Source: a virus. From it: a stretch of DNA of 64,000 nucleotides. The stretch is from IMG/VR virus record IMGVR_UViG_3300037149_000100; one strand, given 5' to 3'. A program made the translations under genes and the position numbers. A model generated the notes under the pieces. That model saw only the letters and a program-made list of their open reading frames with translations. It was not told where the DNA came from and ran no database searches. Positions within the stretch are counted from its first letter, which is position 1, and each line of letters begins with the position of its first letter. This document shows positions 1 to 64,000 of this stretch, piece after piece.

Positions 1-2
1 TG

Positions 3-482
3 GCTGGCAACGCCAACCTCGCCATCGTTGCACTAGTCGTGAAATACACCAACTGCGACCCCAAGACCGGCAAATACGGTCTGGACCGGGACGGTCGGAA
101 GATCGTGGACACTGAGTGGGAGTTGGGCCATGTTAGTCTCAGCCGCACCAACTACACCGCTATTAACCGTATGATGGAAGACGAAGATGGTGCCACTGGC
201 ACCCCTGAGACGGTCTATGACTTTGACATCATTATGACTCATAACGAGGCCACTGGCATTGGTTACACCCTCACCCGTGCATCCCGCACTCCCCGTTACC
301 GCAAGGATCCAGAGATGGTTAAGGCTATCGAAGCAGAGGCCACTGAGAAGGGGCTCCTGGACGGCAAGTTGCTCACCGGACGGCTTGGCCGCAAGATCAA
401 CGCTATCGAGTGGAAGGCCCTGCTCTCCGGCCTCACCGGAGCCAATGATGATGATGATGCTTCGGACAATAGTGACCTGTAA
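3..482 (+). CDS. 5'-truncated protein with acidic C-terminal tail, possibly ssDNA-binding protein
   Basis: Frame open from window edge; ends DDDDASDNSDL; lies just before resolvase and recA. Confidence 0.35.
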   Translation, partial: AGNANLAIVALVVKYTNCDPKTGKYGLDRDGRKIVDTEWELGHVSLSRTNYTAINRMMEDEDGATGTPETVYDFDIIMTHNEATGIGYTLTRASRTPRYRKDPEMVKAIEAEATEKGLLDGKLLTGRLGRKINAIEWKALLSGLTGANDDDDASDNSDL

Positions 483-502
483 GTAGCCCAAGAACTTGAC
501 AC

Positions 503-530
503 TCGGGGAGCCCCAGGGCTCCCCGTTTTT
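503..530 (+). terminator. Rho-independent terminator
   Basis: CGGGGAGCCC-CA-GGGCTCCCCG followed by TTTTT. Confidence 0.75.
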
Positions 531-566
531 GCCTCCCTATGGGGGAGTAGATGGAAAAGAGAAGTA

Positions 567-1391
567 GTGGCCCCACGTAAGCCGAAGAAAACGTTCGCTG
601 AAAAAATAACCTTCCCCTCCAAGGAGCCGGAGATAACACATTGGATGGTGCTGGGGCTGGACCCATCCTTGAGCCGCACTGGCTATGCACTTAGCCTGGA
701 TGGGCAGTGGATTGAAATCGGGTCACTGAAACCTGATGATTCATCCCTTCCGATTTGGGTTAGATCAAAAATGATCGCCGGAACAATAACTGAGCGACTT
801 TATGAAGCTATCCAACCCACCCTCAAGCAGGCTCCCAAGGAGCTTGAATCTGGGGGTTATGGGTATGGGTTGTTGGTGTGCATGGAGGTTCCAACCCCTA
901 GAAATGACTTCCTTAATATCGTCTCAAAGGCCATTCATGCCGATCTTCTCCCTCGACTTCCTTCCCTGTTTTCCTCTGTTCACGTTCTCCAAATTAATGC
1001 AGCTACGATGAGATCCAATATGGGGCTCACAGCAACCGGAGATAACAAGTGGGAGAATGTTCGCAAGAGTCAAGAGTTCGCGGACTCCAAGGTATACCCA
1101 GGCATCGATTCGGATTCATGTGATGCAATCCTATTCTCGAAATATGGTCATATGATAGCTGACCTCCTCTCTCCAGAGATGTTGGTAGGTGAGTCCCCAA
1201 TGCTGCTAAGCCTCTGTGATAACACCCCAGTAGTGAAGGGTAAGGGTAAGAGAGCCAAAATCGTGACCAAGGGGATCCTCCATAATCCTGCATATTGGTA
1301 CACCTACACCCCAACCGAATACAGTATTAGCTTAAAAGACGCGACCGTTCCTCCGAAGAAGCGGCTGCAAAAAATCATCATAACCTTCTAA
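567..1391 (+). CDS. RuvC-like Holliday junction resolvase
   Basis: VLGLDPSLSRTGYA, VCME and DSDSCDAI RNase H-fold acidic motifs; next to recA. Confidence 0.75.
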   Translation: MAPRKPKKTFAEKITFPSKEPEITHWMVLGLDPSLSRTGYALSLDGQWIEIGSLKPDDSSLPIWVRSKMIAGTITERLYEAIQPTLKQAPKELESGGYGYGLLVCMEVPTPRNDFLNIVSKAIHADLLPRLPSLFSSVHVLQINAATMRSNMGLTATGDNKWENVRKSQEFADSKVYPGIDSDSCDAILFSKYGHMIADLLSPEMLVGESPMLLSLCDNTPVVKGKGKRAKIVTKGILHNPAYWYTYTPTEYSISLKDATVPPKKRLQKIIITF

Positions 1392-1399
1392 GGAGCAAT

Positions 1400-2644
1400 A
1401 TGGCTGTTAAGCGTATTAAACACAACAAAGAGGCAGGGGATTTCCCTGACCTTAAATCCGCATTTCTGGAAGCCCTGGAAGGTTTTGGAGAAGACCCCAC
1501 AATCCAGAAGATGGAGGTGCAGGAAACGTTTGTCCCAATGGGGTCTATCATCCTGGACCACGTGCTTCAGTTGAAGGGCATCCCCGGTGGAGGTCGAGTC
1601 ATCCAGATTCATGGTAAGGAGCATGGAGGTAAGTCCACTCTGTGTTATAATATCGTCAAGTCCTACCAACGTCTGACTGGAAAGGCGGCGGCAATTTTTG
1701 ATTTTGAAGGGACCAGCACTCCTGAGTATTTCAAGTCTAACGGGGTCAACACTGATCGTGATGCTCTAGTCGTCTTCAAGAACAACTCTGTTGAGGCTGC
1801 GGTTCAGAAGTCAATCGTATTGATGAAGGCTGGAGTTAAAGTGTTCATCTATGACTCTGTTCCCCGCATGAAGTCCATGGTCGATGAGAAGGAGATCATG
1901 AACGGTAAGGCTTTTAAGAACACTGTTGGTCAACATGCAAAAACCATGAACATGTTCTTTGACCTCCTCCTCCCTTATGCCCAACACTACGACTGCGTTC
2001 TGATTATGGTGAACCAGATTCGGGCCAGGATTGACGGGAGTCGAGAGGGTCAGTCGGCTGCGAAGTACTCCACCATCACCAATCTCAACTACATCCTCCC
2101 TGGCGGGTATGCAATGCGCTTCATTCCCAGTCTGACTATCGAAGTCAATGTGGCTAAGGCCCTTCGTGCGGGTGGGGGTGAGTCCGATTGGGACATTGAA
2201 CCCGGTGAGAACAAAGGTAATCATTATGTTGCAACTCGCATTGCCGTTCGTGTCCTGAAAAACAAGGTCACGATGGGTGGATACAGGGCTGGTGAACTCT
2301 ACCTACGTTCTGGTCTTGGGTTGGATGACAACATTAGTATCCGAGAGCTAGCCTTCCGCTATAAGCTGATTGCTTACGTGGGGAAGAAGTGGATAGTGGG
2401 ATTGGAATCTGATCCTATCGCCGTCTATGATTCCAAGGATTCGGCAATTCGGGATATGGTGATAGAGCAAAACCCTGTAGTCCTCAGCAAACTACGAGAA
2501 TTAGTTGTGACGGCTATCGAGAGCGATGAAGGTGGGTTCCTGATTCAGCCTTCGGAAGAGGATCTGGCTTCTTCTGATGAGGATTTCTATCAGAAAATCA
2601 CCACTAAGGTTGCATTTGATGATGATGAGCAGGATCTGTCATGA
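1400..2644 (+). CDS. recA: RecA/UvsX recombinase
   Basis: GRVIQIHGKEHGGKST (Walker A), FIYDSV (Walker B), VNQIRARI, PGGYAMRF, KNKV. Confidence 0.93.
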   Translation: MAVKRIKHNKEAGDFPDLKSAFLEALEGFGEDPTIQKMEVQETFVPMGSIILDHVLQLKGIPGGGRVIQIHGKEHGGKSTLCYNIVKSYQRLTGKAAAIFDFEGTSTPEYFKSNGVNTDRDALVVFKNNSVEAAVQKSIVLMKAGVKVFIYDSVPRMKSMVDEKEIMNGKAFKNTVGQHAKTMNMFFDLLLPYAQHYDCVLIMVNQIRARIDGSREGQSAAKYSTITNLNYILPGGYAMRFIPSLTIEVNVAKALRAGGGESDWDIEPGENKGNHYVATRIAVRVLKNKVTMGGYRAGELYLRSGLGLDDNISIRELAFRYKLIAYVGKKWIVGLESDPIAVYDSKDSAIRDMVIEQNPVVLSKLRELVVTAIESDEGGFLIQPSEEDLASSDEDFYQKITTKVAFDDDEQDLS

Positions 2645-3183
2645 TCATCGACTCCAACAACCTCATTCTCAAAGCCTTTTGGTTCCTAGCCCTCCTGGGC
2701 TCTACCCTATTCATGGCCACACACCTTTCCTACAGCCCCAGTGCCCTTCATTATGGATTGTGGGCTGGCGGGATTGTCTTGGGTGGCTACCTGACAGGGC
2801 TTCTGGGTGTCCTGACTTACACCGTGGCTCATTCCGGAGGGGTCGATCAGGCCCTTCGAGAAATGGATACGCTGGAAAAGTTTGTGGATGCGTTGGCTGA
2901 ACCCTTCCCATGGGCCGATAAGGCTTTTTGGTTCACCGGGCTCTACCTCACCTCCCTCCTTTGGGACTGGCCACTTCTACACGGGGCTCTGCTGTGTGTC
3001 TCTGCTTCACTCCTAGCCACTACCGTTATCTGCATCATTCGCAATTTTCATCTCATCAGAGCCTTCCTTCGTCTCACGATAAAAGAAGTGATGATTGAAA
3101 GTGCGATCAGGGATTTAGTCTCCCATATCTGGTCTTCTAAAGCGGGCAAGGAATGCGATAAAGAGGGCGAAGAGGAATCATGA
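2641..3183 (+). CDS. hypothetical membrane protein
   Basis: About four hydrophobic segments; ATGA coupling to recA. Confidence 0.6.
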   Translation: MIIDSNNLILKAFWFLALLGSTLFMATHLSYSPSALHYGLWAGGIVLGGYLTGLLGVLTYTVAHSGGVDQALREMDTLEKFVDALAEPFPWADKAFWFTGLYLTSLLWDWPLLHGALLCVSASLLATTVICIIRNFHLIRAFLRLTIKEVMIESAIRDLVSHIWSSKAGKECDKEGEEES

Positions 3184-4412
3184 AGTTTCGACTGGTAGGT
3201 AAGGATTTTCAGTCTTGGAAGACCTTCGATTTGAAAGTCAACGGGTTTACCATCATCGTTGGCAGTTCAAATCGAGGGAAGTCCGCCATTGTTAGATCTC
3301 TGCGTGGTATTCTGAGAAATCAGGTTCAGGATGCCTTCATTCGTCATGGTCAAAAAGCAGTAGAACTTAAACTCGAAGTAGAGGATGGGCCTACGGCGGT
3401 TCTGACTAGAGGGAAGACGTTAACCTATAGGGTTAATGGCGAAGACTTTGCCAAACTCAATGGTGATGTGCCCCAGCTAATCAAAGACCTGAAACTGGGG
3501 GAGATCACCATCGGTTCCGCCAAGCTGGACCCCACATTCGCAGGGCAGTTTGACAGCCAGTTCATGATGAACCTGTCTCCCAGCGAATTAAACTCTGTAT
3601 TCGGTCTGTTCAGCAATACCGAGCAGTTGAATCAGGGCAAGAAGGCCATTAACCTCAACAATACTGAAATCAACTCCCAGGCCAAGATGCTGGCTCTGGA
3701 AGTTCAGGTGGGTCATACCAAAATAGCCGCCATTGAGGAGATTAAGCTCCATTATCTTGCCCTCGCCCCTCAGCATGTTGAGGCTACCCATAATGTGGAA
3801 GCGGCTCAGACAGTGCAGACTCTATTGAATCAGAGAGCAGTGCAATGGAGCAGGGTTGTAAGTCTAGAAAGCATCAACCGAATTACCCCACCCTCCACCT
3901 TGAAGGTAGCGAAGTCACACAAGGTTCATGACCTCCTGCTTCATCGAACTCAGGTAACAACCCGTACCAAGGCCCTCCGCCAAGCCTCTCAGGTGGCTCT
4001 ACCTTCGACCGAATTGGTCTCTCGCTACCTTCGCCTAGGGAAGAGCCTCCGACAGGTCCAGAAGCTCCAGGAACGTATTACGGTGGGCTCTGGGGTGCTG
4101 GTTTCGGCCCGTGAGGTCAAATGGGGTCTGATGGTAAGACGATGGGGATTGTGGAACAGCTACTTCCCCCTGCGAAAACGACTTGAAGCTGCCCCCTCTG
4201 TTGTCTCAGTGAGTATGAGCAAGCTGAACGAGGACTTGAAGACCCTAAAGCTTCTCTCCACTCATCCTAAGATTAGAGCCATAGTTGCGACTCATAGTGG
4301 GGCACTGCTGAATAATCTCAGTGAACTTGCAATTCTGCACCAGCAACTTCATGAACTCACAAAAGATGTCATCTCATGCCCGAAATGCGGGTATCAATTT
4401 ATCAAGGAGTAG
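3180..4412 (+). CDS. SbcC/Rad50-like ATPase, N-terminal half ending at the zinc hook
   Basis: DFQSW, Walker A GSSNRGKS, Q-loop, coiled coil, terminal CPKCG; no signature or Walker B motif. Confidence 0.8.
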   Translation: MKFRLVGKDFQSWKTFDLKVNGFTIIVGSSNRGKSAIVRSLRGILRNQVQDAFIRHGQKAVELKLEVEDGPTAVLTRGKTLTYRVNGEDFAKLNGDVPQLIKDLKLGEITIGSAKLDPTFAGQFDSQFMMNLSPSELNSVFGLFSNTEQLNQGKKAINLNNTEINSQAKMLALEVQVGHTKIAAIEEIKLHYLALAPQHVEATHNVEAAQTVQTLLNQRAVQWSRVVSLESINRITPPSTLKVAKSHKVHDLLLHRTQVTTRTKALRQASQVALPSTELVSRYLRLGKSLRQVQKLQERITVGSGVLVSAREVKWGLMVRRWGLWNSYFPLRKRLEAAPSVVSVSMSKLNEDLKTLKLLSTHPKIRAIVATHSGALLNNLSELAILHQQLHELTKDVISCPKCGYQFIKE

Positions 4413-4414
4413 TC

Positions 4415-4696
4415 GTGGCCATAGCCGAAGAAATCCAAGACCTGAACAAACGGATATCCAGCTTGGAGAAGAAGCAGGAAGAAGTCAAGCGCACCCTGGC
4501 CGTTGAGGAGCACAAGCTCTCAGAGCTGGAGGCTCAACTCAAGGAAGAGGGCTACGATGTTTCCAAGATGTCTGATGAGCAGATCGAAGCCCTCATGGAC
4601 AAACTCTCTGAAGAAATCAGCACTGAAATGGAAAGACTCAAGGGAATCATCGCAGAGGCCGAAAAGCAATATGAGAAGTTCCAAGAACTTCGCTGA
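4415..4696 (+). CDS. small coiled-coil protein
   Basis: GTG start after AAGGAG; heptad E/K-rich sequence. Confidence 0.6.
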   Translation: MAIAEEIQDLNKRISSLEKKQEEVKRTLAVEEHKLSELEAQLKEEGYDVSKMSDEQIEALMDKLSEEISTEMERLKGIIAEAEKQYEKFQELR

Positions 4697-4900
4697 GGTA
4701 ATCTATGTGGCCTGAGTCACTCCCCCCTGCACCTTTTTACCCTCTCGTTCTCCCCATGAGGAGAGTAGAGCCGGTAGTGCGGATTCAGCCGCAAGCTCCT
4801 GATAAACGTGCCTTTAGGTTCTCAAACGATCAGGTCGGAACCCTCATTGATGCTTACGCCTAACCGAATCGGCTAGCCGTTCCATAGTGAGGAGAGTCCC

Positions 4901-5530
4901 ATGGAGTTTAAACTTGAACCCCAAGCCCTTATCCCCTGGAAGTTGATGGATACTAATCACTTACGTCAGGATTTGGCCTTGCTAGATATTGATTACATGA
5001 CTTTGGCTTTTGATGAGGGTTTTGAATGGTGCGATGTATCGTTACCTCAAGACAAGGCGCTCAAACTAGTTCGGTTTCTTGACACCCCCAGTCTGAGTCA
5101 CAGGATAGCCTACTTGTTTGGACTGGTGGATACGGAGCGGCTTCAATCCGAGTGTTTTCGGAATTGTATTGGGGCAGTCGTTACGGACGAAGACCTTCGT
5201 ATCCTAGGCTCTGGATTCAACCGTAAGCCCCCTTACTTCACTCATTGCAATACAATGGGGTGCAACCCGGAACGTATCTGTCGGGCCACTTTTCAACCTG
5301 AATTGGTGGCCCTGAGTAAACTAGAAGGCCCCACTCCCACCCCTGCCATCATGTTCTCCAGTGTGACTCCAAACTTAGCCAGTATCAATTTGTGTGAGCT
5401 TCACGGAGTATCAATCATTGTATACTTGGCCACCAGGAAGTTTTCAAAACTGGACACACCAGTCATTAGTTTCAAGACAGTGAAGTCCGGAATACTTTTT
5501 CTTAAGGCCACCCTAGGAGCAGACGAATGA
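4901..5530 (+). CDS. dCMP-deaminase-fold protein, probably catalytically inactive
   Basis: IGAVVTDEDLRILGSGFN motif present; HAE appears as QPE and PCxxC as PNLAS. Confidence 0.5.
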   Translation: MEFKLEPQALIPWKLMDTNHLRQDLALLDIDYMTLAFDEGFEWCDVSLPQDKALKLVRFLDTPSLSHRIAYLFGLVDTERLQSECFRNCIGAVVTDEDLRILGSGFNRKPPYFTHCNTMGCNPERICRATFQPELVALSKLEGPTPTPAIMFSSVTPNLASINLCELHGVSIIVYLATRKFSKLDTPVISFKTVKSGILFLKATLGADE

Positions 5531-5808
5531 AGTTGGTTATTGATCTACGCAGGAAACGAGTCAAGATTGAGTTCGAGGCGACCCAGGATGAAATAGGGCA
5601 ACCAGAGACTCCGGTCAACGTCGAAGTTAAAACCAACAAAAGACAGAATAAACAGATTCTGGATCAAATCCCTGACATCACCGGCAAGCTGCTGTATTAC
5701 TTGACTATGACTAATGTGGTGCTTCTGAACTCCACCTACGCTGAGATGGAACAGATGATCATCAGGGCCTTAGAAAGCGAGAAGTGCAATGATAAGCGAC
5801 CCGTTTGA
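5527..5808 (+). CDS. hypothetical protein
   Basis: Translationally coupled ORF in operon. Confidence 0.55.
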   Translation: MKLVIDLRRKRVKIEFEATQDEIGQPETPVNVEVKTNKRQNKQILDQIPDITGKLLYYLTMTNVVLLNSTYAEMEQMIIRALESEKCNDKRPV

Positions 5809-6151
5809 GCAAGAACACACGGCCATACTCAATCTTCTGGACCATCTTCACTTAGGGTTCAACTCTTCAGTCCTTTTGGGGGACCTGATTGACCATCTGA
5901 GTAACCATTTCATTGATGAAGAGCGGATGATGAAAATTTGCAATTACCCGGAACGGGAACGGCATATCAACGAGCACCTTCTCATCCAAGATTTCGTCCT
6001 GCCTCTCATTCCTCGTCTCCTAGTGGGTAATAGTTCACAAGAGGAACTTGACCTGATGAGGGAGAGAATGGCTCTACATATTTCTTCAGACGATGCCAAG
6101 TTCATTCATTACGCTAACACCTACGCCCCGGAGATGTTCAAACCCTTATGA
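5789..6151 (+). CDS. bacteriohemerythrin-family protein
   Basis: EH...HFIDEERMM...YPERERHINEH...HISSDD di-iron ligand pattern. Confidence 0.85.
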   Translation: MISDPFEQEHTAILNLLDHLHLGFNSSVLLGDLIDHLSNHFIDEERMMKICNYPERERHINEHLLIQDFVLPLIPRLLVGNSSQEELDLMRERMALHISSDDAKFIHYANTYAPEMFKPL

Positions 6152-7164
6152 AACTGCGAAGGATAGATGACGAGGTAAACATTGTGTGGATTACGGATAT
6201 CCACCTTTCTGATCGTCCTCCCGGAAGGCGTTCTGACGCCTATAGGGAACAGATTTTTGCCAAGCTTCGTCAGGTCCGTCAGATCTGCGAGGACAACCAT
6301 GCGATATGTCTGGTTGGTGGGGATGTGTTTCATATCAAAGCACCTAAGTCTCAGGCGAATAGCCTGTCTCTAATCAGAGAGACTATCGAAGTGTTCAGTG
6401 AGTTCCCCGGTGGCTGCGTGTATGGCTGTGTGGGGAACCATGACATCCAGTTTGACCGAATGGACACCCTTCCTCATCAACCATTGGGTATCCTGATGGA
6501 GGCAGGGGTTTATCGGTCGTTGAACGAAGAACCTCTGATCATTGAGACCAGGGAGGAAGCGATGCTGGACCCTTCCTTCGTCATTCAAGTGGATACGTGG
6601 GACTATGCGGAACCAGCCGACACCTATGAAGCCCTGAAGCGATCCACGGCTCGTCCAGAGGGCATTGATTACCGTTTGGGTATCGTTCATGCATCTGGGT
6701 GCAGCGGTGACACGAAGATATTTGGTGAGCAAGTCAGCATGATTGGCTATAACCAACTCCGCAAGCTGGATTATGATATCCTGCTCTGGGGGCACGACCA
6801 CACCAGGACTGAGACGGAACGCTGTGGCAACGTGACTCATATCAACCTGGGCAGCATCGCTCGTGCGGCCCTGTCCCAAGATGAGGCGGATCGTCCGGTC
6901 AGTGCGGTGCTACTCAAATTCACCACCGAAGGAGCTAAGATTAAGGAGATTCCGCTTAGTGTGGTCCCTCTTGAGCAGGCATTCCGAGTGGAAGACAAGC
7001 GAGTAATAGATGTGAAGGACAGCACCAGCATGAAGGCATTTTTCTCAGAGTTATCAGAATCGGTGGACGAGATTCAATCCTCAGACCCGATCACTGTGAT
7101 TGAAGCTCTATGTAAAACGGATGCCAAACTGTGCGCTCACGTAAAGGAGAAGTGCAACCTATGA
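6148..7164 (+). CDS. SbcD/Mre11-like metallophosphoesterase nuclease
   Basis: TDIH, GGDVFH, GNHD, GHDH, NLGS motifs. Confidence 0.88.
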   Translation: MKLRRIDDEVNIVWITDIHLSDRPPGRRSDAYREQIFAKLRQVRQICEDNHAICLVGGDVFHIKAPKSQANSLSLIRETIEVFSEFPGGCVYGCVGNHDIQFDRMDTLPHQPLGILMEAGVYRSLNEEPLIIETREEAMLDPSFVIQVDTWDYAEPADTYEALKRSTARPEGIDYRLGIVHASGCSGDTKIFGEQVSMIGYNQLRKLDYDILLWGHDHTRTETERCGNVTHINLGSIARAALSQDEADRPVSAVLLKFTTEGAKIKEIPLSVVPLEQAFRVEDKRVIDVKDSTSMKAFFSELSESVDEIQSSDPITVIEALCKTDAKLCAHVKEKCNL

Positions 7165-7982
7165 AATCCGTCGAAGAGATTTGGCAATCCGAAGCATCCA
7201 TGGAGGAAGCCTATAAGGATATTCTCCGTATTTCGAAGTTTGATCGTACGGCTGACGCGAGCAAGTTGGTCAATCGGGTAGTGGACAACGAGGTCATGAT
7301 GACCATGAGTGGCACTCCCCTTTACTATGACAAACGGATTTGGATCCTTCAGCACATTCAAGACTTCAACCTAGCTAGCCAGCTTTTGCTTAACTGTCAG
7401 GAAGGGTCAGTCCGCTTTGATATTCCGAAGTTGGACAATGACACTCAAGCATGGCAAAGAGAGGGTAACTTTGAAGCCTCACCCTTCGATAAGAAGGCTA
7501 AGTTCATGGGTGGAGAAGATGAGAAATCTAAGAAGTTTAACACTATTCTTGCTGGAGTTCGTAATCTTAAGATTCTATCAGCGGGGTTGGTAGGTTTCAA
7601 TAGTTTTCGAGTCAGCCCCATCGGCTCTACTCCAGCCCTGGCTGACCTGAATAATCTCTCGAATCTCTCCCTCATGGGATTGAACAACTACGTGGGTCCG
7701 GATGTGAAAGTATGGGCACTAAACCACAAAGCCATCGAAGAGTTTATTCATCTTCGACATCTGGAGGATGGAAGTTTCATGGCGGATGGGTTGGCATACC
7801 CCATCTTCTCTAAGTCCGGTGGGGACATTGCACCCCGTACGATTACGAGTCGATGGATGGCCTATCAAGCTTTAAGCGAACGATTCCGTATCTATGTGGT
7901 CCCCAAATACGATTCTATTCTTACGGTTGGGGATGATCTGCCAGAGGGCTTGAAGGAGTTTGTGAATGAGTTTAAGGGATGA
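7161..7982 (+). CDS. hypothetical protein
   Basis: ATGA-coupled ORF with AAGGAG RBS. Confidence 0.6.
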   Translation: MKSVEEIWQSEASMEEAYKDILRISKFDRTADASKLVNRVVDNEVMMTMSGTPLYYDKRIWILQHIQDFNLASQLLLNCQEGSVRFDIPKLDNDTQAWQREGNFEASPFDKKAKFMGGEDEKSKKFNTILAGVRNLKILSAGLVGFNSFRVSPIGSTPALADLNNLSNLSLMGLNNYVGPDVKVWALNHKAIEEFIHLRHLEDGSFMADGLAYPIFSKSGGDIAPRTITSRWMAYQALSERFRIYVVPKYDSILTVGDDLPEGLKEFVNEFKG

Positions 7983-8217
7983 TTTGAAGGCTAAGCTCCG
8001 AGCCCCCGCCAAGGGTGGGTGGAAGGAACTGATCCAGAATAAGCCTGGGGTTCAGCAGTGTGTCATTGAGATCATAGGTGATACATTGGGGCAGGGTGCG
8101 GTGAATGCGAAGGGGGAAGCCCCTGACAATCTAGTTGCGTTCTTAGATCGCATTCTCCAGAAAAAACAACACATAAACGATTTGGATTTGCTTTTACTTT
8201 TGGATGAGGTTGAATGA
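7966..8217 (+). CDS. hypothetical protein
   Basis: ORF with AAGGAG RBS. Confidence 0.55.
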   Translation: MSLRDDLKAKLRAPAKGGWKELIQNKPGVQQCVIEIIGDTLGQGAVNAKGEAPDNLVAFLDRILQKKQHINDLDLLLLLDEVE

Positions 8218-8840
8218 TGAAAATTGTAGAACCAAGTGTAACCCTTTTGCACCACACTCCTGATGCGGAGAAAGTTATCGAACGAGCCGGAAGGGTTTGT
8301 TGGAAATCAGAGGGGAATATCACTGAAGACTCTCACGTAGCCTTCATCAAAATGATCATGGACCCAAGCCGAAAGCATGAATCTGTATTGGAACATGCCT
8401 CCGCTGGGTTCAGCATTGTGTGTGACCGTGGCATCTCCCATGAGATCGTCAGGCATCGTATCGCTTCATACTCGCAAGCCTCTACTAGATACTGCTGCTA
8501 TGCGAAGGACAAGTTTGGCGGTGAAATTTCGGTTATTCGTCCGAGTGGGATTAAAGAAGGCACAAATGAGGGTGTTGTGTGGTATGAGGGTTGCTACCAT
8601 GCTGAGCGGGCATACCTAAAACTCATTGAACTGGGGGTACTCCCTCAGAACGCTCGTTCGGTCCTTCCGACATGCCTCGCAACTGAGATCGTATGGACAG
8701 CAAACCTCCGTGAGTGGATGCATATCCTCTCCCTCAGGTCGGCAAAAGCTGCCCATCCAGACATTCGAGTTATTATGGAGATGATCAAACCTCATTTGGT
8801 AAGTATTGCTCCGACAATCTTTGCGAATTACGTTTCGTAA
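8214..8840 (+). CDS. thyX: flavin-dependent thymidylate synthase
   Basis: HESVLEH, RHRIASYSQASTRY, ARSVLP, NLREW, AHPDIR. Confidence 0.95.
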   Translation: MMKIVEPSVTLLHHTPDAEKVIERAGRVCWKSEGNITEDSHVAFIKMIMDPSRKHESVLEHASAGFSIVCDRGISHEIVRHRIASYSQASTRYCCYAKDKFGGEISVIRPSGIKEGTNEGVVWYEGCYHAERAYLKLIELGVLPQNARSVLPTCLATEIVWTANLREWMHILSLRSAKAAHPDIRVIMEMIKPHLVSIAPTIFANYVS

Positions 8841-8883
8841 AGTCTGGAATACTGGTACCTCTTCTGTATGAAGGGGATCCCCA

Positions 8884-9426
8884 ATGGGCACTTATTTTAT
8901 CGTAGAGGCATCGCATTTATTTCGTGCCGGTGAGATTCATTCTTCTCAGCTTTATGTTATAGACGTAGTCAGCTATATCGCACGAGAGATACTGAATGAA
9001 CCGATTACTGAGACTTGGGTGCTATTTGGCTCAACCAAGGAGCAGCAGGCTGACAAGTATATCCAGGCGGTAGAGCGGACGGGTGTGAAAGTCATCCGCA
9101 TGGCCCCGATTGATTCACGGATCATTCCAGGGAATATTTTCTATAAACCTTCTACTTATTTGCATGACATTTTTGCCACTTTGCCAACTGGATCACAGGT
9201 GGTGCTAGTGGGGTTTCATAATACTCGATTTGAGGACTTGCTTCGTAAGTATCAGGAGCAGTTCCGAATCAGTATTTGCGCGTTCACTACCAAGTCCAAA
9301 ACAAACAATGATATGAAAATCCCCGACCAATTTCTGCCCTTAGTCGAACGAGCGGTCAGTCTAGATGATCATATCTCTGGCATTAAAAGCGAGTATAAAC
9401 GGTCCAAGCAGGTTGAAGTCCAGTAA
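8884..9426 (+). CDS. possible NYN/PIN-like protein
   Basis: Alternating beta/alpha pattern resembling NYN domains; acidic residues poorly conserved. Confidence 0.3.
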   Translation: MGTYFIVEASHLFRAGEIHSSQLYVIDVVSYIAREILNEPITETWVLFGSTKEQQADKYIQAVERTGVKVIRMAPIDSRIIPGNIFYKPSTYLHDIFATLPTGSQVVLVGFHNTRFEDLLRKYQEQFRISICAFTTKSKTNNDMKIPDQFLPLVERAVSLDDHISGIKSEYKRSKQVEVQ

Positions 9427-9471
9427 TAATCAAGTAAGGATCAAACTTTTTGACACTATGTAGAGGATCCG

Positions 9472-10092
9472 ATGAAATACAGCACTGTTACAGAGGAGCA
9501 ATTGGACGTACTCCAGCAAGGACTAGACTTACTGGCCCACGTTAACCATGACCTCGTACCCACTACGTTGTATTTATATGGCCTGTTAAAGCCAGGGAGC
9601 CCCATCCTTGCGAGTATCCAGGAAGCGGTCGGGGAAGATAACGCTGGAGAGATAAATGAGAGTGAGCTTAATATTGAAACCGCTGCTGTGGCTATTAGGC
9701 TTAGTAGTGATATTCTACAGTTTATTCTAGGCTCTGGCTATCGGGCAAACGATGAAGATTTCCAGTATATGATGAATGGAGAGCTACACGAGAGTAGTTT
9801 ATCCTACGTTTCATCCAAGCCAACCCTACTCCTGTCCGAATTTGAAAAGGTAGCACTTGCAGATGACGGATATTGGTTGAAGGACTTTTTGCAAGCTGAG
9901 GGGGCTGGACGAGAGCAACAGAACCCTTCTGTAGTGACCCGCACCGAACCAGCTACAAAAGAACCGCATGGTGGGGCAGAGAATGTGCTGCATGAGCAGT
10001 ATCCTCACCAGTCATCACTCAAGCCCATAGTGGGTCGGCTCACCTCTGAGATGGTTGAGCAGTTGATTTGGAAGAATCGTCTAAAAACCTAA
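9472..10092 (+). CDS. hypothetical protein
   Basis: ORF with GAGG RBS. Confidence 0.6.
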   Translation: MKYSTVTEEQLDVLQQGLDLLAHVNHDLVPTTLYLYGLLKPGSPILASIQEAVGEDNAGEINESELNIETAAVAIRLSSDILQFILGSGYRANDEDFQYMMNGELHESSLSYVSSKPTLLLSEFEKVALADDGYWLKDFLQAEGAGREQQNPSVVTRTEPATKEPHGGAENVLHEQYPHQSSLKPIVGRLTSEMVEQLIWKNRLKT

Positions 10093-10103
10093 AGGAGACA
10101 CAG

Positions 10104-10466
10104 ATGAGAGTGATGGATGCCCCACCCGCTGCCCAGTCACCAGTTGAGATTCAACTTGTTGTGTCATCCGAATATGAACAGGCTGTCTGGAAGCCTGACT
10201 ACATCAAGGTGCTGCTTTGGTTTGAGACCGAACAGCCCCGAACCCTCGCTGCTAAAATATTGCAAGCTCCACCTTTTGAGATAGTAGGTCCAGTTTTAGA
10301 ATATGTTGCTATACTTAAACCCGCCAAGAAAGTGTTCGATATGACCTGGGCTTTCCTGGAGGATTTCGAAACTCTCAAGGACAGGGGCGCGGTTCCTTCA
10401 GATGCCAAACTAGGCAGTTTTGACTTTATCGAGGAAGACAAACGTTTCCTGGCTTGGGTGATGTAA
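10104..10466 (+). CDS. hypothetical protein
   Basis: ATG after AAGGAG. Confidence 0.55.
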   Translation: MRVMDAPPAAQSPVEIQLVVSSEYEQAVWKPDYIKVLLWFETEQPRTLAAKILQAPPFEIVGPVLEYVAILKPAKKVFDMTWAFLEDFETLKDRGAVPSDAKLGSFDFIEEDKRFLAWVM

Positions 10467-10518
10467 AAAACGTATCTGAATCAGCCTCCCACCGAGTATA
10501 ATATGGTAGGAGGCTCTG

Positions 10519-10716
10519 ATGAGTGATAGTTCTACAAATACGGGTGGCGGGTGTGTCACGGTCGGTGGGCTCGTTGCGGTGATATTGAGTGCTGCTCTGA
10601 ACCATTCATTCTGGTGGGGGTTGCTCCACTTTTTCTTCGGATGGTTCTATGTTTTGTACGCTTTGATTTGCCGGTCTCATGAGATCATGCCTGCCCTTCG
10701 AAGCATGTTCTCATGA
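10519..10716 (+). CDS. small membrane protein
   Basis: Two hydrophobic segments; AGGAGG RBS; follows promoter motif. Confidence 0.6.
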   Translation: MSDSSTNTGGGCVTVGGLVAVILSAALNHSFWWGLLHFFFGWFYVLYALICRSHEIMPALRSMFS

Positions 10717-10925
10717 ACGAACCCACTGAAACTGAGCTTGAGCAATTGAGGATTGAGATTAGCCAAATGTCTCATTATCAGATGGCACGTAGGTATAGGT
10801 ATGCTCCTTCGGGTGATCCGATGTTCCGCTTCGACCTTCCGTTGAACCGTTTGTTTATGGAGCGATTCAAGCAGTTGGGTGGGTGGACTCCGGAGATTTC
10901 AAAACAAGTTGGATGGGATTATTAA
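10713..10925 (+). CDS. hypothetical protein
   Basis: ATGA-coupled ORF. Confidence 0.55.
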   Translation: MNEPTETELEQLRIEISQMSHYQMARRYRYAPSGDPMFRFDLPLNRLFMERFKQLGGWTPEISKQVGWDY

Positions 10926-10926
10926 T

Positions 10927-13116
10927 ATGGCAGAAGATAACAGACCATTTGAGGAAGCTGGCAAGGGCCTCATCATCAGCACCAATAACGAGCTGATTAA
11001 CGCTCGCCACGCATATTATGCCCAAGCCCGCCCGATCATGACCGATGCGGAGTATGATCGGATGGAGCAGCAGCTATATGATATGGTGAAGGGGCTTCCC
11101 CAGTTCCGCTCCCTCGCCACCATTCTGACCACCGTTGGCTCTGACATGGTGAACAGCGGGGGTCGGATCAAGCACCGGACCCCCATGTTGAGTCTGGATA
11201 AGACCTACGATTTCGCAGAGCTTACCAGTTGGCTCGAACAGTTCCCCGGTCAACAATTCGTGATTGAACCGAAGGTTGATGGCTGCTCGTGCTCCACAAT
11301 CTATATCAATCGCAAACTCATCAAAGCGGTAACCCGTGGTGACGGGCTGTTCGGTGAGGATGTGACGAAGCAGATGGCTGCAAGTGGCGCGGTTCCACTG
11401 ACCTTACCGGAAGAGTTCTACCCAGAGACCCCCGTGGAAATCAGGGGAGAGGTGTTCATTGCCGTTTCCCAGTTTGACAAGTTAAACAAGGAATTGGAAG
11501 CTGAGGGTGAGAAGCCGTATGCCTCGCCTCGCAATCTTGCTGCCGGTTCGATGAAGCTGTTGGACCTTGAAGCAGTTCGGCGGCGGGGCCTACGCATGTT
11601 CGTATGGGAGGTGAACGGCATCCCTCAAGACTACCTGAGCAAACGCTCCGCCTCCCTGGACTACTGTCATCAGGCCATCCAATACGTGACCCGCACGAAC
11701 CCCTGCTTCCCTCAATCCATCCTGAGCGTCTGCTGTGATCCGCAGGGAGTGGTGGATGCGATTGATAATCAAATCCGCAAAGAGCGGGAGATTGTCTGGC
11801 TAGGTGGCTTGGGTATGCATACCGATGGGGTGGTCATTAAGCTGGTTAGCCCACAGGCCCGCAAGGAAGCGGGTTTGGGCACACGAACACCGCACTGGGG
11901 TCTCGCATGGAAATACCCCTCTGAGAAGAAGGGAACGGTCCTGAAGGATGTGGTATGGCAGACCGGTCGAACCGGAAGCCTCACTCCCGTTGGTATCCTC
12001 GATCCCATCAATATTGGTGGAGCGATGGTCAGCAGGGTAAATCTGAATAATTATTCTTTCATAACCGAATTGGGAATTGGTATCGGTGATGAAGTTTTGA
12101 TAAAGCGTGGAGGGGAGGTGATCCCTGTGTGCAGTGGGATTAGCCTAAAATCCCCCACTTCCATTCTCATTCCTGAACCAACTGTGTGTGCTTGCGGAGC
12201 ACCAATCATTAGTGGAATTAACCCCAAATCCGGTGTGCTGACTCACTGGTGCGATAACTTTGAATGCTCCGAGCAATTGAAGGCTAAGCTCTGCTATGTG
12301 GCGGATCGCTCTGTTCTGGAGATTGATGAACTCGGCCCTGAACTATCCACCAAGCTGGTTGAAGAAGATTTTGTCACCACCTTCTCCGACCTGATGGAGT
12401 TCTCTAACAGCATCATCACTGGTCTGGAGAAGAGCAAGTCTGAAGCAGTCTCTCTCAAACTTACTGGTTTGGGTTTTAGTGCTGCCCAGATCATCAAGAT
12501 GTGCAAATCTCTAGAAACTGTGAAGACCCGTGAGTGGGACCGATGGTTGGCAAGCCTTGAAATTCCAGGTATTGGCAGGGTAATGAGTAAGGGACTGGCC
12601 ACTCTGTGCCGACTCCAACCGGATGATATGCCTCGTCTCAGGGATATCCTCACCAAAGCTTTGAATGGTGAGAAGATTGACGGTATCGGAGATGTGAAGA
12701 AAACTGAGGTGCTGTCCTATTTTGCCACGCATGGTCAATATTTCGATGAAGAGGTCCAGGCGCTCTACGATGCGGGGGTCAGGCCCAAGGCTTTGATTCA
12801 GGCAGCCGTAGCGGGCGAGCAGCCCTTGGCTGGCTATGTGGTTTGCATCACCGGGGAGTTCTACAGTTTCGGTGAGCGAGAACATCTGCAAAAATGCCTC
12901 GCTAGCATTGGGGCTACCATCAAGACCGGAGTGAGCAAGAAGCTGACCCATCTGATTGCCGGTGCTGAAGCGGGGCGCTCTAAGTTGGCTAAGGCGAAAG
13001 AGTTGAACATCCCGCTGCTCAGAGAAGATTGGCTGCGATTGGCATTTACGGATAATCACCTCCCACTGAAACCTAAGGGATTTGAAGCTGAAGATGCGGA
13101 CGATGGATTCATCTGA
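10927..13116 (+). CDS. ligA: NAD-dependent DNA ligase
   Basis: MTDAEYD, HRTPMLSL, EPKVDG, TRGDG, EIRGE, PRNLAAGS, DGVVIK, GRTG, Zn finger, C-terminal BRCT (VSKKLTHLIAG). Confidence 0.96.
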   Translation: MAEDNRPFEEAGKGLIISTNNELINARHAYYAQARPIMTDAEYDRMEQQLYDMVKGLPQFRSLATILTTVGSDMVNSGGRIKHRTPMLSLDKTYDFAELTSWLEQFPGQQFVIEPKVDGCSCSTIYINRKLIKAVTRGDGLFGEDVTKQMAASGAVPLTLPEEFYPETPVEIRGEVFIAVSQFDKLNKELEAEGEKPYASPRNLAAGSMKLLDLEAVRRRGLRMFVWEVNGIPQDYLSKRSASLDYCHQAIQYVTRTNPCFPQSILSVCCDPQGVVDAIDNQIRKEREIVWLGGLGMHTDGVVIKLVSPQARKEAGLGTRTPHWGLAWKYPSEKKGTVLKDVVWQTGRTGSLTPVGILDPINIGGAMVSRVNLNNYSFITELGIGIGDEVLIKRGGEVIPVCSGISLKSPTSILIPEPTVCACGAPIISGINPKSGVLTHWCDNFECSEQLKAKLCYVADRSVLEIDELGPELSTKLVEEDFVTTFSDLMEFSNSIITGLEKSKSEAVSLKLTGLGFSAAQIIKMCKSLETVKTREWDRWLASLEIPGIGRVMSKGLATLCRLQPDDMPRLRDILTKALNGEKIDGIGDVKKTEVLSYFATHGQYFDEEVQALYDAGVRPKALIQAAVAGEQPLAGYVVCITGEFYSFGEREHLQKCLASIGATIKTGVSKKLTHLIAGAEAGRSKLAKAKELNIPLLREDWLRLAFTDNHLPLKPKGFEAEDADDGFI

Positions 13117-13141
13117 GTATTAGAAAGGAGGAGATGAGAAA

Positions 13142-13507
13142 ATGGGATGGGGGGAGTGCATCGTGAACTATTTTCAAGAAAAGGCGAATGGGGCTGACAT
13201 TGAGTTCACGCTTAACCGACTAAGCTCTTATCACAGGGGGGAATGGACGGTGAGCAACGGGGTTAGTTTCAAGCTTCACCCAAATCGCATGGCATATGCT
13301 TGGGTTGTCAGAGATGGCACTCGAATGGATATGTGGGAAACCAATTCAGGTTATTTGGTTTCGGATCCTCTGCTCAAGCAGTGGCTCTATGAGGGAGTGG
13401 CTCTGTTAGACCAAGAGCTAAAAGAACAAAGTCAGAGATGGGCTGCCGAACGAGCCCAAACAGAAAAAGAATTCGCAGCAATTTACCAACAACAGGAGTC
13501 TAAATGA
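13142..13507 (+). CDS. hypothetical protein
   Basis: Strong RBS downstream of promoter motif. Confidence 0.55.
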   Translation: MGWGECIVNYFQEKANGADIEFTLNRLSSYHRGEWTVSNGVSFKLHPNRMAYAWVVRDGTRMDMWETNSGYLVSDPLLKQWLYEGVALLDQELKEQSQRWAAERAQTEKEFAAIYQQQESK

Positions 13508-13740
13508 TTATCACGCAAACCGTAGCCGATAGGCTGAAGAACAATCTCATGTTCGACAAGACCAACATCATGGGTGCCCAGGGGGCGATTCAAATTCTGT
13601 TCCGCAATGAGGACCAGCAATCAGTTGAAACCCTCTACTCTCTCCTCCGCAGTATCTCTGAGGGTGCGGATCGGTTGGTTGGGTTGGAAGTTCCCGATAC
13701 AGAATTTTCTGGATCGATGGACTACAAAGACCAAAATTGA
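13504..13740 (+). CDS. hypothetical protein
   Basis: Coupled ORF with AGGAG RBS. Confidence 0.5.
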   Translation: MIITQTVADRLKNNLMFDKTNIMGAQGAIQILFRNEDQQSVETLYSLLRSISEGADRLVGLEVPDTEFSGSMDYKDQN

Positions 13741-13833
13741 GTAATACGTAGTAGGCACACGCCTTGCCGGTGTGGTGGTTCCCCTCCCTCCCACCCCCGG
13801 TAGTTTGAAGGACTTGATGATTGGTCCTTGTTC

Positions 13834-13866
13834 AAGCCCCCACCAAACAGTGGGGGTTCTTTTTTT
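13834..13866 (+). terminator. Rho-independent terminator
   Basis: GCCCCCAC...GTGGGGGT followed by a long T tract. Confidence 0.8.
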
Positions 13867-13867
13867 G

Positions 13868-13897
13868 TTGACAAGAAGATTCGATTCTGGCTATACT
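13868..13897 (+). promoter_or_regulatory. sigma70-like promoter
   Basis: TTGACA-N18-TATACT. Confidence 0.55.
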
Positions 13898-13952
13898 TAG
13901 TTCTTACGGTGCGTCTCGCACAAAACTGAGTATTACATAACAGGAGGAGCAC

Positions 13953-14762
13953 ATGGGACAACCCATCAAGGGCACGATCAGCAATATCATCTTCATCAAA
14001 GGGACCGGGAAGGATAATAGGGCTGCATATCAGGTTGGCACCGAGAGGGTGCCAGCGGCAGTCATTACTCGGCTATTGTCGGCAGTTGAAGGGGTGTCGG
14101 GCTTTCCTTTAGACCGCCACTTCTACCTAGGACTGAAGCGATACCCCGCTTTTATGGATGAGCTAGATGCCCAGGATATCTCTCCTGCCATCGCTATCGC
14201 AGACCTCCAGAAACTTCAAGAGGGGACTAGTGCATTGTATTCGAGTAACCCCATCAACGCCTCTGGGGCTCGTAATGAGGCAGAAATGGAAAACATCATT
14301 GAGATGTTGACGGGGGTGAAGGTTCGACACTACGTAAAGAGTAACCCTAGGACGCATCTGCGATATGGCGCTGACCCTGAATGTGTGCATCACTTTCCCG
14401 CACTCCAGAGAGGGCCTCAGAAGCATAAAGTGATTCCGGACCAAACTATGTGGGTTCCAGCCCTCCGTCACACCTACTTTGTGGAGGATAGAACCCAGAC
14501 GGTTGGAGGTTCGGTTGACGCAAAGATATATAAGCTCCCCTCCCAGTATTTGAAAAATGGAGACATGTCGAAGGACCAAACTCTGGTGCTTGTGGCTGAT
14601 GCCCCTGGCATCCCTGACTACGAAAAAGAAGCTATTGAGAGGGAGTTTCGTGATGCTGGTGCATTAGCGGGACGGAATTACCTGCTTTTCTGGTCTAAGG
14701 TGGATTTCGCAAAGGCATTTTCCAAGCCCATGAGTGAATGGCCAAAGACCCAGGGAGAGTAA
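13953..14762 (+). CDS. putative PD-(D/E)xK endonuclease
   Basis: IPD...FVEDRTQTVGGSVDAKI resembles the E-x-K-x-Q...GSVDEK nuclease motif; abuts a methyltransferase gene. Confidence 0.55.
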   Translation: MGQPIKGTISNIIFIKGTGKDNRAAYQVGTERVPAAVITRLLSAVEGVSGFPLDRHFYLGLKRYPAFMDELDAQDISPAIAIADLQKLQEGTSALYSSNPINASGARNEAEMENIIEMLTGVKVRHYVKSNPRTHLRYGADPECVHHFPALQRGPQKHKVIPDQTMWVPALRHTYFVEDRTQTVGGSVDAKIYKLPSQYLKNGDMSKDQTLVLVADAPGIPDYEKEAIEREFRDAGALAGRNYLLFWSKVDFAKAFSKPMSEWPKTQGE

Positions 14763-14766
14763 TGTA

Positions 14767-15501
14767 GTGTTGGAATTAAATAGAATCTATTGCGAGAATT
14801 GTTTGGACACGATGCTCAAGCTTCCGAAAGAATGTATAGATTTGGTAGTGACGAGCCCCCCTTATGATGATTTACGATGCTACAATGGCTATAGCTTTGA
14901 TTTTGAGGTAGTCGCTAAGGAGTTGTGTCGTATCCTGAAGCCTGGGGGGGTTATCGTTTGGATAGTGGGAGACTCGGTTCAGAAAGGTTCTGAGTCTCTT
15001 ACGTCTTTCAAACAGGCTCTGTTCTTCAAGGGCCTAGGGCTAAATATCCATGACACAATGATTTATGAGAAGAACAGCCCCGCTTATCCAGCCAGAGCAT
15101 GTGGCAACCGCTATACACAGATATTCGAATACATGTTCATCGTTACAAAGGGGAAGCCCAAGACGGTCAATTTGATTTGTGATAAACCAAACAAGTGGGC
15201 TGGATGGAAGGATTTTTCAGGGAAACTGAAGAACCCCGTCCCTGATTTTTCTCCCCGCTGGAACATTTGGCGCTATGTGACGAGCTTCAATGGGGTGAAG
15301 CACCCCGCTCCCTTTCCTGAAAGTCTTTGTAGGGATCACATTATCACATGGTCTAATCCAGACGATATTGTGTATGACCCTTTCATGGGGAGTGGAACCA
15401 CAGCAAAGATGGCCCTGTTGGAGAAAAGAAAGTTTATCGGAAGCGAAATTTCAGAGGCATACTGTCTGATAGCTGAGGAACGAATTAAGAGTCTCCTATA
15501 G
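14767..15501 (+). CDS. beta-class N4-C/N6-A DNA methyltransferase
   Basis: VVTSPPY precedes HPAPFP and DPFMGSGTT. Confidence 0.92.
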   Translation: MLELNRIYCENCLDTMLKLPKECIDLVVTSPPYDDLRCYNGYSFDFEVVAKELCRILKPGGVIVWIVGDSVQKGSESLTSFKQALFFKGLGLNIHDTMIYEKNSPAYPARACGNRYTQIFEYMFIVTKGKPKTVNLICDKPNKWAGWKDFSGKLKNPVPDFSPRWNIWRYVTSFNGVKHPAPFPESLCRDHIITWSNPDDIVYDPFMGSGTTAKMALLEKRKFIGSEISEAYCLIAEERIKSLL

Positions 15502-15546
15502 ACAAACTGACCCAATTGAGAGTATAATAGAGAGAAGGAGATTCCG

Positions 15547-17365
15547 ATGTCTGACCCAAGTCTGGTCGCACTGCCCCCTGAGGAAAAGCTGAAGGCCATC
15601 GCTGAACGTCTCCGTGACAAGGTTGCGGATTGGGGGGAGTGGGGTGGCGAGATGTACTGCTACGATGATGGGGAAGCTGCCCGTGATGAAGGTAAGGCCC
15701 TGGCCTACGAACAGGCTGCAGACGACCTGGAATGGATACTTCGTGCGTTCGGATTGGAGAAATCATGAAACACAAGACCAAGACCATCAATTACCTCTCG
15801 TTCCGCGACATGGTGGCTCGGCTTGTCCCCAGGACGGCAGATGCTGGCCCCGCTGACGGGTTCCCGGTGGTGTTCTGCTTCCCTGGCATCGTGGAGGGCC
15901 TACCGGAATACATGATGGGCACCTACCTGATCGTGTCCTCCATGGTGGCCCAGCATCCGGACATTGCCATAACCCGCCCTGACGTTCTTGCCCCCAACAC
16001 CGGTCCCACTGCAATCCGAGAGAATGGCCAGATCGTGGCCGTCAGGGGGTTCCAACGGTTTTAGAGAGATTCTCAAGGTGCATCCTGCACGAACCGAGTA
16101 TTAATAACCAAAAGGAGAAGCCTGAATGCCTACTGGATACACCGCAATGATTTTCGAAGGGGCGACTGCCAAACAGTTCGCCGCTAGATGCATGAGGGCA
16201 TTCGGAGTCGCAGCCCACATGCGAGATGACGACTGGGATAAGGAAGTTCCCCGCCAACTTCTTGAAGACGAAAGCACTTGGCATAAGGAGGGACTCGAAA
16301 AGGCCAAGGCTGAACTGGAAGCATGGCATCTGATGCCTATGATGGATAAAATCATTTGGGCTCAGACTACAATCGATGATCGGATTGCTCGTTATGAAGC
16401 TGAGATTGCTGAAAATGAGATGAACAATTTGAAGTTGAAGAAGACCTTCGTTCTGATTTCCCACATGGCAGTTCCGGAGGAACTCAACAATTTTAAGAGC
16501 TTCATGCTGGAACAGCTTAGCACCAGCATGGAGGACTCATCCTACTACAGGGAGGAAATCCAGAAGTTTAAAGAGAAGACCCCTGAAAGTTTCATAGCAG
16601 ATCATTCGGAACAATTGGGGTGGGTGGTGAAGAATCATCAGAAACGTTTGGAAGAAGGCAGGGAGTGTCTGGTGAAAAATAATCGTATTCTTGCTCTGAT
16701 GTGGGCTGCGATTGACAGCATCCCTGAATAGTGGTAAAATAAGACAAGGGGTAAGAATGAGCACCGGACTGAGCAGATTTTTCATTGAGTCCAGCAAGGA
16801 TATTCCTGGCTGGACGGAGGAGCATAATACGGCCCTGGTCGATCTGATGAACAACCATGATTCAGTATTTTGGGAGGCGTGGATATGGGGGTTTCGAACA
16901 GGCTACCGTAAAGGGGTAGTCCTGGTATCTATCGCCCCGGAGGATCTCCCTGGCCCGTTGAAGTCCAGGGTCGTACCGGTGAGTCGCCAGACTGAGTTCG
17001 TCACGGTCTGCAAATCTCGTGTGGCCGGTGAGACCCCTCGCAAGAAAACGATGGCTCTGGTGGATGAGTTGCCTGATGCCAAATACATCACGGCTGTGCT
17101 CTATCATAAGGATGTGCTGGCTGAAGATTCAGACCGCTCCACTGAGTGTGATTGGGAGGTCGTGGCTGTTCTGTGTCAGGTGGACGAGGAAGAGCCCATG
17201 ACCCCCGCTACGATGATGAGCAATCATTTCAAAGCGGATGGTGGAACCGCCACCCTGATGAGTCCTGAAACGTTTGAAGCAGAGCTTCGAAAAGCTTACA
17301 ACTACTGGAAGAACAGGGCTATGGGAATCACAAAAGAGGAGTGGAACGAAGACAATGGAAATTAG
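15547..17365 (+). CDS. four hypothetical proteins (15547-15768, 15765-16064, 16126-16731, 16757-17365)
   Basis: Co-oriented ORFs with RBSs; no recognised motif. Confidence 0.55.
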
Positions 17366-17825
17366 TGTGATTTACATCGATCAAGATGGTGTGCTAGCTC
17401 ATTTTGATAAATGGAAAGATGCCCAGCCGGGGATCACTAGGGAGACCCTGTGGGATGAGGTGAAGAAAATCCCCCATTTTTATTCCACCCTAGAGGTAAT
17501 GCCAGAGGCACACCGGCTCATGAGCTACCTCCAGAGCCTTCACATCCCTTTGGCCATCCTGACGGGCATTCCACGCAGAGCTACGGTGCCAGATGCAGAA
17601 CAGGACAAAGCCGAATGGATACTCAAGAATTTTGGCCATATCGAGTTTCACATTGGTCCGTTCGCCCAGGATAAACAGAACTGGTCAGGTCCCGGTATGG
17701 TTTTGATAGATGACAAGCCGATCAACATCCAGCAGTGGGAACAGAAGGGAGGGAAGGGGTTCCTCTACGAGGGATTCCTGGTCCTCTACGACGAAATGCA
17801 GGAATACCTTAAAGAGAGCATTTAG
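17355..17825 (+). CDS. HAD-family 5'(3')-nucleotidase (NT5C-like)
   Basis: YIDQDGVLAHF, ILTG, K, LIDDKP motifs. Confidence 0.85.
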   Translation: MEISVIYIDQDGVLAHFDKWKDAQPGITRETLWDEVKKIPHFYSTLEVMPEAHRLMSYLQSLHIPLAILTGIPRRATVPDAEQDKAEWILKNFGHIEFHIGPFAQDKQNWSGPGMVLIDDKPINIQQWEQKGGKGFLYEGFLVLYDEMQEYLKESI

Positions 17826-17884
17826 TCATTTTGGACAGGCAAAAACGCTGTAAAAGACAGCCCCTTAGCTATTAAGGAGATCCG

Positions 17885-19763
17885 ATGGACGAAGCACAAA
17901 GAAGGGCAATTGAGTGGTATTCCCATTACCATAATTCACTTAAAGAAGGAGAAAAATTGGGCTCTCAGGAAGTTAAACATGCTTACCGAATTGATGATGA
18001 CACTCCCGCTGAGGTGTGGTATAATGATACCACGGTCCTAGAGCCGTGGAACCCATCCGAAGCAGACATTCAGATGCTTCATGCATGTGGGTTCGACTGG
18101 CTCTAACCTCACCCAAAGGAGCTTCTCATGCATCATCCCATTCTTCTTATCTCCGGCTCCGCCCTCATCGGATGGCTGATCCCCGAGTTTTTCCTCGCAA
18201 TCTCTCACAGAAAGTTGACTGTGCCCGCACTGTGCAACATCATTTCCGCCGTGGGCTGTGGCCTTATTGTCGCTGCTATCGTCTGCCACTAAAGGAGCTT
18301 CGCATGGTCCCTATCCTCACTGTCAACACTCTCGTGTTCCTGTTTCTTGCCGTCATTTGGCAGCGGAGCGGTGGGTTCAACCTCTTCATGAAGTTCCTTT
18401 TCTGGGGGCTGACTCTGGTCAACGGTGTGACCCTGGCCCATGTGCTGGGATTCGTGGTGAAGGGGTGAGCATGGCTGAGCGTCCAACCATCGCTGTGGAT
18501 CTGGAGACCTGGAACATCCTTCTGGAGGAACGGGATTCCTGCTATCAGGCCCTTAAGGATATCATCCGACACCAGTGCTACGTGGCCGGAACAATGGCCG
18601 TGCATAGTTCCGTTCTGGCTATAGCTCGTCCGGTCGTCCAGAAGATCGAGCAGAGGGCGGATGTGTCATGATGCTCAGAGTCGTCAATCCCCATGACAGC
18701 CAGCATTTCCGAGACCGGCTGTTCACCCGGTTTGGCATCCTCCTGACCGCTTCTGACATGTGGCCTCTCCGAGACCAGCTTTGTACACTCAAGCCGGTCA
18801 AGATAGAAGATGGGGTTGCCACTTATCTGATGCGGCTTCAGGGCCGAGTCGTGTATGTGCTCTATGGTATCAAGCAGCAGAGGTTTATTACCGCTACTCA
18901 ACTGAATCACACCGAAACCATGGAGGCTGCGAGACTCAAATGAAAGCGAAATCCTACCAAGACTGGAAGATCCTGGGCTACCACGTTCGGAGGGGCGAGA
19001 AGGCCACCGGAGTAGACAGAGACGGCATTCCTACCTTCACCATCGATCAGACGGACCTGATTGAGGATGAGCTGGACTACCGGGACTGGCACGGTCTGGA
19101 TTAATTCTATACAAATCCCTCCAAAATCGGGTATAATAGGATAGGAGGGTCTATGACCAAGACCGAAACCCTGGCCAAGCTGCTCACTGAGGTGGGCCTG
19201 AAGGAAGTGACGGACCAACACCGTACCAAGAAATACCGGGTCTTCACTTCCATGGAGGAAGGTAAGTTCTATTTCGTCGGAACCCATGGGGCTCTGCGGA
19301 AGGGAGCAAAGTCCACTGACAGCATTTCGCTGGATGCCGATGTCTACATCGACAAAATCAAGCGCATTCTCAAGAAACGAAAGGAAGATTCCGAATGAAA
19401 TTCTATCCCAACTCTTTTCTAGTCAAGAAACAAGGGCTCTCTGAGGAAGAAGTAAAGCTCATCGTGCTGAAGCATGAAGAGCGGGAAAAGGTCTTTGAGC
19501 AGATGGAGCGAATAGAGGATCCTCGTATGCTCCACTCTTTTGCCTCCCTGGTGGAACTGATTGAGTTTGAACTCCAGAAGCTTTGGAAGTTCCCCCAGGA
19601 TGCCCAACAGCACTGCTGGTGGTTCCGGGTGCCCCACTGTCGCTGCCCTAAGCTGGACAATGCTGAGCGGGTCGGCACCGGCCAGCGAGTCATCAACGGA
19701 GACTGCCCGGTGCATGGGTTCGAAGAGGAAGTTTCCCGCTTGCCGAATAAGCCCTTGTGCTAG
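17885..19763 (+). CDS. run of small hypothetical proteins (e.g. 17885-18106, 18668-18943, 19153-19398, 19395-19763)
   Basis: Short co-oriented ORFs with RBSs and coupled junctions. Confidence 0.5.
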
Positions 19764-19800
19764 AATCGCCAAATAGGGTATAATAAGGTGAGGAGTTAAA

Positions 19801-20937
19801 ATGCTTGAAGTTCAGAAGTTCCTTAAGAACGGCGGAACTCTTGAGATGCTCAAGGCAGACTACGGCATTAGTGCTCGTGTGAACGAGAGGCTGGGGGTAA
19901 CTTGCCTCAATTACTCTCAAATCATGTCTCCAATGGGTCAGAAGATCGTCAGAGAGTGTCGTGCATTGGTGCTGGAGAGCACCACCTGGGAGGTGAAGTC
20001 ATGCTCCTTCGAACGCTTCTTCAACTTCGGTGAGGGGCACATCCCCAAGGACTTTGACTGGGACAACTTCCAGACGCTGGAGAAGCTGGATGGGTCGCTG
20101 ATTCACTTCTGGTTCCATGACACTGAAGGCTGGCAGTGCGGCACCCGTTCGGTTCCGGATGCGGATACCGGCATGGATGACTCCGGTCTCACATTCAAGC
20201 AGTTGGTCATCCAGACCATCAATGAGATGGGATCGTGTTGGGCTCACTGGACCGACAGCCTCATTCCAGGCTACACTTTTACCTTTGAATTGACCTCGCC
20301 AGAAAATATGATTGTGTGTGATTACCGGGGTCAGCGTAAGCTCACTCTGATTGGTATCCGCAACCTCGAAACCCTCAAGGAGGTGGATGTCCACCAGTGG
20401 CATCAGCCAGGGTATATTGCCCCCTGGCCGGTCGTGAAGCGTTACCCTGGCTTCACCCTGGATGCGGTGCAAGAAGCTGTACAGAAGCGTGACCCGCATG
20501 ACTTCGAGGGTTATGTGCTGGTGGATAAGAACTTTAACAGGGTGAAGATCAAGTCCTCCGCTTACGTGTTCATGTCCAGTCGTCGTGATTCCCTTGGGAA
20601 GTCGAACAAGGCACGGATCGAACTGATCCAAAATGATGCGGTGGATGATGTGCTGTCTAGCCTGCCTGAGTTCGTTCAGGGGAAAATCCTGGGTCTCCAA
20701 CGGAAGCTCAAGACCCTGGTCCAGACCTGTGATGCCCTCTATCAGGCTGTAAAGGATGAGGATACCGATAAGGACTTCGCCCTGAAGGTCCAGCACGGGG
20801 GCTACAGCAGTGTCATGTTCGCTCTGCGGCGTGGCAAGGCTGTGGATTCGTGGGAGCATTTCAAGCGGATGAGCCCCAAGCGAGTATTAGAGTATCTGGA
20901 TGAAGAAGACGACGAAGAGGAGACGGTATGCGAATAA
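19801..20937 (+). CDS. T4 Rnl1-family RNA ligase
   Basis: RECRALVL, RFFNFGE, EKLDGSL, TFEL, EGYV, RVKIKS nucleotidyltransferase motifs. Confidence 0.92.
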   Translation: MLEVQKFLKNGGTLEMLKADYGISARVNERLGVTCLNYSQIMSPMGQKIVRECRALVLESTTWEVKSCSFERFFNFGEGHIPKDFDWDNFQTLEKLDGSLIHFWFHDTEGWQCGTRSVPDADTGMDDSGLTFKQLVIQTINEMGSCWAHWTDSLIPGYTFTFELTSPENMIVCDYRGQRKLTLIGIRNLETLKEVDVHQWHQPGYIAPWPVVKRYPGFTLDAVQEAVQKRDPHDFEGYVLVDKNFNRVKIKSSAYVFMSSRRDSLGKSNKARIELIQNDAVDDVLSSLPEFVQGKILGLQRKLKTLVQTCDALYQAVKDEDTDKDFALKVQHGGYSSVMFALRRGKAVDSWEHFKRMSPKRVLEYLDEEDDEEETVCE

Positions 20938-21142
20938 TTGGTGGGGAGCCCCTCCCAAACGGGACGAAGGTTAGCTTCTGCCTATCCGATGTGGTGACTG
21001 GCACCGGTATGATTCGGGGTATCCACACGATGCCTCAGCCGGTCCTGGGCTACGGCTACATCGTGGAGTGGGACTTTCTGTCCTGTGCGCCTTACGCATA
21101 CCCCTGCATCTCCGTCTTCGATAGCGGCATCACGGTGATGGA

Positions 21143-21574
21143 ATGATTGAAGATGGAGAGCGAAGACCCGGCGTGTTCTACAAGGATGGCAGGCCCCATC
21201 ATTACGAATGCCAGGACTGCAAGAAGCCTGACCCTGTGCATTTCATGGTCAAGGACAGCATATGGGAAGAGGCGGGTATGGGTAAGGGTATTATTTGCCC
21301 CGAATGCTTCGAGATCAGACTGGGACGGAGGCTGGGGATTCAGGATTTCAAGGATGTCCCATCCAACGACATGTTCTTCTATGGGTACCAGATGGCCAAA
21401 TCGCTCTATTACAATCCCCCGTTCATCGCCATCGCCACTTCTATCAAGCGATCAACCCACCCAGGAGAGGAAGTCCTGGAAACTGGGCTGACCTTTCCCG
21501 ATTACCCCTCATGCGAATTCATCGAAGCACATTTCACGATCCTCGACTCCGAGGACAAAAAGGAAAAAGAATGA
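21143..21574 (+). CDS. Cys-rich hypothetical protein
   Basis: CQDC...FMVKDSIW...CPECFEIRLGRRL. Confidence 0.55.
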   Translation: MIEDGERRPGVFYKDGRPHHYECQDCKKPDPVHFMVKDSIWEEAGMGKGIICPECFEIRLGRRLGIQDFKDVPSNDMFFYGYQMAKSLYYNPPFIAIATSIKRSTHPGEEVLETGLTFPDYPSCEFIEAHFTILDSEDKKEKE

Positions 21575-21819
21575 AATATCTGTTTGTTTGCCTCGCCTTG
21601 GTTGCCCTGACTGCCTGTACGGATGCCCAGAGGGCCAAATATACCTCCATCGGTTCCGCTCACCACATCCAGCTTTACTCTGGGGGTAAGCTGATAGGTG
21701 AGTGGGACAGCACCGGAGCCGTCACCAATGAGGGCCAGTCTGATGGATTTGTCTTTGTGGACAAGAAAACCCGTGTGAACACGGAAATAGCCGGAGAGGT
21801 CATCATCACCCAGGAGTAA
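21571..21819 (+). CDS. putative lipoprotein
   Basis: MKYLFVCLALVALTA-C lipobox-like signal. Confidence 0.65.
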   Translation: MKYLFVCLALVALTACTDAQRAKYTSIGSAHHIQLYSGGKLIGEWDSTGAVTNEGQSDGFVFVDKKTRVNTEIAGEVIITQE

Positions 21820-21859
21820 ACCGGGACTATCTGTTTCTCAACTGAAGGCAGGGATAGAA

Positions 21860-24694
21860 ATGAAGGAAGGTGCGTGGATTAATGGTAAGACGGGGAAATT
21901 TGCCTGGATTACCGAACATGCGAGTTGGGTGAAAGACCCTGAGAATGCCCGATCGATTGGCGTTCCTGAAAGCGTAATCGAGAAAATCCAGTCTCTCCGT
22001 TCAGACTTCAACGGCAAGGGTCGTGAAGAGATCCTCGCTACCGTCATGCAGGCCGGGTTCATTCGGATGCGGGGGCATGGCTCATTCTGGACGTTTGAGT
22101 TTACCATGCCCTCAGAAGAAGCGTTGTGGGCTTGCATGTCCTTCCTACAGGACTTCGCTGGCCCATTCACTCAATGCCGGTTTAACAACCTGAGGACCGG
22201 TGAGACCATAGACACCCTCTTTCAAGAATTCGAGAAGACGATGCAGCAAGATCCTACACAGATTTTGAGGATTGCGAAGGTTGTGACCTATCCCCGAATG
22301 GCTTCGTTTTTGGAGCATGTGGGAGATGAGGTCAAGGTTGCCTCCGGCTACCCCAGATTGATGCAAATTATGAAAGGGTTGATACCCACCGTGCATACGT
22401 TTGGCATCATGTCTGTGGATAACCCTCAAAACCAAGCCCTCTCCGAAGAGGAGAATCAAAAGCGAAGAAATCAATTTAAGGCTGACCTCAAACGTGGGTA
22501 TTATGGCTACGTTCAGCACAATGGCATGTATGACCGCCCCGAAAAGGCGTTCTTTATCATGAATGTCAGATTGTCTGAACTGACCCAATGGTGCGGAGAG
22601 ACTCAGTTCGACCAGGAGAGCTACATTTATGGTCAAGTGAACCACGACGAACATGAAGTCGTAATGACGCTGTATTATGGTGCAACACCGGGTCCACAGC
22701 GAAAGGTTGTGTTGAGAGTGGAGAATGGGGTTGAAAACTACTACTCAGAGTACAAGGGACGTAAGTTCGTCATCCCCTTCTTTGATGAAACTGAAGCTCC
22801 TGAATCCGAAGAGTCCAATCTCCCCACTGGGGTCCCATTTGATAAGAATGATGTGGATACTCCGAAGAACGCTTCACAGTTAAACCTCATTCTAGCCAAT
22901 GCAGAAGGTCTTCGAAAGGATGCGCTGGGCCTAACAGTCGGAATGGGCAATTGGAACAAACGAGGAATGCTTCTCCAGGCTGTGAGGCAGTTGGAGCCTA
23001 AGCCTAGGCCCAAAGTAGGGATGGACTCTAAGTATGAGCTTGCCCTAATTCTCAAGTATGTGCGAATGAATCTTAGCAGTTTCCGGAGTATGCTGACCCG
23101 ACCGGATGCGGCTAAAGCAATTCATGACAAACTTAAGAAGGAATGCCCTAGGGGTGAGTTGGCTGATCTGATGGCCCCGATAATCATGGAACGGGCTCAA
23201 GGTGTAATTCAGGAGACCAAACTCAAACAAGCTCTGGAGGGAATGTTTAATTCCCAGCCGGGAATGAACGAGGAGTTGGATTACAAACGGACCCTGGAGG
23301 ATGAGAAGGGAGGGGCCACGAACGTCATGAAGGCCAGCCTGAAGACCGCTGTGCTGATCCCCCACACCCTGTCTAGTTTCAAAGATGATCAGACGAATCA
23401 GAAGGCAGCAGAACTGTTTTCCGATTACTCGGCCAGATTCGACACCGGTAAGGCCATCGCTCTGACCCGCAGGGATCTGATGCGATCAGACTATGACATG
23501 GCCACAGCGGCTCCTAGGCCCCCTAGAGTGCCCTCCACCATCCCCCCTTCAGCCCCACCGAAACCAAAGAAGCCGGAGCCGGGGGCACAGCTTTTCAGTG
23601 ATGAGGAGTTACGTTTTCCCACCGGTATGATTCAACAAGCCGCTCCCTCCCCCCTACGAGTGAAAGTGACTTCCCCCCAGGTGGATCCCAAGTTCTTCCG
23701 GTTCTGGATGGAGCAATTATACAATTCTGGTGCGTACCGACCCCTCACGCAAGGAGCCGTGCAGCAGGGCATCAGGGCGTCAGATGTGTTGGAATTGCCA
23801 TTCTACAACGTCAAGATCAAGGATGTGGCACAGATTGGCCAGAACCTCCCAGACTACGATTTCCTCATTCAACGAGTGGGCAACACCGGGAAGGTGCTGA
23901 CTCGAACGGCTCATAAGGTAGCAGCCTTGTTCCATGATCGTGGTTGGATTTTGCCAACTGGAGAGTTCTTACCCGTTAAGGGTGCGGTTAATCTGGATAT
24001 TCGTGAGTTTAATCAAGATGAAGAACATCATGATATGATTGCCGAACGCTACTTTGAAGGTGGGACCGAAGAAGCATATGATAATGAGTGGATACGTATC
24101 GGCGTGTATGGTACGGAAGGTTATGCGGATCTGGGTGGCTGTAACGATAAGCAGTTTAACACAATGTGGAGTCATTTCAACGAAACAAAGCCTAAGTTCA
24201 TTATTTTCGGCTATTTGGTTGAGGGTCGGTTAGACCTTGAGGACTTCTTGAAATGCAAAAATCTTGCAGGTATAGAGAGAGCGGTTAGACGCACTTACAG
24301 AACCGCCTCTGGGCAGCCTACTATGGGTTTCAACGTCAACGACTCTGCCGCTCCATTCACCGATTGGATACTTCGGGGTGAGAAGGAAATTGAGACTAGA
24401 AACTCCGACTCACTCAGACCTCACATTGGAGAACGAGTCGGTATCATCCGCACAGGGGTTGGCCCCGCTACCCTGGTTGGTTATTGCACCCTAGGTGAGC
24501 CCATTATCTATCGGGACAATCGAGACTTCCGTCAGGATCAGTCGCAGCATATGGTTCCAGAGGGTCCGATGTGGGACTTGTTCCCCGGAATGATCAAGTA
24601 TGGTTATCCTATTCTGGATGTGGAGCCGTGTGAACCCAAAGCAATTACCTCTCAAGGCCGAGTGTGGAGACGACTAGCAAGAATTGAAAATTGA
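21860..24694 (+). CDS. 944-aa multi-module protein with C-terminal ASCH-like domain
   Basis: APFTDWILRGEKEIETR ASCH motif near C-terminus; Pro-rich linker; several unrelated segments. Confidence 0.65.
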   Translation: MKEGAWINGKTGKFAWITEHASWVKDPENARSIGVPESVIEKIQSLRSDFNGKGREEILATVMQAGFIRMRGHGSFWTFEFTMPSEEALWACMSFLQDFAGPFTQCRFNNLRTGETIDTLFQEFEKTMQQDPTQILRIAKVVTYPRMASFLEHVGDEVKVASGYPRLMQIMKGLIPTVHTFGIMSVDNPQNQALSEEENQKRRNQFKADLKRGYYGYVQHNGMYDRPEKAFFIMNVRLSELTQWCGETQFDQESYIYGQVNHDEHEVVMTLYYGATPGPQRKVVLRVENGVENYYSEYKGRKFVIPFFDETEAPESEESNLPTGVPFDKNDVDTPKNASQLNLILANAEGLRKDALGLTVGMGNWNKRGMLLQAVRQLEPKPRPKVGMDSKYELALILKYVRMNLSSFRSMLTRPDAAKAIHDKLKKECPRGELADLMAPIIMERAQGVIQETKLKQALEGMFNSQPGMNEELDYKRTLEDEKGGATNVMKASLKTAVLIPHTLSSFKDDQTNQKAAELFSDYSARFDTGKAIALTRRDLMRSDYDMATAAPRPPRVPSTIPPSAPPKPKKPEPGAQLFSDEELRFPTGMIQQAAPSPLRVKVTSPQVDPKFFRFWMEQLYNSGAYRPLTQGAVQQGIRASDVLELPFYNVKIKDVAQIGQNLPDYDFLIQRVGNTGKVLTRTAHKVAALFHDRGWILPTGEFLPVKGAVNLDIREFNQDEEHHDMIAERYFEGGTEEAYDNEWIRIGVYGTEGYADLGGCNDKQFNTMWSHFNETKPKFIIFGYLVEGRLDLEDFLKCKNLAGIERAVRRTYRTASGQPTMGFNVNDSAAPFTDWILRGEKEIETRNSDSLRPHIGERVGIIRTGVGPATLVGYCTLGEPIIYRDNRDFRQDQSQHMVPEGPMWDLFPGMIKYGYPILDVEPCEPKAITSQGRVWRRLARIEN

Positions 24695-24788
24695 TCTTGA
24701 CGGGCCGGTGCCGATTGAGTATTATAGATAAGAAGGTTCCGTTGTTTTTACAGAAACGGAACCTTTGACTGAGCAGCCGTGCTGCTTC

Positions 24789-27232
24789 TGTCCATTCCTT
24801 CACCCCTTCCAGGAGCGCCCATGTGCGAATACCAGGGACACGAATTTGGAGCCCGCTACCCCGACTCCATGTGCATTGACGGCTATCTCTGGGACGCAGA
24901 CAACTGCGACGACCAGGGCAACCTCTACGAGCCCATGGACGCCATCCCCTGCCCGATGTGCAGCCCGAAAGCCGCCATCGGCTGGTGGACGGAACGGTTC
25001 GATAGCCCCTCCAGGCGCAAAGCCCGCAAGGCTGCCCGTTTCCTGGTCGCGGACATTCGCCGGAATCGCGGCGTCGAAACCCTCAGCAACCCTGCCGAAT
25101 AGGCGAATGTCCAGGCGCAGCCCTGGACCAAGGAGAAAATCATGACCCCTGAACAGTTTGAAAAAGCCCTGGAGGATGCCGTCAAGGGCGGGAGGGTAAC
25201 CGTCACCATCAGCGAAAGCTGCCCCGAGGATGGCTGCAACGGGACACTCCACCGCATCTCCGAGAACCTCCAATGCTGTGACCAGTGCAACACCGTTTTC
25301 GGCGCCTAGCCACGCATGTCCAGAAAGGATAACCAACCATGGACCCATTCACCCTCGATGACCTACTGAAAATGCACCCGCATCAGGTCGTGGAAATTCT
25401 GAACCGCTACCGGGAGGCGTTGGAGGAAGTGAAAGCCTCCGTCTGCGGCGAAGCGGTGTCCAAGTGGGGCATCGACCCCCAGACCACAAAATCCCGCATC
25501 CGCATCGCCAATACCTGCGATGTCGCCCTTCTCAACCTGCCGAAAGGCTGATGTCCATGAGGACAAACCCATGACTAAGAAGGATGGACTGCCATCCGTG
25601 GCAAAAACCAAGTTCGAATTCGGATTCCGGCTGATCGGTATCCCCAAGATGTGCGCCAACTGCGCCCACCGGGATTACGCCTGCTGTGGATTGAGCCCTC
25701 AGGACTTCACCATCGGCAAGCTCGACAACCACGTTTGCGACCGATGGAAGCGCAGCCACCTGAATTAACCATCCTGTCCAGAAAGGTGAACCATGCCCAA
25801 GTGGCCGCCCTGTCCCACTCCAGTGTCTCCGCCCAGCCGGGGAGTCATCATCAAAACCTGCACCCACTACGTCATCGAGCGAAAAACGGCAGGACCAGAA
25901 TGGGAGCCCTGGGCTTTCCCAAAGAATGACCGGCTGAACGCGCTGGAGACGCTGGAGTGGTGCCGCAAGGAACAACCCGGAGGCACCTTTCGGTTGATCT
26001 TCGAAACCCGTGAACACATCGCAGCCGAATGAGGCTGTCTAGGATCCCTATGTCACAAACATGCAAACCAATCCGCCGATGGAAGTTGAAAGCTATGCGG
26101 CACTTGGGGAAAACCAACCCCCAATTAACCCGTTCTGGGGCGAAGCGGGTTTGCCCCTGGCAGAACCTATCCCCCCGTAACCTTCGCCTGTATCGATAAC
26201 CGTTGCCCAGGTTGCGGGCTGTAGTTGTCCACTATTCGCCCGGAGGGCAGATGAAAACCGTCATCGTTGAAGGCAAACGATACCCCGTCATTGAGGACCT
26301 GGGGTTCCAGCATGGGCGATGCTGCACCGCCGTTGAAGCCCAGACGCCAGATGGTCCCAGGATCGCCACCAAGGGCTCCCTCATCGGGTCGAAGTGGCAG
26401 TGGGCTGGACCCGCCCCCGTCTTGCCTCGCGGTCCCATTGCGGGGCAGTAGGCGCATGTCCATCTGGAGGAACCATGACCAGCAAGGAAATGCTCAAAGC
26501 CACGTTGCCCAAGGACTGCATCTGGGAGAACATCGCGCCGCTTGGCCGTATTCCAAATTGGAGGATCATCCCAAAGCCGAAAGGGTGGGGTGAGTGATGG
26601 GCGCTTTCGACGATTCCTACCACATGACCTGGACCAAGGCAGATCGCCGCCGGATCAAGCGGGACCGCGCCAAGTCGCCCTTCGCATGGGTGCAGGCCCT
26701 CCCGCTGCCCTGGGAACGGTGAGCCATGAACAGAGACGAGCTTGAGGCAAGTATTGCAGCGAGAAATCCGGAAGCATGGCGTCCATCTCAAATATCATCC
26801 AAAGTGTCTCAGGAAATGGACGAGTTAATCCGGTGCCGCGCCATTCAGGGAATGGACGAGTTGATGTACTGCCGAGCCATCCTGTATCATGCAGGGGACT
26901 TCTCCACCAGCATCCATGGCGGCATTGAAGCCCTAGTGGCAGAGCGGAATGCCCTCCGTGCCAAAGTGCAGAGCCAGCGTGACCGGATCAATGACCTTGA
27001 ATCTTGGCGTCCAACCCCCCACCCCGCCGGGACGCCCTTGAAGCCGATGCCTGATCCGAAGCGCAGCGAGTGGCAAGCCGACCCCCTCAAATGGATGTTC
27101 GCCATGTCGGAATGGGGCGAATCTGCCAGCGCCAGGATTGCAGACCTGGAAGCGATCTTGGCAACCAGCGTAATGTGCCCCAAGTGCGCCGAAGTCATCC
27201 TGCCCCACCAACAGATCCGTTGATCCTGTCCA
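24789..27232 (+). repeat. array of small GC-rich genes punctuated by intergenic TGTCCA
   Basis: TGTCCA at 24789, 25108, 25317, 25552, 25775, 26226, 26457, 27227 and TGTCTA at 26036; ORFs 24821-25102, 25142-25309, 25339-25551, 25571-25768, 25793-26032, 26251-26451, 26475-26597, 26726-27223. Confidence 0.8.
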
Positions 27233-27292
27233 GGATCCCCCTGGACTTAACCACTCCCGAATCATCAGTTCGAAAAAAAAGAAAAAATAAAG

Positions 27293-27323
27293 CTATACAG
27301 AATTCCCAACTTCCGAGTATCAT
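27293..27323 (+). promoter_or_regulatory. phage promoter motif CTATAC-N16-G(A/G)GTAT
   Basis: Same spacing at 19107, 27293, 51249 and 58606; the downstream box alone precedes many genes. Confidence 0.7.
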
Positions 27324-27338
27324 CATTGTAGGGCAGGA

Positions 27339-27529
27339 ATGAAAAACAACCTTCCGGTCCTAATCATGGAGTCAGCCTTCAATGTTCAATCTATTCGCCA
27401 TTGCCAATCATACCCCACAGGGGTGGGCAAAGGTTTATAGTTTTTCCGCTGATCGCCTCCCCATGACTTAACACTCACGCAAATCCGAATCGGAACCCCC
27501 GTGAGTCCTTCCAAGAACCACGGGGGTTC
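27339..27529 (+). promoter_or_regulatory. putative leader peptide (27339-27440) and attenuator hairpin (27493-27529)
   Basis: 33-aa ORF right after promoter; 11-bp GC hairpin; leader segment can pair with the hairpin 5' arm. Confidence 0.45.
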
Positions 27530-27685
27530 GGCTTTATGGAGCCAACCCGAAAATCCTTGACAATTTCATAAAGCAAATTTAGTAACCCACCCTCCGCTTT
27601 AGGGCGAGGGGTGAAGGGTTCGGGGAGGGCTCCAGAAACTCCTCACTTGAAAAAATGGGCTACACACCTCTTAATTGAGGTGTGT

Positions 27686-28315
27686 ATGTTCAAGTCATGT
27701 ATTCATTGTTCGAAAGAGTTCCAGGCCAAGGACAACAGAAAGAAGTTCTGCTCTCAGTCCTGTTCAGCTTCTCACGCGCAATTAGGGAAGCCGAGCCACA
27801 ACCAAAAGAAGCCACGAAACCTGTGCTACTGTGGTAGCCCAATCGAAAACCCAGTCAGCGTGTTCTGTAGTGACCAGTGCCGCCAATCCCAAAAGATGGG
27901 AGGTATCACCGAATGGGTACAGGGCGGTCCAGCCCCGCTAGGGCCAGAATCAATCACCCGCTGGGTTAAGAAGTTGCGAGGAAGTGCCTGTGAAGAATGC
28001 GGGTGGGACCAACAAAACCCGGTATCAGGTAGGAGCCAGACCCAGGTGGACCACATAGATGGGGACAGCACCAACCTGATGTACACCAACCTCAAAGTGC
28101 TCTGCCCCAACTGTCACTCCATGACCCCCACATTCGGGAGCTTAAACCGAGGAAAAGGGACAAGGACTAAACGGTTCTCCAACCTCGTGCTACTTCCACG
28201 CATCTGCCCCACTTGTGGTGACTCGTTCACTCCAATCAGCAAAAGGCACACAAGCTGTTCTCGTAAGTGCCGGGGTAAGGCAACGTATCAAAAACAAATA
28301 TCTCGGAGTAGTTAA
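27686..28315 (+). CDS. HNH endonuclease with Zn-ribbon repeats
   Basis: CEECG...QVDHIDGDSTN...NLKVLCPNCH; multiple CxxC/FCS motifs. Confidence 0.9.
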   Translation: MFKSCIHCSKEFQAKDNRKKFCSQSCSASHAQLGKPSHNQKKPRNLCYCGSPIENPVSVFCSDQCRQSQKMGGITEWVQGGPAPLGPESITRWVKKLRGSACEECGWDQQNPVSGRSQTQVDHIDGDSTNLMYTNLKVLCPNCHSMTPTFGSLNRGKGTRTKRFSNLVLLPRICPTCGDSFTPISKRHTSCSRKCRGKATYQKQISRSS

Positions 28316-28375
28316 ACGGTAGAACCCAGTCCTGACATGGCTGTGACGGCAGTTCAACTCTGCCCTCTGAGACCA
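28302..28375 (+). tRNA. tRNA-Val(GAC)
   Basis: Cloverleaf; loop CTGACAT; CCA; overlaps HNH stop. Confidence 0.8.
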
Positions 28376-28385
28376 TCAAAAATTT

Positions 28386-28448
28386 TAGACACTAACAGCA
28401 ACCCAAAATTTCACCTTTGGCTGTGAAAAGCAAAATGTGTCGTGTCTA
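28386..28448 (+). ncRNA. TAACAGCAA-clamp RNA copy 1 (anticodon-like hairpin only)
   Basis: TAGACAC/GTGTCTA outer stem, TAACAGCAA, hairpin TTTCAC-CTTTGGCT-GTGAAA. Confidence 0.6.
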
Positions 28449-28449
28449 C

Positions 28450-28536
28450 GCTCTCGTAGCTGAAAGGATCAGCACCGGTCTACGAAACCGGGTACGTAAC
28501 AGTCATACGCAGGTTCGAATCCTGTCGGGAGTACCA
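28450..28536 (+). tRNA. tRNA-Arg(ACG), long variable region
   Basis: CCGGT-CTACGAA-ACCGG; T arm; CCA. Confidence 0.88.
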
Positions 28537-28646
28537 TTCGCTGAAGGCCATTGGTGAATTAGGAGAATCCCCTCCTAGCTGATGGTGTTGTTGTGAGACT
28601 TGGGAAAGTCCAGGGGTGCCGATACACTCTCTTCAGTGAACCTATC

Positions 28647-28707
28647 TCACTCGTAGCTCAGTTGGTAGAGCTTCAGTTTGTCGGGAGTTCGAGTCTCTCC
28701 GAGTGCG
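28647..28707 (+). ncRNA. tRNA-like RNA lacking the anticodon arm
   Basis: CACTCG/CGAGTG stem; canonical D arm and T arm joined by only 11 nt. Confidence 0.65.
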
Positions 28708-28831
28708 TTCCAAGAGTCAAGTCGTGAGACTTCGCGGTGTCTGTGAGCAGGATAAGGTCGCAGCGGGACAATGGAAGGGACGGATCGATATGCCGTCACC
28801 GGAACCTAACCGGTAACTTTTTCGTAAACAT

Positions 28832-28918
28832 GCAACAGCAACAAAGTTGGAGAGTTGTGGCAGGCCGTAACCCTGTTGGATTAATCCTGAGAGAGTTCGA
28901 ATCTCTCCTGTTGCACCA
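28832..28918 (+). tRNA. tRNA-Tyr(GTA)
   Basis: GCAGG-CCGTAAC-CCTGT; long variable arm; CCA. Confidence 0.8.
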
Positions 28919-28921
28919 AAT

Positions 28922-29008
28922 GTCGGTCGCGCCTCACTGGACGGGGCACCAGTCTGTAAAACTGGCGGGAGCAATCCCTACTGGGTTCGATTCCCAGGGT
29001 CGGCACCA
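28922..29008 (+). tRNA. tRNA-Tyr(GTA)
   Basis: CCAGT-CTGTAAA-ACTGG; long variable arm; CCA. Confidence 0.85.
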
Positions 29009-29009
29009 T

Positions 29010-29085
29010 GGCCCCATAGCTTAAACGGATAGAGCTTAGCCCTGCGAAGGCTACGGTTCCGGTTCAATTCCGGATGGGACTACCA
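29010..29085 (+). tRNA. tRNA-Arg(GCG)
   Basis: TAGCC-CTGCGAA-GGCTA; CCA. Confidence 0.85.
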
Positions 29086-29152
29086 AGTCTTGGTTGACAA
29101 AAAAGGTCATGATAAACATCGAACTTCTTCTTCCTCCTTTGTAGGAGAGAGC

Positions 29153-30208
29153 ATGAAAGTTCTGTTTATTCTGAAGCACAGGGACACTTACTGGGGGGAC
29201 TACTCCTCAACTACCACTTTGTCGTCTGGGCTATCTAATTCGGCCCAGTTCGTCTGCGATGCGTTGAATCTTTCAGGTGAGATCACCGCTAAGCTGGTGC
29301 AAGTAGAGGACAACAATCAAATTGACAAGGAAGTCACCCTATTCCGGCCTGATGTCTGCATTATCGAGGCTTACTGGGTTGTTCCGGAGAAGTTTGGGGT
29401 TCTGATTCCCCTTCACCCCCAGGTCAAATGGGTTGTTCACAACCATAGCGAGATTCCTTTCCTGGCCCAAGAGGGCATTGCAATTGATTGGAGCATTCGT
29501 TATCTTCAATACCCGAATGTCTTCGTCAGTGGCAACTCCCCACGGTCCTACCAGGACATGATTAATTTCCTGGTTCCAGTATATGGATTTGATGCCATCA
29601 AACGGGTTCTGTTCCTGCCCAACATCTACCCATCTGTCCATCGTCGTCACTGCATCCCAAAGAAGCGGAACCACACCTTGGATATCAGTTGCTTCGGGGC
29701 CATCCGGCCCTTGAAGAACCACCTTCTCCAGGCTATGACTGCTATCGACTATGCGAACCAACGGCATTACAACTTGCGTTTCCACATTAATGGGAGTAGA
29801 ATTGAGGGGGGCTCAGCCTCAAACTCAATTCTCAAGAATCTGCAACTGTTGTTCCAGCACACACCCAACTGCGAATTAGTTGAACATCCTTGGTATCCAC
29901 ATGACGAGTTTCTGGGTATTATGGAACAGATGGATGTTTCGATGCAAGTCAGCTTCAGCGAGACGTTTAACATCATCTCAGCGGATGCGGCGACTGTCGG
30001 AGTCCCTATCGTCACTTCTTCTGAAGTGCTTTGGGCACCATGGTTCACCAGAGCCACCCCTACCTCCGCTCGTAGCATCCGGAAACGGCTGGACTTCATG
30101 CTGAAGTATGGCCCTCTCCCCGCAGTCGAGTGGTTGGTCCAGAACAGTCTGAATACTTACAGCAAAGAATCGCTGAAACAGTGGCTGTTTGACTTGAAGA
30201 AACTGTAA
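29153..30208 (+). CDS. GT-B-fold glycosyltransferase
   Basis: CFGAIRPLKNH, QVSFSETFNIISADAATVGVPIVTS (GT4-like E-x7-D motif). Confidence 0.8.
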   Translation: MKVLFILKHRDTYWGDYSSTTTLSSGLSNSAQFVCDALNLSGEITAKLVQVEDNNQIDKEVTLFRPDVCIIEAYWVVPEKFGVLIPLHPQVKWVVHNHSEIPFLAQEGIAIDWSIRYLQYPNVFVSGNSPRSYQDMINFLVPVYGFDAIKRVLFLPNIYPSVHRRHCIPKKRNHTLDISCFGAIRPLKNHLLQAMTAIDYANQRHYNLRFHINGSRIEGGSASNSILKNLQLLFQHTPNCELVEHPWYPHDEFLGIMEQMDVSMQVSFSETFNIISADAATVGVPIVTSSEVLWAPWFTRATPTSARSIRKRLDFMLKYGPLPAVEWLVQNSLNTYSKESLKQWLFDLKKL

Positions 30209-30279
30209 TACAAGCTGGTGCCTGCGTGACCGTCCCAGTCATAAGAGCAAAGGTCGTTAAAATTGCCACCAGTTTCCTT

Positions 30280-30367
30280 GGAAGATCGGCAAAGTTGGAG
30301 AGTTGCACTAGTTTGCTAAACTAGAGGCGTTCGCGTCTAGAGGGTTCGATTCCCTTATCTTCCGCCA
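30280..30367 (+). tRNA. tRNA-Ser(GCT)
   Basis: CTAGT-TTGCTAA-ACTAG; long arm; GCCA. Confidence 0.88.
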
Positions 30368-30368
30368 T

Positions 30369-30484
30369 AAGACCCTAACAGCAATTAAAATTCCCTGTTA
30401 AGGAGGTGGTAGCAGGTCCGACTCCTGCCGAACTGACATATCAGTTCGTAGCTCATCGGTCAGAGCACCTAGAAATTGGGTCTT
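30369..30484 (+). ncRNA. circularly permuted tRNA-Asn(GTT)-like RNA in TAACAGCAA clamp (copy 2)
   Basis: Order: AAGACCC, TAACAGCAA, anticodon loop CTGTTAA, T arm, closed acceptor stem CGAACTGA-CATA-TCAGTTCG, D arm, GGGTCTT. Confidence 0.8.
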
Positions 30485-30662
30485 GATTTATCTGGGTTCA
30501 GCAATGTGCTGTGGGGCCACCCCCACGGTTCCGGAGACGTTAGCTGACGAAAGCTGAGGGACGCTTCCCTTGGGCCAACCCCTTCGTGATCAATCGGCTG
30601 GTACTACGTGAGAGTCGTAGCTTGCCACCCCCGATGGTGGGCTGTAGCAGATCACGATTCAC

Positions 30663-30740
30663 GCTCCTATGGCGCAATTGGCGAGACGCCTATGACTCAG
30701 ACTCATAGTTCTGTCGGTTCGACTCCGACTAGGAGCACCA
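30663..30740 (+). tRNA. tRNA-Leu(CAG), short variable region
   Basis: TATGA-CTCAGAC-TCATA; ACCA. Confidence 0.85.
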
Positions 30741-30741
30741 A

Positions 30742-30834
30742 AAGACCCTAACAGCAATTAACCCTTTTGCCTTGTACAGCAAACGAAGCGTGGTTCGACT
30801 CCACGGATGGCGTGGGCCTAGTTAAACGGGTCTT
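30742..30834 (+). ncRNA. TAACAGCAA-clamp RNA copy 3 (anticodon-like arm plus T arm)
   Basis: AAGACCC/GGGTCTT; TTTGC-CTTGTACA-GCAAA; CGTGG-TTCGACT-CCACG. Confidence 0.7.
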
Positions 30835-30852
30835 GACTTTTTGCATCACCAT

Positions 30853-30929
30853 AGTCTCATCGTCTAGTGGCCAAGGACGCTTGCCTCTCACGCAAGAAAT
30901 CACGGGTTCGACTCCCGTTGGGACTACCA
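30853..30929 (+). tRNA. tRNA-Glu(CTC)
   Basis: CTTGC-CTCTCAC-GCAAG; CCA. Confidence 0.9.
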
Positions 30930-31044
30930 AAGACTCTAACAGCAATCCAAAATTCCCTGTTAAGGACGAGGTAGTGGGTCCGACTCCCACTGAGGCAGCA
31001 CATAGCCTCATAGCTCATCGGTAGAGCGCGTATAAACGAGTCTT
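30930..31044 (+). ncRNA. circularly permuted tRNA-Asn(GTT)-like RNA in TAACAGCAA clamp (copy 4)
   Basis: AAGACTC/GAGTCTT; CTGTTAA loop, T arm, closed acceptor TGAGGC-AGCACATA-GCCTCA, D arm. Confidence 0.8.
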
Positions 31045-31050
31045 GACCAT

Positions 31051-31124
31051 GGTCCCATGGTGTAATGGAAACATACCTGCCTGTCACGTAGGAGAAGCGA
31101 GGTCAGTACTCGTTGGGACCGCCA
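31051..31124 (+). tRNA. tRNA-Asp(GTC)
   Basis: CCTGC-CTGTCAC-GTAGG; atypical T loop; GCCA. Confidence 0.8.
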
Positions 31125-31374
31125 AAATTCAACTATTGAATCCTCTGTAGCGGGGAGTACGCAGCCCGTTACGGTGTGGATGTTCTGGAAGAACGCTTCG
31201 AAGATGGTGAGGCAGCGATCATCAACGACCCCGATCCTCAGTGGGTCGCGTGGTATGACAACCGGTTGTTCTCCAACCTCTACCTAGAGTGGAATCGGCA
31301 ACACCCGGAACTCCCTCCCATCGATCCTGATGAGGAGCCAGATGAACCGGATGAACCAGAAGATTAAAAACCAT

Positions 31375-31460
31375 GCGACTGTACCCGAATTGGTATAGGG
31401 GCCAGCTTGAGGTGCTGGTGGTGCAAGCCATTGTGGGTTCGAGTCCCACCAGTCGTACCA
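31375..31460 (+). tRNA. tRNA-Leu(GAG)
   Basis: CCAGC-TTGAGGT-GCTGG; long arm; ACCA. Confidence 0.9.
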
Positions 31461-31756
31461 TTCTGGCACTAACCAGTAGGGCCTGTTCGATGGGTTCGAA
31501 ACCGGAGATCAGTGGCTCAGCTTACTACCCTTTGATGTTTGCTGAGTGAAACCTACTGGGAGTATAAAGCCTTTGCCGCCAACGTAGCGGATAATACCGA
31601 AAGTATTTTGTGCTCTTTCGGGCCAGATAATCAAAGCCCACGGAAGATGATGGGGTTAAAGTCTCCTTCCACTACCAACATGTGGATGCTCATGACGAGC
31701 GCCGTGGTGCCAATCGTTACCCCTAGAGTTTTGGAGATTTAGGGGTAACTCAGCCT

Positions 31757-31830
31757 GTGGCTATAGTTCAATGGTAGAACGGAAGATTGTGATTCTTCTC
31801 ATGAGGGTTCGATTCTCTCTAGTCACCCCA
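31757..31830 (+). tRNA. tRNA-His(GTG)
   Basis: GAAGA-TTGTGAT-TCTTC; C73; no encoded G-1. Confidence 0.9.
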
Positions 31831-31831
31831 T

Positions 31832-31929
31832 TCACTAGACCAGGACAAGGTTGTCCCTTCTCGCCGGAGAGGTCTGAGGTTCGATTCCTCTTAAAGACGG
31901 TCAAGTGGTTCGATTCCACAGTCTAGTGA
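31832..31929 (+). ncRNA. structured RNA with two T-arm hairpins
   Basis: TCACTAGAC/GTCTAGTGA outer stem; GAGG-TTCGATT-CCTC and GTGG-TTCGATT-CCAC. Confidence 0.6.
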
Positions 31930-31939
31930 TTCATTCAAT

Positions 31940-32026
31940 GCCCGTAGCGCCACACGGTCGAGGCAGACGCCTGATAAGCGTCCTACGTAACAGTTCAAGC
32001 AGGTTCGACTCCTGCTGCGGGTACCA
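31940..32026 (+). tRNA. tRNA-Ile(GAT), long variable region
   Basis: GACGC-CTGATAA-GCGTC; ACCA. Confidence 0.85.
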
Positions 32027-32027
32027 A

Positions 32028-32185
32028 TCTTAGGGCGGCGTGGGATATAGACACGCAATCAGGCACTGATCCTGTCTGATACTTGAGGTGCTAACTGGAG
32101 GCGAACGTGAACAAATCCAGGACAACATGTGTGAGTGGCCATACCGCATGTTAGAAGCTGTGGGAGTCATGCCCCATCTCTAAGA
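32028..32185 (+). ncRNA. expanded tRNA-like RNA
   Basis: TCTTAGGG/CTCTAAGA outer stem, D-like GCGTG/CACGC, three internal hairpins, T-like TGGG/CCCA. Confidence 0.5.
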
Positions 32186-32327
32186 CTTTTCTTCGCCAAA
32201 ACGCAGTATTAGATTGCAGGTAGCAACATCACCTGGAACCGCCCGATCCAACAGTGCCGAATTATAGTAACATTCTGACAAACAATCGGCCAATCGGGCG
32301 AGTTTATTTGACAATCAGTAAATCCAG

Positions 32328-32400
32328 TGCGGGACAGACCGGCCCTAGTTCAGGCCCATAACCTGATACGCAGGAGGTTCAATTCCTCCTCCCGCTTCCA
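32328..32400 (+). tRNA. tRNA-Met(CAT), initiator-like with degenerate D arm
   Basis: TCAGG-CCCATAA-CCTGA; 1:72 mismatch; CCA. Confidence 0.7.
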
Positions 32401-32421
32401 TAATCATTTCAACACTTACAT

Positions 32422-32498
32422 GCCAGCCAAGCCAACTCGGGTGAGGCGCGAGATTCATATCCTCGATACGACCAGTTCGAAACTGGTGGCTGGTACCA
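32422..32498 (+). tRNA. tRNA-Met/Ile2(CAT)
   Basis: Loop TTCATAT; ACCA. Confidence 0.78.
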
Positions 32499-32500
32499 TT

Positions 32501-32582
32501 GGGTTAGAAGCAGAACGGTGCTGCACCAGCCTCTTAAGCTGGCTCTTCGGACTTGCGGGTTCAAATCCCGTCTAACCCACCA
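32501..32582 (+). tRNA. tRNA-Lys(CTT), extended variable arm
   Basis: CCAGC-CTCTTAA-GCTGG; ACCA. Confidence 0.88.
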
Positions 32583-32682
32583 AAGCAGTAGCGGTGTTCA
32601 GCGGTTCTAGAGCCAATGAAGAATTCGGGGATAAATGCCTCTCCGTCTACAGCCTACCAGGGTTCTAGAACCCTGGTCTTAT

Positions 32683-32760
32683 GGGTCGATAGCTCAGGTC
32701 GGTTAGAGCGAAGGACTGAAAATCCTTAGATCCCTGTTCGAGATCAGGGTCGGCCCACCA
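32683..32760 (+). tRNA. tRNA-Phe(GAA)
   Basis: AAGGA-CTGAAAA-TCCTT; ACCA. Confidence 0.88.
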
Positions 32761-32771
32761 TAAAACAAAAT

Positions 32772-32855
32772 GCTCCTATAGGCGAACTGGTCTAGCCACT
32801 GGATTTAGGTTCCAGGCCCTCGGGCGTCTCGGTTCGACTCCGAGTAGGAGCACCA
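32772..32855 (+). tRNA. tRNA-Leu(TAG)
   Basis: CTGGA-TTTAGGT-TCCAG; long arm; ACCA. Confidence 0.88.
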
Positions 32856-32891
32856 AAAAGTTGCTACCACACTCTCTAAAGAGGTGGGGCA

Positions 32892-33317
32892 TTGAACATT
32901 AAACAAGTCATCAAAGCAATTGGAAGACTCAACGAACGGGTAGCCGTATGGGGCACCAAGTGGTTTGGTTCCATGGTGGTGTTCTACCTGTTCTTCATCT
33001 GGGGCATGTTAGGCTTGATGCCGTTCATTCCCAAGAGCTTCCAAGACATCATCCTACTGGTCAGTTCTGCCTGGATTCAGTTGTGGGCGTTACCTCTTTT
33101 GGCGGTCGGCACCGCAGTGCTGAATCGCACCTCGGAGGCACGGGCCTCCCAGGACCACGAGACCATCAAGAGCGAGTTCGAAGAAGTGAAGAACATGCAC
33201 AAAGAAAATAGTGAGCTTCTCCGACTACTTAACGAGGAGACTGACGCTGACCGAGAGATGGATGCACGGATAAAACGCATCGAAACGATGTTGCTGGAGC
33301 AGAAGCATCAGAAGTAA
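32892..33317 (+). CDS. DUF1003-like membrane protein
   Basis: Two TM segments then coiled coil (VSSAWIQLWALPLL...SEARASQDH). Confidence 0.55.
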   Translation: MNIKQVIKAIGRLNERVAVWGTKWFGSMVVFYLFFIWGMLGLMPFIPKSFQDIILLVSSAWIQLWALPLLAVGTAVLNRTSEARASQDHETIKSEFEEVKNMHKENSELLRLLNEETDADREMDARIKRIETMLLEQKHQK

Positions 33318-33319
33318 AT

Positions 33320-33395
33320 GGGTCCAAGGTGTTGAGGCGTGGCACACTGGTTTCGCACTCCAGAAGATCGAGTTGAACTCTCGATGGATCCACCA
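33320..33395 (+). tRNA. tRNA-Ala(CGC)
   Basis: G3:U70; loop TTCGCAC; ACCA. Confidence 0.82.
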
Positions 33396-33430
33396 AATTG
33401 ACTTTTCAAACCCTTAACTGAGGGGATTCA

Positions 33431-33907
33431 ATGTATCCAAGCCAAGCCACCAGGATGCTCTTTCGGTTGAAAAACCTACGTCTGCTACCTAAAGAGCTAG
33501 CCAGCAGGGCAAATGCCCAATGGCAAAAGCACGGAGACGCAATTTGGGAAGGATGTGGAACCCCAGAGGGCGATGGTATCTCAGCTTGGCTAGGTGATTT
33601 TGATGCCATGGGTGATGCTGATGAAGAGTTTCAGCGCAGTCGTGATATCTTAATGGCTGGAAAAGTATTATATCGAATCAGAGTGCAACAGAAAGAGATG
33701 AATTGGTCTGGGTTCAGTTTCCTCACCTACGGAAGATTCTGTCACTATGTTGGGCCACTCCCTCTGGCCTCACTGGAAAAGGTGCCCCTCGATAAGTATG
33801 AGGATTGGTATGAGGTCTGTCCCAAGTGTTTGAAAGACACTGAGTTTCCAGATGAAGAAGATGGCTGTAAATGTAACCCTACCCCATTTGAAGAAGAACA
33901 TTACTAA
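33431..33907 (+). CDS. hypothetical protein
   Basis: ORF with GAGGGG RBS. Confidence 0.55.
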   Translation: MYPSQATRMLFRLKNLRLLPKELASRANAQWQKHGDAIWEGCGTPEGDGISAWLGDFDAMGDADEEFQRSRDILMAGKVLYRIRVQQKEMNWSGFSFLTYGRFCHYVGPLPLASLEKVPLDKYEDWYEVCPKCLKDTEFPDEEDGCKCNPTPFEEEHY

Positions 33908-33909
33908 CA

Positions 33910-33941
33910 CCACGTGAGCCCTACCGTGGTAAAACAAAGGG
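33910..33941 (+). ncRNA. compact H-type pseudoknot, copy 1
   Basis: CCACG-TGAG-CCCT-AC-CGTGG-TAAAACAA-AGGG. Confidence 0.6.
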
Positions 33942-34057
33942 TGGGTGATTGAAACTCGGCTGTCAAGCCAAGCTGCTCAGACATGGCGGAACTTTCAATC
34001 TCACGGCAGTCCCTAAAACTGCTCAATTCGAGTATTAAACCTTTAGGAGTAGAAAAA

Positions 34058-34468
34058 ATGAAAATTGGTGATATCGTAACACTCAAAACCGGTGGTCCTC
34101 AGATGGGCATCGAATCTCTCTACAGCGCAGAGCCGGTGAATCGTTGGATCTGTGTGTGGTTCAAGGAAGGAATTGGCCATCAGAGGCTGGTTCATACGGA
34201 AGATGAGTTGACTTTGGTTGGAGCGGAAATCAAGGCTGCGGTTGAGACGAAACTGGAAGAGGCCAAGGCAGTGGTCGAGATTGCGGAAACCAAGGCTGCG
34301 GCTGAAGTTGCCAAGGTTGAAGTTCAAGCCAAGGCCGTTGAAGTCAAGGTTGAGGCGGAAGTCGCCAAGGCTGAAGTCCAGGCTGAGGCGGTTAAAACTG
34401 AAGTCGAAACCAAGGTTGAGACTGAAGTTGCCAAGGTTGAACCCAAGGCTCCCAAGGCTCAAAAATAA
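34058..34468 (+). CDS. YodC/DUF2158-like domain with A/E/V/K low-complexity tail
   Basis: KIGDIVTLKTGGPQMGI...CVWF; EVAKVE repeats. Confidence 0.7.
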   Translation: MKIGDIVTLKTGGPQMGIESLYSAEPVNRWICVWFKEGIGHQRLVHTEDELTLVGAEIKAAVETKLEEAKAVVEIAETKAAAEVAKVEVQAKAVEVKVEAEVAKAEVQAEAVKTEVETKVETEVAKVEPKAPKAQK

Positions 34469-34556
34469 TAAAAATTGTTGGACACCCTGGTTGCAAATAC
34501 AGGGCGAATGTGATAGGGCGGTATCTATAAGTCGTGCCCTGTCCAACATCCATCAG

Positions 34557-34630
34557 TGCGGAGTAGCTCAGTGAAAGAGCACCGGGCTTAGTTCCGGAGG
34601 TCGGTGGTTCAAGTCCATCCTCCGCAACCA
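34557..34630 (+). tRNA. fMet-like tRNA body with aberrant 6-nt anticodon loop (undetermined)
   Basis: TGCGGAG/CTCCGCA-ACCA; CCGGG-CTTAGT-TCCGG. Confidence 0.6.
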
Positions 34631-34687
34631 ATGCGTAACAGCCCCAGGTAGTGGGGGAGCCGGTTCTTAGCGCAACACCGGTATCAT

Positions 34688-34755
34688 ACGACACGCACAG
34701 GGTGCAGATTGGACTCCAAATCCGATCTTGCGGAGTTCGAGCCTCCGGTGTCGTG
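34688..34755 (+). tRNA. tRNA-Trp(CCA), truncated D arm
   Basis: TTGGA-CTCCAAA-TCCGA; T arm; no encoded CCA. Confidence 0.65.
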
Positions 34756-34761
34756 CATAAA

Positions 34762-34841
34762 GGGGCATAGGGCTACTTGGGGTGGCCGCTTCCATGGCAT
34801 GGAAGATATTCAGACGAGTTCAATTCTCGTATGCTCCACCA
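34762..34841 (+). tRNA. tRNA-Ala(GGC)
   Basis: G3:U70; CTTCC-ATGGCAT-GGAAG; ACCA. Confidence 0.85.
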
Positions 34842-34951
34842 TTTCAACACTTAAGACACACACAGCATTCAAATGGATAACGCCTTCGGGCCATTTGGTT
34901 CAAACCCAAAAATGCATCTTGATTTTCTGTTCCAAGGTTAGAGGTGCTTGC

Positions 34952-35686
34952 ATGAGATTCCTAACCTTAATCACTCTTTTGTTTTGCCTAGCCTTTCCAA
35001 TGAGGGCTCAATCAGATCCGGATTGGCTGTCCGTATACGGACTCGGCAACAGCACCTCCACTCTCAGCAGCACCTCTAGCCCCTCTGGGGATTCAATCCA
35101 AACTCACGGAGCTGGATGGGCCGCTCAGATTCAATGGAAGGAAGGTTGGAATCCTGATCAGGCTATTCAATGGCCCTTCTTCGAGTTCCGCTCTTATGCT
35201 CAAGGGCTCAACTCCACCACCGCAAATTGGGAAAGCTGGAGCATTGGTGATCGTTTCTACCCCAATTGGAATGCGTTAAAATACGAAAAGATTCGAATCG
35301 GATTCGTCGGAGCGGTAGGCCGTTTAGTTGGAACCAACACCGTTCAGGCCACAACTTCTACAGCCGGTGGGGTCACTACCACAACTACTGCAACTTCCTC
35401 AAATTCAGTTTATGGGGGACAAGGGCGGGTAGCTCTCCGAATGGATCGAATTGAACGTAACGACCCAGCGAGTGGAAGCTGGGCTGAGTTTGGTATGATG
35501 TGGGATCCAATCATCGGTGAGGACAACGTATATCTTACGGGTCATTACATCATCTTCGGGCGTAAGAACCTTCAGGTATTTCTTGAACCCACAACCAATT
35601 TCCATATGGGAAGTGGTGCAAAACAGAAAGATCAATTCAGTTTGTATTACGGAGTGAAGTTCAGTCTAGGTTCTTTGCTTCAATAA
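34952..35686 (+). CDS. secreted / possible outer-membrane beta-barrel protein
   Basis: Signal peptide (MRFLTLITLLFCLAFPMRA); aromatic alternating strands; C-terminal YYGVKF. Confidence 0.55.
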   Translation: MRFLTLITLLFCLAFPMRAQSDPDWLSVYGLGNSTSTLSSTSSPSGDSIQTHGAGWAAQIQWKEGWNPDQAIQWPFFEFRSYAQGLNSTTANWESWSIGDRFYPNWNALKYEKIRIGFVGAVGRLVGTNTVQATTSTAGGVTTTTTATSSNSVYGGQGRVALRMDRIERNDPASGSWAEFGMMWDPIIGEDNVYLTGHYIIFGRKNLQVFLEPTTNFHMGSGAKQKDQFSLYYGVKFSLGSLLQ

Positions 35687-35690
35687 CTAA

Positions 35691-35770
35691 GGGGATGTAG
35701 CTCAGTCTGGTTCCAGAGCGTCAGGCCGTTAACCTGAAGCGCATCGGTTCAAATCCGATCATCCTCGCCA
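35691..35770 (+). tRNA. tRNA-Asn(GTT)
   Basis: TCAGG-CCGTTAA-CCTGA; GCCA. Confidence 0.85.
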
Positions 35771-35774
35771 GTAT

Positions 35775-35852
35775 TCCCTCTTAGCTCAGTCTGGTAGATG
35801 CGCGAAGCTGTTAACTTCGATGTCGTCCGTTCAAATCGGACAGGGGGTGCCA
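35775..35852 (+). tRNA. tRNA-Asn(GTT)
   Basis: CGAAG-CTGTTAA-CTTCG; GCCA. Confidence 0.88.
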
Positions 35853-35854
35853 AT

Positions 35855-35939
35855 CGGAATGTGGGTCAGGGGTTGACCACCTGTTTTGGGTACAGGGCTG
35901 TAATGGCACACGCAGGTTCGAATCCTGTCATTCCGACCA
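35855..35939 (+). tRNA. tRNA-Pro(TGG), long variable region
   Basis: CCTGT-TTTGGGT-ACAGG; C1:G72; ACCA. Confidence 0.85.
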
Positions 35940-35945
35940 TAGACC

Positions 35946-35977
35946 CCACGTGAGCCTCACCGTGGTTAAATAAGAGG
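35946..35977 (+). ncRNA. compact H-type pseudoknot, copy 2
   Basis: CCACG-TGAG-CCTC-AC-CGTGG-TTAAATAA-GAGG. Confidence 0.6.
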
Positions 35978-36066
35978 ATGATGGACTTGGCAGAATTAAC
36001 GTTTCACCAGCTTGCAATGGAGATTCTGTCAAGCGGCCCCTCGTCTCGTTCAATGCGAGACACTAT

Positions 36067-36140
36067 GCCGCTTTAGTATATTGGTATTACTCATCTTTGG
36101 TAAGGATGTGAAACCGGTTCGATTCCGGTAAGCGGCTCCA
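36067..36140 (+). tRNA. tRNA-Thr(GGT)
   Basis: CATCT-TTGGTAA-GGATG; CCA. Confidence 0.88.
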
Positions 36141-36272
36141 GTCTATCTAGTAACTCAACAGAACAGAGTCCCCGGTGGTAACCAAGAGGGGTTCGATTCC
36201 CCAGCTATGCAGGAATGAGCCTTGGTGAGGTGTGGGGAGATGAGGAATCGACACCCTCTTAGATAGACCTTA

Positions 36273-36343
36273 CGGAGTGTAAGTGAGCGGTTTACGGCAG
36301 TCCTCGGACGACTGAGACGGGAGTTCGACTCTCCCCACTCCGA
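36273..36343 (+). tRNA. tRNA-Pro(CGG)
   Basis: CAGTC-CTCGGAC-GACTG; CGGAGTG/CACTCCG. Confidence 0.82.
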
Positions 36344-36366
36344 CATTTTTCGACTACGCTGACCAA

Positions 36367-36440
36367 CGGTAGGTAGCATAAGTGGTAATGCGCCCCTCTG
36401 ATCAAGGGAAATGGTGTCCCGAAAGCATCCCTACCGGCCA
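36367..36440 (+). tRNA. tRNA-Ile(GAT)-like with non-canonical T loop
   Basis: CGGTAGG/CCTACCG-GCCA; loop CTGATCA; T loop CCCGAAA. Confidence 0.6.
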
Positions 36441-36555
36441 ATTTCGAGTAATAAGCTATATGACCCTTCTGTGGAGAGCAACAATGCTTTGGGATTGACC
36501 TGACACACCTTTTGATTACGATATGCGGCGGCGTACCGTATCACAAGGAGAACCT

Positions 36556-36804
36556 ATGTCAAAACCACGCACAAGACTCTTCAATCACACCGTTCCTCTC
36601 GTAACGGTTCAAGGCACAGACGTTAGTCTGAAGCCTGATCTCCTCCTCGTAATCGAGGGTGGTCGGATCCGAACCGCTCGAAGAAACCCGGTTGCCCCAA
36701 TCAACCGCATCATCAGTCTGCTAGGAGATCTTCTGGAAGAACTGAAGGATGACAGGTACGCGGAAGAAATAAGAAAGAGTGGCAAGACTCTGAAGAAAAA
36801 ATAA
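36556..36804 (+). CDS. hypothetical protein
   Basis: ATG after AAGGAG. Confidence 0.5.
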   Translation: MSKPRTRLFNHTVPLVTVQGTDVSLKPDLLLVIEGGRIRTARRNPVAPINRIISLLGDLLEELKDDRYAEEIRKSGKTLKKK

Positions 36805-36866
36805 GTTCAGGGTGGAAGCGAGTAAGTGTTGGCCCGAGCAAACTTTAACCAAAGTCGGGCCTCATA

Positions 36867-36943
36867 CGGTGCGTAGCACAGTCTGGGAGCGCACATCCTT
36901 GGGGTGGATGAGGTCGGAGGTTCAAATCCTCTCGCACCGACCA
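36867..36943 (+). tRNA. tRNA-Pro(GGG)
   Basis: CATCC-TTGGGGT-GGATG; ACCA. Confidence 0.92.
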
Positions 36944-37454
36944 ACTTCTGAACTCTAACATAGAGGTCAGGATGAGAGGTTTTCTGAAAATACTCAGGAC
37001 TCTGAAGAAGCATGAGATGGGTAAGGAAGCAATTCGCTCCTTATCTCCGAAGCCCTGAATGAGCCCTGGCCGTTGGGTGAGAAGCTGATGTGTGGACTGG
37101 ACATCACGAAGAAAGAGTTCCCTTACATCAGACGGAACATCAAAGGATACCTGGATTACATTTATCCGAGTGGTAATTACCCTGAGATATTCAATCGAAT
37201 CTTCAGACCATGCAGCGTATGTGGGAAAGAAGATATATGTTTCATATATCGGAACGAGTTATTCTGCTCTGAGAAGTGTGAGAATCAGGCTGAATATTTC
37301 AAAATTGCTGAAATGATTGAAACGTATGCTCCAGCGATGTCAGAGAAGCGAAAGAAGTGGGTTCAGGGCCTACTGTTTCGAAACGCGATGCTGGAGAATT
37401 GGACGGATGAACAATACAAAGAGTTCATCCAGGAATATGAACACAAATAATAAT

Positions 37455-37538
37455 TGGGATGTCGCATAACGGTATTGCAGCAGATTCTGATTCTGCCGTC
37501 GAAAGACACTCTAGGTTCGAATCCTAGCATCCCATCCA
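37455..37538 (+). tRNA. tRNA-Gln(CTG), long variable arm
   Basis: GCAGA-TTCTGAT-TCTGC; GTC-GAAA-GAC extra arm; CCA. Confidence 0.88.
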
Positions 37539-37562
37539 ATCAGAATTGAGTATCATACATAT

Positions 37563-37651
37563 GGAAGGTCGCCGGAGTCGGAGAGCCGGAACAGCCTGGA
37601 AAGCTGTGGGCGTTATGCGTCCAGAGGGTTCGATTCCCTTACCTTCCGCCA
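37563..37651 (+). tRNA. tRNA-Ser(GGA)
   Basis: ACAGC-CTGGAAA-GCTGT; long arm; GCCA. Confidence 0.88.
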
Positions 37652-37666
37652 TTTTAAGGAGGCCCC

Positions 37667-38032
37667 ATGGCCACGAAGTTAAAAACAATTGATGACTTGA
37701 AAGCCGACAGGGCAGTCGTTAAGGCAGAGCTAGACAAGATTGATGAGCAAATCACTGAGCGTCTGAAGAAGACGCTGGTTCAGTGTACTGACAATAATCA
37801 TGGCAAAGGTTGCGGCATGGGAATGGAGATCGGTCAACTCGAATACATCCAGACCCACTGGTACACCCGACCTTCGGGTTGTATGGATGGGGACTACTGG
37901 ACTCCGGGGGATGGTGAGTTTATTTGTCCTCATTGCACTCATCGGAATCGGCTGTATGACCGGCCTGAAATCGAGAAGCTGAGGTGCTTATTTAAAAGTG
38001 TGAAGGATGAGTATGACAAGCAAACGTTTTGA
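37667..38032 (+). CDS. Cys-rich hypothetical protein
   Basis: AAGGAGG RBS; CPHC motif. Confidence 0.55.
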   Translation: MATKLKTIDDLKADRAVVKAELDKIDEQITERLKKTLVQCTDNNHGKGCGMGMEIGQLEYIQTHWYTRPSGCMDGDYWTPGDGEFICPHCTHRNRLYDRPEIEKLRCLFKSVKDEYDKQTF

Positions 38033-38207
38033 CTCTCAGAGAGCTTTCCGGGTCGGTTTCAAAGGGGACTACCCTATGTGGACCGTAGAGGCTGCATCAG
38101 CAGAGGATGCGATCAGACAGATTGTTAAGTCAAGTAATTCAGACGGACTAAACAATTTAAGAGAAGAAGACTTGGAAGCTAAGTAATACACATATAGGAG
38201 GTGTCCC

Positions 38208-38868
38208 GTGGACATCATGGTAGAAATAAGAGCCGCTGAGGGAGGGGAAGATGCTGTCCTCCTCGTGCGGGATCAACTGAAGGCATATCTTCGTCGTGTG
38301 GAGCGGAGGGGACTTTAGTGCAGAATTATTGGAAGTGACGACTGGGTTTGCATCCTTCCTCGTTAGAGGTGAGGGAGCGGAGGAGTTCTTCAACGAAACT
38401 GGGGGTCATCGGTGGCAACATGTGAGTCCCACCGATAAAAACAAACGTGTTCACACCTCCACTGTTACGGTTGCAGCTTTAGCGATGCGAGCTACCTCGA
38501 CCCACATGAACCCCAACGATGTGGAAATACAAACCACCAGAGGCTCTGGCCCAGGTGGGCAGAACCGAAACAAAGTGGAGAGTTGTGTCCTGGCGATTCA
38601 CAAGCCAACCGGACTTTCGGTGCGGATTGATGGTCGGTCTCAATTGAATAATAAGAGGATGGCATTGCAAATCCTAGCCACCAAGCTGGAAGACCAGCAC
38701 ACCGAGCAGGAACAGAAACGGGTCAGCAGGGATCGCAAGGATCAAGTCGGCACCGGCCAGCGTGGCGATAAAATCCGTACCTATAGGGTCAGAGACAACA
38801 TCGTCATTGACCATCGAACTGGTCAGAAATACCAGCTTTCTCGCTGGCTAGACGGAGTGAGAGAGTAA
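38208..38868 (+). CDS. class I peptide chain release factor homolog, split by a +1 frameshift at CTT-TAG (38313-38318)
   Basis: Frame 0 gives VEIRAAEGGEDA...YLRRVERRGL*; +1 frame gives ETGGHRWQHVSPTD...RVHTSTVTVA...GSGPGGQNRNK...GQRGDKIRTY. Confidence 0.9.
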
Positions 38869-38875
38869 GTAGTAA

Positions 38876-38947
38876 GCGGGTGTAGTTCAGTGGTAGAACG
38901 TTAGCTTCCCAAGCTAGATGTCGTGGGTTCAAGCCCCATCACCCGCT
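38876..38947 (+). tRNA. tRNA-Gly(CCC)
   Basis: TTAGC-TTCCCAA-GCTAG; GCGGGTG/CACCCGC-T. Confidence 0.92.
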
Positions 38948-39561
38948 CAAATATGTAATTGTTGCAGTTTCTTGATGAAGTTCAGAAGCCTCTGAAGGAC
39001 TTGCTCTTTTTGCTCTGCGGTTAATTTGGATGCTTCATCATTAAGCATCTGATCGGTGATATCCGTATCCCCACCGGTTTGAGCCAAGCAAAGCCAGAAG
39101 AATGCATCCGGCGCACTCTGCACCACTCCCGTGCCGGTCGCATACATCACGCCCAGGCACCCCATTGAGTAAGCCTCTCCCTGCTCTGCTGCGGCACTGA
39201 ACCATTGGACTGATTGCAGAAGGTCCACCGGCCCTCCAAGCCCTAGGAACAGCATTGCCCCCAGCTTAGCCTGGGCCTCCATCTGGCCCTTCTGAGCGGC
39301 TCTGAGGAGCCACTGACGAGCTTCCGGAAGATTCTTCTCTACCTCCGAACCCAACAACAGCATGACCCCCAACTGAGCCATACTGTCTGCATTGCCAGTC
39401 TTGGCCTGCTTTAGAGCTTCGGCTAGCCTCGCTGCCTTGACATCCTTTTCGACTGGAATTTGCTGTAAGGTAACATACGGTTGCGGGGTAGTGGGTGTGG
39501 CAGACTGACCGGCCCATAGGGATGCGGCGATAGTAAACGAGATGAGCCATTTGAGATTCAT
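38947..39561 (-). CDS. secreted Sel1-repeat protein
   Basis: Signal peptide; three AA..G...A...LG.M...G.G repeats. Confidence 0.85.
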   Translation of the reverse strand: MNLKWLISFTIAASLWAGQSATPTTPQPYVTLQQIPVEKDVKAARLAEALKQAKTGNADSMAQLGVMLLLGSEVEKNLPEARQWLLRAAQKGQMEAQAKLGAMLFLGLGGPVDLLQSVQWFSAAAEQGEAYSMGCLGVMYATGTGVVQSAPDAFFWLCLAQTGGDTDITDQMLNDEASKLTAEQKEQVLQRLLNFIKKLQQLHI

Positions 39562-40167
39562 GTTGGTCTCCTTGGGGAGGTTTCTCAAGTAACCCATAGT
39601 TAGTATTTTCTCAGCACAAAGCAATCTTTGCATTTCAGAGTATTATACTCACAGGAGCTAACATGTCTAAATCGGATACAATCGAACTGCTCAAGACCGC
39701 CAAGGCGGTTCGTATTGGCTACATAGGCGCGGATAGTGCGGTCTATCTGACCCCGGAATTCGCTGCCCAATTGGCCGAAGCGTTGGAGACACCCGAACCC
39801 ATAACCACTGAAACCAAGGGAACGCAGGAATTCCTGGACTACCTAGAGGCCAAGAGTCTGGGCCGGACGGTTGGCAAACCAGTTTGTTGCCAAACCTATA
39901 CCGCCCAGTCTTAAGAGGTAACAATGAGTTGGTTTAGTCATAAGGAACCGGATCAGGTTATGCTGGTTATGCACGATGGGGCACATGTTCTGGTTGCTTC
40001 AGAATGGTTTTGCGATTTACTCTACGCCTCCCCGTATGGCCCTGGAACAGATCTGGGACGATGCGAACTTCTGGTCGGTGGAGCTGTGGATGGGGTGAGC
40101 TATGTGAAGGGATGGAAGCCAGCTTCCCCAAACACTGAAGTTTATTACTGCCGTCTTATTTAACAAT

Positions 40168-40246
40168 GGTCTCGTAGCTTAGCCTTGGACAAAGCACCCC
40201 TCTCCTAAAGGGGAGACCGTGGATTCAAATTCCACCGAGACCACCA
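40168..40246 (+). tRNA. tRNA-Arg(CCT)
   Basis: CCCCT-CTCCTAA-AGGGG; ACCA. Confidence 0.88.
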
Positions 40247-41019
40247 TTTGAGGATTAGAACACATGCCCCTGATACCCGGTCTCCCTCCGTTCCAACGCC
40301 GCCCCAACTTTTCTGGTGGCCGAAGGCATGTCAGCCCTGAAGCTGCCGAACGGGCCGCAGCAAGATTGGCTCAGATGGAAGCAGAGGACAGGTGGTTGAG
40401 TCGGTGGGTTCCTCGGATCTGTTACCTCGTGGTTGGCTTGCTCATAATTGTCGTCGTCGTTGCTGAACATTACCACAACTGAGTATTAGGTTTTGAGGAG
40501 GGTGGAGGATGCTTGAATGGCTTCAGCGTATTTTCATTGGGCATGTTCATTCTTACGAAGTCTACGCTAAGCGAGAGAGGGCCTCCCACGATGGGGATCC
40601 CTGTACGAGTGGTGGAACTGTTTTCACTATGAGATGCAAACACTGCGGCAAGATGAAGCAATTTGACGTTTTCTAAAAGGATTGGCATGGCCATTTTATT
40701 CTACTTAGGGTTTCTGTGTATCACCATCTACCTCTCTGCGATTTGGATTGAGGCCCTCAGATGGCATGGTGGAGTTTGCCGTTGCAGCACCCCCTGGTCC
40801 AGAACTGAGACCCATATGGCAGGCAGGGGCCTATCCTATTTCTGCACCAACTGCCACGCCTCCATCTTGATTTTCCACCCGGTTGATAGAAAGTTCAAGG
40901 GCAAGTATGTGGACTGGCAGAAGATCATCAGGGATGATATCGAGCGAGAGCAAGGGACAATCCCACTTCCAGTATTGAAGTAAACAAAGTCCTCTCAGTG
41001 AGGCAACCTATAAAAGGAG

Positions 41020-42009
41020 ATGCTAGTGAATAGCGACAAAGACGATATCAGCGAAGTCATCGGGACGGATATGAACAAGAATATGCTCAAAAGACCCCAT
41101 AGGGAAGAGGTGAATGACTCTCCTGAAGGAGAGAAGAAGGACAAGCCGGTCGATGTGTCCAGTTGGGCCAACAGCGGCGTCACCTTCTTTGGTGTGGCAA
41201 AGACCTTTGCCACCCTACCCCCCAACTGCTATGAACCCAATATGAGTCAGCAAGGCCCCTACCTGGAAGAGATTCCGCTCAAGACGGACAACCTGCTGGT
41301 GCTGCCGGATGATGCATCGAACGAGATCATCTCGGACTTTGCTGAGTTCTGGACGCTGAAGCCGCAATTCCAGGCCCGTGGGTTCCTCCACAAGCGGGGC
41401 ATTCTGATGTGGGGGCCTCCCGGTTCCGGCAAGACCAGCACTGTCCAGCAGATCATTCAGAAGGTCATCCATGACCTGGGTGGTATCGTGCTGATGGTCC
41501 AGAATCCCAGTGTGGCCGTGGAGTGCCTGAAGATGGTTCGAAAGATCGAACCTGATCGTCCTATCATCACCGTCATGGAGGATCTGGACAGCCTGATCTC
41601 CAAGTACGATGAATCTGGGTTCCTCTCTATGCTGGACGGCGAAGCTCAGGTGGACAACATTCTCAGCCTCGCCACCACCAACTATCCGGAGCGGCTAGAC
41701 CCTCGCTTCATCGACCGGCCCAGCCGCTTCGATGTGGTCCGGAAGATCGACTACCCGTCCGATGAGGCCAGGGAGTTCTACCTGCGCCACAAGGAGCCCA
41801 GCCTGACCGAAGAGGAATTGGCTGCCTGGGTCGGTATGTCAAAGGGCCTGACCATTCCCCATCTGAAGGAAATGATCATCAGTGTCAAGTGCTACAACCG
41901 TGACCTGGATGAAACGGTCAAGCGTCTGAAGAAGATGCACACGAAGAAGTTCAAGGACGGCCAGGGTCTGGGCTTTGCTAGTGCGGAAGACAAGACAGCA
42001 TCACGTTAG
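41020..42009 (+). CDS. AAA+ ATPase
   Basis: KRGILMWGPPGSGKT, VMEDLD, TTNYPERLDPRFIDRPSRFD. Confidence 0.9.
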   Translation: MLVNSDKDDISEVIGTDMNKNMLKRPHREEVNDSPEGEKKDKPVDVSSWANSGVTFFGVAKTFATLPPNCYEPNMSQQGPYLEEIPLKTDNLLVLPDDASNEIISDFAEFWTLKPQFQARGFLHKRGILMWGPPGSGKTSTVQQIIQKVIHDLGGIVLMVQNPSVAVECLKMVRKIEPDRPIITVMEDLDSLISKYDESGFLSMLDGEAQVDNILSLATTNYPERLDPRFIDRPSRFDVVRKIDYPSDEAREFYLRHKEPSLTEEELAAWVGMSKGLTIPHLKEMIISVKCYNRDLDETVKRLKKMHTKKFKDGQGLGFASAEDKTASR

Positions 42010-43181
42010 GGTAGTATGCGAGAGATCATCAAATATACACCAGAAATGGCAGCAGAAGTGCGTCAGAGTCTACAGGAGTGCATTGCCCAATTCGTGGGCT
42101 CCAGGATAACTCCAATGACTCTGACGACTCTTGAAGCTATGATCAAACAAAATGTTGAGAGGGTGTGGGATCCAGTCAAGCACTATGGCCAGCACGTAAA
42201 TCTCAAGATCGAATGTGATCCGGACGACCCATCAAAGGTGCTCATATCCCCGAAGGATATGTACACGACAGTGATTCTTACCGGACAGTTTGATCGGTCG
42301 TATGATGAGATTCTGTTCCTCACCAAAGTGGTTGAGGACTATGAACATCACACCACATACGAATATGAGAACCCTGCTGGGCGCTACCTGTTCACGGTGT
42401 ACCATCTCAAGATCATGGATCGTCTGACCGGAGAGGTGTATATCCTACATGAACCTGAGTCTTGGTTCTTCCCCGTGGAGATCAAATGACCTTACCGTGG
42501 CGAATCCAAGCAACTCCCGAATAGGTGAGTATTATAAGGTAGGAGTTGGTATGACGAAAACCATTTGTAGCAATTGTCAGACTACTGAACAAAAGTGCCG
42601 GTTGACAATGAAGGTTAGGGAAGAACTGTTGAGGTTTATGCATCAACGTAAGTTGGCTATGGACGTAGACCGCCTACTCTATGAGTATCTGGATGCATAC
42701 CCATTCGGTTCTGTTGAAGGGTTCGGCCAGTTTGTCAGAGGGGAAAAATTAGTCGTTCTTCCCAGAAGGCCGGTGCCGACTCGTGTCAAACTCACCCCAG
42801 GCCCAAGCCTAGCCGATGTGCTGGATGAATTGAGAGGAAATCATGAGCGAGAATAAGGATTACAACATCAAGATCCCCCTCACGTTGAGGAAGAGCACCA
42901 AGGGCACCTATGTGTTTGCCAATGAGGAGTTCGGTTTCAGTGGCATCTACGTACCAAAGGGGCTGTTTCCTGAAGGTGCGGTTCCAAACTCAATCACCAT
43001 GACTCTCACTCCCAATGAATGAACGCTGCCCCATCTGTGGTGAACACACCGTCGAACCTCACATCAAAGCGTGGGAGGGTGGGTTTGCCGCAGAAGTGGC
43101 GTATATCTGCACTACATGTGGGATTGTCGGATGGTGGGCCTATGGTTCTTATGATCCGAATATGCCTTTTGGGAATGTCTG

Positions 43182-44081
43182 ATGAGCGAATTTGACGATC
43201 TGCTAGACCATCTGGAAGGGGCCGATGATGAGTCCTTTGCAGAGTGCTGGTCTGTGTCGATGTCTGATGAACGGGTTGCTGAAAGCTTCGCCCAGCACAC
43301 ACCGGAAGAGCAGGAAGAAATTCGAACCTACATCCATCAATGGTGGGTGGATCACAATAAAGCTCAATTCGCCATCCTTATTGTGGATGAGGCTACCAGG
43401 GAAGTGATTGAGAAATACCGGTCCATGTTTGAAGACATTCCAGGGTGGTCAGAATGAACGAGTGGGATGAACTGCTGGAGCATATCGAAGAGCATAAGGA
43501 TGATCCGGTCCCCGAGAGCGAACCTGAACCTGTGCCCCAGGATGATATGTATTGGGCTGAACTGAGTAAAGACCCACATGCCTATGCGATTCGCTTAATG
43601 CAGACCGCTTGGGATCTTCGATTACCTAGAGAAGTGCAGAGTAGGGCAAAGGTGCGGTTGTTCCATCTTTGTTGGGGGGAGCATGAGCGGATGGGATGAT
43701 CTGTTTGAGCATCTGGAAGAAAACCCAAGTTGCCCTGATGTGGTAGTCAGCAGGGGCGATGTCGAGAATGTGGTCGTCCAGTTGATCGTGGAGAACGAAG
43801 AGCGTCAGGACACCTACATCTCCGTGGACGATCTGGTTCATCGACGGCTGGGATTCCAGAACGTAGTGACCCAGCAGGCTACATGGTTTGGCATCTCCAC
43901 AATCCGAGAGATGCGACCATGTTTCATATCAAATCTCATGTGTACCCAACGGGGCCGACAAAAGATAGCCGCATGGATCTCAGCCGGTCGGGTTCCGAAT
44001 ATGAATGAAGAGGACCGCAATCAAATCATTGATCGAATTGGAGAGCCGTTCAGTGCGTTGTTTGAGCCCGATCCTGAGTAA
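43182..44081 (+). CDS. three tandem proteins sharing an N-terminal (E/G)(W/F)D(D/E)L(L/F)(D/E)H(L/I)E motif (43182-43457, 43454-43699, 43683-44081)
   Basis: MSEFDDLLDHLE / MNEWDELLEHIE / MSGWDDLFEHLE. Confidence 0.7.
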
Positions 44082-44567
44082 TAATTTAACATAGGAGTGT
44101 GTATGCCGCATGATGTGAATGGAGAACTAATCTCTGACAACGATATCGTCTGGGTGAAATGTAAGGTGAGTGGAGTATCAACTTCCGAAGAGGCTTGCAA
44201 TGTCACAGTGCAGCCTGTCCTTCCGCCCTGTGGGTCCACCTACAACCCCATCATTGTCCTCAACACCCAGCAGGTAATGAAAAATCCTGGCTGGATTGAT
44301 CCATGGGATGAAGAGCACTAAGATGGAAGTTTGGGAATGCCCCGCTGTGATTGCAGCGGGTAAGATAGCGGCGGAGCATTTGAAGTTTCACAGAAAGATG
44401 ATGAGCGGTGGTATGGCAAAATACAAGGTCGAATGCTTCAGCAGAGGAGCCTGCATTTTTACCGAGACCGTAGAAGCGACCGACGAACATGAAGCCAAGC
44501 ACATGGTGAACAAGATGGCCCTGGACCAGGGGCTCTTCCCAGTGCATTTTGAAGCGGTAGAGGAAAA

Positions 44568-45347
44568 ATGACCAGTATCATCAATGAGGATGCACTCACC
44601 TATCTGCCCTCTATGCCTGCTCAGAGTGTAGATGTGGTTATCACCTCCCCCCGTTATAATTTTGGGAAGAATTACCCTGGAGTTTCAGATAAAACTTCAA
44701 TGGATGACTATTTTCAAGAGATGAGAGAATTGGGTAAAGGGCTTTTGCATGTAATCAAAGAGGAGGGGGTGGTTTTTCTTAATGTAGGTTGTAGAGCGGC
44801 TAATCCATTACATGATGTGAATGTAGCTCAGTGTTTCTTGGATGTTGGGTGGGTTCTTCAAGAACGTATCATATGGCAGAAAGCTGATGAAGAGGGGAAT
44901 GGCCACTTTACTCCTATAAACTCTAATGTTTATCTTAATAATTTGTGGGAGAGTATCTTCCTCTTCTCTAAGAAGGGAAGAGTGGGGCTTGACAGACTGG
45001 CTATAGGAGTGCCCTATAAGGATCAAACCAACATAACTCGATGGAAAAGTGGGAAAACAGTCCATTGTCGTGGGGATATCTGGAAGATCCATTATGAGAC
45101 GATCCAAAGCAGAGATAAGGATAGAGCGGGGCATGAGGCGACTTTCCCTAGGGAATTAGTTATTCGTTGCCTTCGTCTAATGGAGAAAGGCAGGACAGGT
45201 CTTACAATTCTGGATCCTTGTTGTGGGATTGGAACAGTCCCTTGTGTTGCTGAAGAACAAGGGCACATCGGAATTGGCATAGAACTAAGCCCGTGTATTG
45301 CACTAGCCGCTAGGACTAACTTACAGATTAGCCAATCATGCCCATAA
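44568..45347 (+). CDS. beta-class DNA methyltransferase (SPRY variant of SPPY)
   Basis: VITSPRYN, HEATFP, LDPCCGIGT, GIELS. Confidence 0.85.
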   Translation: MTSIINEDALTYLPSMPAQSVDVVITSPRYNFGKNYPGVSDKTSMDDYFQEMRELGKGLLHVIKEEGVVFLNVGCRAANPLHDVNVAQCFLDVGWVLQERIIWQKADEEGNGHFTPINSNVYLNNLWESIFLFSKKGRVGLDRLAIGVPYKDQTNITRWKSGKTVHCRGDIWKIHYETIQSRDKDRAGHEATFPRELVIRCLRLMEKGRTGLTILDPCCGIGTVPCVAEEQGHIGIGIELSPCIALAARTNLQISQSCP

Positions 45348-45535
45348 TTTACGACCCTAATCCAAGTTACCACTACCCTTTCTACTGTTACATCCACATG
45401 CTTCCGGATTGGACACCTTTCTATAAGAAGATGTCAAAATCCCGTAAGGGAGTCCCCAAATCAGAAGAGACTCGAAAAAAGATGTCTGAAGCCCGTAAAC
45501 GAAGAGTATTAAATAACAAAGGAGAAACAAGATGA
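45338..45535 (+). pseudogene. NUMOD3-containing homing endonuclease remnant
   Basis: YCYIH...PFY directly joined to KSEETRKKMSEARK; nuclease core missing. Confidence 0.5.
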
Positions 45536-45797
45536 GCAAGAACGTTATCTGGCCAATCGGCCTCAAGAAGCCCTCGAAGGGGGCGCACTCAGAGCGCCAG
45601 ACATCCCATCGTGAAGGCTGGTTCCAACTGATGGTGCAGACCGCCAATGGTTGGGTCGGTGGGCCGAAGTTCCAAACCCCATGGGTGCCTACCTGCATCC
45701 CCGCTGACAAGGTGTTCAACCAAGCGGAAATGATGAAGCGTAGTTAAAATTGTATTTCTAAGGGGAATTCCCTTATTTGCTTAAAGGAGCAAAACAA

Positions 45798-46382
45798 ATG
45801 AACAAACTTCTCAAGAATGCCCTGGTCGCTGCTTCAATCCTACTGCTAGGGACTGGTGCGGCTCAGGCTCAGACGACTCAATTCGGAGTCCAGGGAACCA
45901 TCTCCTTCCCTCAGTCTGATCTTGGCACTCTGGTCAATAACAATGCAGGGGCCGGGGTGGGAATCAATGCTCGTGTGGATCTGGGCAAGGGGAACTCCAT
46001 CGTTCCTCGCTTGGACTACACCAGATATTCGAACACCACGGATGGTGTTGATGTCACTGCGGATGTGACCTATGTGGGAGTGGACTACAACTATTATTTC
46101 TCCCAGAAGTGTGGAGTAGGCCCTTACGTGGGACTCGGTGCGGGTTTCGCTAGCGTTCACATTGACGCCTCTGACGCCTGGGACTCCTTGTCGGTCAATG
46201 GGTCAGCCCCCTACTATGACTTCAATGCTGGCTATGCGTTCACCCGGCACTCCTCTGTTGAAGTTCGATTGATCAAGGCTACGATTAGCAACTTCACTGG
46301 GAACTTTGATGGCTACAGTGCCTATTCGACTGAGAACTTCTCTGGTCAGACTCTGGATGTGTCCTATATCTACCGTTTCTAA
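45798..46382 (+). CDS. 8-stranded outer-membrane beta-barrel (OmpA/Ail/Lom-like)
   Basis: Signal peptide AAQA; amphipathic strands; terminal YIYRF. Confidence 0.85.
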   Translation: MNKLLKNALVAASILLLGTGAAQAQTTQFGVQGTISFPQSDLGTLVNNNAGAGVGINARVDLGKGNSIVPRLDYTRYSNTTDGVDVTADVTYVGVDYNYYFSQKCGVGPYVGLGAGFASVHIDASDAWDSLSVNGSAPYYDFNAGYAFTRHSSVEVRLIKATISNFTGNFDGYSAYSTENFSGQTLDVSYIYRF

Positions 46383-46400
46383 GCCTTAGCTCAGGCTCTG

Positions 46401-46432
46401 ACCCCAGCATGAAAGTGCTGGGGTTTTTGTTT
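46401..46432 (+). terminator. Rho-independent terminator
   Basis: ACCCCAGCA-TGAAAG-TGCTGGGGT then TTTT. Confidence 0.8.
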
Positions 46433-46594
46433 CGATGAGGTAAAAATTATTCTCGGTTTTTTCTTCTCGATTCGAATCAACCCTGAGTATTATGTAAACG
46501 GAACATAACATAGGCTGGCTCGGTGCCTTCGAACCGGACACTCCATGGACATCCTGTCCAACAGATCCGAACGGATCAACTCAAGGGAGATTAA

Positions 46595-47308
46595 ATGAAC
46601 AAGCTCTACACTCTACTCATCGCTGCGGCGATGCTTCTTTCCATCCCGGCTGCGGCTCAGACCGTCCAGGAGGGTACGGGATTCAACGGCTCGGCCACCC
46701 AGACCAACGGTGCCGTGACCCAGGGGGTCGTATCCTACGGCCTGCCCAGCAGCACCTGGACCGGTGAAACCCTCAACGGCGTCTACGTTGGCTCCTATGG
46801 TGTGGGTGGGTCCCAGGCCGGATACGTGGGCTTCTCCTCCCAGATGACCTCCACCAGCGCAGACGACGAGACCGGCAACGGTTCCGGCTACACCAGCGGC
46901 ACCACCGTGGCCCAGGGCAACCTGATCCAGGGGGCCAACACGGTTGGCTCGCAGGCTAACGGCTCTACTGCCGGTAACGCCAACGTCTACCTGACCTCCG
47001 ACACTGGCCAGAACAGCTACTACATGAATGGCAGCGGCAGCCTGACCACTGGCACCTCGGCCCTGATCGGCAACTTCACCGTGGCAGCCAATGGTGGTCT
47101 CTCTCCCACTAACGGAGCGTTCGCTTCGTCCGCGACCACGGGTGAATTCAACTTCTCCGTGTCCGGTCTCACACCGAACATCGGCTGGCTCGGGAACGGC
47201 TCGACCGTGCAGACTGGTTATTCCCAGGTGTCCAACCTCGGAAACGGCTTCTCCGCCACCAGCACCGCTACCGTCACCTCTACGGCTTGCCCTGTCGTGA
47301 GCAAGTAA
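46595..47308 (+). CDS. secreted Gly/Ser/Thr-rich protein
   Basis: Signal peptide; very low-charge G/S/T/N composition. Confidence 0.65.
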   Translation: MNKLYTLLIAAAMLLSIPAAAQTVQEGTGFNGSATQTNGAVTQGVVSYGLPSSTWTGETLNGVYVGSYGVGGSQAGYVGFSSQMTSTSADDETGNGSGYTSGTTVAQGNLIQGANTVGSQANGSTAGNANVYLTSDTGQNSYYMNGSGSLTTGTSALIGNFTVAANGGLSPTNGAFASSATTGEFNFSVSGLTPNIGWLGNGSTVQTGYSQVSNLGNGFSATSTATVTSTACPVVSK

Positions 47309-47370
47309 GCTAGGCTTTTGCACTACCGGGGAGGGGTTCTACCCTCCCCCCTTTCCCAGGAGATACATCA

Positions 47371-48603
47371 ATGAAACGATTCCTTTCTCTGGCTCTGGCA
47401 GTGTGCATCGGTCCCCTGGCGTTCGCCCAGATCACCACGCCACACACTCCGCTCCAGCCTATCAGCACCAATGGTGCGACCGCCACCTCCACCAACACTG
47501 TGGGTGCCAGCATCAACCAGAACTTTGAGGGCAGTGACCCCACGACCGGTCGCCTCTTCGTCAATCCAGTGCAGCCCTATCAGGCTCCTGTCGCCACCTA
47601 CCTCGGTCCTTGGGCCACTGGGGCAAACATCCTGGATGACCTCCGGACCCTTCCGGAGACCATCACCGTCGAGCAGGCCAGACTCATGTATAACGGGGGG
47701 GTGAGCGCACGGATCAATAAAATGGCCGATGGCTCATACCAATTTCGTTCCGTGCGGCTGCTCCGTCAACTCCCGCTTCGTCCCGTTCTGAACGATGGGA
47801 AGCCTGTCCTCTCGCAGGATGGCCGCTCCTACCTGATGGAGCCGGATGAGTCCCGCTACAAGCGCATGGGCTACATCTTCCTTCAGGGCAACGCCAAGGC
47901 TACAACCTTGGATGTGATCAGCAAGGCTGTGTTGGTCGGCCTGGACAACGGAGCCAACGAACTCTTCCTCATCAAGAAGGTCTCGAACACCCAGACCAGC
48001 AGCACCGGTTGGGGTATCGGCATCGGCTACGTCAGCGGTGGACTCAACGGCAACGAGATGAATCAGTCTCAGGCCGCTTCGGGTGGGACGGGGTTCAACC
48101 ATGCGACCGCCAAGCCCCAGTATACGGAAGGACTGATCGTCCTGGCCCTTCAGGAAACTGATGCGCCTCCTGCTGTTATTCCCCCCCTGCCGGTTATCGA
48201 GCAGCCCAAACCCATCGTGGTCCCGGCTCCCGTAGTTCTGGCTCCGGTTCCCGCTCCTGTCGTAGTCCCCAAGCTGACCAAGCTGACCCTGGATGAGAAG
48301 ATGGTCCACTTTGCCAATGGCAAGGCCACACTGACTCATGAGGGACAGGTCGTGATCGACAAGTTGGCTGCGGATCTGAACGGCAAGTCTGGCTACACCC
48401 TCTTGGTGGATGGCTACACCAGTTCGGTCGGCTCTCCGGCTCTCAATGAGAAGCTGAGCAAAGAACGTGCTGCGGTTGTGAGTGAGGCCCTGGTCAAGGC
48501 CGGTGTGCCCCGTGAATCGATCCAGATGAACGGCAAGACCAGCAAGGATCATGCGGCCAACCGCCGAGTGGATATCACGGTCGCCACGGCTACGATTCAG
48601 TAA
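47371..48603 (+). CDS. secreted protein with C-terminal OmpA-like peptidoglycan-binding domain
   Basis: Pro/Val linker; HFANGKATL...VDGYTS...NEKLSKERA...NRRVDI. Confidence 0.88.
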   Translation: MKRFLSLALAVCIGPLAFAQITTPHTPLQPISTNGATATSTNTVGASINQNFEGSDPTTGRLFVNPVQPYQAPVATYLGPWATGANILDDLRTLPETITVEQARLMYNGGVSARINKMADGSYQFRSVRLLRQLPLRPVLNDGKPVLSQDGRSYLMEPDESRYKRMGYIFLQGNAKATTLDVISKAVLVGLDNGANELFLIKKVSNTQTSSTGWGIGIGYVSGGLNGNEMNQSQAASGGTGFNHATAKPQYTEGLIVLALQETDAPPAVIPPLPVIEQPKPIVVPAPVVLAPVPAPVVVPKLTKLTLDEKMVHFANGKATLTHEGQVVIDKLAADLNGKSGYTLLVDGYTSSVGSPALNEKLSKERAAVVSEALVKAGVPRESIQMNGKTSKDHAANRRVDITVATATIQ

Positions 48604-48910
48604 AAGATTCCTTCATCCGATACCGGTGTCCTTAATTGGATGCCGGTATTAGTTTTGAAAGGAGAAGAATTGTGAGAGTCAAGAGCATGAATCTCCCCGT
48701 TCCCCGCCGTATTCATCCGATGATTCGCAAGCATATGAAGCGGGTCTCTGATTGGCTCCGCAAGGTAGGCTACCGGGCCTACCATTTTGAAAAGCGGGTC
48801 AACCGATATTCCTGAATAGAAGTTTTCGAAAGTTTCTGTCTACAGATTCCCCAAGCAGAGAGTATTACATCATATGGATAAGTTCACGTAGATTTTCTTA
48901 TCAGGACCAA

Positions 48911-48984
48911 GCAGCCGTAATTCATCGGTAGAATGGTTTGCTCTAACCAGACTTAGGCGGGTTCGACTCCTGTCGGCTGCACCA
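48911..48984 (+). tRNA. amber suppressor tRNA (CTA)
   Basis: GCAGCCG/CGGCTGC-ACCA; GTTTG-CTCTAAC-CAGAC; canonical T arm. Confidence 0.88.
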
Positions 48985-49096
48985 TTGTATCAAAATTCCA
49001 AGGAGGACTCGATGTCTTAGACTCGCCCACCCTAACCTGTGGTATGCCCCACTGAACCAAATCGCATCAAGCCATTTCGTCATAAGGAGACATATC

Positions 49097-49765
49097 ATGG
49101 CAACCATCATCGACATCAACGAAACCAAACAGCCTCATGCCCCCCGGTTCACTGAAGAACAGAAAGAAGCGTGGCAGAAGGCGAAAGCCCTTCTCAAGAG
49201 CGGAATGACCAACACCCGTGCGCTTCACATCGCCATGTCCGAACTCCGCAAAGAGAACGGTCGGAAGCACAAGGGTCCAATCGAGACTGAGCCCAAGCGT
49301 GACGGCAAGCTGACCGAATATAAGGCTAAGCTGGTGAGCAGCCAGATGGCCGCACGGGTCGCCCAGTGGAAGGCTTATCTCCGTGATCCTGGGAGCCAGA
49401 AGCTCTTCATCATCGTCCGGAACGACCTCGAAACTTCCCAGAAGGCAGTGCAGGCCAGCCATGCGGCTGCGGAATTTTCCAAGCGCCACCCCCTCGCCCC
49501 TTGGGTCAACGGAACGATGGTCCTGCTGATCCCCGATCAGACCAGTCAGACCTTCCAGCGTTACCTGGAGGCCCCACACAGGCCAGTCAGCCCCACTTAC
49601 CAGCATGATCCTTTCGAGGCATTTTGCCATGACCGCTTCTGGCCGTTCGAGTTCCAGACCGAATGGAGGGAGCCGGATCAGGGTAACCGCATCACCGCTG
49701 TGGCCGTCCTCTCCTGCTTCAACAATGAACTTTGCAGCAAGCAGCATGGAGTGAAGCTCCTCTAA
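49097..49765 (+). CDS. Pth2-like peptidyl-tRNA hydrolase with N-terminal extension
   Basis: KLFIIVRNDL...AVQASHAA...WREPDQGNRITAVAV. Confidence 0.75.
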   Translation: MATIIDINETKQPHAPRFTEEQKEAWQKAKALLKSGMTNTRALHIAMSELRKENGRKHKGPIETEPKRDGKLTEYKAKLVSSQMAARVAQWKAYLRDPGSQKLFIIVRNDLETSQKAVQASHAAAEFSKRHPLAPWVNGTMVLLIPDQTSQTFQRYLEAPHRPVSPTYQHDPFEAFCHDRFWPFEFQTEWREPDQGNRITAVAVLSCFNNELCSKQHGVKLL

Positions 49766-49784
49766 TCTGCGTGAATCAACTGAG

Positions 49785-49808
49785 CCCCGCTTCGGCGGGG
49801 CCTTTTTG
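49785..49808 (+). terminator. Rho-independent terminator
   Basis: GCCCCGC-TTCG-GCGGGGC then CTTTTT. Confidence 0.85.
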
Positions 49809-52086
49809 TGGGTATTAGTTAGGGTGAGGTATGAAGATGCAGAAGCTACGCAGAATGGATGCACGGTTGGAAGTAGATGTGACGGATGGTCAGCCTGACA
49901 TAGAGGTTCTAAGAGAAATGGCCCAACGGCTGGCGATTAACCTACTCTGTGAGGATGACACAACATGCGCGGGTGTAGGGAGTGACAAATACTGCATAAC
50001 CTATAACATCCGACATTACGATGTCCCAGATGGGACTCCTATATTCAATGTGGATGAGGCAGCAGACCATCTTGAACTTACAACTCCTCCAATCATTCAG
50101 CGAGTAGAAGTTCCAACTCCAGTCCCATCCCTTTCTTTTTGGGACTTCCTAGCAGGTAGGAGATAAAATGATGATAACAGCTTACAAAAATTCAGGACAC
50201 GCTCTAGTCGAAGATGCCTTAGCAATCATTTTGATAACTCTTATTCTTGCGTGGACTTGGGGGCTATGAGTATGCGAATCGTCAGTGCGGCTGTGTGTTA
50301 TCAAGGTGTGATCTTCAGTCTTCCGGCCCCGAATCGGCACCATCATATCCTTCATGCAATGTATCAGATGGGGCTGCCTAACAGTAGCCATAGGGAGCAG
50401 GGATTCCTTACGGATGAGGGGCACTACATTGATCGACTCGGAGCATTGGAGGTCGCTCAGGCTGCTGACCAGATCATTTCAAATGAGACGACCTGGGTTC
50501 CTGCCATAGGTTTGTTTACGGAGGATTTATGGTAACAGCCCCACCCTGCCCACTCTGCCAGCAGCCTCTAAAGCGAGTCACTCAAGGCCCATATTCCCCT
50601 CTGAACAGCGATCAATTTGATGCGGTGAAGGCGGGGGATTGGTTCTGCGAGTGTAGCAGTAACAGTAGGGGTCATGCCCCCTACGCCTACTTTTGGAGCA
50701 GGGAAGTAATTGTCATAGCTCCCGACTATCAGATTTAAGTTAAGGGAGGGTTTATGGACAACCCACATTTCACCTCAGATGATGTTCGTCGCCGCTTAGC
50801 TACGATCCGAGAAGACTTGGATCATGCTTACAAGATTGGAGCCAGGATTGCATCCCACGAACTTAGAGGGTATGAGCAAGCCCTCCAATGGGTATTAAGT
50901 TGCATGGAGAGTAAAGATGTTCCTACAGATCCCGAGGCGAATGGTAGGTAACTACTACGTTTGGCAAACCAGCACTTACGGCCAGGAGTTTCTGGACGGG
51001 TCGGCTCCGGCTGACATATACAAGATGAGACCGATGCCCTGCACCCCTGCGGGTGACTTGCAGGCCAGCTTCGGCACAGCCCTGGAAGCTGACCTGATGC
51101 TTTCCGCCCTAGAGAAGCTAAGTGATGAGGACAGGGAGATTGCATTCCAAATTTCCCGTACGGGTAGATAAATTATTCAAGACTGCAAATAAAGGAGTTA
51201 CAAATTTGCTCTGAAAAATCTTCCCGATCAGTATCTTTGCAAAAAGTTCTATACAAAACACCTCGAAACAGGGTATACTAGATACATGGGGGAAGAGAAC
51301 ATGACCAAGACGAAGAAAGAAGCGATGGATCAGGTCGAAGCGAACGCCCTGATGTCGTGGAAGATCGCTGCTCAGAACGCCATCCGCGATCTCGCGGGGA
51401 ACAACAAGGAATTCGTCGCTGATGATGTGTGGGGCCTGCTCCAGCGGCGTGGTGTCCCTGCTCCTCGTGAGCCTCGTGCGCTCGGCCCGATGATGAAGCT
51501 GGCGGCGGTCGCTGGAGTCATCGAGTGGACGGGTGTTCACAAGCAGTCCCGTCAGTCCCTGAACCATCAGCGTCCGGTGGTGATCTGGAAGTCCCACATC
51601 TACCGTGCCAAGCCGGTTCCGAAGGCCACCGTCACGGTCAAGCGGGGCGGGTTCCTCTCCTGGGTGAAGGCCATCTTCACCGGCAGGGATCGGGTGATCG
51701 CATGAGCGAGACTCCTTACAAGGATATGGAGTTCAAGGATCTCGTGACCGAACAGACCGGCAGAGCCCTCATGCAGTTGGGTGCGGGTTGCACCCTCAAG
51801 TCCATCATGTGGGAGGCCATGTCTACCGCTCTGAGTTGGAAGCAGGAGCGTGACAAGGCTCTGAAGGAACAGGAACAGGAGAAGAAGGCATGAGCATCAC
51901 CTTCGAAGAGAAATTCAATGGGGGCAACCCCTGGCACCTCGTCTACTTGGATGGTCGTCAGGTCGGCGTGATCAAGTCTGAGGGTGGTGGGTTCAAATAC
52001 CACCCTCATGGGGCCACTGCAATGAATGCTGGAGATGTCTTTCCCACTCTGGCGGAGTGCAAGCGAAGTCTCAGCGAATAACCCAT

Positions 52087-52265
52087 ACCCGGTTCGTCTA
52101 AATGGTAGGACACTCGCATTTAGGTAGTATGTTTGTGTAGGATTGCCTTGAGTAAGCAGTGTAAAGCAAACCTACCCGATACCGCATCAGCTAGTCGGGG
52201 CTACTCACCTCAGAGGATCTGATGAGGAACGAGTTATATGGGTTCGAATCCTGCACCGGGTACCA
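52087..52265 (+). ncRNA. tRNA-like RNA with a 113-nt structured insertion in place of the anticodon loop
   Basis: ACCCGGT/ACCGGGT-ACCA, D arm, T arm, CTCG/CGAG stem enclosing 52117-52229. Confidence 0.75.
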
Positions 52266-52270
52266 ATCAG

Positions 52271-52304
52271 CACCCAGACTATTTGTTCTGGGTGTTTTCT
52301 TTTT
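52271..52304 (+). terminator. Rho-independent terminator
   Basis: CACCCAGA...TCTGGGTG then T tract. Confidence 0.75.
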
Positions 52305-52351
52305 GACCAGAATGAGTAATAGGTAGAGAGAGATATCAAAGGAGCAATACG

Positions 52352-53323
52352 ATGCCTTATGCGGCTATGACTAACTATGTTAGTTCTAACACCACAATGA
52401 TGACTGGAGGGGTTCAGACCCTCGTCTGGCAGGACACCACTCCTACGGATACGGACTATGATGCTGAGGGTAGCGAAGGCTACACCAAGATGGCGCAGAG
52501 CGTGGACATGGAAATGAAGATGAAGTCCAACGCTGCCTATACGGTGAGTCGAACCCCCTACAGTGTGGACCTTATATTCAGCTTCGTCAAATCGAAATTT
52601 TCCAAGCTAGAACAGCGTGAAATCGAACAGCGGCTCCGGAACCTACGGTTGGTCATCCAATCGTGCGGACAGACCGGACAGACCGCCCTAGCCGACCAGA
52701 TGCTCATCGAGCAAGCGACTGCGATTCGTCAGCAGGAAGTGGCAGCAGCCGGGTATGACACGTTCGTCACGCTCAAGGATGTGATGCGGTTCAAAGATAA
52801 GACCAAGACTCAAATCGACTGGGCTCTGTTGGAGAAATTCCCTCGGCCAATCCCACAAGGAATCCGAAACAAGATCGCCACCGTCAAGAAGAAGAACTTG
52901 TTTGATGAACTGATGGTCCTGTTTCACAACCCCACCAAAGAGCAGCTTAGCTCTACCAAGGAGAAGATTATCTCCAAGGATCCAATTCTGTTCGGACGGT
53001 TCGCCTATGCGCCTGAAGTCCTTTACTTCATCTGTGACTGGGAGGATGAAGTGTGCCATCTGACGATGAAAGAATTCGTCAAGCAGCTTTCTCAGGCCGA
53101 CCCTGAGTTTGAAACCCAGACGGTGAAGCCGATCAGCCGCAAGGAAGCGGAAGCGATCAAGGAACGGGCGATGGAGAAGGCTACGGTTCTCAACCGCACC
53201 AATCGTTCCTCTTACAAGGAACTTGCGGCCCTGGACGATTTGAGCAATCAAAAGTTCAGTTGGAAGCTCGTGAAGACAGTATTAAAGACTTTGTGGAAGA
53301 CCAGAAAGAACGGGGCAGACTGA
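52352..53323 (+). CDS. hypothetical phage protein
   Basis: KDPILFG...LYFICDWEDE; AAGGAG RBS. Confidence 0.6.
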   Translation: MPYAAMTNYVSSNTTMMTGGVQTLVWQDTTPTDTDYDAEGSEGYTKMAQSVDMEMKMKSNAAYTVSRTPYSVDLIFSFVKSKFSKLEQREIEQRLRNLRLVIQSCGQTGQTALADQMLIEQATAIRQQEVAAAGYDTFVTLKDVMRFKDKTKTQIDWALLEKFPRPIPQGIRNKIATVKKKNLFDELMVLFHNPTKEQLSSTKEKIISKDPILFGRFAYAPEVLYFICDWEDEVCHLTMKEFVKQLSQADPEFETQTVKPISRKEAEAIKERAMEKATVLNRTNRSSYKELAALDDLSNQKFSWKLVKTVLKTLWKTRKNGAD

Positions 53324-53662
53324 TGGCAGAAGAACCCAATAATCAGTGTAGCGAAGAAGTAGTTCTTGCTCCAATGCTTAGGTACCGTGACCCGGAGGGG
53401 GAGCAAACCTGTGCGTGTAATTTCCAGGGAGACTCCTGCCTCTACTTCGAACTTTGCAATCCCGGCACGATGTTCGCAAGGTGTGCGCTTTTGGGAGGCC
53501 CCAGACTCACACAGAGACCTTCCGGCTGTCACAGTTTCGTTCCAAGAACGGCTTGCCCACTCAAAAACCTTCCAACTCAGCCTGAATCGGTCTGGAACAA
53601 CCAGATTGCGGATGACACGGATATGAATATTTACTAGCCAGCCCACTAATAGGAGAAATGGA

Positions 53663-55579
53663 ATGGCTTTGGATTTTGCACTGCTAGCTAAAAGGCGGCA
53701 GGACTTGCAGGACATGAAAACTCAGCTTAAATCTGAGTTTTTCGGCATGGATGATATCATTGATCGGGTTACGGCCTCGATTTACACATGGTACATCTTC
53801 CCAGAACTCATCACCCGACCTGTCATCGTCAATCTGTGGGGCATGACCGGAGTGGGCAAGACTTGCCTAGTCAGACGTATCAGTCAGATCCTCCACTTCT
53901 TTGATCGCTATGTGGAAATCCAGATGGACAGCACCAGCAGCGGCAGCGGATTCTATTCGAGCAGTATTGCTACGATCCTCCGCAATTCCAGCATCGAAGA
54001 GAGCACCCCTGGCATCCTTCTGCTGGATGAGATTCAGCGATTCAAAACGGTGGGTGGTCACGGTGAGGATGCACCGGTAGAGCGGTTCCAGGATGTCTGG
54101 ATGCTACTCTCCGATGGTAAGTTTGCCGCTGACAGCAGCTTGTTCCGTGAGGTTGAGGAGATGCTCAACTATCAAATGTGGAATGGCAATGGGGGAAAGT
54201 CGGACGATGAGGATGATGAACCTGAAGAGGGGAAACCCGCTAAGAAGAAAAGAGCCAAGGCTGTGGTGAAGAAGTTCTTCATCAATCCGTGGGAAGCCCA
54301 GAACTTGAAGAAGATTCTGAAGCTCACTCAGCCCGTTCAGGAGATCATGACCTGGAACCTCGCCAGGGTGCAGTCCGAACTGATCAACATCCGCACCCGA
54401 ACCAATACGTGGGAGACGGATTATTCGAAATTGCTGATCTTCGTCTCCGGAAACCTGGACGAAGCGTTTAGCGGGGCCGAGGCGACTGAGGATTGTGATA
54501 CGGATGCGGACATCTATCATAAACGTACCCGGAAGATCAGTCAGTCCGATATCAAGGAAGCATTGCGGAGGCGGTTCAAGCCTGAGCAGATTGCTCGTCT
54601 GGGCAACAACCACATCATTTACCCCAGCCTATCTAAGTCCTCCTATGAGGCTCTGATTCTTCGCACTTGCAACAACTACGTGTCGGAGATGGAGCAGTTG
54701 AGCGGGTTGAAGTTTGAGTTGGACCCTGGCATCTACAAAGAAATCTACGAGAACTCTGTCTATCCGACTCAGGGAACCCGGCCTGTCTTCAGTTCGGTTC
54801 ATAAGATCTTCAGCGGAGCCCTCAGTAACATTGCCCTATGGGGTCTGGAGAACCAGTTCCAGAGCATTCGCATCATCATGATGCCAGTGGAACAGAAGCT
54901 GGTTGGCATCTGTGGGGACCAGCGGATTGAGATTCCGATTGACCTGGATATGCGATCTACCCGTAAGCTCAACACCCTGGATTTCAATACGATGGTTGCG
55001 GTTCATGAAGCCGGTCACGCCTTGGTCTACGCATTCTTGAACCGGCAGGCCCCGGCTGAAGTGAAGATCAATCTGGCCAGCTACCAAGGAGGCTATAACA
55101 CCTTGGAGTGGGGGAGCGGGTTCCCAACGAAGATTCAGGTTAAACATAGCCTCGCTACCTATTTTGGTGGGGCGGCTGCGGAAGAGATTGTTTTTGGTTC
55201 GAATCGTCGGAGCACTGGTTGCTCTCACGACATCAAGATGGCTACGTCCGTGGCGGCTCAGTATGTCCGTCAACACGGTTTCGATGGAACGATCAGTCTC
55301 ATCACCGGAGAAAACGGCCTGGACACGGACTACAACACCGCTGTGGATGCTACGAATGATGCGATTGAGAACCTCTGTCAGGAAGGACTCAAGCAGGCCA
55401 ATTCGGTCATCGTTGAGCACCAGGAGGCTTTCAAACTGATCGTTAACGCTCTGCTGGACAGCAAGTGCTTGACCCCCCAGGATTTCAAACAGCTTGTGGG
55501 CCATCTGCTCGAAATCAACCTCACCGAACCCAGCAGCAACCATAACACCGCTTGGCTCAGCTACAGCCAGAAAGCCTAG
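53663..55579 (+). CDS. AAA ATPase fused to M41-type metallopeptidase (soluble FtsH-like)
   Basis: GMTGVGKT, LLLDEIQ, VAVHEAGH, GGAAAEE...STGCSHD; no TM segments. Confidence 0.85.
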   Translation: MALDFALLAKRRQDLQDMKTQLKSEFFGMDDIIDRVTASIYTWYIFPELITRPVIVNLWGMTGVGKTCLVRRISQILHFFDRYVEIQMDSTSSGSGFYSSSIATILRNSSIEESTPGILLLDEIQRFKTVGGHGEDAPVERFQDVWMLLSDGKFAADSSLFREVEEMLNYQMWNGNGGKSDDEDDEPEEGKPAKKKRAKAVVKKFFINPWEAQNLKKILKLTQPVQEIMTWNLARVQSELINIRTRTNTWETDYSKLLIFVSGNLDEAFSGAEATEDCDTDADIYHKRTRKISQSDIKEALRRRFKPEQIARLGNNHIIYPSLSKSSYEALILRTCNNYVSEMEQLSGLKFELDPGIYKEIYENSVYPTQGTRPVFSSVHKIFSGALSNIALWGLENQFQSIRIIMMPVEQKLVGICGDQRIEIPIDLDMRSTRKLNTLDFNTMVAVHEAGHALVYAFLNRQAPAEVKINLASYQGGYNTLEWGSGFPTKIQVKHSLATYFGGAAAEEIVFGSNRRSTGCSHDIKMATSVAAQYVRQHGFDGTISLITGENGLDTDYNTAVDATNDAIENLCQEGLKQANSVIVEHQEAFKLIVNALLDSKCLTPQDFKQLVGHLLEINLTEPSSNHNTAWLSYSQKA

Positions 55580-56135
55580 GAGACCCTGTGTTCACCTTGC
55601 TAATCTTTATTCTTTGCTTCATTGGATGGGTGCTGAACATCTTCAAGTTGGCCACTGACAATGATACGGTGGGGGTCTGCTTCACTGGAGGTAAGGATGA
55701 GGTGAAATCCTGGTTGGATGAGAGCTACCCAGGCTGGACTCAGTAATAAGTTGTTAGGCCACACTAGTGGGTTGCTTGGAGGACAGATGATTTATTCGAA
55801 ATCGCAAATCGCGGATGCGATTCATACGTATGTGAATATGCGAAAATCCTACATCGCATGGAAGCGACAGGTGGAGCATGATAAGGTGCTCCGTAGTGAA
55901 CCTGCGTTCATGGAGTGCAAGACGGAACTTAAGAACAAGGAAGCAGAGCTTCAACAGATGGCCATGAATCTGGGAATGGATGAGTGGGATGCAACTCAAG
56001 GGGCCGCAGCTTTAGGATTTCTGGATGGATTTTTGGCTGGTCTGGGCTGTCTTCCGGCTTACCGGGCTCAACGGACTCTCGGGGAAACACCTCAATCGAT
56101 CAATCCGATGGGCGATGATTATTATGAAGAGGATT

Positions 56136-56456
56136 ATGTATAACAAATACCAACGACTCCAAATGGAACTGGAACAGACCGGCACGGGCCGGATGAAATG
56201 CTTCGGATCTAGTATGACACCGATATTACCTTCCGGGGGAGTGATGACTACCTATCGGAAGCAGGATGATTACGAGGTAGGGGATATCGTGTTTTGTCGA
56301 GTCCATGGAAGATTTATAGATGCTCATTTGATTACCAAAAAGGCCGAGTGCGGCTTTCTGATCAGCAACAACCACGGTCACGACAATGGCTGGACGAAAC
56401 AGGTCTTCGGCAAGGTGGTTCAGGTTGAGTGGAACGGTGGGGGCAGGACTTTTTGA
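56136..56456 (+). CDS. S24/S26 peptidase-like protein
   Basis: GSSMTPIL...VGDIV...H...VFGKVV. Confidence 0.55.
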   Translation: MYNKYQRLQMELEQTGTGRMKCFGSSMTPILPSGGVMTTYRKQDDYEVGDIVFCRVHGRFIDAHLITKKAECGFLISNNHGHDNGWTKQVFGKVVQVEWNGGGRTF

Positions 56457-57021
56457 GGTGGGTATGGCCAAAATAAATATCAATGATACGGTTCGGTTCA
56501 GGCTGACTCCGCACGGTGAAGCCATCTGGCAAGCCTATCGGAGTCAGCGTGGAATCCCGTTCACCCCATTCAACGCAGCAGATTCTTGTGGCAGAACAGA
56601 GATGCAATTATGGGAAATGATGCACATCTTCGGTCCTGCCCTCTACATGGGGTCAGAGCAGATCATCGTAGACAATGAGGTTATCGTATGAAAATCAGAA
56701 TCAACGTCGAAGAAATCAGGGCCATGAACAAACGGAGGGCTGAGATCAATGCCCTGGAGTTCAAGGATATCGAATGGTTAGAAGATGGGAAGCCCATCCA
56801 GATCGACCCATCCGTTACGGAGGACTGGGATTTTACCGGCATGGGAAACTATAGCTTCGTGGAGTATGTGATCGATTCCGATCCTGAACATCCACGAATG
56901 TCTGTGATGTACCTCTGGAAAGAGGAAGAAGATGAGAAGAAATAGAAAAGATTTCCTATCTATTTGAGGTGGATTTGGGGTATCATACTTAAAGCCCCTT
57001 AGTGGCTGAGGAGAGACACAC

Positions 57022-58233
57022 ATGACCATCAATCAGATCAGCACCTCTCGTGGACCTCTGGAAGAGGTTCGGAATGAGAAAGGGCGGTCTATCACCGCGA
57101 TCAGCATCACCAATTTGCTCGGCCTCACCCTCGCTGTCTTTCAGGCCCGCTTGGGCCTGCATCTCAAGACCGAAGAGAAGCAGAAGGTCGTGCCGCTGAG
57201 CGACCTGCGTGAACTGATGTTCAAGGTGTACGAGAGCGATGTCCCGTATGAGAAGCGGCCCATCCTGCGGTTCCTTCAGCAGGAAGCTTGGGATGAGATC
57301 CAGTTCATGCCTCAGCCGGATCGTCCCCCTTCGGCGGAATACAAGCCTGCGGCTGAGCGAATGCCCAACCCCATGCCGGTGATCTCGCTGGCCCCTATTG
57401 GCCCCGATGAGATCAATACGGTGAACGGACGAGACCTTCATCTCTCCCTTCAGGAGTCCCAGCCCTATGAATCGTGGATCACCGAAGCCATCACTCTCAG
57501 TCGGATGAAGGGGCGGAGCGGGTGGGTGGAGAACGAAGACTACGCCGTCTTCGAATCCAAGATGTTCCCCAGCAACAAGAAGATCAGGGAGTATGCGCTC
57601 TCCTTGGATATGGCCAAGGAACTGGCCATGATGAGCACGGGTATGAGGGGTGAGCAGGTTCGCCGCTACTTCATCGCTCAGGAAAAGAAGCTCAACCAAA
57701 TCGGTGGAGTCATGCAGACTCTCAAGGGAATGGGGGCCACGATCATCGAAGCGGTCAGCAACATCTTCGGATCCCGCATGGACCAGAGCGACAAGATGCA
57801 GCAACTGATGTACAGCCAGCAGGTTGAGCACAGCAATCAGATGAACCTGCTGCTCCAGGGTCAGCGGGATCTGAGCAATCTGATCTGCGAACTGATCCCC
57901 CTCATCCCCGACAAGCCTTCCGAAGACGAGGCTCCCGCTCCTGAACCGGTGCGGCCCAGGATCAAGCCCGACACCTACGTTCAGACCTATCTGGGGCAGG
58001 ATGTCTCCAGGCTTCTGAATCTCCCGGTCAAGAACTCCTCTCTGGGCCGAAGTGCGCTCGGACTGGCGGGTGATATGGGGTGGATGGAACCTTACGGGGA
58101 GCATTACTGGAAGACGACCCCAATGGGTCGGGCCAATAGTTATGTCTCCCATGGTACGCCTAACGCTCACTTCACTCAGAAGGGTCTGGACACCCTGCGG
58201 GAAGTGGTGGAGAAGAAGAACACCAAGGTCTAG
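57022..58233 (+). CDS. AntA/AntB-type antirepressor-domain protein
   Basis: TVNGRDLH...ENEDY...EYALSLDMAKELAMM...GEQVRRYFIAQEK. Confidence 0.85.
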   Translation: MTINQISTSRGPLEEVRNEKGRSITAISITNLLGLTLAVFQARLGLHLKTEEKQKVVPLSDLRELMFKVYESDVPYEKRPILRFLQQEAWDEIQFMPQPDRPPSAEYKPAAERMPNPMPVISLAPIGPDEINTVNGRDLHLSLQESQPYESWITEAITLSRMKGRSGWVENEDYAVFESKMFPSNKKIREYALSLDMAKELAMMSTGMRGEQVRRYFIAQEKKLNQIGGVMQTLKGMGATIIEAVSNIFGSRMDQSDKMQQLMYSQQVEHSNQMNLLLQGQRDLSNLICELIPLIPDKPSEDEAPAPEPVRPRIKPDTYVQTYLGQDVSRLLNLPVKNSSLGRSALGLAGDMGWMEPYGEHYWKTTPMGRANSYVSHGTPNAHFTQKGLDTLREVVEKKNTKV

Positions 58234-58577
58234 CTCTTATCAGGACACCTAGTTGCTACCCATGGAAACAAATCTTCCATGGGTATTTTGTATACCATCT
58301 CACCATAATACCATGTGTAATTCCAATCCTTGAAGATTGCTTCCTCGCCTTCAGGCCAAGGCCGATGCAGCACATCTCTCGCATAAGCCAACGCAGGCCC
58401 CGCATCCTTGGCGATTGCCTCCTCACCCTCTGGCCAACGGTGATGTAACACCTTCTGAGCATACCAAAAAGCTGTGCTGGGATTACGGCTGATAGCTTCT
58501 AGTAGCCTTTTGCTAACTAGGTTATTTTTGCCTAGTGCCTGGATCACATTGGAACGTAAGGATTTGGTCTGGCTCAT
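58230..58577 (-). CDS. short tandem-repeat protein
   Basis: Two copies of YA..VL...WPEGEEAI.KD. Confidence 0.65.
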   Translation of the reverse strand: MSQTKSLRSNVIQALGKNNLVSKRLLEAISRNPSTAFWYAQKVLHHRWPEGEEAIAKDAGPALAYARDVLHRPWPEGEEAIFKDWNYTWYYGEMVYKIPMEDLFPWVATRCPDKS

Positions 58578-59841
58578 ACGAAAGAGTCAGAAAGCTTGAA
58601 TTTTGCTATACGAATCAGTTCGGATGTGGGTATAATAAATAGAGGAGGTCCGCATGGACATGGATGGAGTTGACGCAATCCATCAAGGAGATGGTCTGAA
58701 GCCACGAACCGTGGATAAGATTCTGGCGTGGGCGGATTTTGTGAGGACTGACTTCACTTGTCAACTACTCCCGAGTGAAATGGCACACCGGGATATTTTT
58801 GTGCTGACTGATGAAGTCAAAATCCTACGGAGCAGGGTTGCAGAATTGGAAGTTGATATTCGCCGCACCAAATCGGCATACGATTACGTTTGCTGGCTCA
58901 CAAAGCAAGATAGTAATGCAATTTACGACAAAATCGTCAACGGAGAGGGTTAGAAATGAAGCAAATCTACCCCATCTACCTGGACGAACGGATCACACGA
59001 GATCTGTGTGACCAACATTGCCGTGCGGAGTTCGATAGGGAGACCCGTTTCCACCCCAGAACTTGCCGGGTACGCTACGATTTCACGGCTCGTCTGCTCC
59101 GAACCGGAGAAGTGGAACTGTGGGTCACTTATGACTATGACGATGGGTTCCGCATGGCTGCGGGTAATGTCCTGCGACAAACTCTTCAACCTTTCACTAA
59201 GGAGCAAATCGCTCAGATCGTGGATAAGGAGAAGTTCCGACTGGCTAAAATCGCTTACGACGAACGTAAGCGTAAGCAAGAAGAACGTGCAATTCGTAAA
59301 CTCATGGGGAAGATGTTCCCTACCAAAAGGAGAGCCCGTGAAATACATCCGCTACGACAGTCTTGACATCATCATGTTCGGGGATCACGTGCCCCACAGC
59401 ACCATTCATCAATGCCTGAGTTGCCGTTCTGACCTCATTAGCGCAGGGTTTGTCAACCCTCAGACCTGGGAATGCTACGGTGAGTCCGTCAGCCTGAAAC
59501 GCGCCTCGCTCAAGGAGGACACGGACATCTTGCGAATCCAGAACCATATTCATGACATCCCCCACCCCAAAGCTGACTATCAGCGAGGGTATGATGCGGG
59601 ATTCGACGCTGCGACCGGAGCGGATGACCCCAATCCGATGTGCTGAGATGGGGCTAGCGGATAAGTGGATGCCCTTGATAGAGCATATTGTCTCTCACTA
59701 TAAATTCGGAACGTTGAATAAGGTTTCGGTGAGACCAGAGCGGGATCCTCAGCTACAAAGGCTCGAAGCTGACCGCGAAGAACTTCATCGGTGAGGAAAA
59801 GCATCAATTGATGCGGCGAGAAGAACCAGAGGAACGTAAGT

Positions 59842-60087
59842 ATGACCAATGAGTGGGATGAATTGTTTGACCATCTGGAGCAGAACCCCGTAGAGAAGGA
59901 AGAGACGGAGGATCCGATAGAAGATTGCGATTCAGAATGCTTCGAGGGGACAGAGGTCGCAACCCCCAGTCCCATCCGCCCACGACCCAGAGGCTATAGG
60001 GGAGAAACAATTGAGGATTATTGGGGAGAACGAGCCGAACAGTTCAGAAGAGAGTATCAGAACGGAGGTGTCATTAGCTTCGGTTAG
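59842..60087 (+). CDS. fourth EWDEL-motif protein; stop lies inside the terminal CRISPR repeat
   Basis: MTNEWDELFDHLE; TAG at 60085-60087. Confidence 0.6.
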   Translation: MTNEWDELFDHLEQNPVEKEETEDPIEDCDSECFEGTEVATPSPIRPRPRGYRGETIEDYWGERAEQFRREYQNGGVISFG

Positions 60088-60824
60088 AAGCTCACACAGT
60101 TAGGCCAGATGTCCCGGTGGCGGCAGCGGATCGGCGAGGAGTGTCATTAGCTTCGGTTAGAAGCTCACACAGTTAGAAGTCGCTCTTCAGCAGTACGGAG
60201 TGGACGTTGTGTCATTAGCTTCGGTTAGAAGCTCACACAGTTAGATGCTGCGGAGCAGTGGGGACTCGGGGAAGATTTGCGTGTCATTAGCTTCGGTTAG
60301 AAGCTCACACAGTTAGCGGTCGGAGAGCTTCTGGAGCCTATGGAGGTTTCCGGGTGTCATTAGCTTCGGTTAGAAGCTCACACAGTTAGATGCTGCGGAG
60401 CAGCGGGGATTCGGGAAAAATCTGCGTGTCATTAGCTTCGGTTAGAAGCTCACACAGTTAGCGGCGATGCTGTTGGCCATGGCGGTGACCGGAGCCCTGG
60501 TGTCATTAGCTTCGGTTAGAAGCTCACACAGTTAGCTGATTAGCAGCCCCATTCATGAGCGCGTAACTCCAGTGTCATTAGCTTCGGTTAGAAGCTCACA
60601 CAGTTAGCAGTTCGATGAGGCCATACAGAATAAGCGATTCACGTGTCATTAGCTTCGGTTAGAAGCTCACACAGTTAGGAGGTGGCTGAAATCCTAAAGA
60701 ATCTGGAGATTAACCCGTGTCATTAGCTTCGGTTAGAAGCTCACACAGTTAGTTGGGAACCTGAGCGGTGTAATGTTCGCGTCTCTGAGTGTCATTAGCT
60801 TCGGTTAGAAGCTCACACAGTTAG
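60068..60824 (-). CRISPR. CRISPR array: 11 identical 36-bp repeats, 10 spacers of 32-38 bp
   Basis: Repeat on - strand CTAACTGTGTGAGCTTCTAACCGAAGCTAATGACAC with AGCTTC/GAAGCT hairpin; starts at 60068, 60141, 60209, 60281, 60354, 60426, 60500, 60572, 60643, 60717, 60789. Orientation inferred from the cas gene and leader. Confidence 0.98.
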
Positions 60825-61022
60825 GGGTTGACTCACAAATAGCGGCAATCATGGAGTTTATGATAGCGATTTCGAGCAGTCTAGTCATTTCTTTGGAAAC
60901 TTCTGGAATGGCCCTCATTCGCACAGCCTAAATAGCTGATACGTATGATTCGAGCGACTCCCAGGCCCCCCTCACCTAACCTCTCGCCAAATTGTCAAAG
61001 ATCCTCACCCTACATAATACTC
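60825..61022 (-). promoter_or_regulatory. CRISPR leader
   Basis: ~195-bp non-coding gap between cas stop and array; phage GAGTATTAT box overlaps the cas stop codon. Confidence 0.65.
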
Positions 61023-63804
61023 AGAACGGCATCTTCTCGATCTCGACCCGTTGCTTGAGCAGATCTCGCCGCAGATTACGCTCCGTCTTGTCAATCCACT
61101 CCACCCCATCCAGATACCATGTGGGTCCGGTTCCGGTCAGATGTGTCCTGGCCGCTTCGAGCGATCCGAATTGATAGAGGAGGCAGCCCTTCATTCGCTT
61201 CGCTCCCTCGTCCGAACCCTTCAGATAGACCTGATGCAGATCCGTATGTCGGGAAAAGAATCGGTGGCCGATGTTCTTCGCTGCGTTGATGTCAGACGGC
61301 ACCGATTCGATTTGGCCATCCGGCGTGAGGAAGAACAAATCCCGACCCTTCCGGTACCCAATCCGACCACTCTCATGATGCACCTGAGAGGTCTGAGCCT
61401 CAGAGACGGTTACGACTCCGATCCCATACCACTGAGCCGCATTAATGATCGCATCCTTAACTCGTTTTGGAGACCAGAAAGCAGTGAGGAAGTTCTCATC
61501 CCGCTGATTCAGAGTCTTGCCATACCCCTCAAGGTCTTCTAGCACGATCAGGCAGCAATCATTCTGATGAGCGATACGGACGATCTTCGAAGCAAGTTGC
61601 TTGAGGAAGTTATCCTTGCAGCCATTGTAATCCAGCTTCTGCTGTTCCAAACAGATGGGAATGCGAGAGTTATCCGTACCCAGATAGCTGAGGGATCGGG
61701 TGACCCGTTTCCGCTGTTCAAGGATGTTGAGCCACTTGAAATCCTGATCGAACTTCTGATCAGCCATTTGGTTCTGGGACAGATACGACCGCCTCCGATT
61801 CCGCAACGCTCCGAACTGGAGTGTCACATACTTGAACAGAATATTGATGAGGAAGCTGAAATCCTTCTTGACAGACTCCAAGTTGTTTTCGTATCGCTTC
61901 ATCATCTGATCCATCTGATACAAAGGATCCGGATCCTTGCTGAACTGTTCGAAGATCTGACTCCTTCGCTGACCCGCCACCTTGTAGTCAGCGAAGAACC
62001 GCTGAACCGTATGAATCATATCAACCAGATGAGAGTCAGCCTTCAGACCTTTGCCCTTCGAACTGGATTTGACCTGACCGATCAGATGACCCAGGTTCTT
62101 ATATGCGTAGAACAATTCCGTGTAATCCGGGTCATCAGCAATCTCCATCTCTCCACTGTTCAGAATTTGAGACGGATTCGCCACACCTGTGATGGTTGAT
62201 TCGGTGACGGCCCAGGCGAAAGGACTGCGGATACCCAGGTCCACTGACATCACCTTATAGGTCTTACCCTGAATCAGATTGAACCGTTCAACCGTCTTCT
62301 CCGTATCCTTCGACAGATCTGAACCCGTAGCCGCTGCGGAAAGGTAATACTGCAAGGCAATGTGTTCCTCAGAGGCTCTCATCCCCTCTACGGACATACT
62401 GAGCCGCAGGAAGAACGCTCCGTTCCGATAAACCAGAACCGGTTCCTTGCAAATAGCCGAACGCTCCGTTCCCTTGCGAACAAAGTTCAGGTAGGTGGAT
62501 TCACCTTCTGGATTAGACCAGATTTGGAGATCCTGAAGATAAGAAGTGGGCTTCAGAGTTGAACGATGCCCTCGGAGTCCCTTGGTGTTCATCGCTATGG
62601 TATAAACTTCAAAGTTGAAGTTCTCTTTCCGGTCCCCAACCTTGACATACAGCCGCTCCACCTTTCGACCGTTCCGCATCAACACATCCTTGTCGTTATC
62701 CCAAATCACTCGATCAGGAAGCTCAGAGCCCGTAGCACTGATCAGATGCTTGGTGTAATTCCCACCCAGCAGGTAATAGAACCGATGGTAGTCAGCCTCA
62801 CCGACAAACGCATAAGCGGCAGTCTTCCGATGAGCCCGATGGGACATGATGGCTTCGAGCAGATGGAGATGTTTGAGGATCAGGGGCTTGGGGATCAGAT
62901 CATCCTCAGAGGTCTCCAACGTGTTCCACAGTTCCGGCATTTCAGCTAGCAATTCGTAGAACTTAATATCCAGGCTAAAGTCAATATGCTTCTGCCCCAC
63001 ATCCTTTCGATTCGATTTCAGATAGAAATGCTCGGTCGGAATCGTGCGTTGCTGAAGAGCCGGGATGATACAATCCCTCAGATAGTGATGAACCCGCTCA
63101 TCGAAATGACCGATCAGGTTCAGACCGATACAGGTATCAAAGAACCGCAACAGGCTCTGCCGAATCCGAACCGGAACCTCAGCTTTCATCTGCTGGATTT
63201 GAACCTCTTCCGCCGCATAGGACTCTTCGGTCATCCGCTTCATTTCGATCCAACTCTTCAGATCAGACATCACATCCTTAGTGATGGCTTTCCGTTCTGG
63301 GGCGAACAGCGTAGCGGTGAAAGGAGGGCGGGAGAAGAAGCCGATATGCTTCAACGTATTGGAGACCCGAAACAAGAATTGACTGTTGTGGCTCTTCGGA
63401 TCCGCCACATATTCGGTCAGAACGGCCCAATCCTCGGCGGTCATCTGATCCGTCTGGATTGCCCCTTCGAACAACTTCGTATACATATGATTGCCTTGCT
63501 GACAGTTCAGCAGGCCCAACCACAAAGCCTTCAGGCAATTGCTGAATTGCTCGTAACTGATGGTCCGGTCGGTCCGCTCGTAGAGAGCCTTACGCTGAGC
63601 CGTCAGATCCACCCTTTCACATCCGAGTTCTCGGCTGGTCTGATTCTGGGTCTTCTGCTCCACCCAATCCAGCCCCCAGCAGGGGACTTCATTGTAAAGT
63701 GCATGATATGTCTTGAAGCACCGCTCATACCGATCCCAGAACTGGTCCTTCCGCAGATCGGTCTTCAGTTCGATCACTCTTACTCCACTCAACTCCTTTG
63801 TCAT
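61021..63804 (-). CDS. cas12: type V CRISPR effector (Cas12 family, ~927 aa)
   Basis: RuvC-I VMSVDLGIR, RuvC-II IVLEDL, RuvC-III SDINAAKNIG; adjacent to array; AAAGGAG RBS before ATG at 63804. Confidence 0.93.
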   Translation of the reverse strand: MTKELSGVRVIELKTDLRKDQFWDRYERCFKTYHALYNEVPCWGLDWVEQKTQNQTSRELGCERVDLTAQRKALYERTDRTISYEQFSNCLKALWLGLLNCQQGNHMYTKLFEGAIQTDQMTAEDWAVLTEYVADPKSHNSQFLFRVSNTLKHIGFFSRPPFTATLFAPERKAITKDVMSDLKSWIEMKRMTEESYAAEEVQIQQMKAEVPVRIRQSLLRFFDTCIGLNLIGHFDERVHHYLRDCIIPALQQRTIPTEHFYLKSNRKDVGQKHIDFSLDIKFYELLAEMPELWNTLETSEDDLIPKPLILKHLHLLEAIMSHRAHRKTAAYAFVGEADYHRFYYLLGGNYTKHLISATGSELPDRVIWDNDKDVLMRNGRKVERLYVKVGDRKENFNFEVYTIAMNTKGLRGHRSTLKPTSYLQDLQIWSNPEGESTYLNFVRKGTERSAICKEPVLVYRNGAFFLRLSMSVEGMRASEEHIALQYYLSAAATGSDLSKDTEKTVERFNLIQGKTYKVMSVDLGIRSPFAWAVTESTITGVANPSQILNSGEMEIADDPDYTELFYAYKNLGHLIGQVKSSSKGKGLKADSHLVDMIHTVQRFFADYKVAGQRRSQIFEQFSKDPDPLYQMDQMMKRYENNLESVKKDFSFLINILFKYVTLQFGALRNRRRSYLSQNQMADQKFDQDFKWLNILEQRKRVTRSLSYLGTDNSRIPICLEQQKLDYNGCKDNFLKQLASKIVRIAHQNDCCLIVLEDLEGYGKTLNQRDENFLTAFWSPKRVKDAIINAAQWYGIGVVTVSEAQTSQVHHESGRIGYRKGRDLFFLTPDGQIESVPSDINAAKNIGHRFFSRHTDLHQVYLKGSDEGAKRMKGCLLYQFGSLEAARTHLTGTGPTWYLDGVEWIDKTERNLRRDLLKQRVEIEKMPF

Positions 63805-63930
63805 GTCTGGCTCTCCTTTGAGCGTGTGCTGCGATGAGCATCTATAGGGATGATACCGCATCTTGCAAGAGTTTGGATACAAAAATTTCTGAGACATTTC
63901 AAGAAAGTAAAAGTCTAACAATAGTTTATT

Positions 63931-63972
63931 AAAAGGCCGGTGCCGACTCTACGGAGAAGACACCGGCCTTTT
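63931..63972. terminator. inverted repeat / bidirectional terminator-like hairpin
   Basis: AAAAGGCCGGTG...CACCGGCCTTTT. Confidence 0.6.
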
Positions 63973-64000
63973 AATATGAACCTTCGCAGGCCGGTGCCGA

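Follow-up and report, generated by a model that had tools for sequence, protein, structure and literature searches.

A giant peat phage carries an integron-like gene-swapping array that lacks both the integron site and the integrase, the label 'integron-like' being meant for the architecture only. In the window analysed here (64,000 nucleotides of the IMG/VR virus record IMGVR_UViG_3300037149_000100), small gene cassettes lie co-oriented behind a single promoter-like site. Breaks and joins restricted to one hexamer, TGTCCA, remove and add these cassettes, double them, substitute one for another and change their order. Taken as a whole, the stretch is on balance probably a phage-borne array of mobile, promoterless cassettes exchanged at the hexamer by an enzyme that would act in trans. 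In such a system a platform, made up of a sigma-70-type promoter, two leader hairpins, the first TGTCCA and a terminal hairpin, would hold N cassettes and N+1 hexamers; each cassette would consist of a 5'UTR with a ribosome-binding site (RBS), one to three small open reading frames (ORFs), a 0–9 nt tail and TGTCCA, and the leader promoter would drive the whole row as a single operon. Our literature search found no description of the hexamer or of integron-like phage arrays.

Within a 2,444-nt stretch, TGTCCA occurs nine times on the + strand (at 24789, 25108, 25317, 25457, 25552, 25775, 26226, 26457 and 27227) and never on the - strand, and it is the commonest hexamer there. A first-order Markov model of these 2,444 nt predicts 0.8 copies (Poisson P ~2e-7; a maximum of five in 3,000 simulations). 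The preliminary description of this DNA had counted eight in 2.45 kb for about 0.6 expected, so its local, one-strand excess stands with amended figures. Since both strands of the whole window together hold an ordinary 44 copies against 42.6 expected, the excess is a local one. The array further contains a pair of degenerate copies, TGTCTA at 26036 (earlier placed at 26037) and TGCCCA at 26204. Eight of the nine TGTCCA and the TGTCTA lie 0–7 nt 3' of a stop codon and 8–28 nt 5' of a start codon, ahead of the next RBS; the remaining one (25457–25462) lies inside gene 3, is a joint in no comparison and violates all four flank rules of the site given below. The array is richer in GC than the rest of the window (59 % vs 51 %), again as noted before.

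Table 1. Layout of the TGTCCA array and its platform in the window.
Feature	Position	Strand	Basis
Leader promoter, TTGACG-17-TATTAT	24697–24725	+	promoter scan, 10/12 positions
Leader hairpin 1, GGTTCCGTT..AACGGAACC	24732–24766	+	folding, alignment
Leader hairpin 2, immediately 5' of first hexamer	24771–24787	+	folds of window, L018 and L012 leaders
First hexamer, platform ('attI-like') site	24789–24794	+	
Cassette 1: UTR, gene 1 (24821–25102, 93 aa), tail, TGTCCA	24795–25113	+	
Cassette 2: hairpin UTR, gene 2 (25142–25309, 55 aa)	25114–25322	+	
Cassette 3: gene 3 (25339–25551, 70 aa)	25323–25557	+	
Cassette 4: gene 4 (25571–25768, 65 aa)	25558–25780	+	
Cassette 5: gene 5 (25793–26032, 79 aa), closed by variant TGTCTA (26036–26041)	25781–26041	+	
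Cassette 6: gene 6 (26050–26199, 49 aa), closed by degenerate TGCCCA (26204–26209)	26042–26209	+	
Remnant of deleted cassette, 22 nt: 2-nt head, tail ..ctgTAGt, TGTCCA	26210–26231	+	
Cassette 7: gene 7 (26251–26451, 66 aa)	26232–26462	+	
Cassette 8: overlapping gene 8 (26475–26597), gene 9 (26597–26722), gene 10 (26726–27223)	26463–27232	+	
Terminal platform hairpin GTCCAGG-atccc-CCTGGAC; last hexamer is its 5' arm	27228–27246	+	folding

The promoter box reported upstream of the array matches 10 of 12 positions (Table 1). It shares sequence with a promoter-type motif of the phage itself, GAGTATTAT, is the same in relatives L011 and L035, and is missing in L036. The leader folds at -29 kcal/mol (z = -5.2); alignment finds homologues of hairpin 1 in the leaders of unrelated phages (G2, G3 and G7), while hairpin 2 has other stem sequences in G2 and G3 with the pairing preserved. 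At the first hexamer the leader is joined to gene 1 in the window, to gene 8 in L011, X5 and X8, and to another cassette in L035. Both GTCCAGG..CCTGGAC hairpins of the preliminary description are real; the first (25109–25128), in the UTR of cassette 2, takes in the preceding hexamer. The UTR type of this cassette, TGTCCAGGCGCWGCCCTGGA, stands ahead of unrelated ORFs in G2, G3, G7, G8 and G9, and about 40 % of UTRs begin with a small GC-rich hairpin. The end with the terminal hairpin recurs in L035 and has an analogue (GTCCA..TGGAC) in G7, and in the window, L035, G4 and G7 the closing hexamer has no gene behind it. An Rfam search over 24500–28400 returned tRNA only. We set aside the idea that the phage's amber-suppressor tRNA lets translation of gene 1, which ends in TAG, continue in frame into gene 2, since the other joints are out of frame.

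Scanning for -35/-10 pairs and terminators found none at the internal hexamers, and the sole promoter-like site lies in the leader. Each hexamer might still be a minimal promoter or start site for a phage-specific RNA polymerase or sigma factor, making the cassettes autonomous morons, and short phage-specific promoters do exist, such as the 8-nt late promoter of T4. We regard this as very improbable: the shortest hexamer-to-ATG distances (8–13 nt) could not accommodate both a start site and an RBS, the hexamer is rich in G+C and lacks an upstream element, the same signal is found in phages with unrelated transcription machinery, and the terminal copy precedes no gene.

Comparison with relatives reveals gain, loss and re-ordering exactly at TGTCCA. 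L035 is 99.93 % identical to the window up to 24794 and 99.8 % identical from 27226, and between these points the 10-gene array is swapped for one unrelated cassette of 144 nt that is joined at the hexamer on either side. In L011 and in contigs of X5 and X8, position 24788 is joined to 26457 with seven letters in common; the depth in X8 is 17 for this leader–gene 8 form against 0–5 for genes 1–7, and both forms therefore co-exist in one sample. L036, a more distant relative, is without promoter, leader, array and end hairpin. Short peat contigs hold the window's cassettes at 99–100 % identity in about 20 different adjacencies. Cassette 1, for example, occurs elsewhere at 99 % identity with four different neighbours upstream and four downstream; gene 4 follows gene 3 in the window but cassette x7 in L048 and L061; and cassette 7, which is 100 % identical in L040 and duplicated inside L061, precedes genes 8–10, x4 or x7 depending on the contig. 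Assembled contigs, which could not reveal cassette circles such as the mini-circles formed by exchange between adjacent repeats in the T4-type systems discussed below, contained none; one joint that 'goes back' came from a re-ordered array rather than a circle.

The joints themselves are narrow. Identical 25-nt heads behind different tails have 0–1 nt in common upstream of the hexamer (11 pairs) and identical tails before different heads have 0–4 nt in common downstream (14 pairs), leaving the hexamer as the only sequence in common at the joint in these 25 informative comparisons. Homology blocks end within 8 nt of a hexamer in 40 of 63 cases, the others tracing to a few events. Independent peat contigs gave 15 informative loose ends, of which 11 coincide with the edge of a hexamer or with a degenerate copy (a contig of X8 departs from the window at 26045, contigs of X3 and X5 at 26211). 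Gene order thus varies and the recent joints coincide with the motif, in support of the original suggestion that cassettes are stacked at a short crossover core other than GTTRRRY. Older comparisons add a second class of joint, close to start codons, and tail–hexamer–UTR modules of 35–50 nt common to unrelated ORFs; both fit recombination at conserved expression signals.

That the cluster reflects chance or faulty assembly can practically be dismissed. The window-wide count is ordinary and many supporting contigs are short metagenome assemblies, but the local P of ~2e-7 comes with a complete strand bias, De Bruijn chimeras need an overlap of k-1 (at least 20–30 nt) rather than 6 nt, and the same joints are replicated across studies and assemblers that are independent of one another (JGI, Logan, IMG/VR), which refutes this reading.

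The hexamer is the core of a single-strand site some 11 nt long, G-M-D-N-H-TGTCCA, that is, G-[A/C]-[not C]-N-[not G]-TGTCCA. Among 52 unique tails, position -5 is G in 39 and position -4 is A or C in 47, whereas -3 is never C and -1 never G. The flanks carry only about 2.3 bits of information upstream and about 1.4 bits downstream. The stop codon is often built into the site. The gap from stop codon to hexamer is 0–9 nt and that from hexamer to start codon 8 to ~57 nt, with a separate RBS, the spacers measuring some 20–45 nt in all; 45 folded sites have no common structure involving the hexamer. The ~11-nt site seems to move as the 3' end of the cassette that precedes it: gene 6 keeps its TGCCCA, and gene 5 its TGTCTA, in two different downstream contexts each, and gene 7 is found behind both TGTCCA and TGTCTA. 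Because variant hexamers stay with the upstream cassette, the crossover would lie at or just after the final CA, a placement based on three variant sites only; their persistence at some joints means that the site is not indispensable.

This geometry bears on two further accounts. In the first, the hexamer would be only the binding site of a translational or transcriptional regulator, similar to start-associated or stoperator-like motifs, and the arrays would differ through ordinary homologous exchange in flanks and shared cassettes. Intergenic motifs of one orientation and unknown reader do occur in mycobacteriophages (SAS, PMC3203893), and the swap between the window and L035 could arise by homologous recombination in the 99.9 % identical flanks. 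We nevertheless consider it improbable: the ~20 adjacencies of 99–100 % identical cassettes need new joints, all at the hexamer, which keeps its spacing to the stop codon before it rather than to the start codon, occurs terminally with no gene behind, and is without the SD sequence and the 3–7 nt distance to the start that characterize SAS.

In the second account, UGUCCA would be RNA punctuation, an endonuclease cut or protein-binding site between cistrons that leaves downstream mRNAs with a small GC-rich 5' hairpin and is conserved for this function, and shuffling would be incidental, arising by short-homology or copy-choice events at the one sequence that all spacers share. RNase III sites between the early genes of T7 are a precedent for such punctuation. 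The strict co-orientation with transcription, the position between stop codon and RBS and the hairpin straight after the hexamer in many UTRs speak for it, as do the tail–hexamer–UTR modules across unrelated ORFs, the start-codon joints of older comparisons and the lack of a shared recombinase across carrier records and Pfam scans; the PeSL (promoter-early stem-loop) regulatory cassettes of T4-type phages provide a model of shuffling (PMC2839356, PMC4122927). It would, however, need a reader common to six unrelated phages, and every recent joint lies at the hexamer, none at the equally shared RBS. RecA-type recombinases sample about 8 nt, and the six or seven common letters are too short for these or for annealing recombinases. 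The variable distance to the start codon and the want of a common fold with the hexamer also count against punctuation, and the spacers are too short for a ribozyme and gave no Rfam match. Contigs from RNA runs (X15) cover parts of the array and span two hexamers, which is weak evidence against cutting since DNA carry-over is possible; contigs cannot show RNA ends, strand or level, and they weigh neither for nor against processing. We judge this account rather unlikely as a replacement for cassette exchange, though an RNA-processing role may co-exist with a recombination role.

Arrays were found in at least six unrelated phage backbones with almost nothing else in common, and their GC content (55–62 %) is independent of that of the backbone (51–65 %). 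The same cassettes occur in the 51 % GC jumbo phage and in small phages of 60–65 % GC; cassette 8, for instance, has 94–95 % nucleotide identity with G2 and G4 (63–64 % GC) and is partially present in G3. The cassettes are a common pool of ~59–60 % GC across unrelated peat phages and encode small, often Cys-rich accessory proteins (gene 1 is Cys-rich and belongs to phrog_20542), probably early host-takeover or counter-defence genes. No protein family common to all arrays or all carriers was found. The nucleases near arrays come from different, non-homologous families: an HNH enzyme in the window, a Ref-like RecA-dependent nuclease in G7 and G8, a NUMOD3 protein in G3 and an integrase in G9.

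Searches further afield did not extend this range. The array had no blastn match in a cultured-phage collection, and the region is not in G001, the nearest record of the virus set compared. Genome contigs scanned with a 20-mer of the hairpin UTR gave seven chance matches, with no arrays and no clue to a host, the best-looking match falling within an ileS gene. Homologues of gene 1 in other phages (L013–L017) belong to ordinary overlapping operons without the hexamer, and N-terminal relatives of the 944-aa protein (L001–L006) have no hexamer excess. Type V CRISPR spacers of the phage matched arrays or carriers only by chance, over 12–16 nt. Exact-protein look-ups returned nothing for gene 6 and no new context for the 944-aa protein, gene 8 of G2 and the 67-aa protein.

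Returning to cassette exchange, homologous recombination of the RecA or annealing type needs more than six letters, and we therefore postulate a strand-transfer enzyme with sequence specificity. It would act in trans and be host-encoded or of an unrecognised family rather than encoded beside the array; by analogy, candidates are an HUH nickase/relaxase-like enzyme, a type IB topoisomerase (TopIB)-like enzyme or a tyrosine recombinase with the hexamer as overlap region. In agreement with the preliminary description, no recombinase was detected in the window: no tyrosine or serine type, and no PF00589, appears among its scanned ORFs of at least 110 aa, and neither serine or tyrosine recombinases nor HUH or TopIB families came up when G2, G8 and the window were scanned against Pfam. 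Of five carrier records only one has a tyrosine recombinase (PF00589), which scores 87 bits against TIGR02249 (cut-off 265). To our knowledge, no recombinase uses a linear site of 6–11 nt without arms. Our more specific proposal is tentative, and we would not yet call it probable: a new recombination system, acting in trans and specific for single strands, may recognise and cleave TGTCCA together with its 5-base upstream context. This system would be encoded by the host or belong to an unrecognised family, and would maintain a cassette pool common to unrelated phages of one habitat. If so, it would amount to an 'integron' of phages whose site is minimal and linear and which has no integrase of its own.

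Phage mosaicism is usually put down either to homologous exchange at long linkers or to rare illegitimate recombination on which selection then acts. In these arrays a mark of 6–11 nt directs cassette-precise exchange, fast enough for wholly different arrays in strains otherwise 99.9 % identical. If an enzyme reads the site, this would be a new minimal-site recombination system, with possible use in programmable cassette assembly, and would give phages a specific path for sharing genes of host takeover or counter-defence. In addition, the arrays single out dozens of tiny ORFans that are mobile and under functional selection, and a screen of these for anti-defence activity would be worthwhile.

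Several known systems share some of these features. The PeSLs of T4-type phages combine a sigma-70 promoter with a terminator stem-loop, give each gene its own promoter, are long enough for true homologous recombination and have been proposed to carry genes horizontally from phage to phage (Arbiol 2010, PMC2839356; Comeau 2014, PMC4122927). Like PeSLs, the hexamers are repeated intergenic elements in hyperplastic regions of small ORFans, and the ends of indels and replacements between close relatives fall in them. Unlike PeSLs, the TGTCCA array has one promoter, 6–11 conserved nt and no terminator between genes, the promoter-plus-terminator unit being absent at its internal hexamers, and it is common to unrelated phage families.

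The stoperators of Cluster A phages are comparable short asymmetric motifs. With these and SAS the hexamer shares its single orientation, its place in the short spaces that separate non-structural genes, an association with genes of different families and an unknown reader. SAS/ESAS of Cluster K mycobacteriophages are 13 nt long, contain the SD core 3–7 nt from the start codon, occur in one phage cluster only and are not reported as recombination joints (Pope 2011, PMC3203893). TGTCCA differs in all of this: it follows the stop codon at a variable distance from the start (8 to ~57 nt, RBS separate), is present after the last gene, and occurs in unrelated phages.

The pdif (Xer) modules of Acinetobacter plasmids, like other elements that exploit Xer, are bounded by 28-bp XerC-6-XerD sites of alternating orientation and are moved by a host enzyme. 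Here too, modules bounded by short sites would move between replicons without a recombinase of their own, but the TGTCCA site is 6–11 nt long, always direct, and has no conserved counterpart of the two 11-bp binding arms that flank the 6-bp centre in dif. Poxvirus-type topoisomerase IB recognizes the pentamer CCCTT, and HUH relaxases recombine oriT/nic sites. Such a strand-specific site of 5–9 nt, 5' of the cut, staying with the upstream DNA and with no need for conservation downstream, has the geometry that we infer here; no such enzyme was detected in any TGTCCA carrier, and the analogy is mechanistic only.

Integrons comprise an IntI tyrosine recombinase with an IntI-specific insertion, attI, the promoter Pc and attC-bounded cassettes; attC is a 55–140-nt imperfect palindrome with R''/L''-L'/R' boxes and GTTRRRY/RYYYAAC cores at the cassette's 3' end. 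The preliminary comparison with integrons holds for architecture and lapses for machinery, since attC-type structure, GTTRRRY core and an integrase adjoining the array or common to carriers are all missing: no IntI lies beside the array in the scanned window ORFs or the carriers checked, and its boundary is a linear ~11 nt around TGTCCA with weak flanks, in spacers of ~20–45 nt. TGTCCA arrays, unlike integrons, live in lytic and temperate phage genomes. What the two have in common is a head promoter, co-oriented promoterless cassettes with mostly one small ORF each, a boundary site at the cassette's 3' end with crossover at its distal edge, N cassettes with N+1 sites, and the same cassettes in many orders on unrelated replicons, the array keeping a composition of its own.

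Between positions 24789 and 27232 TGTCCA is the commonest hexamer, with nine copies on the + strand and none on the − strand (0.8 expected, first-order; P ~2e-7). Eight of them lie 0–7 nt past a stop codon and 8–28 nt ahead of the next start codon, with a ribosome-binding site (RBS) between, and degenerate copies occupy two further gene junctions. The preliminary description of a one-strand cluster of TGTCCA between small genes is thus borne out, although the intergenic placement holds for eight copies only, the ninth falling within gene 3. The ten ORFs encode 40–165 aa and several products are Cys-rich; a family match was obtained for gene 1 alone (phrog_20542, a family without assigned function). 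Genes 8, 9 and 10 overlap through ATGA- or GTGATG-type coupling, with no hexamer separating them. As had also been described, the array is more GC-rich than its surroundings (59% versus 51% for the remaining window) and preceded by a promoter box, a sigma-70-like element with two stable hairpins downstream of it (z = −5.2). A separate promoter for each gene is an unlikely role for the hexamer. The hairpin GTCCAGG-atccc-CCTGGAC closes the array at the last hexamer. The phage itself is very large, uncultured and from peat or permafrost (the runs containing the window sequence are peat and permafrost metagenomes); the window carries 29 tRNA genes and also encodes an NAD-dependent DNA ligase, an RNA ligase, ThyX, two DNA methylases, a RecA-like protein, a release-factor-like gene and a Cas12-type nuclease.

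Coordinates of the array and associated features (window positions unless another record is named)
Feature	Position	Remark
Promoter–array–hairpin unit vs relative L036	24679-27247 vs L036 1196-1216	Insertion changed final codons of 944-aa gene (..RRLARIEN-stop vs ..RRLASF-stop); neither target duplication nor terminal repeats found
Sigma-70-like promoter	24697-24725	
Gene 1/gene 2 junction	25100-25144	Gene 1 stop TAG; gene 2 ATG 42 nt beyond, same frame
TGTCCA within gene 3	25457	
Degenerate copies	26036; 26204	TGTCTA; TGCCCA
Remnant of deleted cassette	26210-26231	22 nt
Loose ends of peat contigs, hexamer edges	25105, 25114, 25552, 25557, 26226, 26456, 26457, 26462	
Loose ends beside degenerate copies	26211, 26045	
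In-frame 192-nt segment of gene 10	26960-27158	7 nt instead in phages G2, G3, G4 and relative L011
Mostly non-coding stretch	27340-27877	HNH gene starts at 27611
Second GAGTATTAT-type promoter motif, then palindrome	46440-46600	Perfect TGGACA-tcc-TGTCCA at 46546-46560, just upstream of GC-rich island (46.6-48.6 kb, 55-60% GC)
TGTCTA	48837	Ahead of amber-suppressor tRNA
tRNA, anticodon CTA	48911-48984	
Tyrosine-recombinase genes flanking array of phage G9	L026 3591-4631; G9 36468-36962	Upstream one Xer-like; none in other carrier records examined
Ref-like RecA-dependent nuclease (PF16786), phages G7 and G8	L022 7736-8389; L023 8-469	Gene just before array leader
Match between L011 and G2 (record L018)	L011 1090-4092; L018 2504-5506	99.6% identity across 3 kb, downstream of leader hexamer

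Amber suppression by the phage tRNA would fuse genes 1 and 2, which may be coincidence. Downstream, the mostly non-coding stretch reaches a contig depth of 78 in RNA run X15 versus 2–6 across the array and may mark a small RNA of high abundance or a leader at the 5' end of the HNH/tRNA region; no Rfam family was found in it. The region around the second promoter motif may represent a lone platform, or a lone cassette, of the type seen in the array.

Comparison with close relatives places the turnover at the hexamer. A 4.7-kb metagenome contig, L035, is 99.93% identical to the window over 20751-24794 and 99.8% from 27226 on, with one unrelated 144-nt cassette between its two hexamers in place of the array. 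In L011 the leader matches letter for letter and is fused at the hexamer straight to gene 8; this joint (24788 to 26457, 7 letters in common) was seen in contigs from two independent runs, and it predominates in run X8 (a depth of 17 versus 0–5 across genes 1–7), so that two array forms are mixed within one sample. A more distant relative, L036 (76–88% identity), lacks promoter, leader, array and end hairpin altogether, its 944-aa gene abutting the downstream region. From these comparisons, the promoter–array–hairpin unit is an insertion whose content turns over faster than its flanks accumulate substitutions. Separately, a minor contig in run X3 carries the short form of gene 10. The 3-kb match of L011 to G2, an unrelated phage of 63% GC, includes an SNF2-helicase gene that itself has a hexamer ahead; unless the L011 contig combines two phages, large genes too can therefore be carried in the array.

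Exact-protein look-ups yielded short contigs (JGI and Logan) of other samples; these were cut at hexamers, the pieces were clustered at a minimum of 90% identity, and arrays were read as strings of a shared cassette alphabet.

Cassette order in the window and in short peat contigs (g, window genes; x3–x7, other cassettes; LEADER, promoter and two hairpins; END, terminal hairpin)
Source	Order	Remark
Window	LEADER, g1, g2, g3, g4, g5, g6, remnant, g7, g8-10, END	
L040	g7, x4, g1, x5	
L047	x6, g7, x4, g1, x5, x7	
L048	x6, g7, x7, g4, g5	
L061 (1-1223)	g7, x7, g4, g5, g6, remnant, g7	Cassette 7 twice in one array
L039	x3, g1	
L063	x3, x4, g1	
L042 and L043	g1, g2, g3, other	

The shuffled cassettes are 99–100% identical to the window's own. 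Where the same 25-nt cassette heads follow differing neighbours, 0–1 nt is common upstream of the hexamer (11 pairs), and where the same tails precede differing neighbours, 0–4 nt are common downstream (14 pairs), giving 25 joints at which the hexamer alone is shared. At 93% identity or above, 40 of 63 homology-block ends, which are not independent, lie no more than 8 nt from a hexamer; the remainder reflect few events, namely the 192-nt indel that keeps the frame of gene 10, the truncation of gene 10 in phage G3, where it has a new start, and one internal segment common to phages G8 and G9. Only three loose ends of peat contigs lie away from hexamers or their degenerate copies. An assembly artefact is unlikely, and the arrangements are real because a six-letter repeat cannot give de Bruijn mis-joins. 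The two copies of cassette 7 in L061 show that cassettes can undergo duplication in addition to movement. Relatives thus differ by gain, loss and re-ordering exactly at TGTCCA, as the preliminary description had anticipated: the joints fall at the hexamer only, array content changes rapidly, cassettes pass between lineages, and sites number N+1, one of them with no gene behind it.

Arrays of the same layout (stop codon, 0–9 nt, TGTCCA, UTR with RBS, start codon) occur on IMG/VR contigs with unrelated backbones, with 4–12 sites each, always on the coding strand. Carriers include G2 (36 kb, 63% GC, with a family-A DNA polymerase, primase-polymerase and SNF2 helicase), G3 and G4 with further backbones, G7 and G8, which are related to one another and encode DnaB, NinB and a Ref-like nuclease, and G9, complete and temperate with two integrases. 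Apart from the G7/G8 relationship, essentially only cassettes are shared, whether with the window or among these phages. The three-gene cassette 8 of the jumbo phage (51% GC) shows 94–95% identity to that of G2 and G4 (63–64% GC). Array GC stays at 55–62% whatever the backbone, the window array exceeding its backbone and five of the six other arrays falling short of theirs, which argues for a common cassette pool. Leader hairpins are homologous among the window, G2, G3 and G7, and the hairpin just ahead of the first hexamer remains paired despite sequence changes.

Flank rules derived from 52 non-redundant cassette tails extend the site to ~11 nt, comprising the hexamer and its upstream flank. 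Position −5 is G in 39 tails and −4 is A or C in 47, while C never occurs at −3, nor G at −1; downstream, G is absent from +3. The G at −5 is supplied by TGA (3-nt gap), TAG (4-nt gap) or a G thereafter and, being kept with any stop codon at any distance, is part of the site rather than a stop-codon by-product. The hexamer within gene 3 breaks all four upstream rules and is in no case a joint. TGCCCA is retained after gene 6 with two different sequences downstream, as is TGTCTA after gene 5, and gene 7 is seen after both TGTCCA and TGTCTA; as variants travel with the upstream cassette, these three sites suggest that the site is the cassette 3' end, with crossover at its final bases or immediately beyond them. 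No secondary structure common to the sites and including the hexamer was found; a small GC-rich hairpin opens ~40% of UTRs, and array ends and one UTR family have a hairpin whose 5' arm is the hexamer.

In keeping with the earlier statement that the window lacks a recombinase, searches of its ORFs of 110 aa or more, and of G2 and G8, found neither an integrase nor a serine recombinase, and no HUH or TopIB family. Among the carrier records examined only G9 has a tyrosine recombinase, which is Xer-like and far under the integron-integrase cut-off, and no protein family common to all arrays was found. The 6–7 shared letters are fewer than RecA-type or annealing recombinases use, and the RBS, although equally widespread, is the joint in no recent event; for these reasons we lean towards a sequence-specific strand-transfer enzyme that, acting in trans, would join cassettes at the hexamer. 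The leading alternative, less probable, is that UGUCCA serves as a punctuation signal in RNA and is conserved for that function, joints arising at it through short-homology events; this reading fits the shared tail–hexamer–UTR modules, as well as those older joints that lie close to start codons. Strand transfer by a trans-acting enzyme and RNA punctuation are compatible with each other.

A literature search found no publication describing TGTCCA-bounded cassettes. A translation signal alone, of the SAS type, is unlikely, SAS motifs differing from TGTCCA in both position and content (PMC3203893). The likeness to integrons proposed in the preliminary description holds for the architecture of the array but not for three defining features, IntI, attC structure and the GTTRRRY core, all of which are lacking here. 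In evolutionary behaviour the array agrees with the PeSL cassettes of T4-type phages, but these are set apart as promoter-terminator units of a length sufficient for homologous recombination (PMC2839356, PMC4122927). Real, mobile and hexamer-bounded, the array represents a new variety of gene cassette.

What the first reader, a model, noticed from the sequence alone, without database searches (positions are those of the whole stretch)
28386..34920. TAACAGCAA clamp: a repeated RNA scaffold carrying different tRNA fragments
Seen: copies at 28386, 30369, 30742 and 30930 (degenerate one at 34853) each start within about 12 nt of a tRNA CCA. All have a covarying 7-bp outer stem (TAGACAC/GTGTCTA, AAGACCC/GGGTCTT, AAGACTC/GAGTCTT) followed by invariant TAACAGCAA. 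The cargo varies: anticodon-like hairpin only, anticodon plus T arm, or a whole permuted tRNA. Inference: a modular ncRNA family with a constant protein-binding handle displaying variable anticodon loops, Y-RNA-like in logic, possibly bait for host anticodon nucleases or a guide for tRNA repair.
Basis: partly seen in the sequence, partly recalled or inferred. Interest (0 to 1): 0.82.

Follow-up and report, generated by a model that had tools for sequence, protein, structure and literature searches.

The report
Phage Y-like RNAs with tRNA cargo
Four small RNA genes hidden between this phage's tRNA genes share one short "handle" and carry pieces of tRNA or a whole inside-out tRNA; in many other phages the same handle sits beside the gene of a Ro60-shaped protein, so they look like an undescribed kind of Ro/Y-RNA particle.

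Summary
Four exact TAACAGCAA motifs (28393, 30376, 30749, 30937, + strand) each follow a 7-nt arm that pairs perfectly with 7 nt lying 50-110 nt downstream, and each element starts 0-10 nt after a tRNA CCA. Copies 2 and 4 hold a complete tRNA-Asn(GUU)-like fold, permuted at position 26/27 with a sealed acceptor end. Copy 3 has a hairpin plus a T arm; copy 1 has a hairpin only. The 34853 copy is plausible but unproven.

The handle is a widespread phage RNA family. In IMG/VR, 58 of 130 motif matches have the closing arm, and a stem pair I did not select for covaries. The elements always lie on the same strand as a neighbouring DUF2828 gene. That gene was present in 5 of 5 clamp-bearing large phage records and 0 of 5 controls. 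Clamps lie next to it in 7 of 9 cultured phage lineages. Its predicted fold matches Ro60.

The family is not in Rfam. The cargo resembles YrlA and the handle resembles Dictyostelium Class I RNA, both below threshold.

This window holds no DUF2828 gene, and neither transcription nor binding was tested. This scan has met the family before on other DNA.

The parts
28386..28449 (+). Clamp RNA copy 1. 5' arm 28386-92, UAACAGCAA 28393-401, hairpin cargo (6-bp stem, 8-nt loop), 3' arm 28442-48. It ends 1 nt before tRNA-Arg.
   Evidence: A covariance model built without any window sequence finds it at E = 1e-5.
30369..30485 (+). Clamp RNA copy 2. The handle encloses a whole tRNA-Asn(GUU)-like fold, permuted at position 26/27, with the acceptor stem sealed by a 4-nt loop.
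   Evidence: YrlA core match of 32 bits at 30404-30471. ARAGORN calls tRNA-Asn(gtt) after in-silico re-ordering and nothing in native order.
30742..30835 (+). Clamp RNA copy 3. Handle, hairpin with 8-nt loop (holding a second ACAGCAA), canonical T arm CGTGG-TTCGACT-CCACG, and a short GGC/GCC hairpin.
   Evidence: Covariance model E = 0.004.
30930..31045 (+). Clamp RNA copy 4, a paralogue of copy 2 (76% identity over 74 nt), with compensated changes in the handle, T and acceptor stems. Permuted tRNA-Asn(GUU)-like cargo.
   Evidence: repeat D8; YrlA core, 31.8 bits.
34853..34921 (+). Possible diverged copy. AAGACAC-ACACAGCAT ... AAAAT-GCATCTT-GA, with 5 of 7 stem pairs. The cargo holds a GCC-UUCG-GGC hairpin and a T-arm-like GGTTCAAACC. 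It starts 11 nt after tRNA-Ala.
   Evidence: Read from the sequence. Not found by model R1. Resembles the variant handle in L138.
28302..28375 (+). tRNA-Val. Its CCA end lies 10 nt before copy 1.
28450..28536 (+). tRNA-Arg(ACG). Its 5' end, an RNase P site, lies 1 nt after copy 1.
30280..30367 (+). tRNA-Ser(GCU). Its CCA end lies 1 nt before copy 2.
30663..30740 (+). tRNA-Leu(CAG). Its CCA end lies 1 nt before copy 3.
30853..30929 (+). tRNA-Glu(CUC). It lies 18 nt after copy 3, and its CCA abuts copy 4.
31051..31124 (+). tRNA-Asp(GUC). It starts 6 nt after copy 4.

Best explanation
The four elements are small non-coding RNAs of a widespread phage family that has not been catalogued.

Inferred: each is transcribed within the tRNA array and cut out by the enzymes that mature the neighbouring tRNAs.

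Shown by covariation: the ends pair into a 7-bp stem that, with the adjacent single-stranded UAACAGCAA, forms a constant handle.

Inferred from gene linkage and fold: the handle is the binding site of a Ro60-like ring protein of family DUF2828 (HEAT-repeat ring plus vWA/MIDAS domain). This would give a particle analogous to Ro60-Y RNA.

The variable insert is the working end. It is a sealed, permuted tRNA-Asn-like L-shape in copies 2 and 4, and a T arm and/or hairpin in copies 3 and 1. It mimics tRNA parts, so the particle could engage proteins that recognise tRNA, either tethering them to the ring or decoying them. It cannot be aminoacylated.

In this phage the partner gene is not within the 64-kb window. 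It is presumed to lie elsewhere in a roughly 250-300 kb genome, as in relatives.
For: Family and RNA-level selection:
- 58 of 130 IMG/VR matches to AGACNCTAACAGCAA have the exact closing arm within 260 nt, against about 6% expected.
- The stem pair I did not select for (columns 3-76) reads AU 12, UA 11, GC 3, unpaired 2.
- A covariance model built without window sequences finds window copies 1 and 3.

Linkage to DUF2828:
- About 20 clamp loci encode DUF2828 within the fetched flank, often 14-40 nt downstream of the clamp. Every clamp I checked is on the gene's strand.
- 5 of 5 large clamp-bearing records encode DUF2828 somewhere; 0 of 5 records with only a chance motif match do.
- Clamps lie beside the gene in 7 of 9 cultured phage lineages: cyanophage B23, mycobacteriophage Krypton555, Listeria P100, E. 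coli phage mistaenkt, Campylobacter F358, Staphylococcus SEP9 and Bacillus MrDarsey. About 27 candidates are on the gene's strand and 2 on the other.

Relatives of this phage:
- G016 (RecA 57% identical) has tandem clamps just upstream of its DUF2828 gene.
- G014, G017 and G001 also carry clamps.

Fold: the DUF2828 model has pLDDT 83, and its top 11 PDB matches are all Ro60/TROVE proteins over the full length, E = 2e-7 to 1e-4.

Cargo: copies 2 and 4 match the tRNA-like core of YrlA, the Y RNA bound by bacterial Ro60, and re-order into tRNA-Asn(GUU).
Against: - No DUF2828 or TROVE gene was found in the window by Pfam on all ORFs of 250 aa or more, by tblastn, or by a DUF2828 profile on all six frames.
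- The window's own genome is not held.
- Relatives G014 (221 kb, 77% complete) and G001 carry clamps but no DUF2828 in the recovered DNA.
- The handle has no sequence likeness to the known Ro60 site GNCGAA/CUUG (PMC4201824).
- Binding and expression are not shown.
- A clamp 14-40 nt before the DUF2828 start codon could equally be a cis-regulatory leader.
- The 82 neighbouring ORFs gave no recurrent RNA-repair or nuclease partner.
Confidence: 0.65

Rival explanations
1. The clamp is a general stability or processing module for spacer RNAs in tRNA operons. In this reading a closing stem and tag are read by a host nuclease or chaperone, with no dedicated Ro-like partner, and the link with DUF2828 reflects only that this gene tends to sit near tRNA arrays.
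For: In the window, all copies abut tRNA ends. DUF2828 genes often neighbour tRNA genes. The window has no partner gene.
Against: Many clamps sit directly upstream of DUF2828 with no tRNA nearby, for example L013, L042, L083, L076, L048 and L112. Genome-level co-occurrence was 5 of 5 against 0 of 5. SEP9 has three clamps after the gene and no tRNA in the locus.
Confidence: 0.12
2. The handle is chiefly a cis-acting autoregulatory leader of the DUF2828 mRNA. On this view the copies in tRNA arrays are dispersed, perhaps decaying, duplicates with no function of their own.
For: Clamps lie 14-40 nt before the DUF2828 start codon in many phages.
Against: The window copies keep perfect stems with compensated changes, and intact permuted tRNA folds, far from any such gene. 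Clamps also lie downstream of the gene, before a terminator, in Krypton555 and SEP9. Several genomes carry many array-embedded copies.
Confidence: 0.08
3. DNA-level origin: the elements are tRNA pseudogene debris or small mobile elements with 7-bp terminal inverted repeats that insert after tRNA genes.
For: The inverted terminal 7-mers, the tRNA-derived content and the clustering within an array could suggest duplication or insertion.
Against: The arms covary while keeping complementarity, which transposase-bound ends would not do. The asymmetric motif always faces the direction of transcription (about 27:2; all window copies on the + strand). Structure is preserved in paralogues by compensatory changes (D8). 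No target-site duplications were seen.
Confidence: 0.04

Closest known systems
YrlA-type Y RNAs bound by bacterial and phage Ro60/Rsr (Rfam RF02553; Chen et al. 2014, PMC4201824; phage phiLo Ro60-Yrl, PMC12135203)
   Same: The ends pair into a protein-binding stem. In copies 2 and 4 the effector module is a tRNA mimic with a T arm, loop-sealed acceptor stem and D arm. In other phages the RNAs are encoded beside, and on the strand of, a Ro60-fold ring protein with a vWA domain. There are often two or three RNAs per locus.
   Different: The handle is a 7-bp stem plus single-stranded UAACAGCAA, not the GNCGAA/CUUG bulged helix. Scores are far below the Rfam threshold (32 against 69 bits). The partner family is DUF2828 (PF11443/PF25043), not Pfam TROVE, and has no detectable sequence match to solved Ro60 chains. 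Many members carry only an anticodon-arm-like hairpin. Here the RNAs are embedded in a tRNA array and include the anticodon arm, so the cargo is a whole permuted tRNA.
Class I RNAs of dictyostelid social amoebae (Rfam RF01414; PMC7919456; published pattern GTTGRCCTTACAGCAA ... GTCAACTG, PMC5054030)
   Same: The architecture and nearly the same letters: a short covarying 6-7 bp stem joining the ends, then single-stranded CU(U/A)ACAGCAA, a variable A-rich middle, the 3' arm, then (U)G. The total length is 45-65 nt in short members. RF01414 is the only or the best Rfam match for short phage clamps: 15.3 bits and 22.9 and 22.1 bits, E = 0.03-0.05.
   Different: All scores are below the gathering score of 41.5. 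Window copy 1 gives no match at E up to 10. Class I RNAs are eukaryotic, have their own DUSE promoter, are reported to bind the RRM protein Rnp1A/CIBP, and were reported as unique to Dictyostelia. Homology is not shown.
Circularly permuted tRNA genes (red alga Cyanidioschyzon and some archaea; from my own knowledge, not tested here)
   Same: The tRNA segments are in permuted order: the 3' part lies before the 5' part.
   Different: Those genes are processed through a circular intermediate into functional, aminoacylatable tRNAs. Here the acceptor ends are joined by a short loop with no CCA, and the break (26/27) is closed by the clamp, so no chargeable tRNA can result.

Membership tests
YrlA / Y RNA-like (Rfam RF02553) | tRNA-like module: T arm, loop-closed acceptor stem, D arm | tested here: met
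   Copies 2 and 4 align to model positions 23-86 at 32.0 and 31.8 bits. Copies 1 and 3 lack the module.
YrlA / Y RNA-like (Rfam RF02553) | Ro60-binding helix with the GNCGAA ... CUUG motif (model positions 1-22 and 87-114) | tested here: not met
   The ends of the model are not aligned in the window copies. The consensus shown differs from AGACNC-UAACAGCAA / GNGUCU.
YrlA / Y RNA-like (Rfam RF02553) | Score at or above Rfam's gathering threshold (69 bits) | tested here: not met
   32 bits in the window. 38-41 bits for the best relatives in L026, L038, L071 and L150.
YrlA / Y RNA-like (Rfam RF02553) | Encoded within about 4 kb of a TROVE-domain Ro60 gene on the same strand | tested here: not met
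   No TROVE or DUF2828 gene in the 64-kb window.
ACAGCAA-handle ('clamp') RNAs linked to DUF2828 (uncatalogued; defined by this analysis and earlier notes of this scan) | A 7-bp closing stem with covariation, directly followed on the 5' side by unpaired (U/C)(A/U)ACAGCAA | tested here: met
   4 of 4 window copies. Family covariation.
ACAGCAA-handle ('clamp') RNAs linked to DUF2828 (uncatalogued; defined by this analysis and earlier notes of this scan) | Match to a covariance model built from members outside the window | tested here: met
   Model R1: copy 1 E = 1e-5; copy 3 E = 0.004. Copies 2 and 4 were found but mis-closed because of their large cargo. The 34853 copy was not found.
ACAGCAA-handle ('clamp') RNAs linked to DUF2828 (uncatalogued; defined by this analysis and earlier notes of this scan) | A DUF2828 (Ro60-fold) gene in the same genome | tested here: inconclusive
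   Absent from the window. The own genome is not held. Present with tandem clamps in relative G016. Absent from the recovered parts of G001, G013, G014, G015 and G017.
Dictyostelium Class I RNA (Rfam RF01414) | Short terminal stem plus the 11-nt motif CCUUACAGCAA next to the 5' arm, scoring at or above 41.5 bits | tested here: not met
   The architecture and 8 of 9 motif letters are shared. Window copy 1 gives no match at E up to 10. Other family members score 15-23 bits.
Dictyostelium Class I RNA (Rfam RF01414) | Dictyostelid gene with an upstream DUSE promoter element | tested here: not met
   This is a phage tRNA array, and the elements abut tRNA genes.
Functional circularly permuted tRNA gene | Yields a tRNA with free acceptor ends and CCA after processing | tested here: not met
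   The acceptor strands are joined by a 4-8 nt loop with no CCA.

The most novel reading that the evidence does not exclude
The phage handle and the Dictyostelium Class I RNA core (a 6-bp stem plus CUUACAGCAA ... UG) may be the same protein-binding module. If so, Class I RNAs, which are abundant, regulated during development, of unknown mechanism and thought unique to social amoebae, would be eukaryotic members of a family spanning viruses, bacteria and eukaryotes. The real partner would be a Ro60-like DUF2828 protein, a family also found in plants. That would amount to a second Ro/Y-RNA system parallel to the classical one.
Probability: 0.3. Interest if true: 0.9.

Novelty: new variant of a known kind. 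Interest (0 to 1): 0.78.

Why it matters
Ro60-Y RNA particles are known from animals, some bacteria and a few phages, and their function in microbes is still unclear. Here a different handle and a different, Ro60-shaped protein family appear to form a parallel system.

That protein family has matches in 705 cultured phage records, including Felix O1-like coliphages, Listeria P100, staphylococcal and campylobacter phages, mycobacteriophages and cyanophages. Genome records label it only "hypothetical", "RNA-binding" or "Ro-like".

The RNAs carry exchangeable tRNA parts, from bare anticodon arms to whole sealed tRNAs. This points to an interaction with tRNA-recognising enzymes or nucleases during infection, and it can be tested directly in standard laboratory phage-host pairs.

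The finding also explains much of the unannotated "spacer" DNA in phage tRNA arrays. It offers a lead on the long-unexplained Class I RNAs of Dictyostelium.

Tried and rejected
- Rest of the genome: the own assembly is not held. The look-up of encoding contigs returned only 3-16 kb fragments lying inside the window.
- Sequence link between DUF2828 and Ro60: a profile of 16 DUF2828 proteins finds no Ro60 chain in the PDB sequence set. Only the fold comparison does.
- Functional partners: Pfam tallies of 82 ORFs flanking DUF2828 in 19 loci gave replication genes, HNH and TnpB, and no recurrent RNA-repair gene.
- More copies in the window: loose motif-plus-stem scans were dominated by noise (101 + strand hits against about 50 on reversed sequence). 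A broader scan added nothing convincing.
- Origin of the cargo: copies 2 and 4 are not recent derivatives of the phage's own tRNA-Asn genes or of any other tRNA in the array.
- An apparent hairpin UAACAG/CUGUUA predicted for copies 2 and 4 competes with the anticodon-arm fold. I treat it as a coincidence of the GUU loop.
- Promoter and terminator scans were at chance level.
- Literature: searches for DUF2828, Ro-like phage proteins and ACAGCAA found no description of these RNAs. The library lacks most subscription journals.


Full report
**Observation.** The window carries a + strand array of 29 tRNA genes between 28.3 and 49 kb. Exact TAACAGCAA occurs four times, all on the + strand and all within 2.6 kb, at 28393, 30376, 30749 and 30937. 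About 0.5 exact matches are expected in the whole window on both strands.

Each motif is preceded by a 7-nt arm whose perfect reverse complement lies 50-110 nt downstream. The pairs are TAGACAC/GTGTCTA, AAGACCC/GGGTCTT (twice) and AAGACTC/GAGTCTT. Stem positions 1 and 6 therefore change on both sides.

The elements begin 10, 1, 1 and 0 nt after the CCA of tRNA-Val, Ser, Leu and Glu. Copies 1, 3 and 4 end 1, 18 and 6 nt before the next tRNA.

**Anatomy of the copies.** Copies 2 (30369-30485) and 4 (30930-31045) are paralogues, 76% identical over 74 nt, with compensated changes in their stems. After the motif they contain, in order:
- an anticodon-arm-like hairpin with the loop CUGUUAA;
- a 5-nt variable stretch;
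- a T arm;
- a 7-8 bp acceptor stem whose strands are joined by a short loop;
- UA and a D arm.

This is a whole tRNA opened between positions 26 and 27 and sealed at the acceptor end.

Rfam's YrlA model matches this core at 32.0 and 31.8 bits over model positions 23-86, below the 69-bit threshold. When I re-ordered the two halves in a script, ARAGORN called both tRNA-Asn(GUU). In native order it called nothing. The cargo is not a recent copy of the phage's own tRNA-Asn genes.

Copy 3 has a hairpin with an 8-nt loop, a canonical T arm and a short GGC/GCC hairpin. Copy 1 has a single hairpin with an 8-nt loop.

The "degenerate" copy at 34853-34921 keeps AAGACAC ... AAAAU-GCAUCUU-GA with 5 of 7 pairs and a T-arm-like GGUUCAAACC. 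My covariance model does not detect it. Its handle resembles a variant seen in a related phage. I regard it as plausible only.

**The family outside the window.** Of these, 58 have the exact 6-nt closing complement within 260 nt, against about 6% expected by chance.

In an alignment of 28 short members that excludes the window (A2), the one stem pair I had not selected for reads AU 12, UA 11, GC 3, unpaired 2. The pair at stem position 6 was fixed by my filter, so I do not count it as evidence.

A covariance model built on A2 (R1) finds window copy 1 at E = 1e-5 and copy 3 at E = 0.004. It reaches copies 2 and 4 only partially, because of their large inserts.

Cargo varies from 20-nt hairpins to YrlA-like tRNA mimics (L026, L038, L071). 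Hairpins with a 7-nt YU-NNN-R-N loop occur in 20 of 53 elements against 3.2 +/- 1.9 in shuffled cargo. About six of those 20 are T loops. Clear anticodon-arm mimics include loops for GCU, GUU, GAU, UGG and UGA.

**The partner gene.** In L013 two tandem clamps end about 25 nt before an ORF that Pfam assigns to DUF2828.
- A tblastn search with this protein finds a homologue in about 20 of the clamp loci, within the few kb fetched. The clamp is often 14-40 nt upstream of the start codon. In every case I checked it is on the gene's strand.
- At genome level, 5 of 5 large viral records that have clamps but no DUF2828 in the fetched flank do encode DUF2828 elsewhere. There R1 finds a further clamp upstream of the gene in L122, L123 and L124. 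By contrast, 0 of 5 similar-sized records with only a chance motif match encode it.
- In GenBank phages the protein has matches in 705 records.
- I opened nine lineages. Clamps lie beside the gene in cyanophage B23, mycobacteriophage Krypton555, Listeria phage P100, Felix O1-like coliphage mistaenkt, Campylobacter phage F358, Staphylococcus phage SEP9 and Bacillus phage MrDarsey. None was clear in Vibrio phage phi-Grn1 or Erwinia phage pEa_SNUABM_50.
- A uniform scan of these loci gave about 27 candidates on the gene's strand and 2 on the other.
- In mistaenkt and MrDarsey the clamps follow tRNA 3' ends closely, as in the window.
- In Krypton555 three clamps (hairpin, tRNA mimic, Ser-GCU anticodon-arm mimic) fill the gap between the gene annotated "Ro-like RNA binding protein" and a terminator.

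**The protein is Ro60-shaped.** I modelled the DUF2828 protein of G016, a relative of the window's phage, with an alignment of 16 homologues (pLDDT 83, pTM 0.74). Its 11 best PDB matches are all Ro60/TROVE proteins over the full length: Thermus phage phiLo, Xenopus, human and Deinococcus, with E = 2e-7 to 1e-4 and TM about 0.5. The next matches, from E = 4e-3, cover only the vWA domain.

A sequence profile finds no Ro60 chain, so the relation is visible only by fold. The family keeps a DxSGS MIDAS-type motif.

**This phage and its relatives.** The window has no DUF2828 or TROVE gene, and its own assembly is not held. Relatives found through RecA are fragments of genomes of roughly 250-300 kb.
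- G016 (RecA 57% identical) has tandem clamps with the variant motif ACACCAGCAA directly upstream of its DUF2828 gene, plus another clamp at 77 kb.
- G014 has two clamps but no DUF2828 in 221 kb at 77% completeness.
- G017 has one clamp.
- G001, the nearest record, has one clamp after a tRNA, carrying a different permuted tRNA-like cargo.

Whether this phage encodes the partner therefore remains open.

The window does encode an Rnl1-type RNA ligase 8 kb upstream of the array. An RNA ligase also adjoins DUF2828 in the Erwinia jumbo phage. However, a tally of 82 neighbouring ORFs showed no recurrent RNA-repair partner.

**Comparison with known families.**
- Canonical YrlA and other Y RNAs bind Ro60 through a helix with GNCGAA and CUUG (PMC4201824; consensus; CGAA motif in phage phiLo Yrl RNAs, PMC12135203). 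The clamp has a different handle, so it fails YrlA membership on the handle, on the score and, in this window, on gene context. It shares the tRNA-mimic module and the overall logic.
- The handle is strikingly like Dictyostelium Class I RNAs. These have a 6-bp covarying stem, an 11-nt single-stranded motif next to the 5' arm and a variable rest (PMC7919456). The published search pattern is GTTGRCCTTACAGCAA ... GTCAACTG (PMC5054030).
- RF01414 is the only Rfam hit for a short clamp in L013 (15.3 bits, E = 1.8). It is the best hit for two SEP9 clamps (22.9 and 22.1 bits, E = 0.03-0.05). All are below the 41.5-bit threshold, and window copy 1 gives nothing. This is a lead, not a membership.
- No other Rfam 15 family covers the elements.
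- I found no paper describing them.

**Mechanism.**
- Shown: a conserved, strand-specific, covarying stem-plus-motif handle; exchangeable tRNA-derived cargo; linkage to a Ro60-fold gene.
- Inferred: co-transcription with the tRNAs; release by RNase P at the downstream tRNA and by 3'-end maturation of the upstream tRNA; binding of the handle by the DUF2828 ring; use of the tRNA-like module to engage tRNA-recognising proteins.
- By analogy, Y RNA tethers Ro60 to PNPase in Deinococcus (PMC4201824), and phage phiLo Ro60-Yrl binds host PNPase (PMC12135203).
- Whether the cargo acts as a tether, a gate or a decoy for anticodon nucleases is not decided by my data.

**Rivals.** I rate three alternatives lower: a partner-independent processing or stability module, a purely cis-acting leader of the DUF2828 mRNA, and a DNA-level origin. 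The reasons are given under the rival explanations.

**Earlier notes of this scan.** A look-up showed that other agents have reported the same handle, with DUF2828, in at least 33 other genomes, and had suggested the Class I RNA likeness. I used these as leads and re-tested the main claims here.

**Verdict.** This is a real and apparently uncatalogued variant of the Ro/Y-RNA theme. Its function, and the partner in this particular phage, remain to be shown.

Noticed in passing
window 60068-60850 and 61021-63921 (-): A CRISPR array of at least 11 identical 36-nt repeats with spacers of about 36 nt lies next to a 966-aa ORF with C2c1/Cas12 RuvC-like and Cas12f TNB domains. This looks like a phage-encoded type V CRISPR-Cas locus.
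   Followed up: partly
window 38296-38868 (+) and 48911-48984 (+): A 190-aa release-factor-like ORF (PCRF plus RF-1 domains) sits inside the tRNA array, and a suppressor tRNA with anticodon CUA lies 10 kb downstream. Together they hint at stop-codon recoding.
   Followed up: no
window 19801-20937 (+): An Rnl1-type (T4 RNA ligase 1 family) RNA ligase lies 8 kb upstream of the tRNA and clamp array. An RNA ligase also adjoins the DUF2828 gene of Erwinia phage pEa_SNUABM_50.
   Followed up: partly
window 31831-31939 (+): Between tRNA-His and tRNA-Ile lies an element closed by an 8-bp stem, CACTAGAC/GTCTAGTG, which contains the AGAC/GTCT core. It holds two T-arm-like hairpins but no ACAGCAA. It may be a diverged relative of the clamps.
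   Followed up: no
window 34631-34761 (+): TAACAGCC begins 5 nt after the CCA of the odd tRNA at 34557-34630. By eye, a tRNA-Trp(CCA)-like fold that ARAGORN did not call follows at about 34689-34757.
   Followed up: no
window 28647-28707 (+) and about 33322-33397 (+): Two further tRNA-like sequences. One lacks an anticodon arm (Rfam tRNA, 36.5 bits). The other ends in CCA and was not called by ARAGORN or Rfam. Stretches of 180-300 nt inside the array (28537-28831, 30486-30662, 31461-31756) remain unexplained.
   Followed up: no
L151 971-1522 (Listeria phage P100): A ROOL RNA match (86 bits, gathering score 99) lies about 640 nt upstream of the clamps that precede the DUF2828 gene gp165, among tRNA genes.
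   Followed up: no
L004 (IMG/VR giant-virus MAG contig): Three clamps with short cargo each directly precede a tRNA gene, and the same contig holds a group I intron match. The handle therefore also occurs in a contig binned as a giant virus.
   Followed up: partly

What the first reader, a model, noticed from the sequence alone, without database searches (positions are those of the whole stretch)
30369..31044. Circularly permuted tRNA-Asn-like genes
Seen: at 30369-30484 and 30930-31044 the order is anticodon loop (CTGTTAA), T arm, acceptor 3' strand, short loop, acceptor 5' strand, D arm, start of the anticodon stem. Rejoining gives full anticodon stems with compensatory change (CCTCC/GGAGG vs CGTCC/GGACG). 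The acceptor stems differ completely yet pair, and both T loops read TCCGACT. Known: permuted tRNA genes occur in Cyanidioschyzon merolae and Thermofilum pendens, and bacterial YrlA Y RNAs carry a permuted tRNA-like domain with a closed acceptor stem but no anticodon loop. Inference: these are either precursors matured by cleavage and ligation (the phage has Rnl1) or unchargeable tRNA mimics/decoys. Two ordinary Asn tRNAs are also present, which favours a decoy role.
Basis: partly seen in the sequence, partly recalled or inferred. Interest (0 to 1): 0.9.

Follow-up and report, generated by a model that had tools for sequence, protein, structure and literature searches.

The report
Phage tRNA-Asn mimics on Y-RNA-like handle
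Two small RNA genes in this jumbo phage's tRNA cluster encode back-to-front copies of an asparagine tRNA mounted on a conserved "handle"; that handle marks a large, apparently undescribed phage RNA family found beside Ro60-like proteins, so they are most likely tRNA look-alikes in a Y-RNA-type particle rather than tRNA precursors.

Summary
At 30369-30484 and 30930-31044 the order is anticodon loop, T arm, hairpin-closed acceptor stem, D arm, then the first 3 nt of the anticodon stem. Rejoined, both are called tRNA-Asn(GUU) by ARAGORN. The two copies differ by 8 compensatory pair changes.

They are not free-standing permuted tRNA genes. Each is the cargo of a conserved handle: a 7-bp terminal stem N-AGAC-N-C / G-N-GUCU-N followed by invariant UAACAGCAA. 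The window has four such elements with different cargo.

The handle recurs in many viral contigs with covarying stem positions:
- 35 of 45 handle-bearing records encode a DUF2828 protein, against 1 of 45 control records.
- The DUF2828 gene often lies immediately downstream of a handle element.
- A DUF2828 model matches Ro60 structures best.
- A covariance model built from the two copies finds 21 more tRNA-mimic members, with other anticodon-like loops such as Asp, Lys, Phe and Ile.

Rfam gives only sub-threshold YrlA hits (32 bits; threshold 69), and the YrlA Ro-binding motif is absent.

Best reading: Y-RNA-like tRNA mimics, not ligation precursors. No DUF2828 gene lies in this 64-kb window, and the rest of the genome could not be searched. 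The scan has met this family before on other DNA. I found no published description of it.

The parts
30369..30485 (+). E1: handle RNA carrying a permuted tRNA-Asn(GUU) mimic. 5' stem 30369-30375, UAACAGCAA 30376-30384, anticodon hairpin 30393-30403, T arm 30412-30428, closed acceptor 30429-30448, D arm 30451-30466, CCU 30468-30470, 3' stem 30478-30484, then G
   Evidence: YrlA 32.0 bits at 30404-30471; R1 146.9 bits
30930..31045 (+). E3: paralogue of E1 (about 78% identical when rejoined). 5' stem 30930-30936, UAACAGCAA 30937-30945, anticodon hairpin 30955-30965, T arm 30974-30990, closed acceptor 30991-31010 (6 bp plus an A.A), D arm 31013-31027, CGU 31029-31031, 3' stem 31038-31044. Starts directly after the CCA of tRNA-Glu and ends 6 nt before tRNA-Asp
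   Evidence: (YrlA 31.8 bits)
30742..30835 (+). E2: same handle (AAGACCC/GGGUCUU plus UAACAGCAA). Cargo is an anticodon-like hairpin with an 8-nt loop, a T arm (CGUGG-UUCGACU-CCACG) and a mini hairpin; no D arm or acceptor
   Evidence: R1 27.9 bits
28386..28449 (+). E4: same handle with covarying stem (UAGACAC/GUGUCUA) and UAACAGCAA. Cargo is one hairpin only. Ends 1 nt before tRNA-Arg
34853..34921 (+). Possible degenerate fifth copy after tRNA-Ala: AAGACAC-ACACAGCAUU ... AAAUGCAUCUUG, only 5 of 7 stem pairs
   Evidence: read by eye; not found by R1 at E<=0.01
30280..31124 (+). tRNA genes that punctuate the elements: Ser 30280-30367, Leu 30663-30740, Glu 30853-30929, Asp 31051-31124, all with encoded CCA
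35691..35852 (+). Two ordinary tRNA-Asn(GUU) genes. They are not the recent source of E1/E3: no similarity beyond generic tRNA features

Best explanation
E1 and E3 are paralogous genes for roughly 116-nt non-coding RNAs of a Y-RNA-like kind. Each has two modules.

Module 1 is a handle: a 7-bp terminal stem (N-AGAC-N-C paired with G-N-GUCU-N) followed on the 5' strand by single-stranded UAACAGCAA.

Module 2 is a complete tRNA-Asn look-alike whose acceptor end is sealed by a loop. Its chain enters and leaves at a nick between positions 29 and 30 of the anticodon stem. The RNA therefore shows an intact anticodon arm, elbow and acceptor helix but has no free CCA end.

Shown: the structure and its covariation; membership of a large phage RNA family defined by the handle; the genomic association of that family with DUF2828 proteins, which have a Ro60-like fold.

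Inferred:
- The RNAs are co-transcribed with the tRNA array and released by RNase P and 3' trimming of the neighbouring tRNAs.
- The handle docks a Ro60-like DUF2828 protein encoded elsewhere in this jumbo phage.
- The tRNA-shaped cargo acts as an adaptor or decoy that engages a tRNA-Asn-recognising host factor, for example an anticodon-directed nuclease or another tRNA-binding enzyme. This would parallel Y RNAs tethering Ro60 to PNPase.

They are not precursors of a translating tRNA.
For: Structure: ARAGORN calls the rejoined forms tRNA-Asn. E1 against E3 shows 8 compensatory pairs and 98% pairing. Model R1 built from them finds 21 further full-length members in viral loci at 33-74 bits. On those 23 sequences 96.5% of cells pair and 25 of 28 pairs show compensatory change, against 32-50% pairing when partners are slid. 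That alignment is fitted to the model.

Handle family: four copies in the window. In the viral-contig scan, where a GNGUCU follows the 5' motif, the two variable stem positions are Watson-Crick in 60/65 and 58/65 cases, against 6/25 in an upstream control (p about 1e-30 and 1e-27).

Partner protein:
- DUF2828 (PF11443) is present in 35 of 45 handle-bearing records, and in 8 of 9 that are at least 90% complete.
- It is present in 1 of 45 records that hold the 14-mer without a closing stem (Fisher p 1.7e-14).
- It is present in 1.4% of named phage records.
- Handles sit on the gene's strand within 1.5 kb of the DUF2828 gene in 19 of 30 loci, mostly just upstream of it.
- An AlphaFold model of a DUF2828 protein (pLDDT 78.8) has Ro60 structures as its top 12 PDB matches over the full length: phiLo Ro60 9kop at E 2.5e-8, then 1yvr and 2nvo.

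YrlA likeness: Rfam RF02553 core hits.

Processing context: 47 of 133 family elements lie within 15 nt of a same-strand tRNA gene. D. radiodurans Yrn2 is likewise made on one precursor with tRNA-Asp (PMC4201824).

Cultured-phage link: a Felixounavirus has an R1 hit (29.7 bits) in an unannotated gap 1 kb downstream of its DUF2828 gene. The Ro60-like gp130 of Felix O1-type phage Bas63, just upstream of its tRNA genes, counters the ppl defence (PMC11482910).
Against: No DUF2828 or TROVE gene lies in this 64-kb window. This was checked by Pfam on all ORFs of 400 aa or more, tblastn with 30 DUF2828 proteins and a six-frame profile search. The nearest held relative, G001, also lacks one, but it is only 33% complete. 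The window's own genome is not held, so the partner is unverified here. In complete records handles do lie 14-85 kb from the gene.

Binding of the handle to DUF2828 has never been tested; the link is genomic only. There are no expression data. The host factor engaged by the tRNA mimic is unknown. CUGUUA can pair with UAACAG of the handle, so the anticodon loop may not be displayed in the free RNA.
Confidence: 0.6

Rival explanations
1. Permuted pre-tRNAs. The flanks are cut away, positions 29 and 30 are ligated (for example by the phage Rnl1) to give a circle, and RNase P plus 3' processing open the acceptor loop to give a working tRNA-Asn, as in Cyanidioschyzon merolae.
For: The rejoined sequences score as tRNA-Asn. 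The anticodon stem is completed with a compensatory change. The phage encodes an Rnl1-type ligase.
Against: The same flanks enclose cargo that cannot give a tRNA: E2, E4 and most viral relatives with 20-50-nt cargo. The flanks form a 7-bp stem with a 9-nt bulge, not a bulge-helix-bulge, and no splicing endonuclease is known in phages. The acceptor loops read CAUA and AGCACAUA with no CCA, whereas every ordinary tRNA here encodes CCA. Both T loops have C55. Two normal tRNA-Asn genes exist. The family tracks a Ro60-like gene, not a ligase.
Confidence: 0.06
2. A two-piece, CCA-tailed tRNA mimic. RNase P cuts the sealed acceptor of E1 (7-8 bp) and CCA is added, as shown for M. smegmatis YrlA. This gives a nicked RNA held together by the handle that could even be charged by AsnRS. 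It is a refinement of the best explanation rather than an alternative to it.
For: M. smegmatis YrlA, the one YrlA with a 7-bp acceptor stem, is cut by RNase P and gains CCA in vivo (PMC4201824). E1 has a 7-8-bp acceptor and most relatives have 7 bp. Several relatives have CCA as the acceptor loop.
Against: E3 has only 6 pairs plus an A.A at 1-72. There are no expression data. S. Typhimurium YrlA and Yrn1 are not cut (PMC4201824).
Confidence: 0.15
3. A protein-independent decoy. The RNAs act alone as bait for a host anticodon nuclease or other tRNA-Asn-directed defence. The handle only stabilises the ends, and this phage has no Ro60-like partner.
For: No DUF2828 gene in the window or in G001. 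Relatives carry various anticodon-like loops. The phage carries about 29 tRNAs and Rnl1, which is typical of phages facing tRNA-targeting defences (general knowledge).
Against: UAACAGCAA is invariant across unrelated phages with all kinds of cargo, which argues for a specific binding partner. 8 of 9 near-complete handle-bearing genomes do encode DUF2828.
Confidence: 0.12
4. Decayed or rearranged tRNA pseudogenes, or DNA-level repeats with no RNA function.
For: They lie in a dense tRNA array where duplications are common. There is a degenerate copy at 34853.
Against: Compensatory changes occur in every helix between the paralogues and across 23 relatives. Orientation is strand-specific. The motif is invariant across unrelated phages.
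Confidence: 0.03

Closest known systems
YrlA, the tRNA-like bacterial and mycobacteriophage Y RNA bound by Rsr/Ro60 (Rfam RF02553; Chen et al. 2014, PMC4201824; structure in 10.1101/312249)
   Same: The same permuted order (T arm, hairpin-closed acceptor stem, D arm), closed by pairing of the RNA's two ends. Tertiary-contact nucleotides are kept. It is encoded with tRNAs or near a Ro60-type gene at family level. Both elements hit the RF02553 core.
   Different: The score is 32 bits against a threshold of 69. The terminal module is N-AGAC-N-C plus UAACAGCAA, not GNCGAAN0-1G. In YrlA the anticodon stem runs on into the Ro-binding helix and there is no anticodon loop. Here the stem is capped by a canonical 7-nt Asn loop, and the handle is attached through single-stranded linkers at a nick between 29 and 30. 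The family's protein neighbour is DUF2828, not a Pfam TROVE protein.
Class I RNAs of dictyostelid social amoebae (Kjellin et al. 2021, PMC7919456)
   Same: [quoted passage not shown] An example from the paper's supplement is GUUGAC-CUUACAGCAA...GUCAAC-UG. The phage handle reads C-U-(A/U)-ACAGCAA at the same positions counted from the 5' end (7-16). Some phage copies have exactly CUUACAGCAA.
   Different: Class I RNAs are eukaryotic, 42-65 nt, have their own DUSE promoter and no tRNA-like cargo. Their known direct binder is an RRM protein. Whether the likeness is homology or convergence was not tested.
Circularly permuted tRNA genes of Cyanidioschyzon merolae and some archaea
   Same: The 3' half lies before the 5' half, joined through the acceptor ends. 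The rejoined sequence is a full cloverleaf.
   Different: Those are matured through a bulge-helix-bulge cut by the splicing endonuclease into working tRNAs. Here there is no such motif, and the flanks are a conserved protein-type handle shared with non-tRNA cargo.
Phage Ro60 systems: Thermus phage phiLo Ro60 with Yrl1/Yrl2 (PMC12135203) and Bas63 gp130 (PMC11482910)
   Same: A phage-encoded Ro60-fold protein with small RNAs encoded beside it. phiLo Ro60 is the best structural match of the DUF2828 model. gp130 lies just upstream of the tRNA array, and its authors suggested that some 'tRNA genes' there might be Y RNAs.
   Different: The phiLo RNAs carry the CGAA motif and no tRNA mimic. For Bas63 the RNAs were not identified. 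Neither paper describes the ACAGCAA handle.

Membership tests
YrlA (Rfam RF02553) | tRNA-like domain: T arm, hairpin-closed acceptor-like stem, D arm, in that order, closed by a stem | tested here: met
YrlA (Rfam RF02553) | Score at or above the Rfam gathering threshold (69 bits) | tested here: not met
   32.0 and 31.8 bits, model positions 23-86 only; no hit at the gathering threshold
YrlA (Rfam RF02553) | Rsr-binding motif GNCGAAN0-1G near the 5' end (PMC4201824) | tested here: not met
   The 5' region reads AAGACNCUAACAGCAAU. The only GCCGAA, in E1, lies inside the acceptor stem and is not followed by G within one nucleotide
YrlA (Rfam RF02553) | Encoded within about 4 kb of a TROVE/Ro60 gene on the same strand | tested here: not met
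   No TROVE or DUF2828 hit in any ORF of 400 aa or more in the window, nor by tblastn or profile search
ACAGCAA-handle RNAs beside DUF2828 genes (phage family, no published description found) | 7-bp terminal stem N-AGAC-N-C / G-N-GUCU-N with covarying N positions, then G | tested here: met
   E1 AAGACCC/GGGUCUU, E3 AAGACUC/GAGUCUU; family covariation
ACAGCAA-handle RNAs beside DUF2828 genes (phage family, no published description found) | Invariant U(A/U)ACAGCAA directly 3' of the 5' stem strand | tested here: met
ACAGCAA-handle RNAs beside DUF2828 genes (phage family, no published description found) | A DUF2828 (Ro60-fold) gene in the same genome | not testable with these tools
   The window's assembly is not held. 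None in the window. Family level: 35/45 against 1/45
Circularly permuted tRNA genes (C. merolae type) | 3' half upstream of 5' half; the rejoined sequence is a tRNA | tested here: met
Circularly permuted tRNA genes (C. merolae type) | Bulge-helix-bulge at the paired termini for the splicing endonuclease | tested here: not met
   The termini form a 7-bp stem with a 9-nt one-sided bulge and A/U-rich linkers
Circularly permuted tRNA genes (C. merolae type) | Maturation to a linear, chargeable tRNA | not testable with these tools
   No expression data. No CCA in the acceptor loops and C55 in the T loops argue against it
Dictyostelid Class I RNAs | Short terminal stem plus the 11-nt motif CCUUACAGCAA next to its 5' strand | tested here: met
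   Same register; positions 7-16 identical except position 9 (A here, U there)
Dictyostelid Class I RNAs | 42-65 nt, dictyostelid gene with DUSE promoter | tested here: not met
   116 nt, in a phage tRNA array

The most novel reading that the evidence does not exclude
The ACAGCAA handle is a universal docking module for Ro60-like DUF2828 rings. Phages use it to display interchangeable tRNA look-alikes with chosen anticodon arms (Asn here; Asp, Lys, Phe, Ile, Tyr elsewhere). This would be a programmable decoy or adaptor system aimed at anticodon-specific host factors such as tRNA-cleaving defence nucleases. It may be evolutionarily related to the unexplained Class I RNAs of social amoebae.
Probability: 0.2. 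Interest if true: 0.9.

Novelty: new variant of a known kind. Interest (0 to 1): 0.72.

Why it matters
Ro60-Y RNA particles are known from animals, about 5% of bacteria and a few phages. Their RNA partners have been hard to find, and the role of the tRNA-like module is unknown.

This window shows a second, much larger class of candidate partners. It is defined by a different handle and tied to DUF2828 proteins, which occur in about 1.4% of sequenced phages, including Felix O1-type, Listeria, Staphylococcus and mycobacteriophages.

Some members carry a complete anticodon arm of a specific tRNA. That makes the question of what the tRNA mimic binds directly testable, by swapping anticodon loops, pull-downs, and defence-system assays such as ppl against Bas63 gp130. 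It also offers a concrete lead on the function of Dictyostelium Class I RNAs.

Tried and rejected
- Rfam at the gathering threshold and at E<=10 on E1-E3, on E4 and on a short-cargo locus gave nothing for the handle, only sub-threshold YrlA core hits.
- Megablast of 29-33 kb of the window against named phages gave no match.
- TROVE (PF05731) in the nearest record G001 gave none.
- The search for the partner gene in the window was negative: Pfam on 20 ORFs, tblastn and hmmsearch --max.
- Attempts to reach the rest of the genome failed. The look-up of encoding contigs had no record of the edge gene. Relatives found with the 944-aa ORF are not held for whole-record search.
- A DUF2828 sequence profile against PDB sequences gave no hit; only the fold comparison shows the Ro60 likeness.
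- An exact-pattern search for close homologues of the Asn mimic in viral contigs found none.
- I considered the handle as a self-cleaving ribozyme or a bulge-helix-bulge splice signal and rejected it. There is no Rfam ribozyme hit, the same handle is an intact stable end in Class I RNAs, and the geometry is wrong.
- I considered that the UAACAG/CUGUUA pairing explains the 'anticodon loop', and rejected it as the general explanation, because relatives have other anticodon-like loops that cannot pair with the handle. It may still matter for E1/E3.
- The 176-nt gap at 30487-30662 showed no significant fold (z -0.96).
- The sigma-70 promoter scan of the array found nothing; the scan is uninformative for this host.
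- Literature searches for the motif or for DUF2828 RNA partners found no description.

Full report
**1. What is there**

The window is part of a large phage genome. It carries about 29 tRNA genes on the + strand between 28.3 and 49 kb, all with encoded CCA.

- a 7-nt loop CUGUUAA closed by CC/GG;
- 3 nt of the anticodon-stem 3' strand;
- a 5-nt variable region;
- a T arm with loop UCCGACU;
- a 6-8-bp acceptor stem closed by a short loop;
- U8-A9, then a D arm;
- position 26 and the first 3 nt of the anticodon-stem 5' strand.

ARAGORN finds nothing in the native order. When the two pieces are rejoined at 29/30 and the acceptor loop is opened, it calls both tRNA-Asn(GUU).

The two copies are about 78% identical when rejoined, and neither is a close copy of the phage's two ordinary tRNA-Asn genes. 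On a 28-pair structure, 98.2% of cells pair and 8 pairs differ on both sides. Slid controls give 24-41% pairing and no compensatory change.

**2.

Both elements are enclosed by a conserved module. The 5' end is N-AGAC-N-C followed by UAACAGCAA. The 3' end is G-N'-GUCU-N' followed by G. Together they form a 7-bp terminal stem: AAGACCC/GGGUCUU in E1 and AAGACUC/GAGUCUU in E3.

The window holds four clean copies and perhaps a decayed fifth at 34853:
- E4 (28386-28448; UAGACAC/GUGUCUA) carries only a hairpin.
- E2 (30742-30834) carries an anticodon-like hairpin plus a T arm.
- E1 and E3 carry a whole permuted tRNA.

E3 begins directly after the CCA of tRNA-Glu and ends 6 nt before tRNA-Asp. E4 ends 1 nt before tRNA-Arg. 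Ordinary tRNA processing would therefore release these RNAs; this step is inferred.

**3. The handle defines a large phage RNA family**

About half are chance matches of a 14-mer. In the others a matching closing strand follows within 260 nt.

Without constraining the closing strand, the two variable stem positions are Watson-Crick in 60/65 and 58/65 cases, using all four pair types. An upstream control gives 6/25 (p about 1e-30 and 1e-27).

The cargo ranges from 20-nt hairpins to tRNA-like modules. 47 of 133 elements lie within 15 nt of a same-strand tRNA gene. No Rfam family covers the handle.

**4. The tRNA-mimic subclass**

A covariance model built from E1 and E3 alone (R1) finds 21 further full-length matches at 33-74 bits in viral loci. 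One is in the nearest relative of this phage, G001.

On the 23-sequence alignment 96.5% of cells pair, and 25 of 28 pairs show compensatory change. The covariation score is 0.74, against at most 0.13 when partners are slid. The caveat is that this alignment is fitted to the model. All six helices are supported, including the two that make up the nicked anticodon stem.

Many relatives have canonical 7-nt anticodon-like loops with other triplets:
- CUGUCAA, twice (Asp)
- CUUUUAA (Lys)
- UUGAAAC (Phe)
- AUGAUAA (Ile)
- UUUGGGA
- AUUGUAA
- a Tyr-type loop

A displayed anticodon arm is therefore a trait of this subclass, not an accident of E1/E3. In E1/E3, CUGUUA is also complementary to UAACAG of the handle, and the MFE fold pairs them. 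Relatives cannot form this pairing, so I treat it as incidental or as a local regulatory feature.

**5. The likely partner**

- PF11443 is found in 35 of 45 handle-bearing viral records, and in 8 of 9 that are at least 90% complete.
- It is found in 1 of 45 records that hold the 14-mer without a closing stem (Fisher p 1.7e-14).
- It is found in 709 of 50,697 named phage records, or 1.4%.
- In 19 of 30 loci centred on the gene, one to three handle elements lie on the same strand within 1.5 kb of it, mostly just upstream.

A profile of 23 DUF2828 proteins finds nothing in PDB by sequence. An AlphaFold model (pLDDT 78.8) has Ro60 proteins as its 12 best PDB matches over the full length: Thermus phage phiLo Ro60 at E 2.5e-8, then Xenopus, Deinococcus and human Ro60.

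In a cultured Felixounavirus, R1 finds a member in an unannotated gap of the tRNA array 1 kb downstream of the DUF2828 gene.

In the literature, the Ro60-like gp130 of Felix O1-type phage Bas63 lies just upstream of its tRNA genes and counters the ppl defence. Its authors guessed that some of those tRNA genes might be Y RNAs (PMC11482910).

**6. The gap in this window**

No DUF2828 or TROVE gene lies in these 64 kb. The window's genome is not held. The nearest record has a handle RNA but no DUF2828 in the third of the genome that it covers.

In complete records handles can lie 14-85 kb from the gene, so this absence is weak evidence. The partner nevertheless remains unverified for this phage.

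**7. Mechanism**

Shown: the fold, family membership, and the genomic link to a Ro60-fold protein.

Inferred, by analogy with Ro60-Y RNA particles (PMC4201824, PMC12135203): the handle docks the ring protein, and the tRNA-shaped cargo recruits or baits a tRNA-recognising factor.

The Asn anticodon arm, the sealed acceptor, the C55 T loop and the lack of CCA fit a mimic and not a translating tRNA.

A refinement remains open. M. smegmatis YrlA, which has a 7-bp acceptor, is cut by RNase P and gains CCA in vivo. E1 has 7-8 bp and might be opened in the same way.

**8. Comparison with known families**

YrlA is closest in how it works, but membership fails on three tested features: score, Ro-binding motif and gene neighbourhood.

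The handle matches the hallmark of dictyostelid Class I RNAs. The supplement of PMC7919456 gives GUUGAC-CUUACAGCAA...GUCAAC-UG and the motif CCUUACAGCAA. Positions 7-16 are the same as in the phage handle except for one base. Whether this is homology was not tested.

Permuted tRNA genes of the C. merolae type share only the gene order.

**9. Verdict**

The elements are new members of a phage RNA family for which I found no publication. It is a variant of the Y RNA/YrlA theme with a different handle and a complete anticodon arm.

Earlier agents of this scan reported the same family on other genomes. The DUF2828, Class I RNA and Bas63 leads came from their notes and were re-tested here.

Noticed in passing
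window 61021-63921 (-): A 966-aa ORF with C2c1/Cas12 RuvC-like and Cas12f TNB domain hits: a phage-encoded type V Cas12-like nuclease. Other notes of this scan report a CRISPR array beside it.
   Followed up: no
window 38296-38868 (+) and 48911-48984 (+): A short release-factor-like ORF (RF-1 and PCRF domains, 190 aa) inside the tRNA array, and a tRNA with anticodon CUA (amber suppressor, called tRNA-Pyl by ARAGORN).
   Followed up: no
window 30487-30662 (+): A 176-nt G+C-rich non-coding gap between E1 and tRNA-Leu with no ORF, no Rfam hit and no significant fold (z -0.96). Unexplained.
   Followed up: partly
window 28647-28707 (+): An Rfam tRNA hit (36.5 bits) that ARAGORN does not call; possibly a truncated or unusual tRNA.
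   Followed up: no
window 30412-30428 and 30974-30990: Both mimics have the T loop UCCGACU, with C at position 55 where tRNAs have U (pseudouridine). The ordinary tRNAs of the array and E2 have UUCGA. TruB could not modify them.
   Followed up: no
L021:1316-1430 (+): A handle element whose cargo is a tRNA-Asn(GUU)-like cloverleaf in native, unpermuted order, with the handle attached at the acceptor ends. This is a second, unrelated Asn-type cargo in the family.
   Followed up: partly
window 27611-28315 (+) and 29090-30208 (+): An HNH endonuclease ORF at the start of the tRNA array, and a 372-aa ORF with weak glycosyltransferase hits inside it.
   Followed up: no
phages collection: DUF2828 homologues in Mycobacterium phages are annotated 'Ro-like RNA binding protein'. 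Many Felixounavirus, Listeria and Staphylococcus homologues are annotated 'hypothetical' or 'RNA-binding protein'.
   Followed up: no

Follow-up and report, generated by a model that had tools for sequence, protein, structure and literature searches.

We report a phage release-factor gene that is divided between two reading frames at a site built like the frameshift cassette of bacterial prfB. The gene lies at positions 38208-38868 of a 64-kb stretch of DNA from a jumbo phage (hereafter the window), and its split was confirmed from the DNA. Such a device has so far been described only for bacterial RF2 at UGA; here it is found in an RF1-type factor of a phage. We consider it likely that the gene is functional and specifies a short, RF1-derived factor whose synthesis requires a prfB-type programmed +1 frameshift. 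Among translation factors that gauge their own activity on the ribosome, RF2 with its frameshift is the textbook example.

The layout of the locus is given in Table 1. An earlier note, made from the letters of the sequence alone, had proposed an AGGAGG-preceded GTG start, the run GGAGG-GGA-CTT-TAG-T, and a remainder with the GGQ motif in the +1 frame, all of which we confirmed base for base. Frame 0 translates as (M)DIMVEIRAAEGGEDAVLLVRDQLKAYLRRVERRGL, with the C-terminal end ...VERRGL, and leads into the local gate sequence CGG AGG GGA CTT TAG T. From 38317 onward the +1 frame meets no stop until the TAA at 38866-38868; it encodes the recognition loop HRWQHV-SPT-D, with the SPT tripeptide named in that note. 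Joined, the two parts give a product of 36 + 183 = 219 residues that starts near residue 110 of RF1, in agreement with the previous estimate of about 219 residues lacking domain 1. Past the gate TAG, frame 0 runs for 15 codons with no similarity to release factors before it stops, and readthrough of the UAG would thus yield nothing useful. The sequence GGA CTT T recurs in frame within ORF2 (GGA CTT TCG, Gly-Leu-Ser; 38611-38619); as no stop follows it there, no shift is expected at this second site.

Table 1. Features of the release-factor locus and of the tRNA genes discussed in the text (window coordinates)
Feature	Position	Strand	Remark
Shine-Dalgarno (SD) sequence AGGAGG	38196..38201	+	6 nt 5' of the GTG start; direct reading
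GTG start of the release-factor gene	38208	+	Backed by homologues L002/L003, N-terminus M-D-I-I-V-E-I-R
ORF1, frame 0, 36 codons	38208..38315	+	First strand and helix of release-factor domain 2 (EIRAAEGGEDA...RRGL)
Internal SD-like GGAGG (in CGG AGG GGA)	38305..38309	+	3 nt before the slip codon
Shift site CTT TAG T	38313..38319	+	CTT 38313-38315, TAG 38316-38318
ORF2, +1 frame, 183 codons and TAA	38317..38868	+	Rest of domain 2, recognition loop, GGQ domain 3, domain 4
Frame 0 back-up stops TAG AGG TGA	38364..38372	+	TAG 38364, TGA 38370; direct reading
Ser-Pro-Thr codons	38425..38433	+	Aligned to PAT 188-190 (E. coli RF1) and SPF 205-207 (RF2)
GGQ codons, peptidyl-tRNA hydrolysis motif	38554..38562	+	Invariant in the family alignment; E. 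coli RF1 233-235
tRNA-Gly(CCC)	38876..38948	+	Starts 8 nt past the release-factor stop
tRNA with anticodon CUA (amber suppressor)	48911..48984	+	ARAGORN

The two frames match consecutive parts of the RF1 profile TIGR00019 (positions 113-146 for ORF1 and 166-337 for ORF2) and are therefore pieces of one protein. The Pfam domain PCRF was detected in both ORFs and RF-1 in ORF2. The junction, RRGL|SAELLE, can be laid against RRGF-SIEITDE of the uninterrupted relative P0040. Aligned to E. coli RF1, ORF1 spans about residue 110 to W144, the frame changes after the equivalent of W144, and the product, which lacks domain 1, ends about 22 residues short of the RF1 C-terminus. ORF1 contributes one strand of the domain-2 sheet and the tip of the helix with which the first base of a stop codon is read. 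The identical site, CGGAGGGGACTTTAGT, is present in two further JGI metagenome contigs, of which one (L301) is 98.9% identical to the window across 3.9 kb. The other (L302) is 99.6% identical over the release-factor gene and the downstream tRNA (window 38197-39174), with unrelated DNA upstream. With the identical site in these two other assemblies and the same codon in 73 of 96 distinct relatives (see below), the split is far beyond chance. In L302, the match to the window ends immediately upstream of the ribosome-binding site (window ...AGGAGGTGTCCCGTG), with a TGTCC word adjoining the break, and the release-factor gene seems to move as a unit. It is absent from the nearest virus record that we compared, the 96-kb fragment G001.

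The encoded protein is, by its sequence, an RF1-derived class-I release factor without domain 1. Among NCBIfam profiles it scored 154.7 bits with RF1, 104.8 with RF2 and 86.7 with PrfH, all under the curated cut-offs; both prfA equivalog models were missed by a wide range (TIGR00019, 154.7 against 423.25; NF001859, 152.2 against 400). Comparison with solved structures gave the same ranking (RF1, 122 and 114 bits; RF2, 82; PrfH, 63), the best matches being the RF1 proteins of Thermotoga and Thermus, with an alignment that covers RF1 residues 140-311 of 2fvo. We further computed a maximum-likelihood tree (quick search) from 91 family members together with five bacterial RF1 and five RF2 sequences. 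All family members grouped in one clade (SH-aLRT 100), and the branch that separates RF1 from RF2 (SH-aLRT 100) placed this clade with RF1. The residues with which RF1 reads the third stop-codon base, the HRxQ Gln and the HTS Thr, are kept, as is the Thr of the tripeptide.

Two other short GGQ proteins were considered and rejected as identities of the factor. PrfH was dismissed on its score (86.7 bits against a cut-off of 166.65 for TIGR03072) and on the lack of an RtcB-type partner gene recurring nearby, and ArfB because its model, NF006718, reached 27.2 bits against a cut-off of 100 in the GGQ region only, while the codon-reading domains 2 and 4 are present. The only longer relatives are ordinary RF1s, at no more than 51% identity, so that the short form is the rule in this family, and no PHROGs family is dedicated to the short factor. 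Domain 1 is unnecessary for codon recognition and peptide release and mediates RF3-dependent recycling (PMC1586002); the factor, having no domain 1, would thus act without RF3.

To follow the gate across relatives, we scanned IMG/VR with the family alignment, which recovered 369 relatives; 160 loci were fetched, and the removal of identical proteins left 96 distinct members, most of them on contigs that are fragments. A +1 frame change splits 73 of these, ten are in frame with in-frame stops, eight are uninterrupted and five could not be scored. The position of the split is constant: it falls at the 31st codon past the EIR motif in all 73 gated members, some of which are only about 41% identical. 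All but one of the 73 have CTT as the P-site codon, the exception being TTT. An SD-like GGAGG with a 3-nt spacer precedes the shift site in 39 gated members and other SD-like words do so in 21, with none in the remaining 13.

Selection acts on the nucleotides of the SD-like CGG-AGG themselves. In gated members the Arg codon at -4 is CGG in 51 of 60 cases and that at -3 is AGG in 42 of 44, so that the two codons are used at 85-95% at the site, compared with 16% (CGG) and 12% (AGG) of the Arg codons in the remainder of these genes. Relatives that have RRG or RKG but no gate encode it as CGT AAA GGA, CGG CGT GGT or CGC CGC GGC. A search for a stimulatory RNA structure 3' of the shift site found none (z = 0.29).

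The expectation that CTT-TAG would be conserved among homologues was not borne out: the stop is TGA in 56, TAG in 14 and TAA in three of the 73 gated members, and the closest relatives have CTT-TGA. The base after the stop is C in 52 of the 73 and T, as here, in two; the contexts counted were TGAC (38), TGAG (13), TAGC (11) and TAGT (2). A weak UGA-C context matters in prfB, whereas the stop of the window gene is followed by T. In the protein database we found at least 854 relatives, nearly all of them entries of 170-220 residues that hold ORF2 only, and the N-terminal peptides of database relatives imply a TGA gate in 73, a TAG gate in eight and a TAA gate in one.

In the ten relatives with in-frame stops, the gene looks as if it were gated by readthrough instead. 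Seven have one stop (TGA in L106, L108, L116, L156 and L160; TAG in L141 and L286) and three have two (TGA and TGA in L148; TGA and TAG in L154 and L155). In several of the ten, the domain 2 stop stands at a Phe/Tyr/Trp column about 10 codons beyond the usual shift site. Elsewhere on their contigs, all three codons seem to serve as stops. Gated short factors, with CTT TGA C, were also seen on two MAG contigs, binned into bacterial genomes (L162 and L163; 25 and 30 kb; bin labels Hydrogenophilales and proteobacterium).

We compared the gate with that of E. coli prfB, AGGGGG TAT CTT TGA C, which lies at codon 26 in domain 1. Common to both are an SD-like element, a 3-nt spacer, CUU as the P-site codon, an in-frame stop, the potential for +1 re-pairing on UUU, and their place in a gene for a class-I release factor. 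The phage gene differs from prfB in being RF1-derived, viral and devoid of domain 1; its gate lies in domain 2, at codon 36-37, aligned to RF1 W144 and RF2 F161; and where the prfB stop is UGA followed by C, that of the window phage is UAG followed by T, and those of the phage family are UGA, UAG or UAA. Since the phage gate is located in domain 2 of the other paralogue and that of prfB in domain 1, the cassette arose independently. The description of the site in the earlier note as an RF2-style frameshift is apt for the cassette, which is prfB-style and conserved, and needs correction for the rest, as the factor descends from RF1 and the gate is not homologous to the prfB position. The phage cassette arose where the ancestral motif Arg-Arg/Lys-Gly-aromatic (ARRW in RF1, SRGF in RF2) already approached the nucleotides that it requires. 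The prfB cassette was thus built a second time, at another codon, in another release factor lineage and in viruses, with all three stops across the family, which provides a natural experiment on what such a cassette requires.

With RF1 itself (prfA, TIGR00019), the phage factor shares GGQ, the tripeptide Thr, the third-base Gln and Thr, the 2-3-4 domain architecture and the best profile and structure matches; it differs in lacking domain 1 and about 22 C-terminal residues, in having SPT for PxT, and in its recoding gate. RF1 genes have been described as free of frameshifting (PMC1586002, 2006; PMC5009743), and according to a review of recoding from 2016, autoregulation of release factors is a matter of RF2, with RF1 counterparts unknown (PMC5009743). 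Our full-text literature searches found no description of an RF1-type frameshift gate. PrfH (RF-H), which is paired with RtcB, is also a short class-I release factor homologue with GGQ and without domain 1, but the phage factor keeps the RF1-type codon readers and has no conserved partner gene, and PrfH is not frameshift-gated.

Viral release factors have been reported in two other settings. In recoded phages, RF1 and RF2 form part of code-change modules, with no gate mentioned (Borges et al., bioRxiv 10.1101/2021.08.26.457843); these resemble our case in that a release factor is carried by a large phage beside tRNAs, and differ in that the window phage uses all three stops. A giant-virus release factor gene is expressed through readthrough and frameshifting, according to the passage of PMC5009743 that cites it. 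That factor is likewise viral and dependent on recoding, but it is of eukaryotic type, belongs to an amoeba virus, and is unrelated in sequence and signals.

By analogy with prfB, the gate of the window phage can be soundly inferred to sense UAG termination. A ribosome that has translated the 36 codons would pause with CUU, bound by tRNA-Leu, as its P-site codon and UAG as its A-site codon. Pairing between the 16S rRNA anti-SD and the GGAGG located 3 nt upstream would favour a forward slip. If the UAG is decoded slowly, the tRNA would re-pair on UUU and translation would continue in the +1 frame to the 219-residue factor; the speed of UAG decoding would thus set the outcome. As the slip wins when decoding is slow, output is predicted to rise when the infected cell has a low UAG termination capacity and to fall at high capacity. 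Three outcomes would compete at the gate: besides the shift, termination by an RF1-type factor, from the host or the gene's own product, would release a 36-residue peptide, and decoding by the phage's amber suppressor would give a 52-residue dead-end product. In this way the phage amber suppressor tRNA could pre-empt the shift.

What the product itself reads bears on whether the loop is closed. Because the RF1-type readers are kept (the tripeptide Thr and the third-base Gln and Thr), the factor most likely reads UAG and UAA, and if it does read UAG, it would limit its own synthesis by negative feedback in the manner of RF2. UGA, however, gates three quarters of the family, and an RF1-type factor is not expected to read this codon; self-feedback is therefore not the general logic of the family; it may not hold in the window phage either. 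Across the family, either the gate generally reports host capacity and not the activity of the product, or the factors read beyond UAA and UAG; that gate stops are freely exchanged is compatible with either reading.

The strongest alternative to a self-sensing gate, although we rate it as somewhat unlikely, is that the gate is real and serves without self-feedback, reporting host termination capacity or merely holding a potentially harmful factor at a low, fixed level, with the specificity of the product irrelevant. The predominance of UGA gates in an RF1-derived family (56 of 73) speaks for it, as do the switches in stop type, at least 15 in number, and the existence of ten relatives gated by in-frame stops and eight without a gate. 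The strict prfB-like cassette and the conserved weak stop-C context, on the other hand, suggest a tuned, stop-dependent switch and not a plain attenuator, and an active RF1-type product at a UAG gate would feed back automatically.

A second alternative, which we hold to be unlikely, is that the factors have broadened specificity and read UGA besides UAA and UAG, so that any gate stop would be self-sensing, with SPT, and perhaps PPN, as specificity variants. Such a factor would account for the predominance of UGA gates and for the ease with which gate stops are exchanged, and the loop of the window protein indeed mixes an RF2-like Ser-Pro with an RF1-like Thr. The first residue of the tripeptide is said, in work from Ito et al. 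in 2000, to set second-base discrimination, and Ser-first loops arose at least five times. Yet most members have PPT, which is the PxT pattern of RF1, the RF1-type Thr is kept, and Ser-first loops are enriched with TAG gates and not with TGA gates, which broadened specificity does not predict. Pushed further, the same idea would make the protein a broadly specific, possibly omnipotent factor that regulates itself through any gate stop and forms a mutual-antagonism switch with the phage amber suppressor tRNA: if true, the tRNA would read the gate through and block release-factor synthesis, and the release factor would compete with the tRNA at every other UAG. This elaborate version, too, strikes us as doubtful.

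It is very improbable that the locus makes two separate polypeptides or that ORF2 is translated by re-initiation from the internal GGAGG as a ribosome-binding site, as the SD-like word upstream of ORF2 and the listing of ORF2 alone by gene callers might suggest: the nearest in-frame start past the SD-like word is a TTG at 38329, 17 nt away, re-initiation needs neither CTT in 72 of 73 members nor a stop at the exact codon, and ORF1 holds the stop-codon-reading helix tip and a strand of the domain-2 sheet. A pseudogene, or an assembly or sequencing indel, is effectively refuted even though no error is commoner than a one-base change of frame, given that three assemblies agree on the site, that the exact site is common to 73 diverged relatives, and that both frames are intact and conserved with the SD-like element under selection; the concern voiced in the earlier note, that homologues might expose a simple indel, was answered in favour of a genuine split.

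Returning to the prfB-type frameshift as the preferred reading, we asked how the amber stop and the SPT loop of the window gene are distributed in the family. Nearest to it are L082 and L083, at 73% identity and with SPT, and L084, with PPT; L303 (PPT-type, 84% over ORF2) and L304 (68%) come next. Each of these relatives has CTT TGA at the gate, and the TAG is thus a recent change in the lineage of the window phage. On the tree, the type of gate stop changed at least 15 times.

The motif that the earlier note had called a hybrid is present, but it proved to be a recurrent minority variant of PPT, the form found in most members; it also occurs with TGA gates and is weakly enriched with TAG. In the IMG/VR set, Ser-first loops occur in four of 14 TAG-gated and four of 56 TGA-gated members, and in the protein set in four of eight with TAG against nine of 73 with TGA (Fisher p = 0.02), both comparisons being uncorrected for relatedness. 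An independent-pairs test of SPT and TAG, which has no power, gave only five contrasts on supported branches with p of 0.25 or more, and the link between SPT and TAG is unproven. We found no clear relation of the gate stop to GC content or stop usage. In 15 of the 73 gated members the tripeptide is PPN, where Asn replaces the stop-codon-contacting Thr of RF1; this change is recurrent.

The release-factor gene lies inside a tRNA array, as a tRNA-Gly(CCC) gene follows it almost directly (Table 1), and at least five tRNA genes are found within 10 kb in 42 of the 96 relatives. No conserved partner gene emerged: no neighbour family occurs in more than eight of the 96 loci. Directly downstream in the window, on the minus strand (38947-39633), is a gene for a Sel1-repeat protein of 228 residues whose N-terminus is hydrophobic. 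We considered an alternative genetic code and rejected it, since all three stops are used in the window and in 21 relatives' contigs that were scanned whole. In the window, TAA ends 33, TGA 30 and TAG 18 of 81 ORFs; with UAG ending about 22% of its ORFs, UAG termination matters to this phage. Large phages thus bring, and would themselves regulate, a termination factor under the standard code.

The presence of tRNA-CUA and a TAG gate in the same phage is a real co-residence and not a family rule. Within 10 kb of the gene, tRNA-CUA was found at three of 14 TAG gates and one of 56 TGA gates; scans of whole contigs erased this link, with tRNA-CUA in none of 11 further TAG-gated and two of ten TGA-gated contigs and tRNA-UUA in one TGA-gated contig, and we therefore rejected matching of the gate stop to a suppressor tRNA as a rule of the family. 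A 95%-complete sister phage with a TGA gate carries 44 tRNAs and no suppressor. The genome of the window phage joins a putative gate for sensing UAG with an RF1-type factor and its own amber suppressor tRNA, and the three would make up a compact system for the study of competition at a stop codon. The split also has a consequence for annotation: for hundreds of these genes, the 3' ORF is all that gene callers report.

Ochre (UUA) or amber (CUA) tRNAs were located in TGA-gated relatives that use the standard code (G028, 136184-136259; G027, 163347-163423; G031, 55958-56035). The window also contains a tRNA-like gene with an irregular anticodon loop (34557-34630; reported by ARAGORN as 'tRNA-???' with anticodon 'ta'). 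Finally, the window phage encodes a tRNA-Leu(GAG) (31375-31460), as does the sister phage G007; this tRNA reads CUU and is the slipping species in the prfB mechanism.
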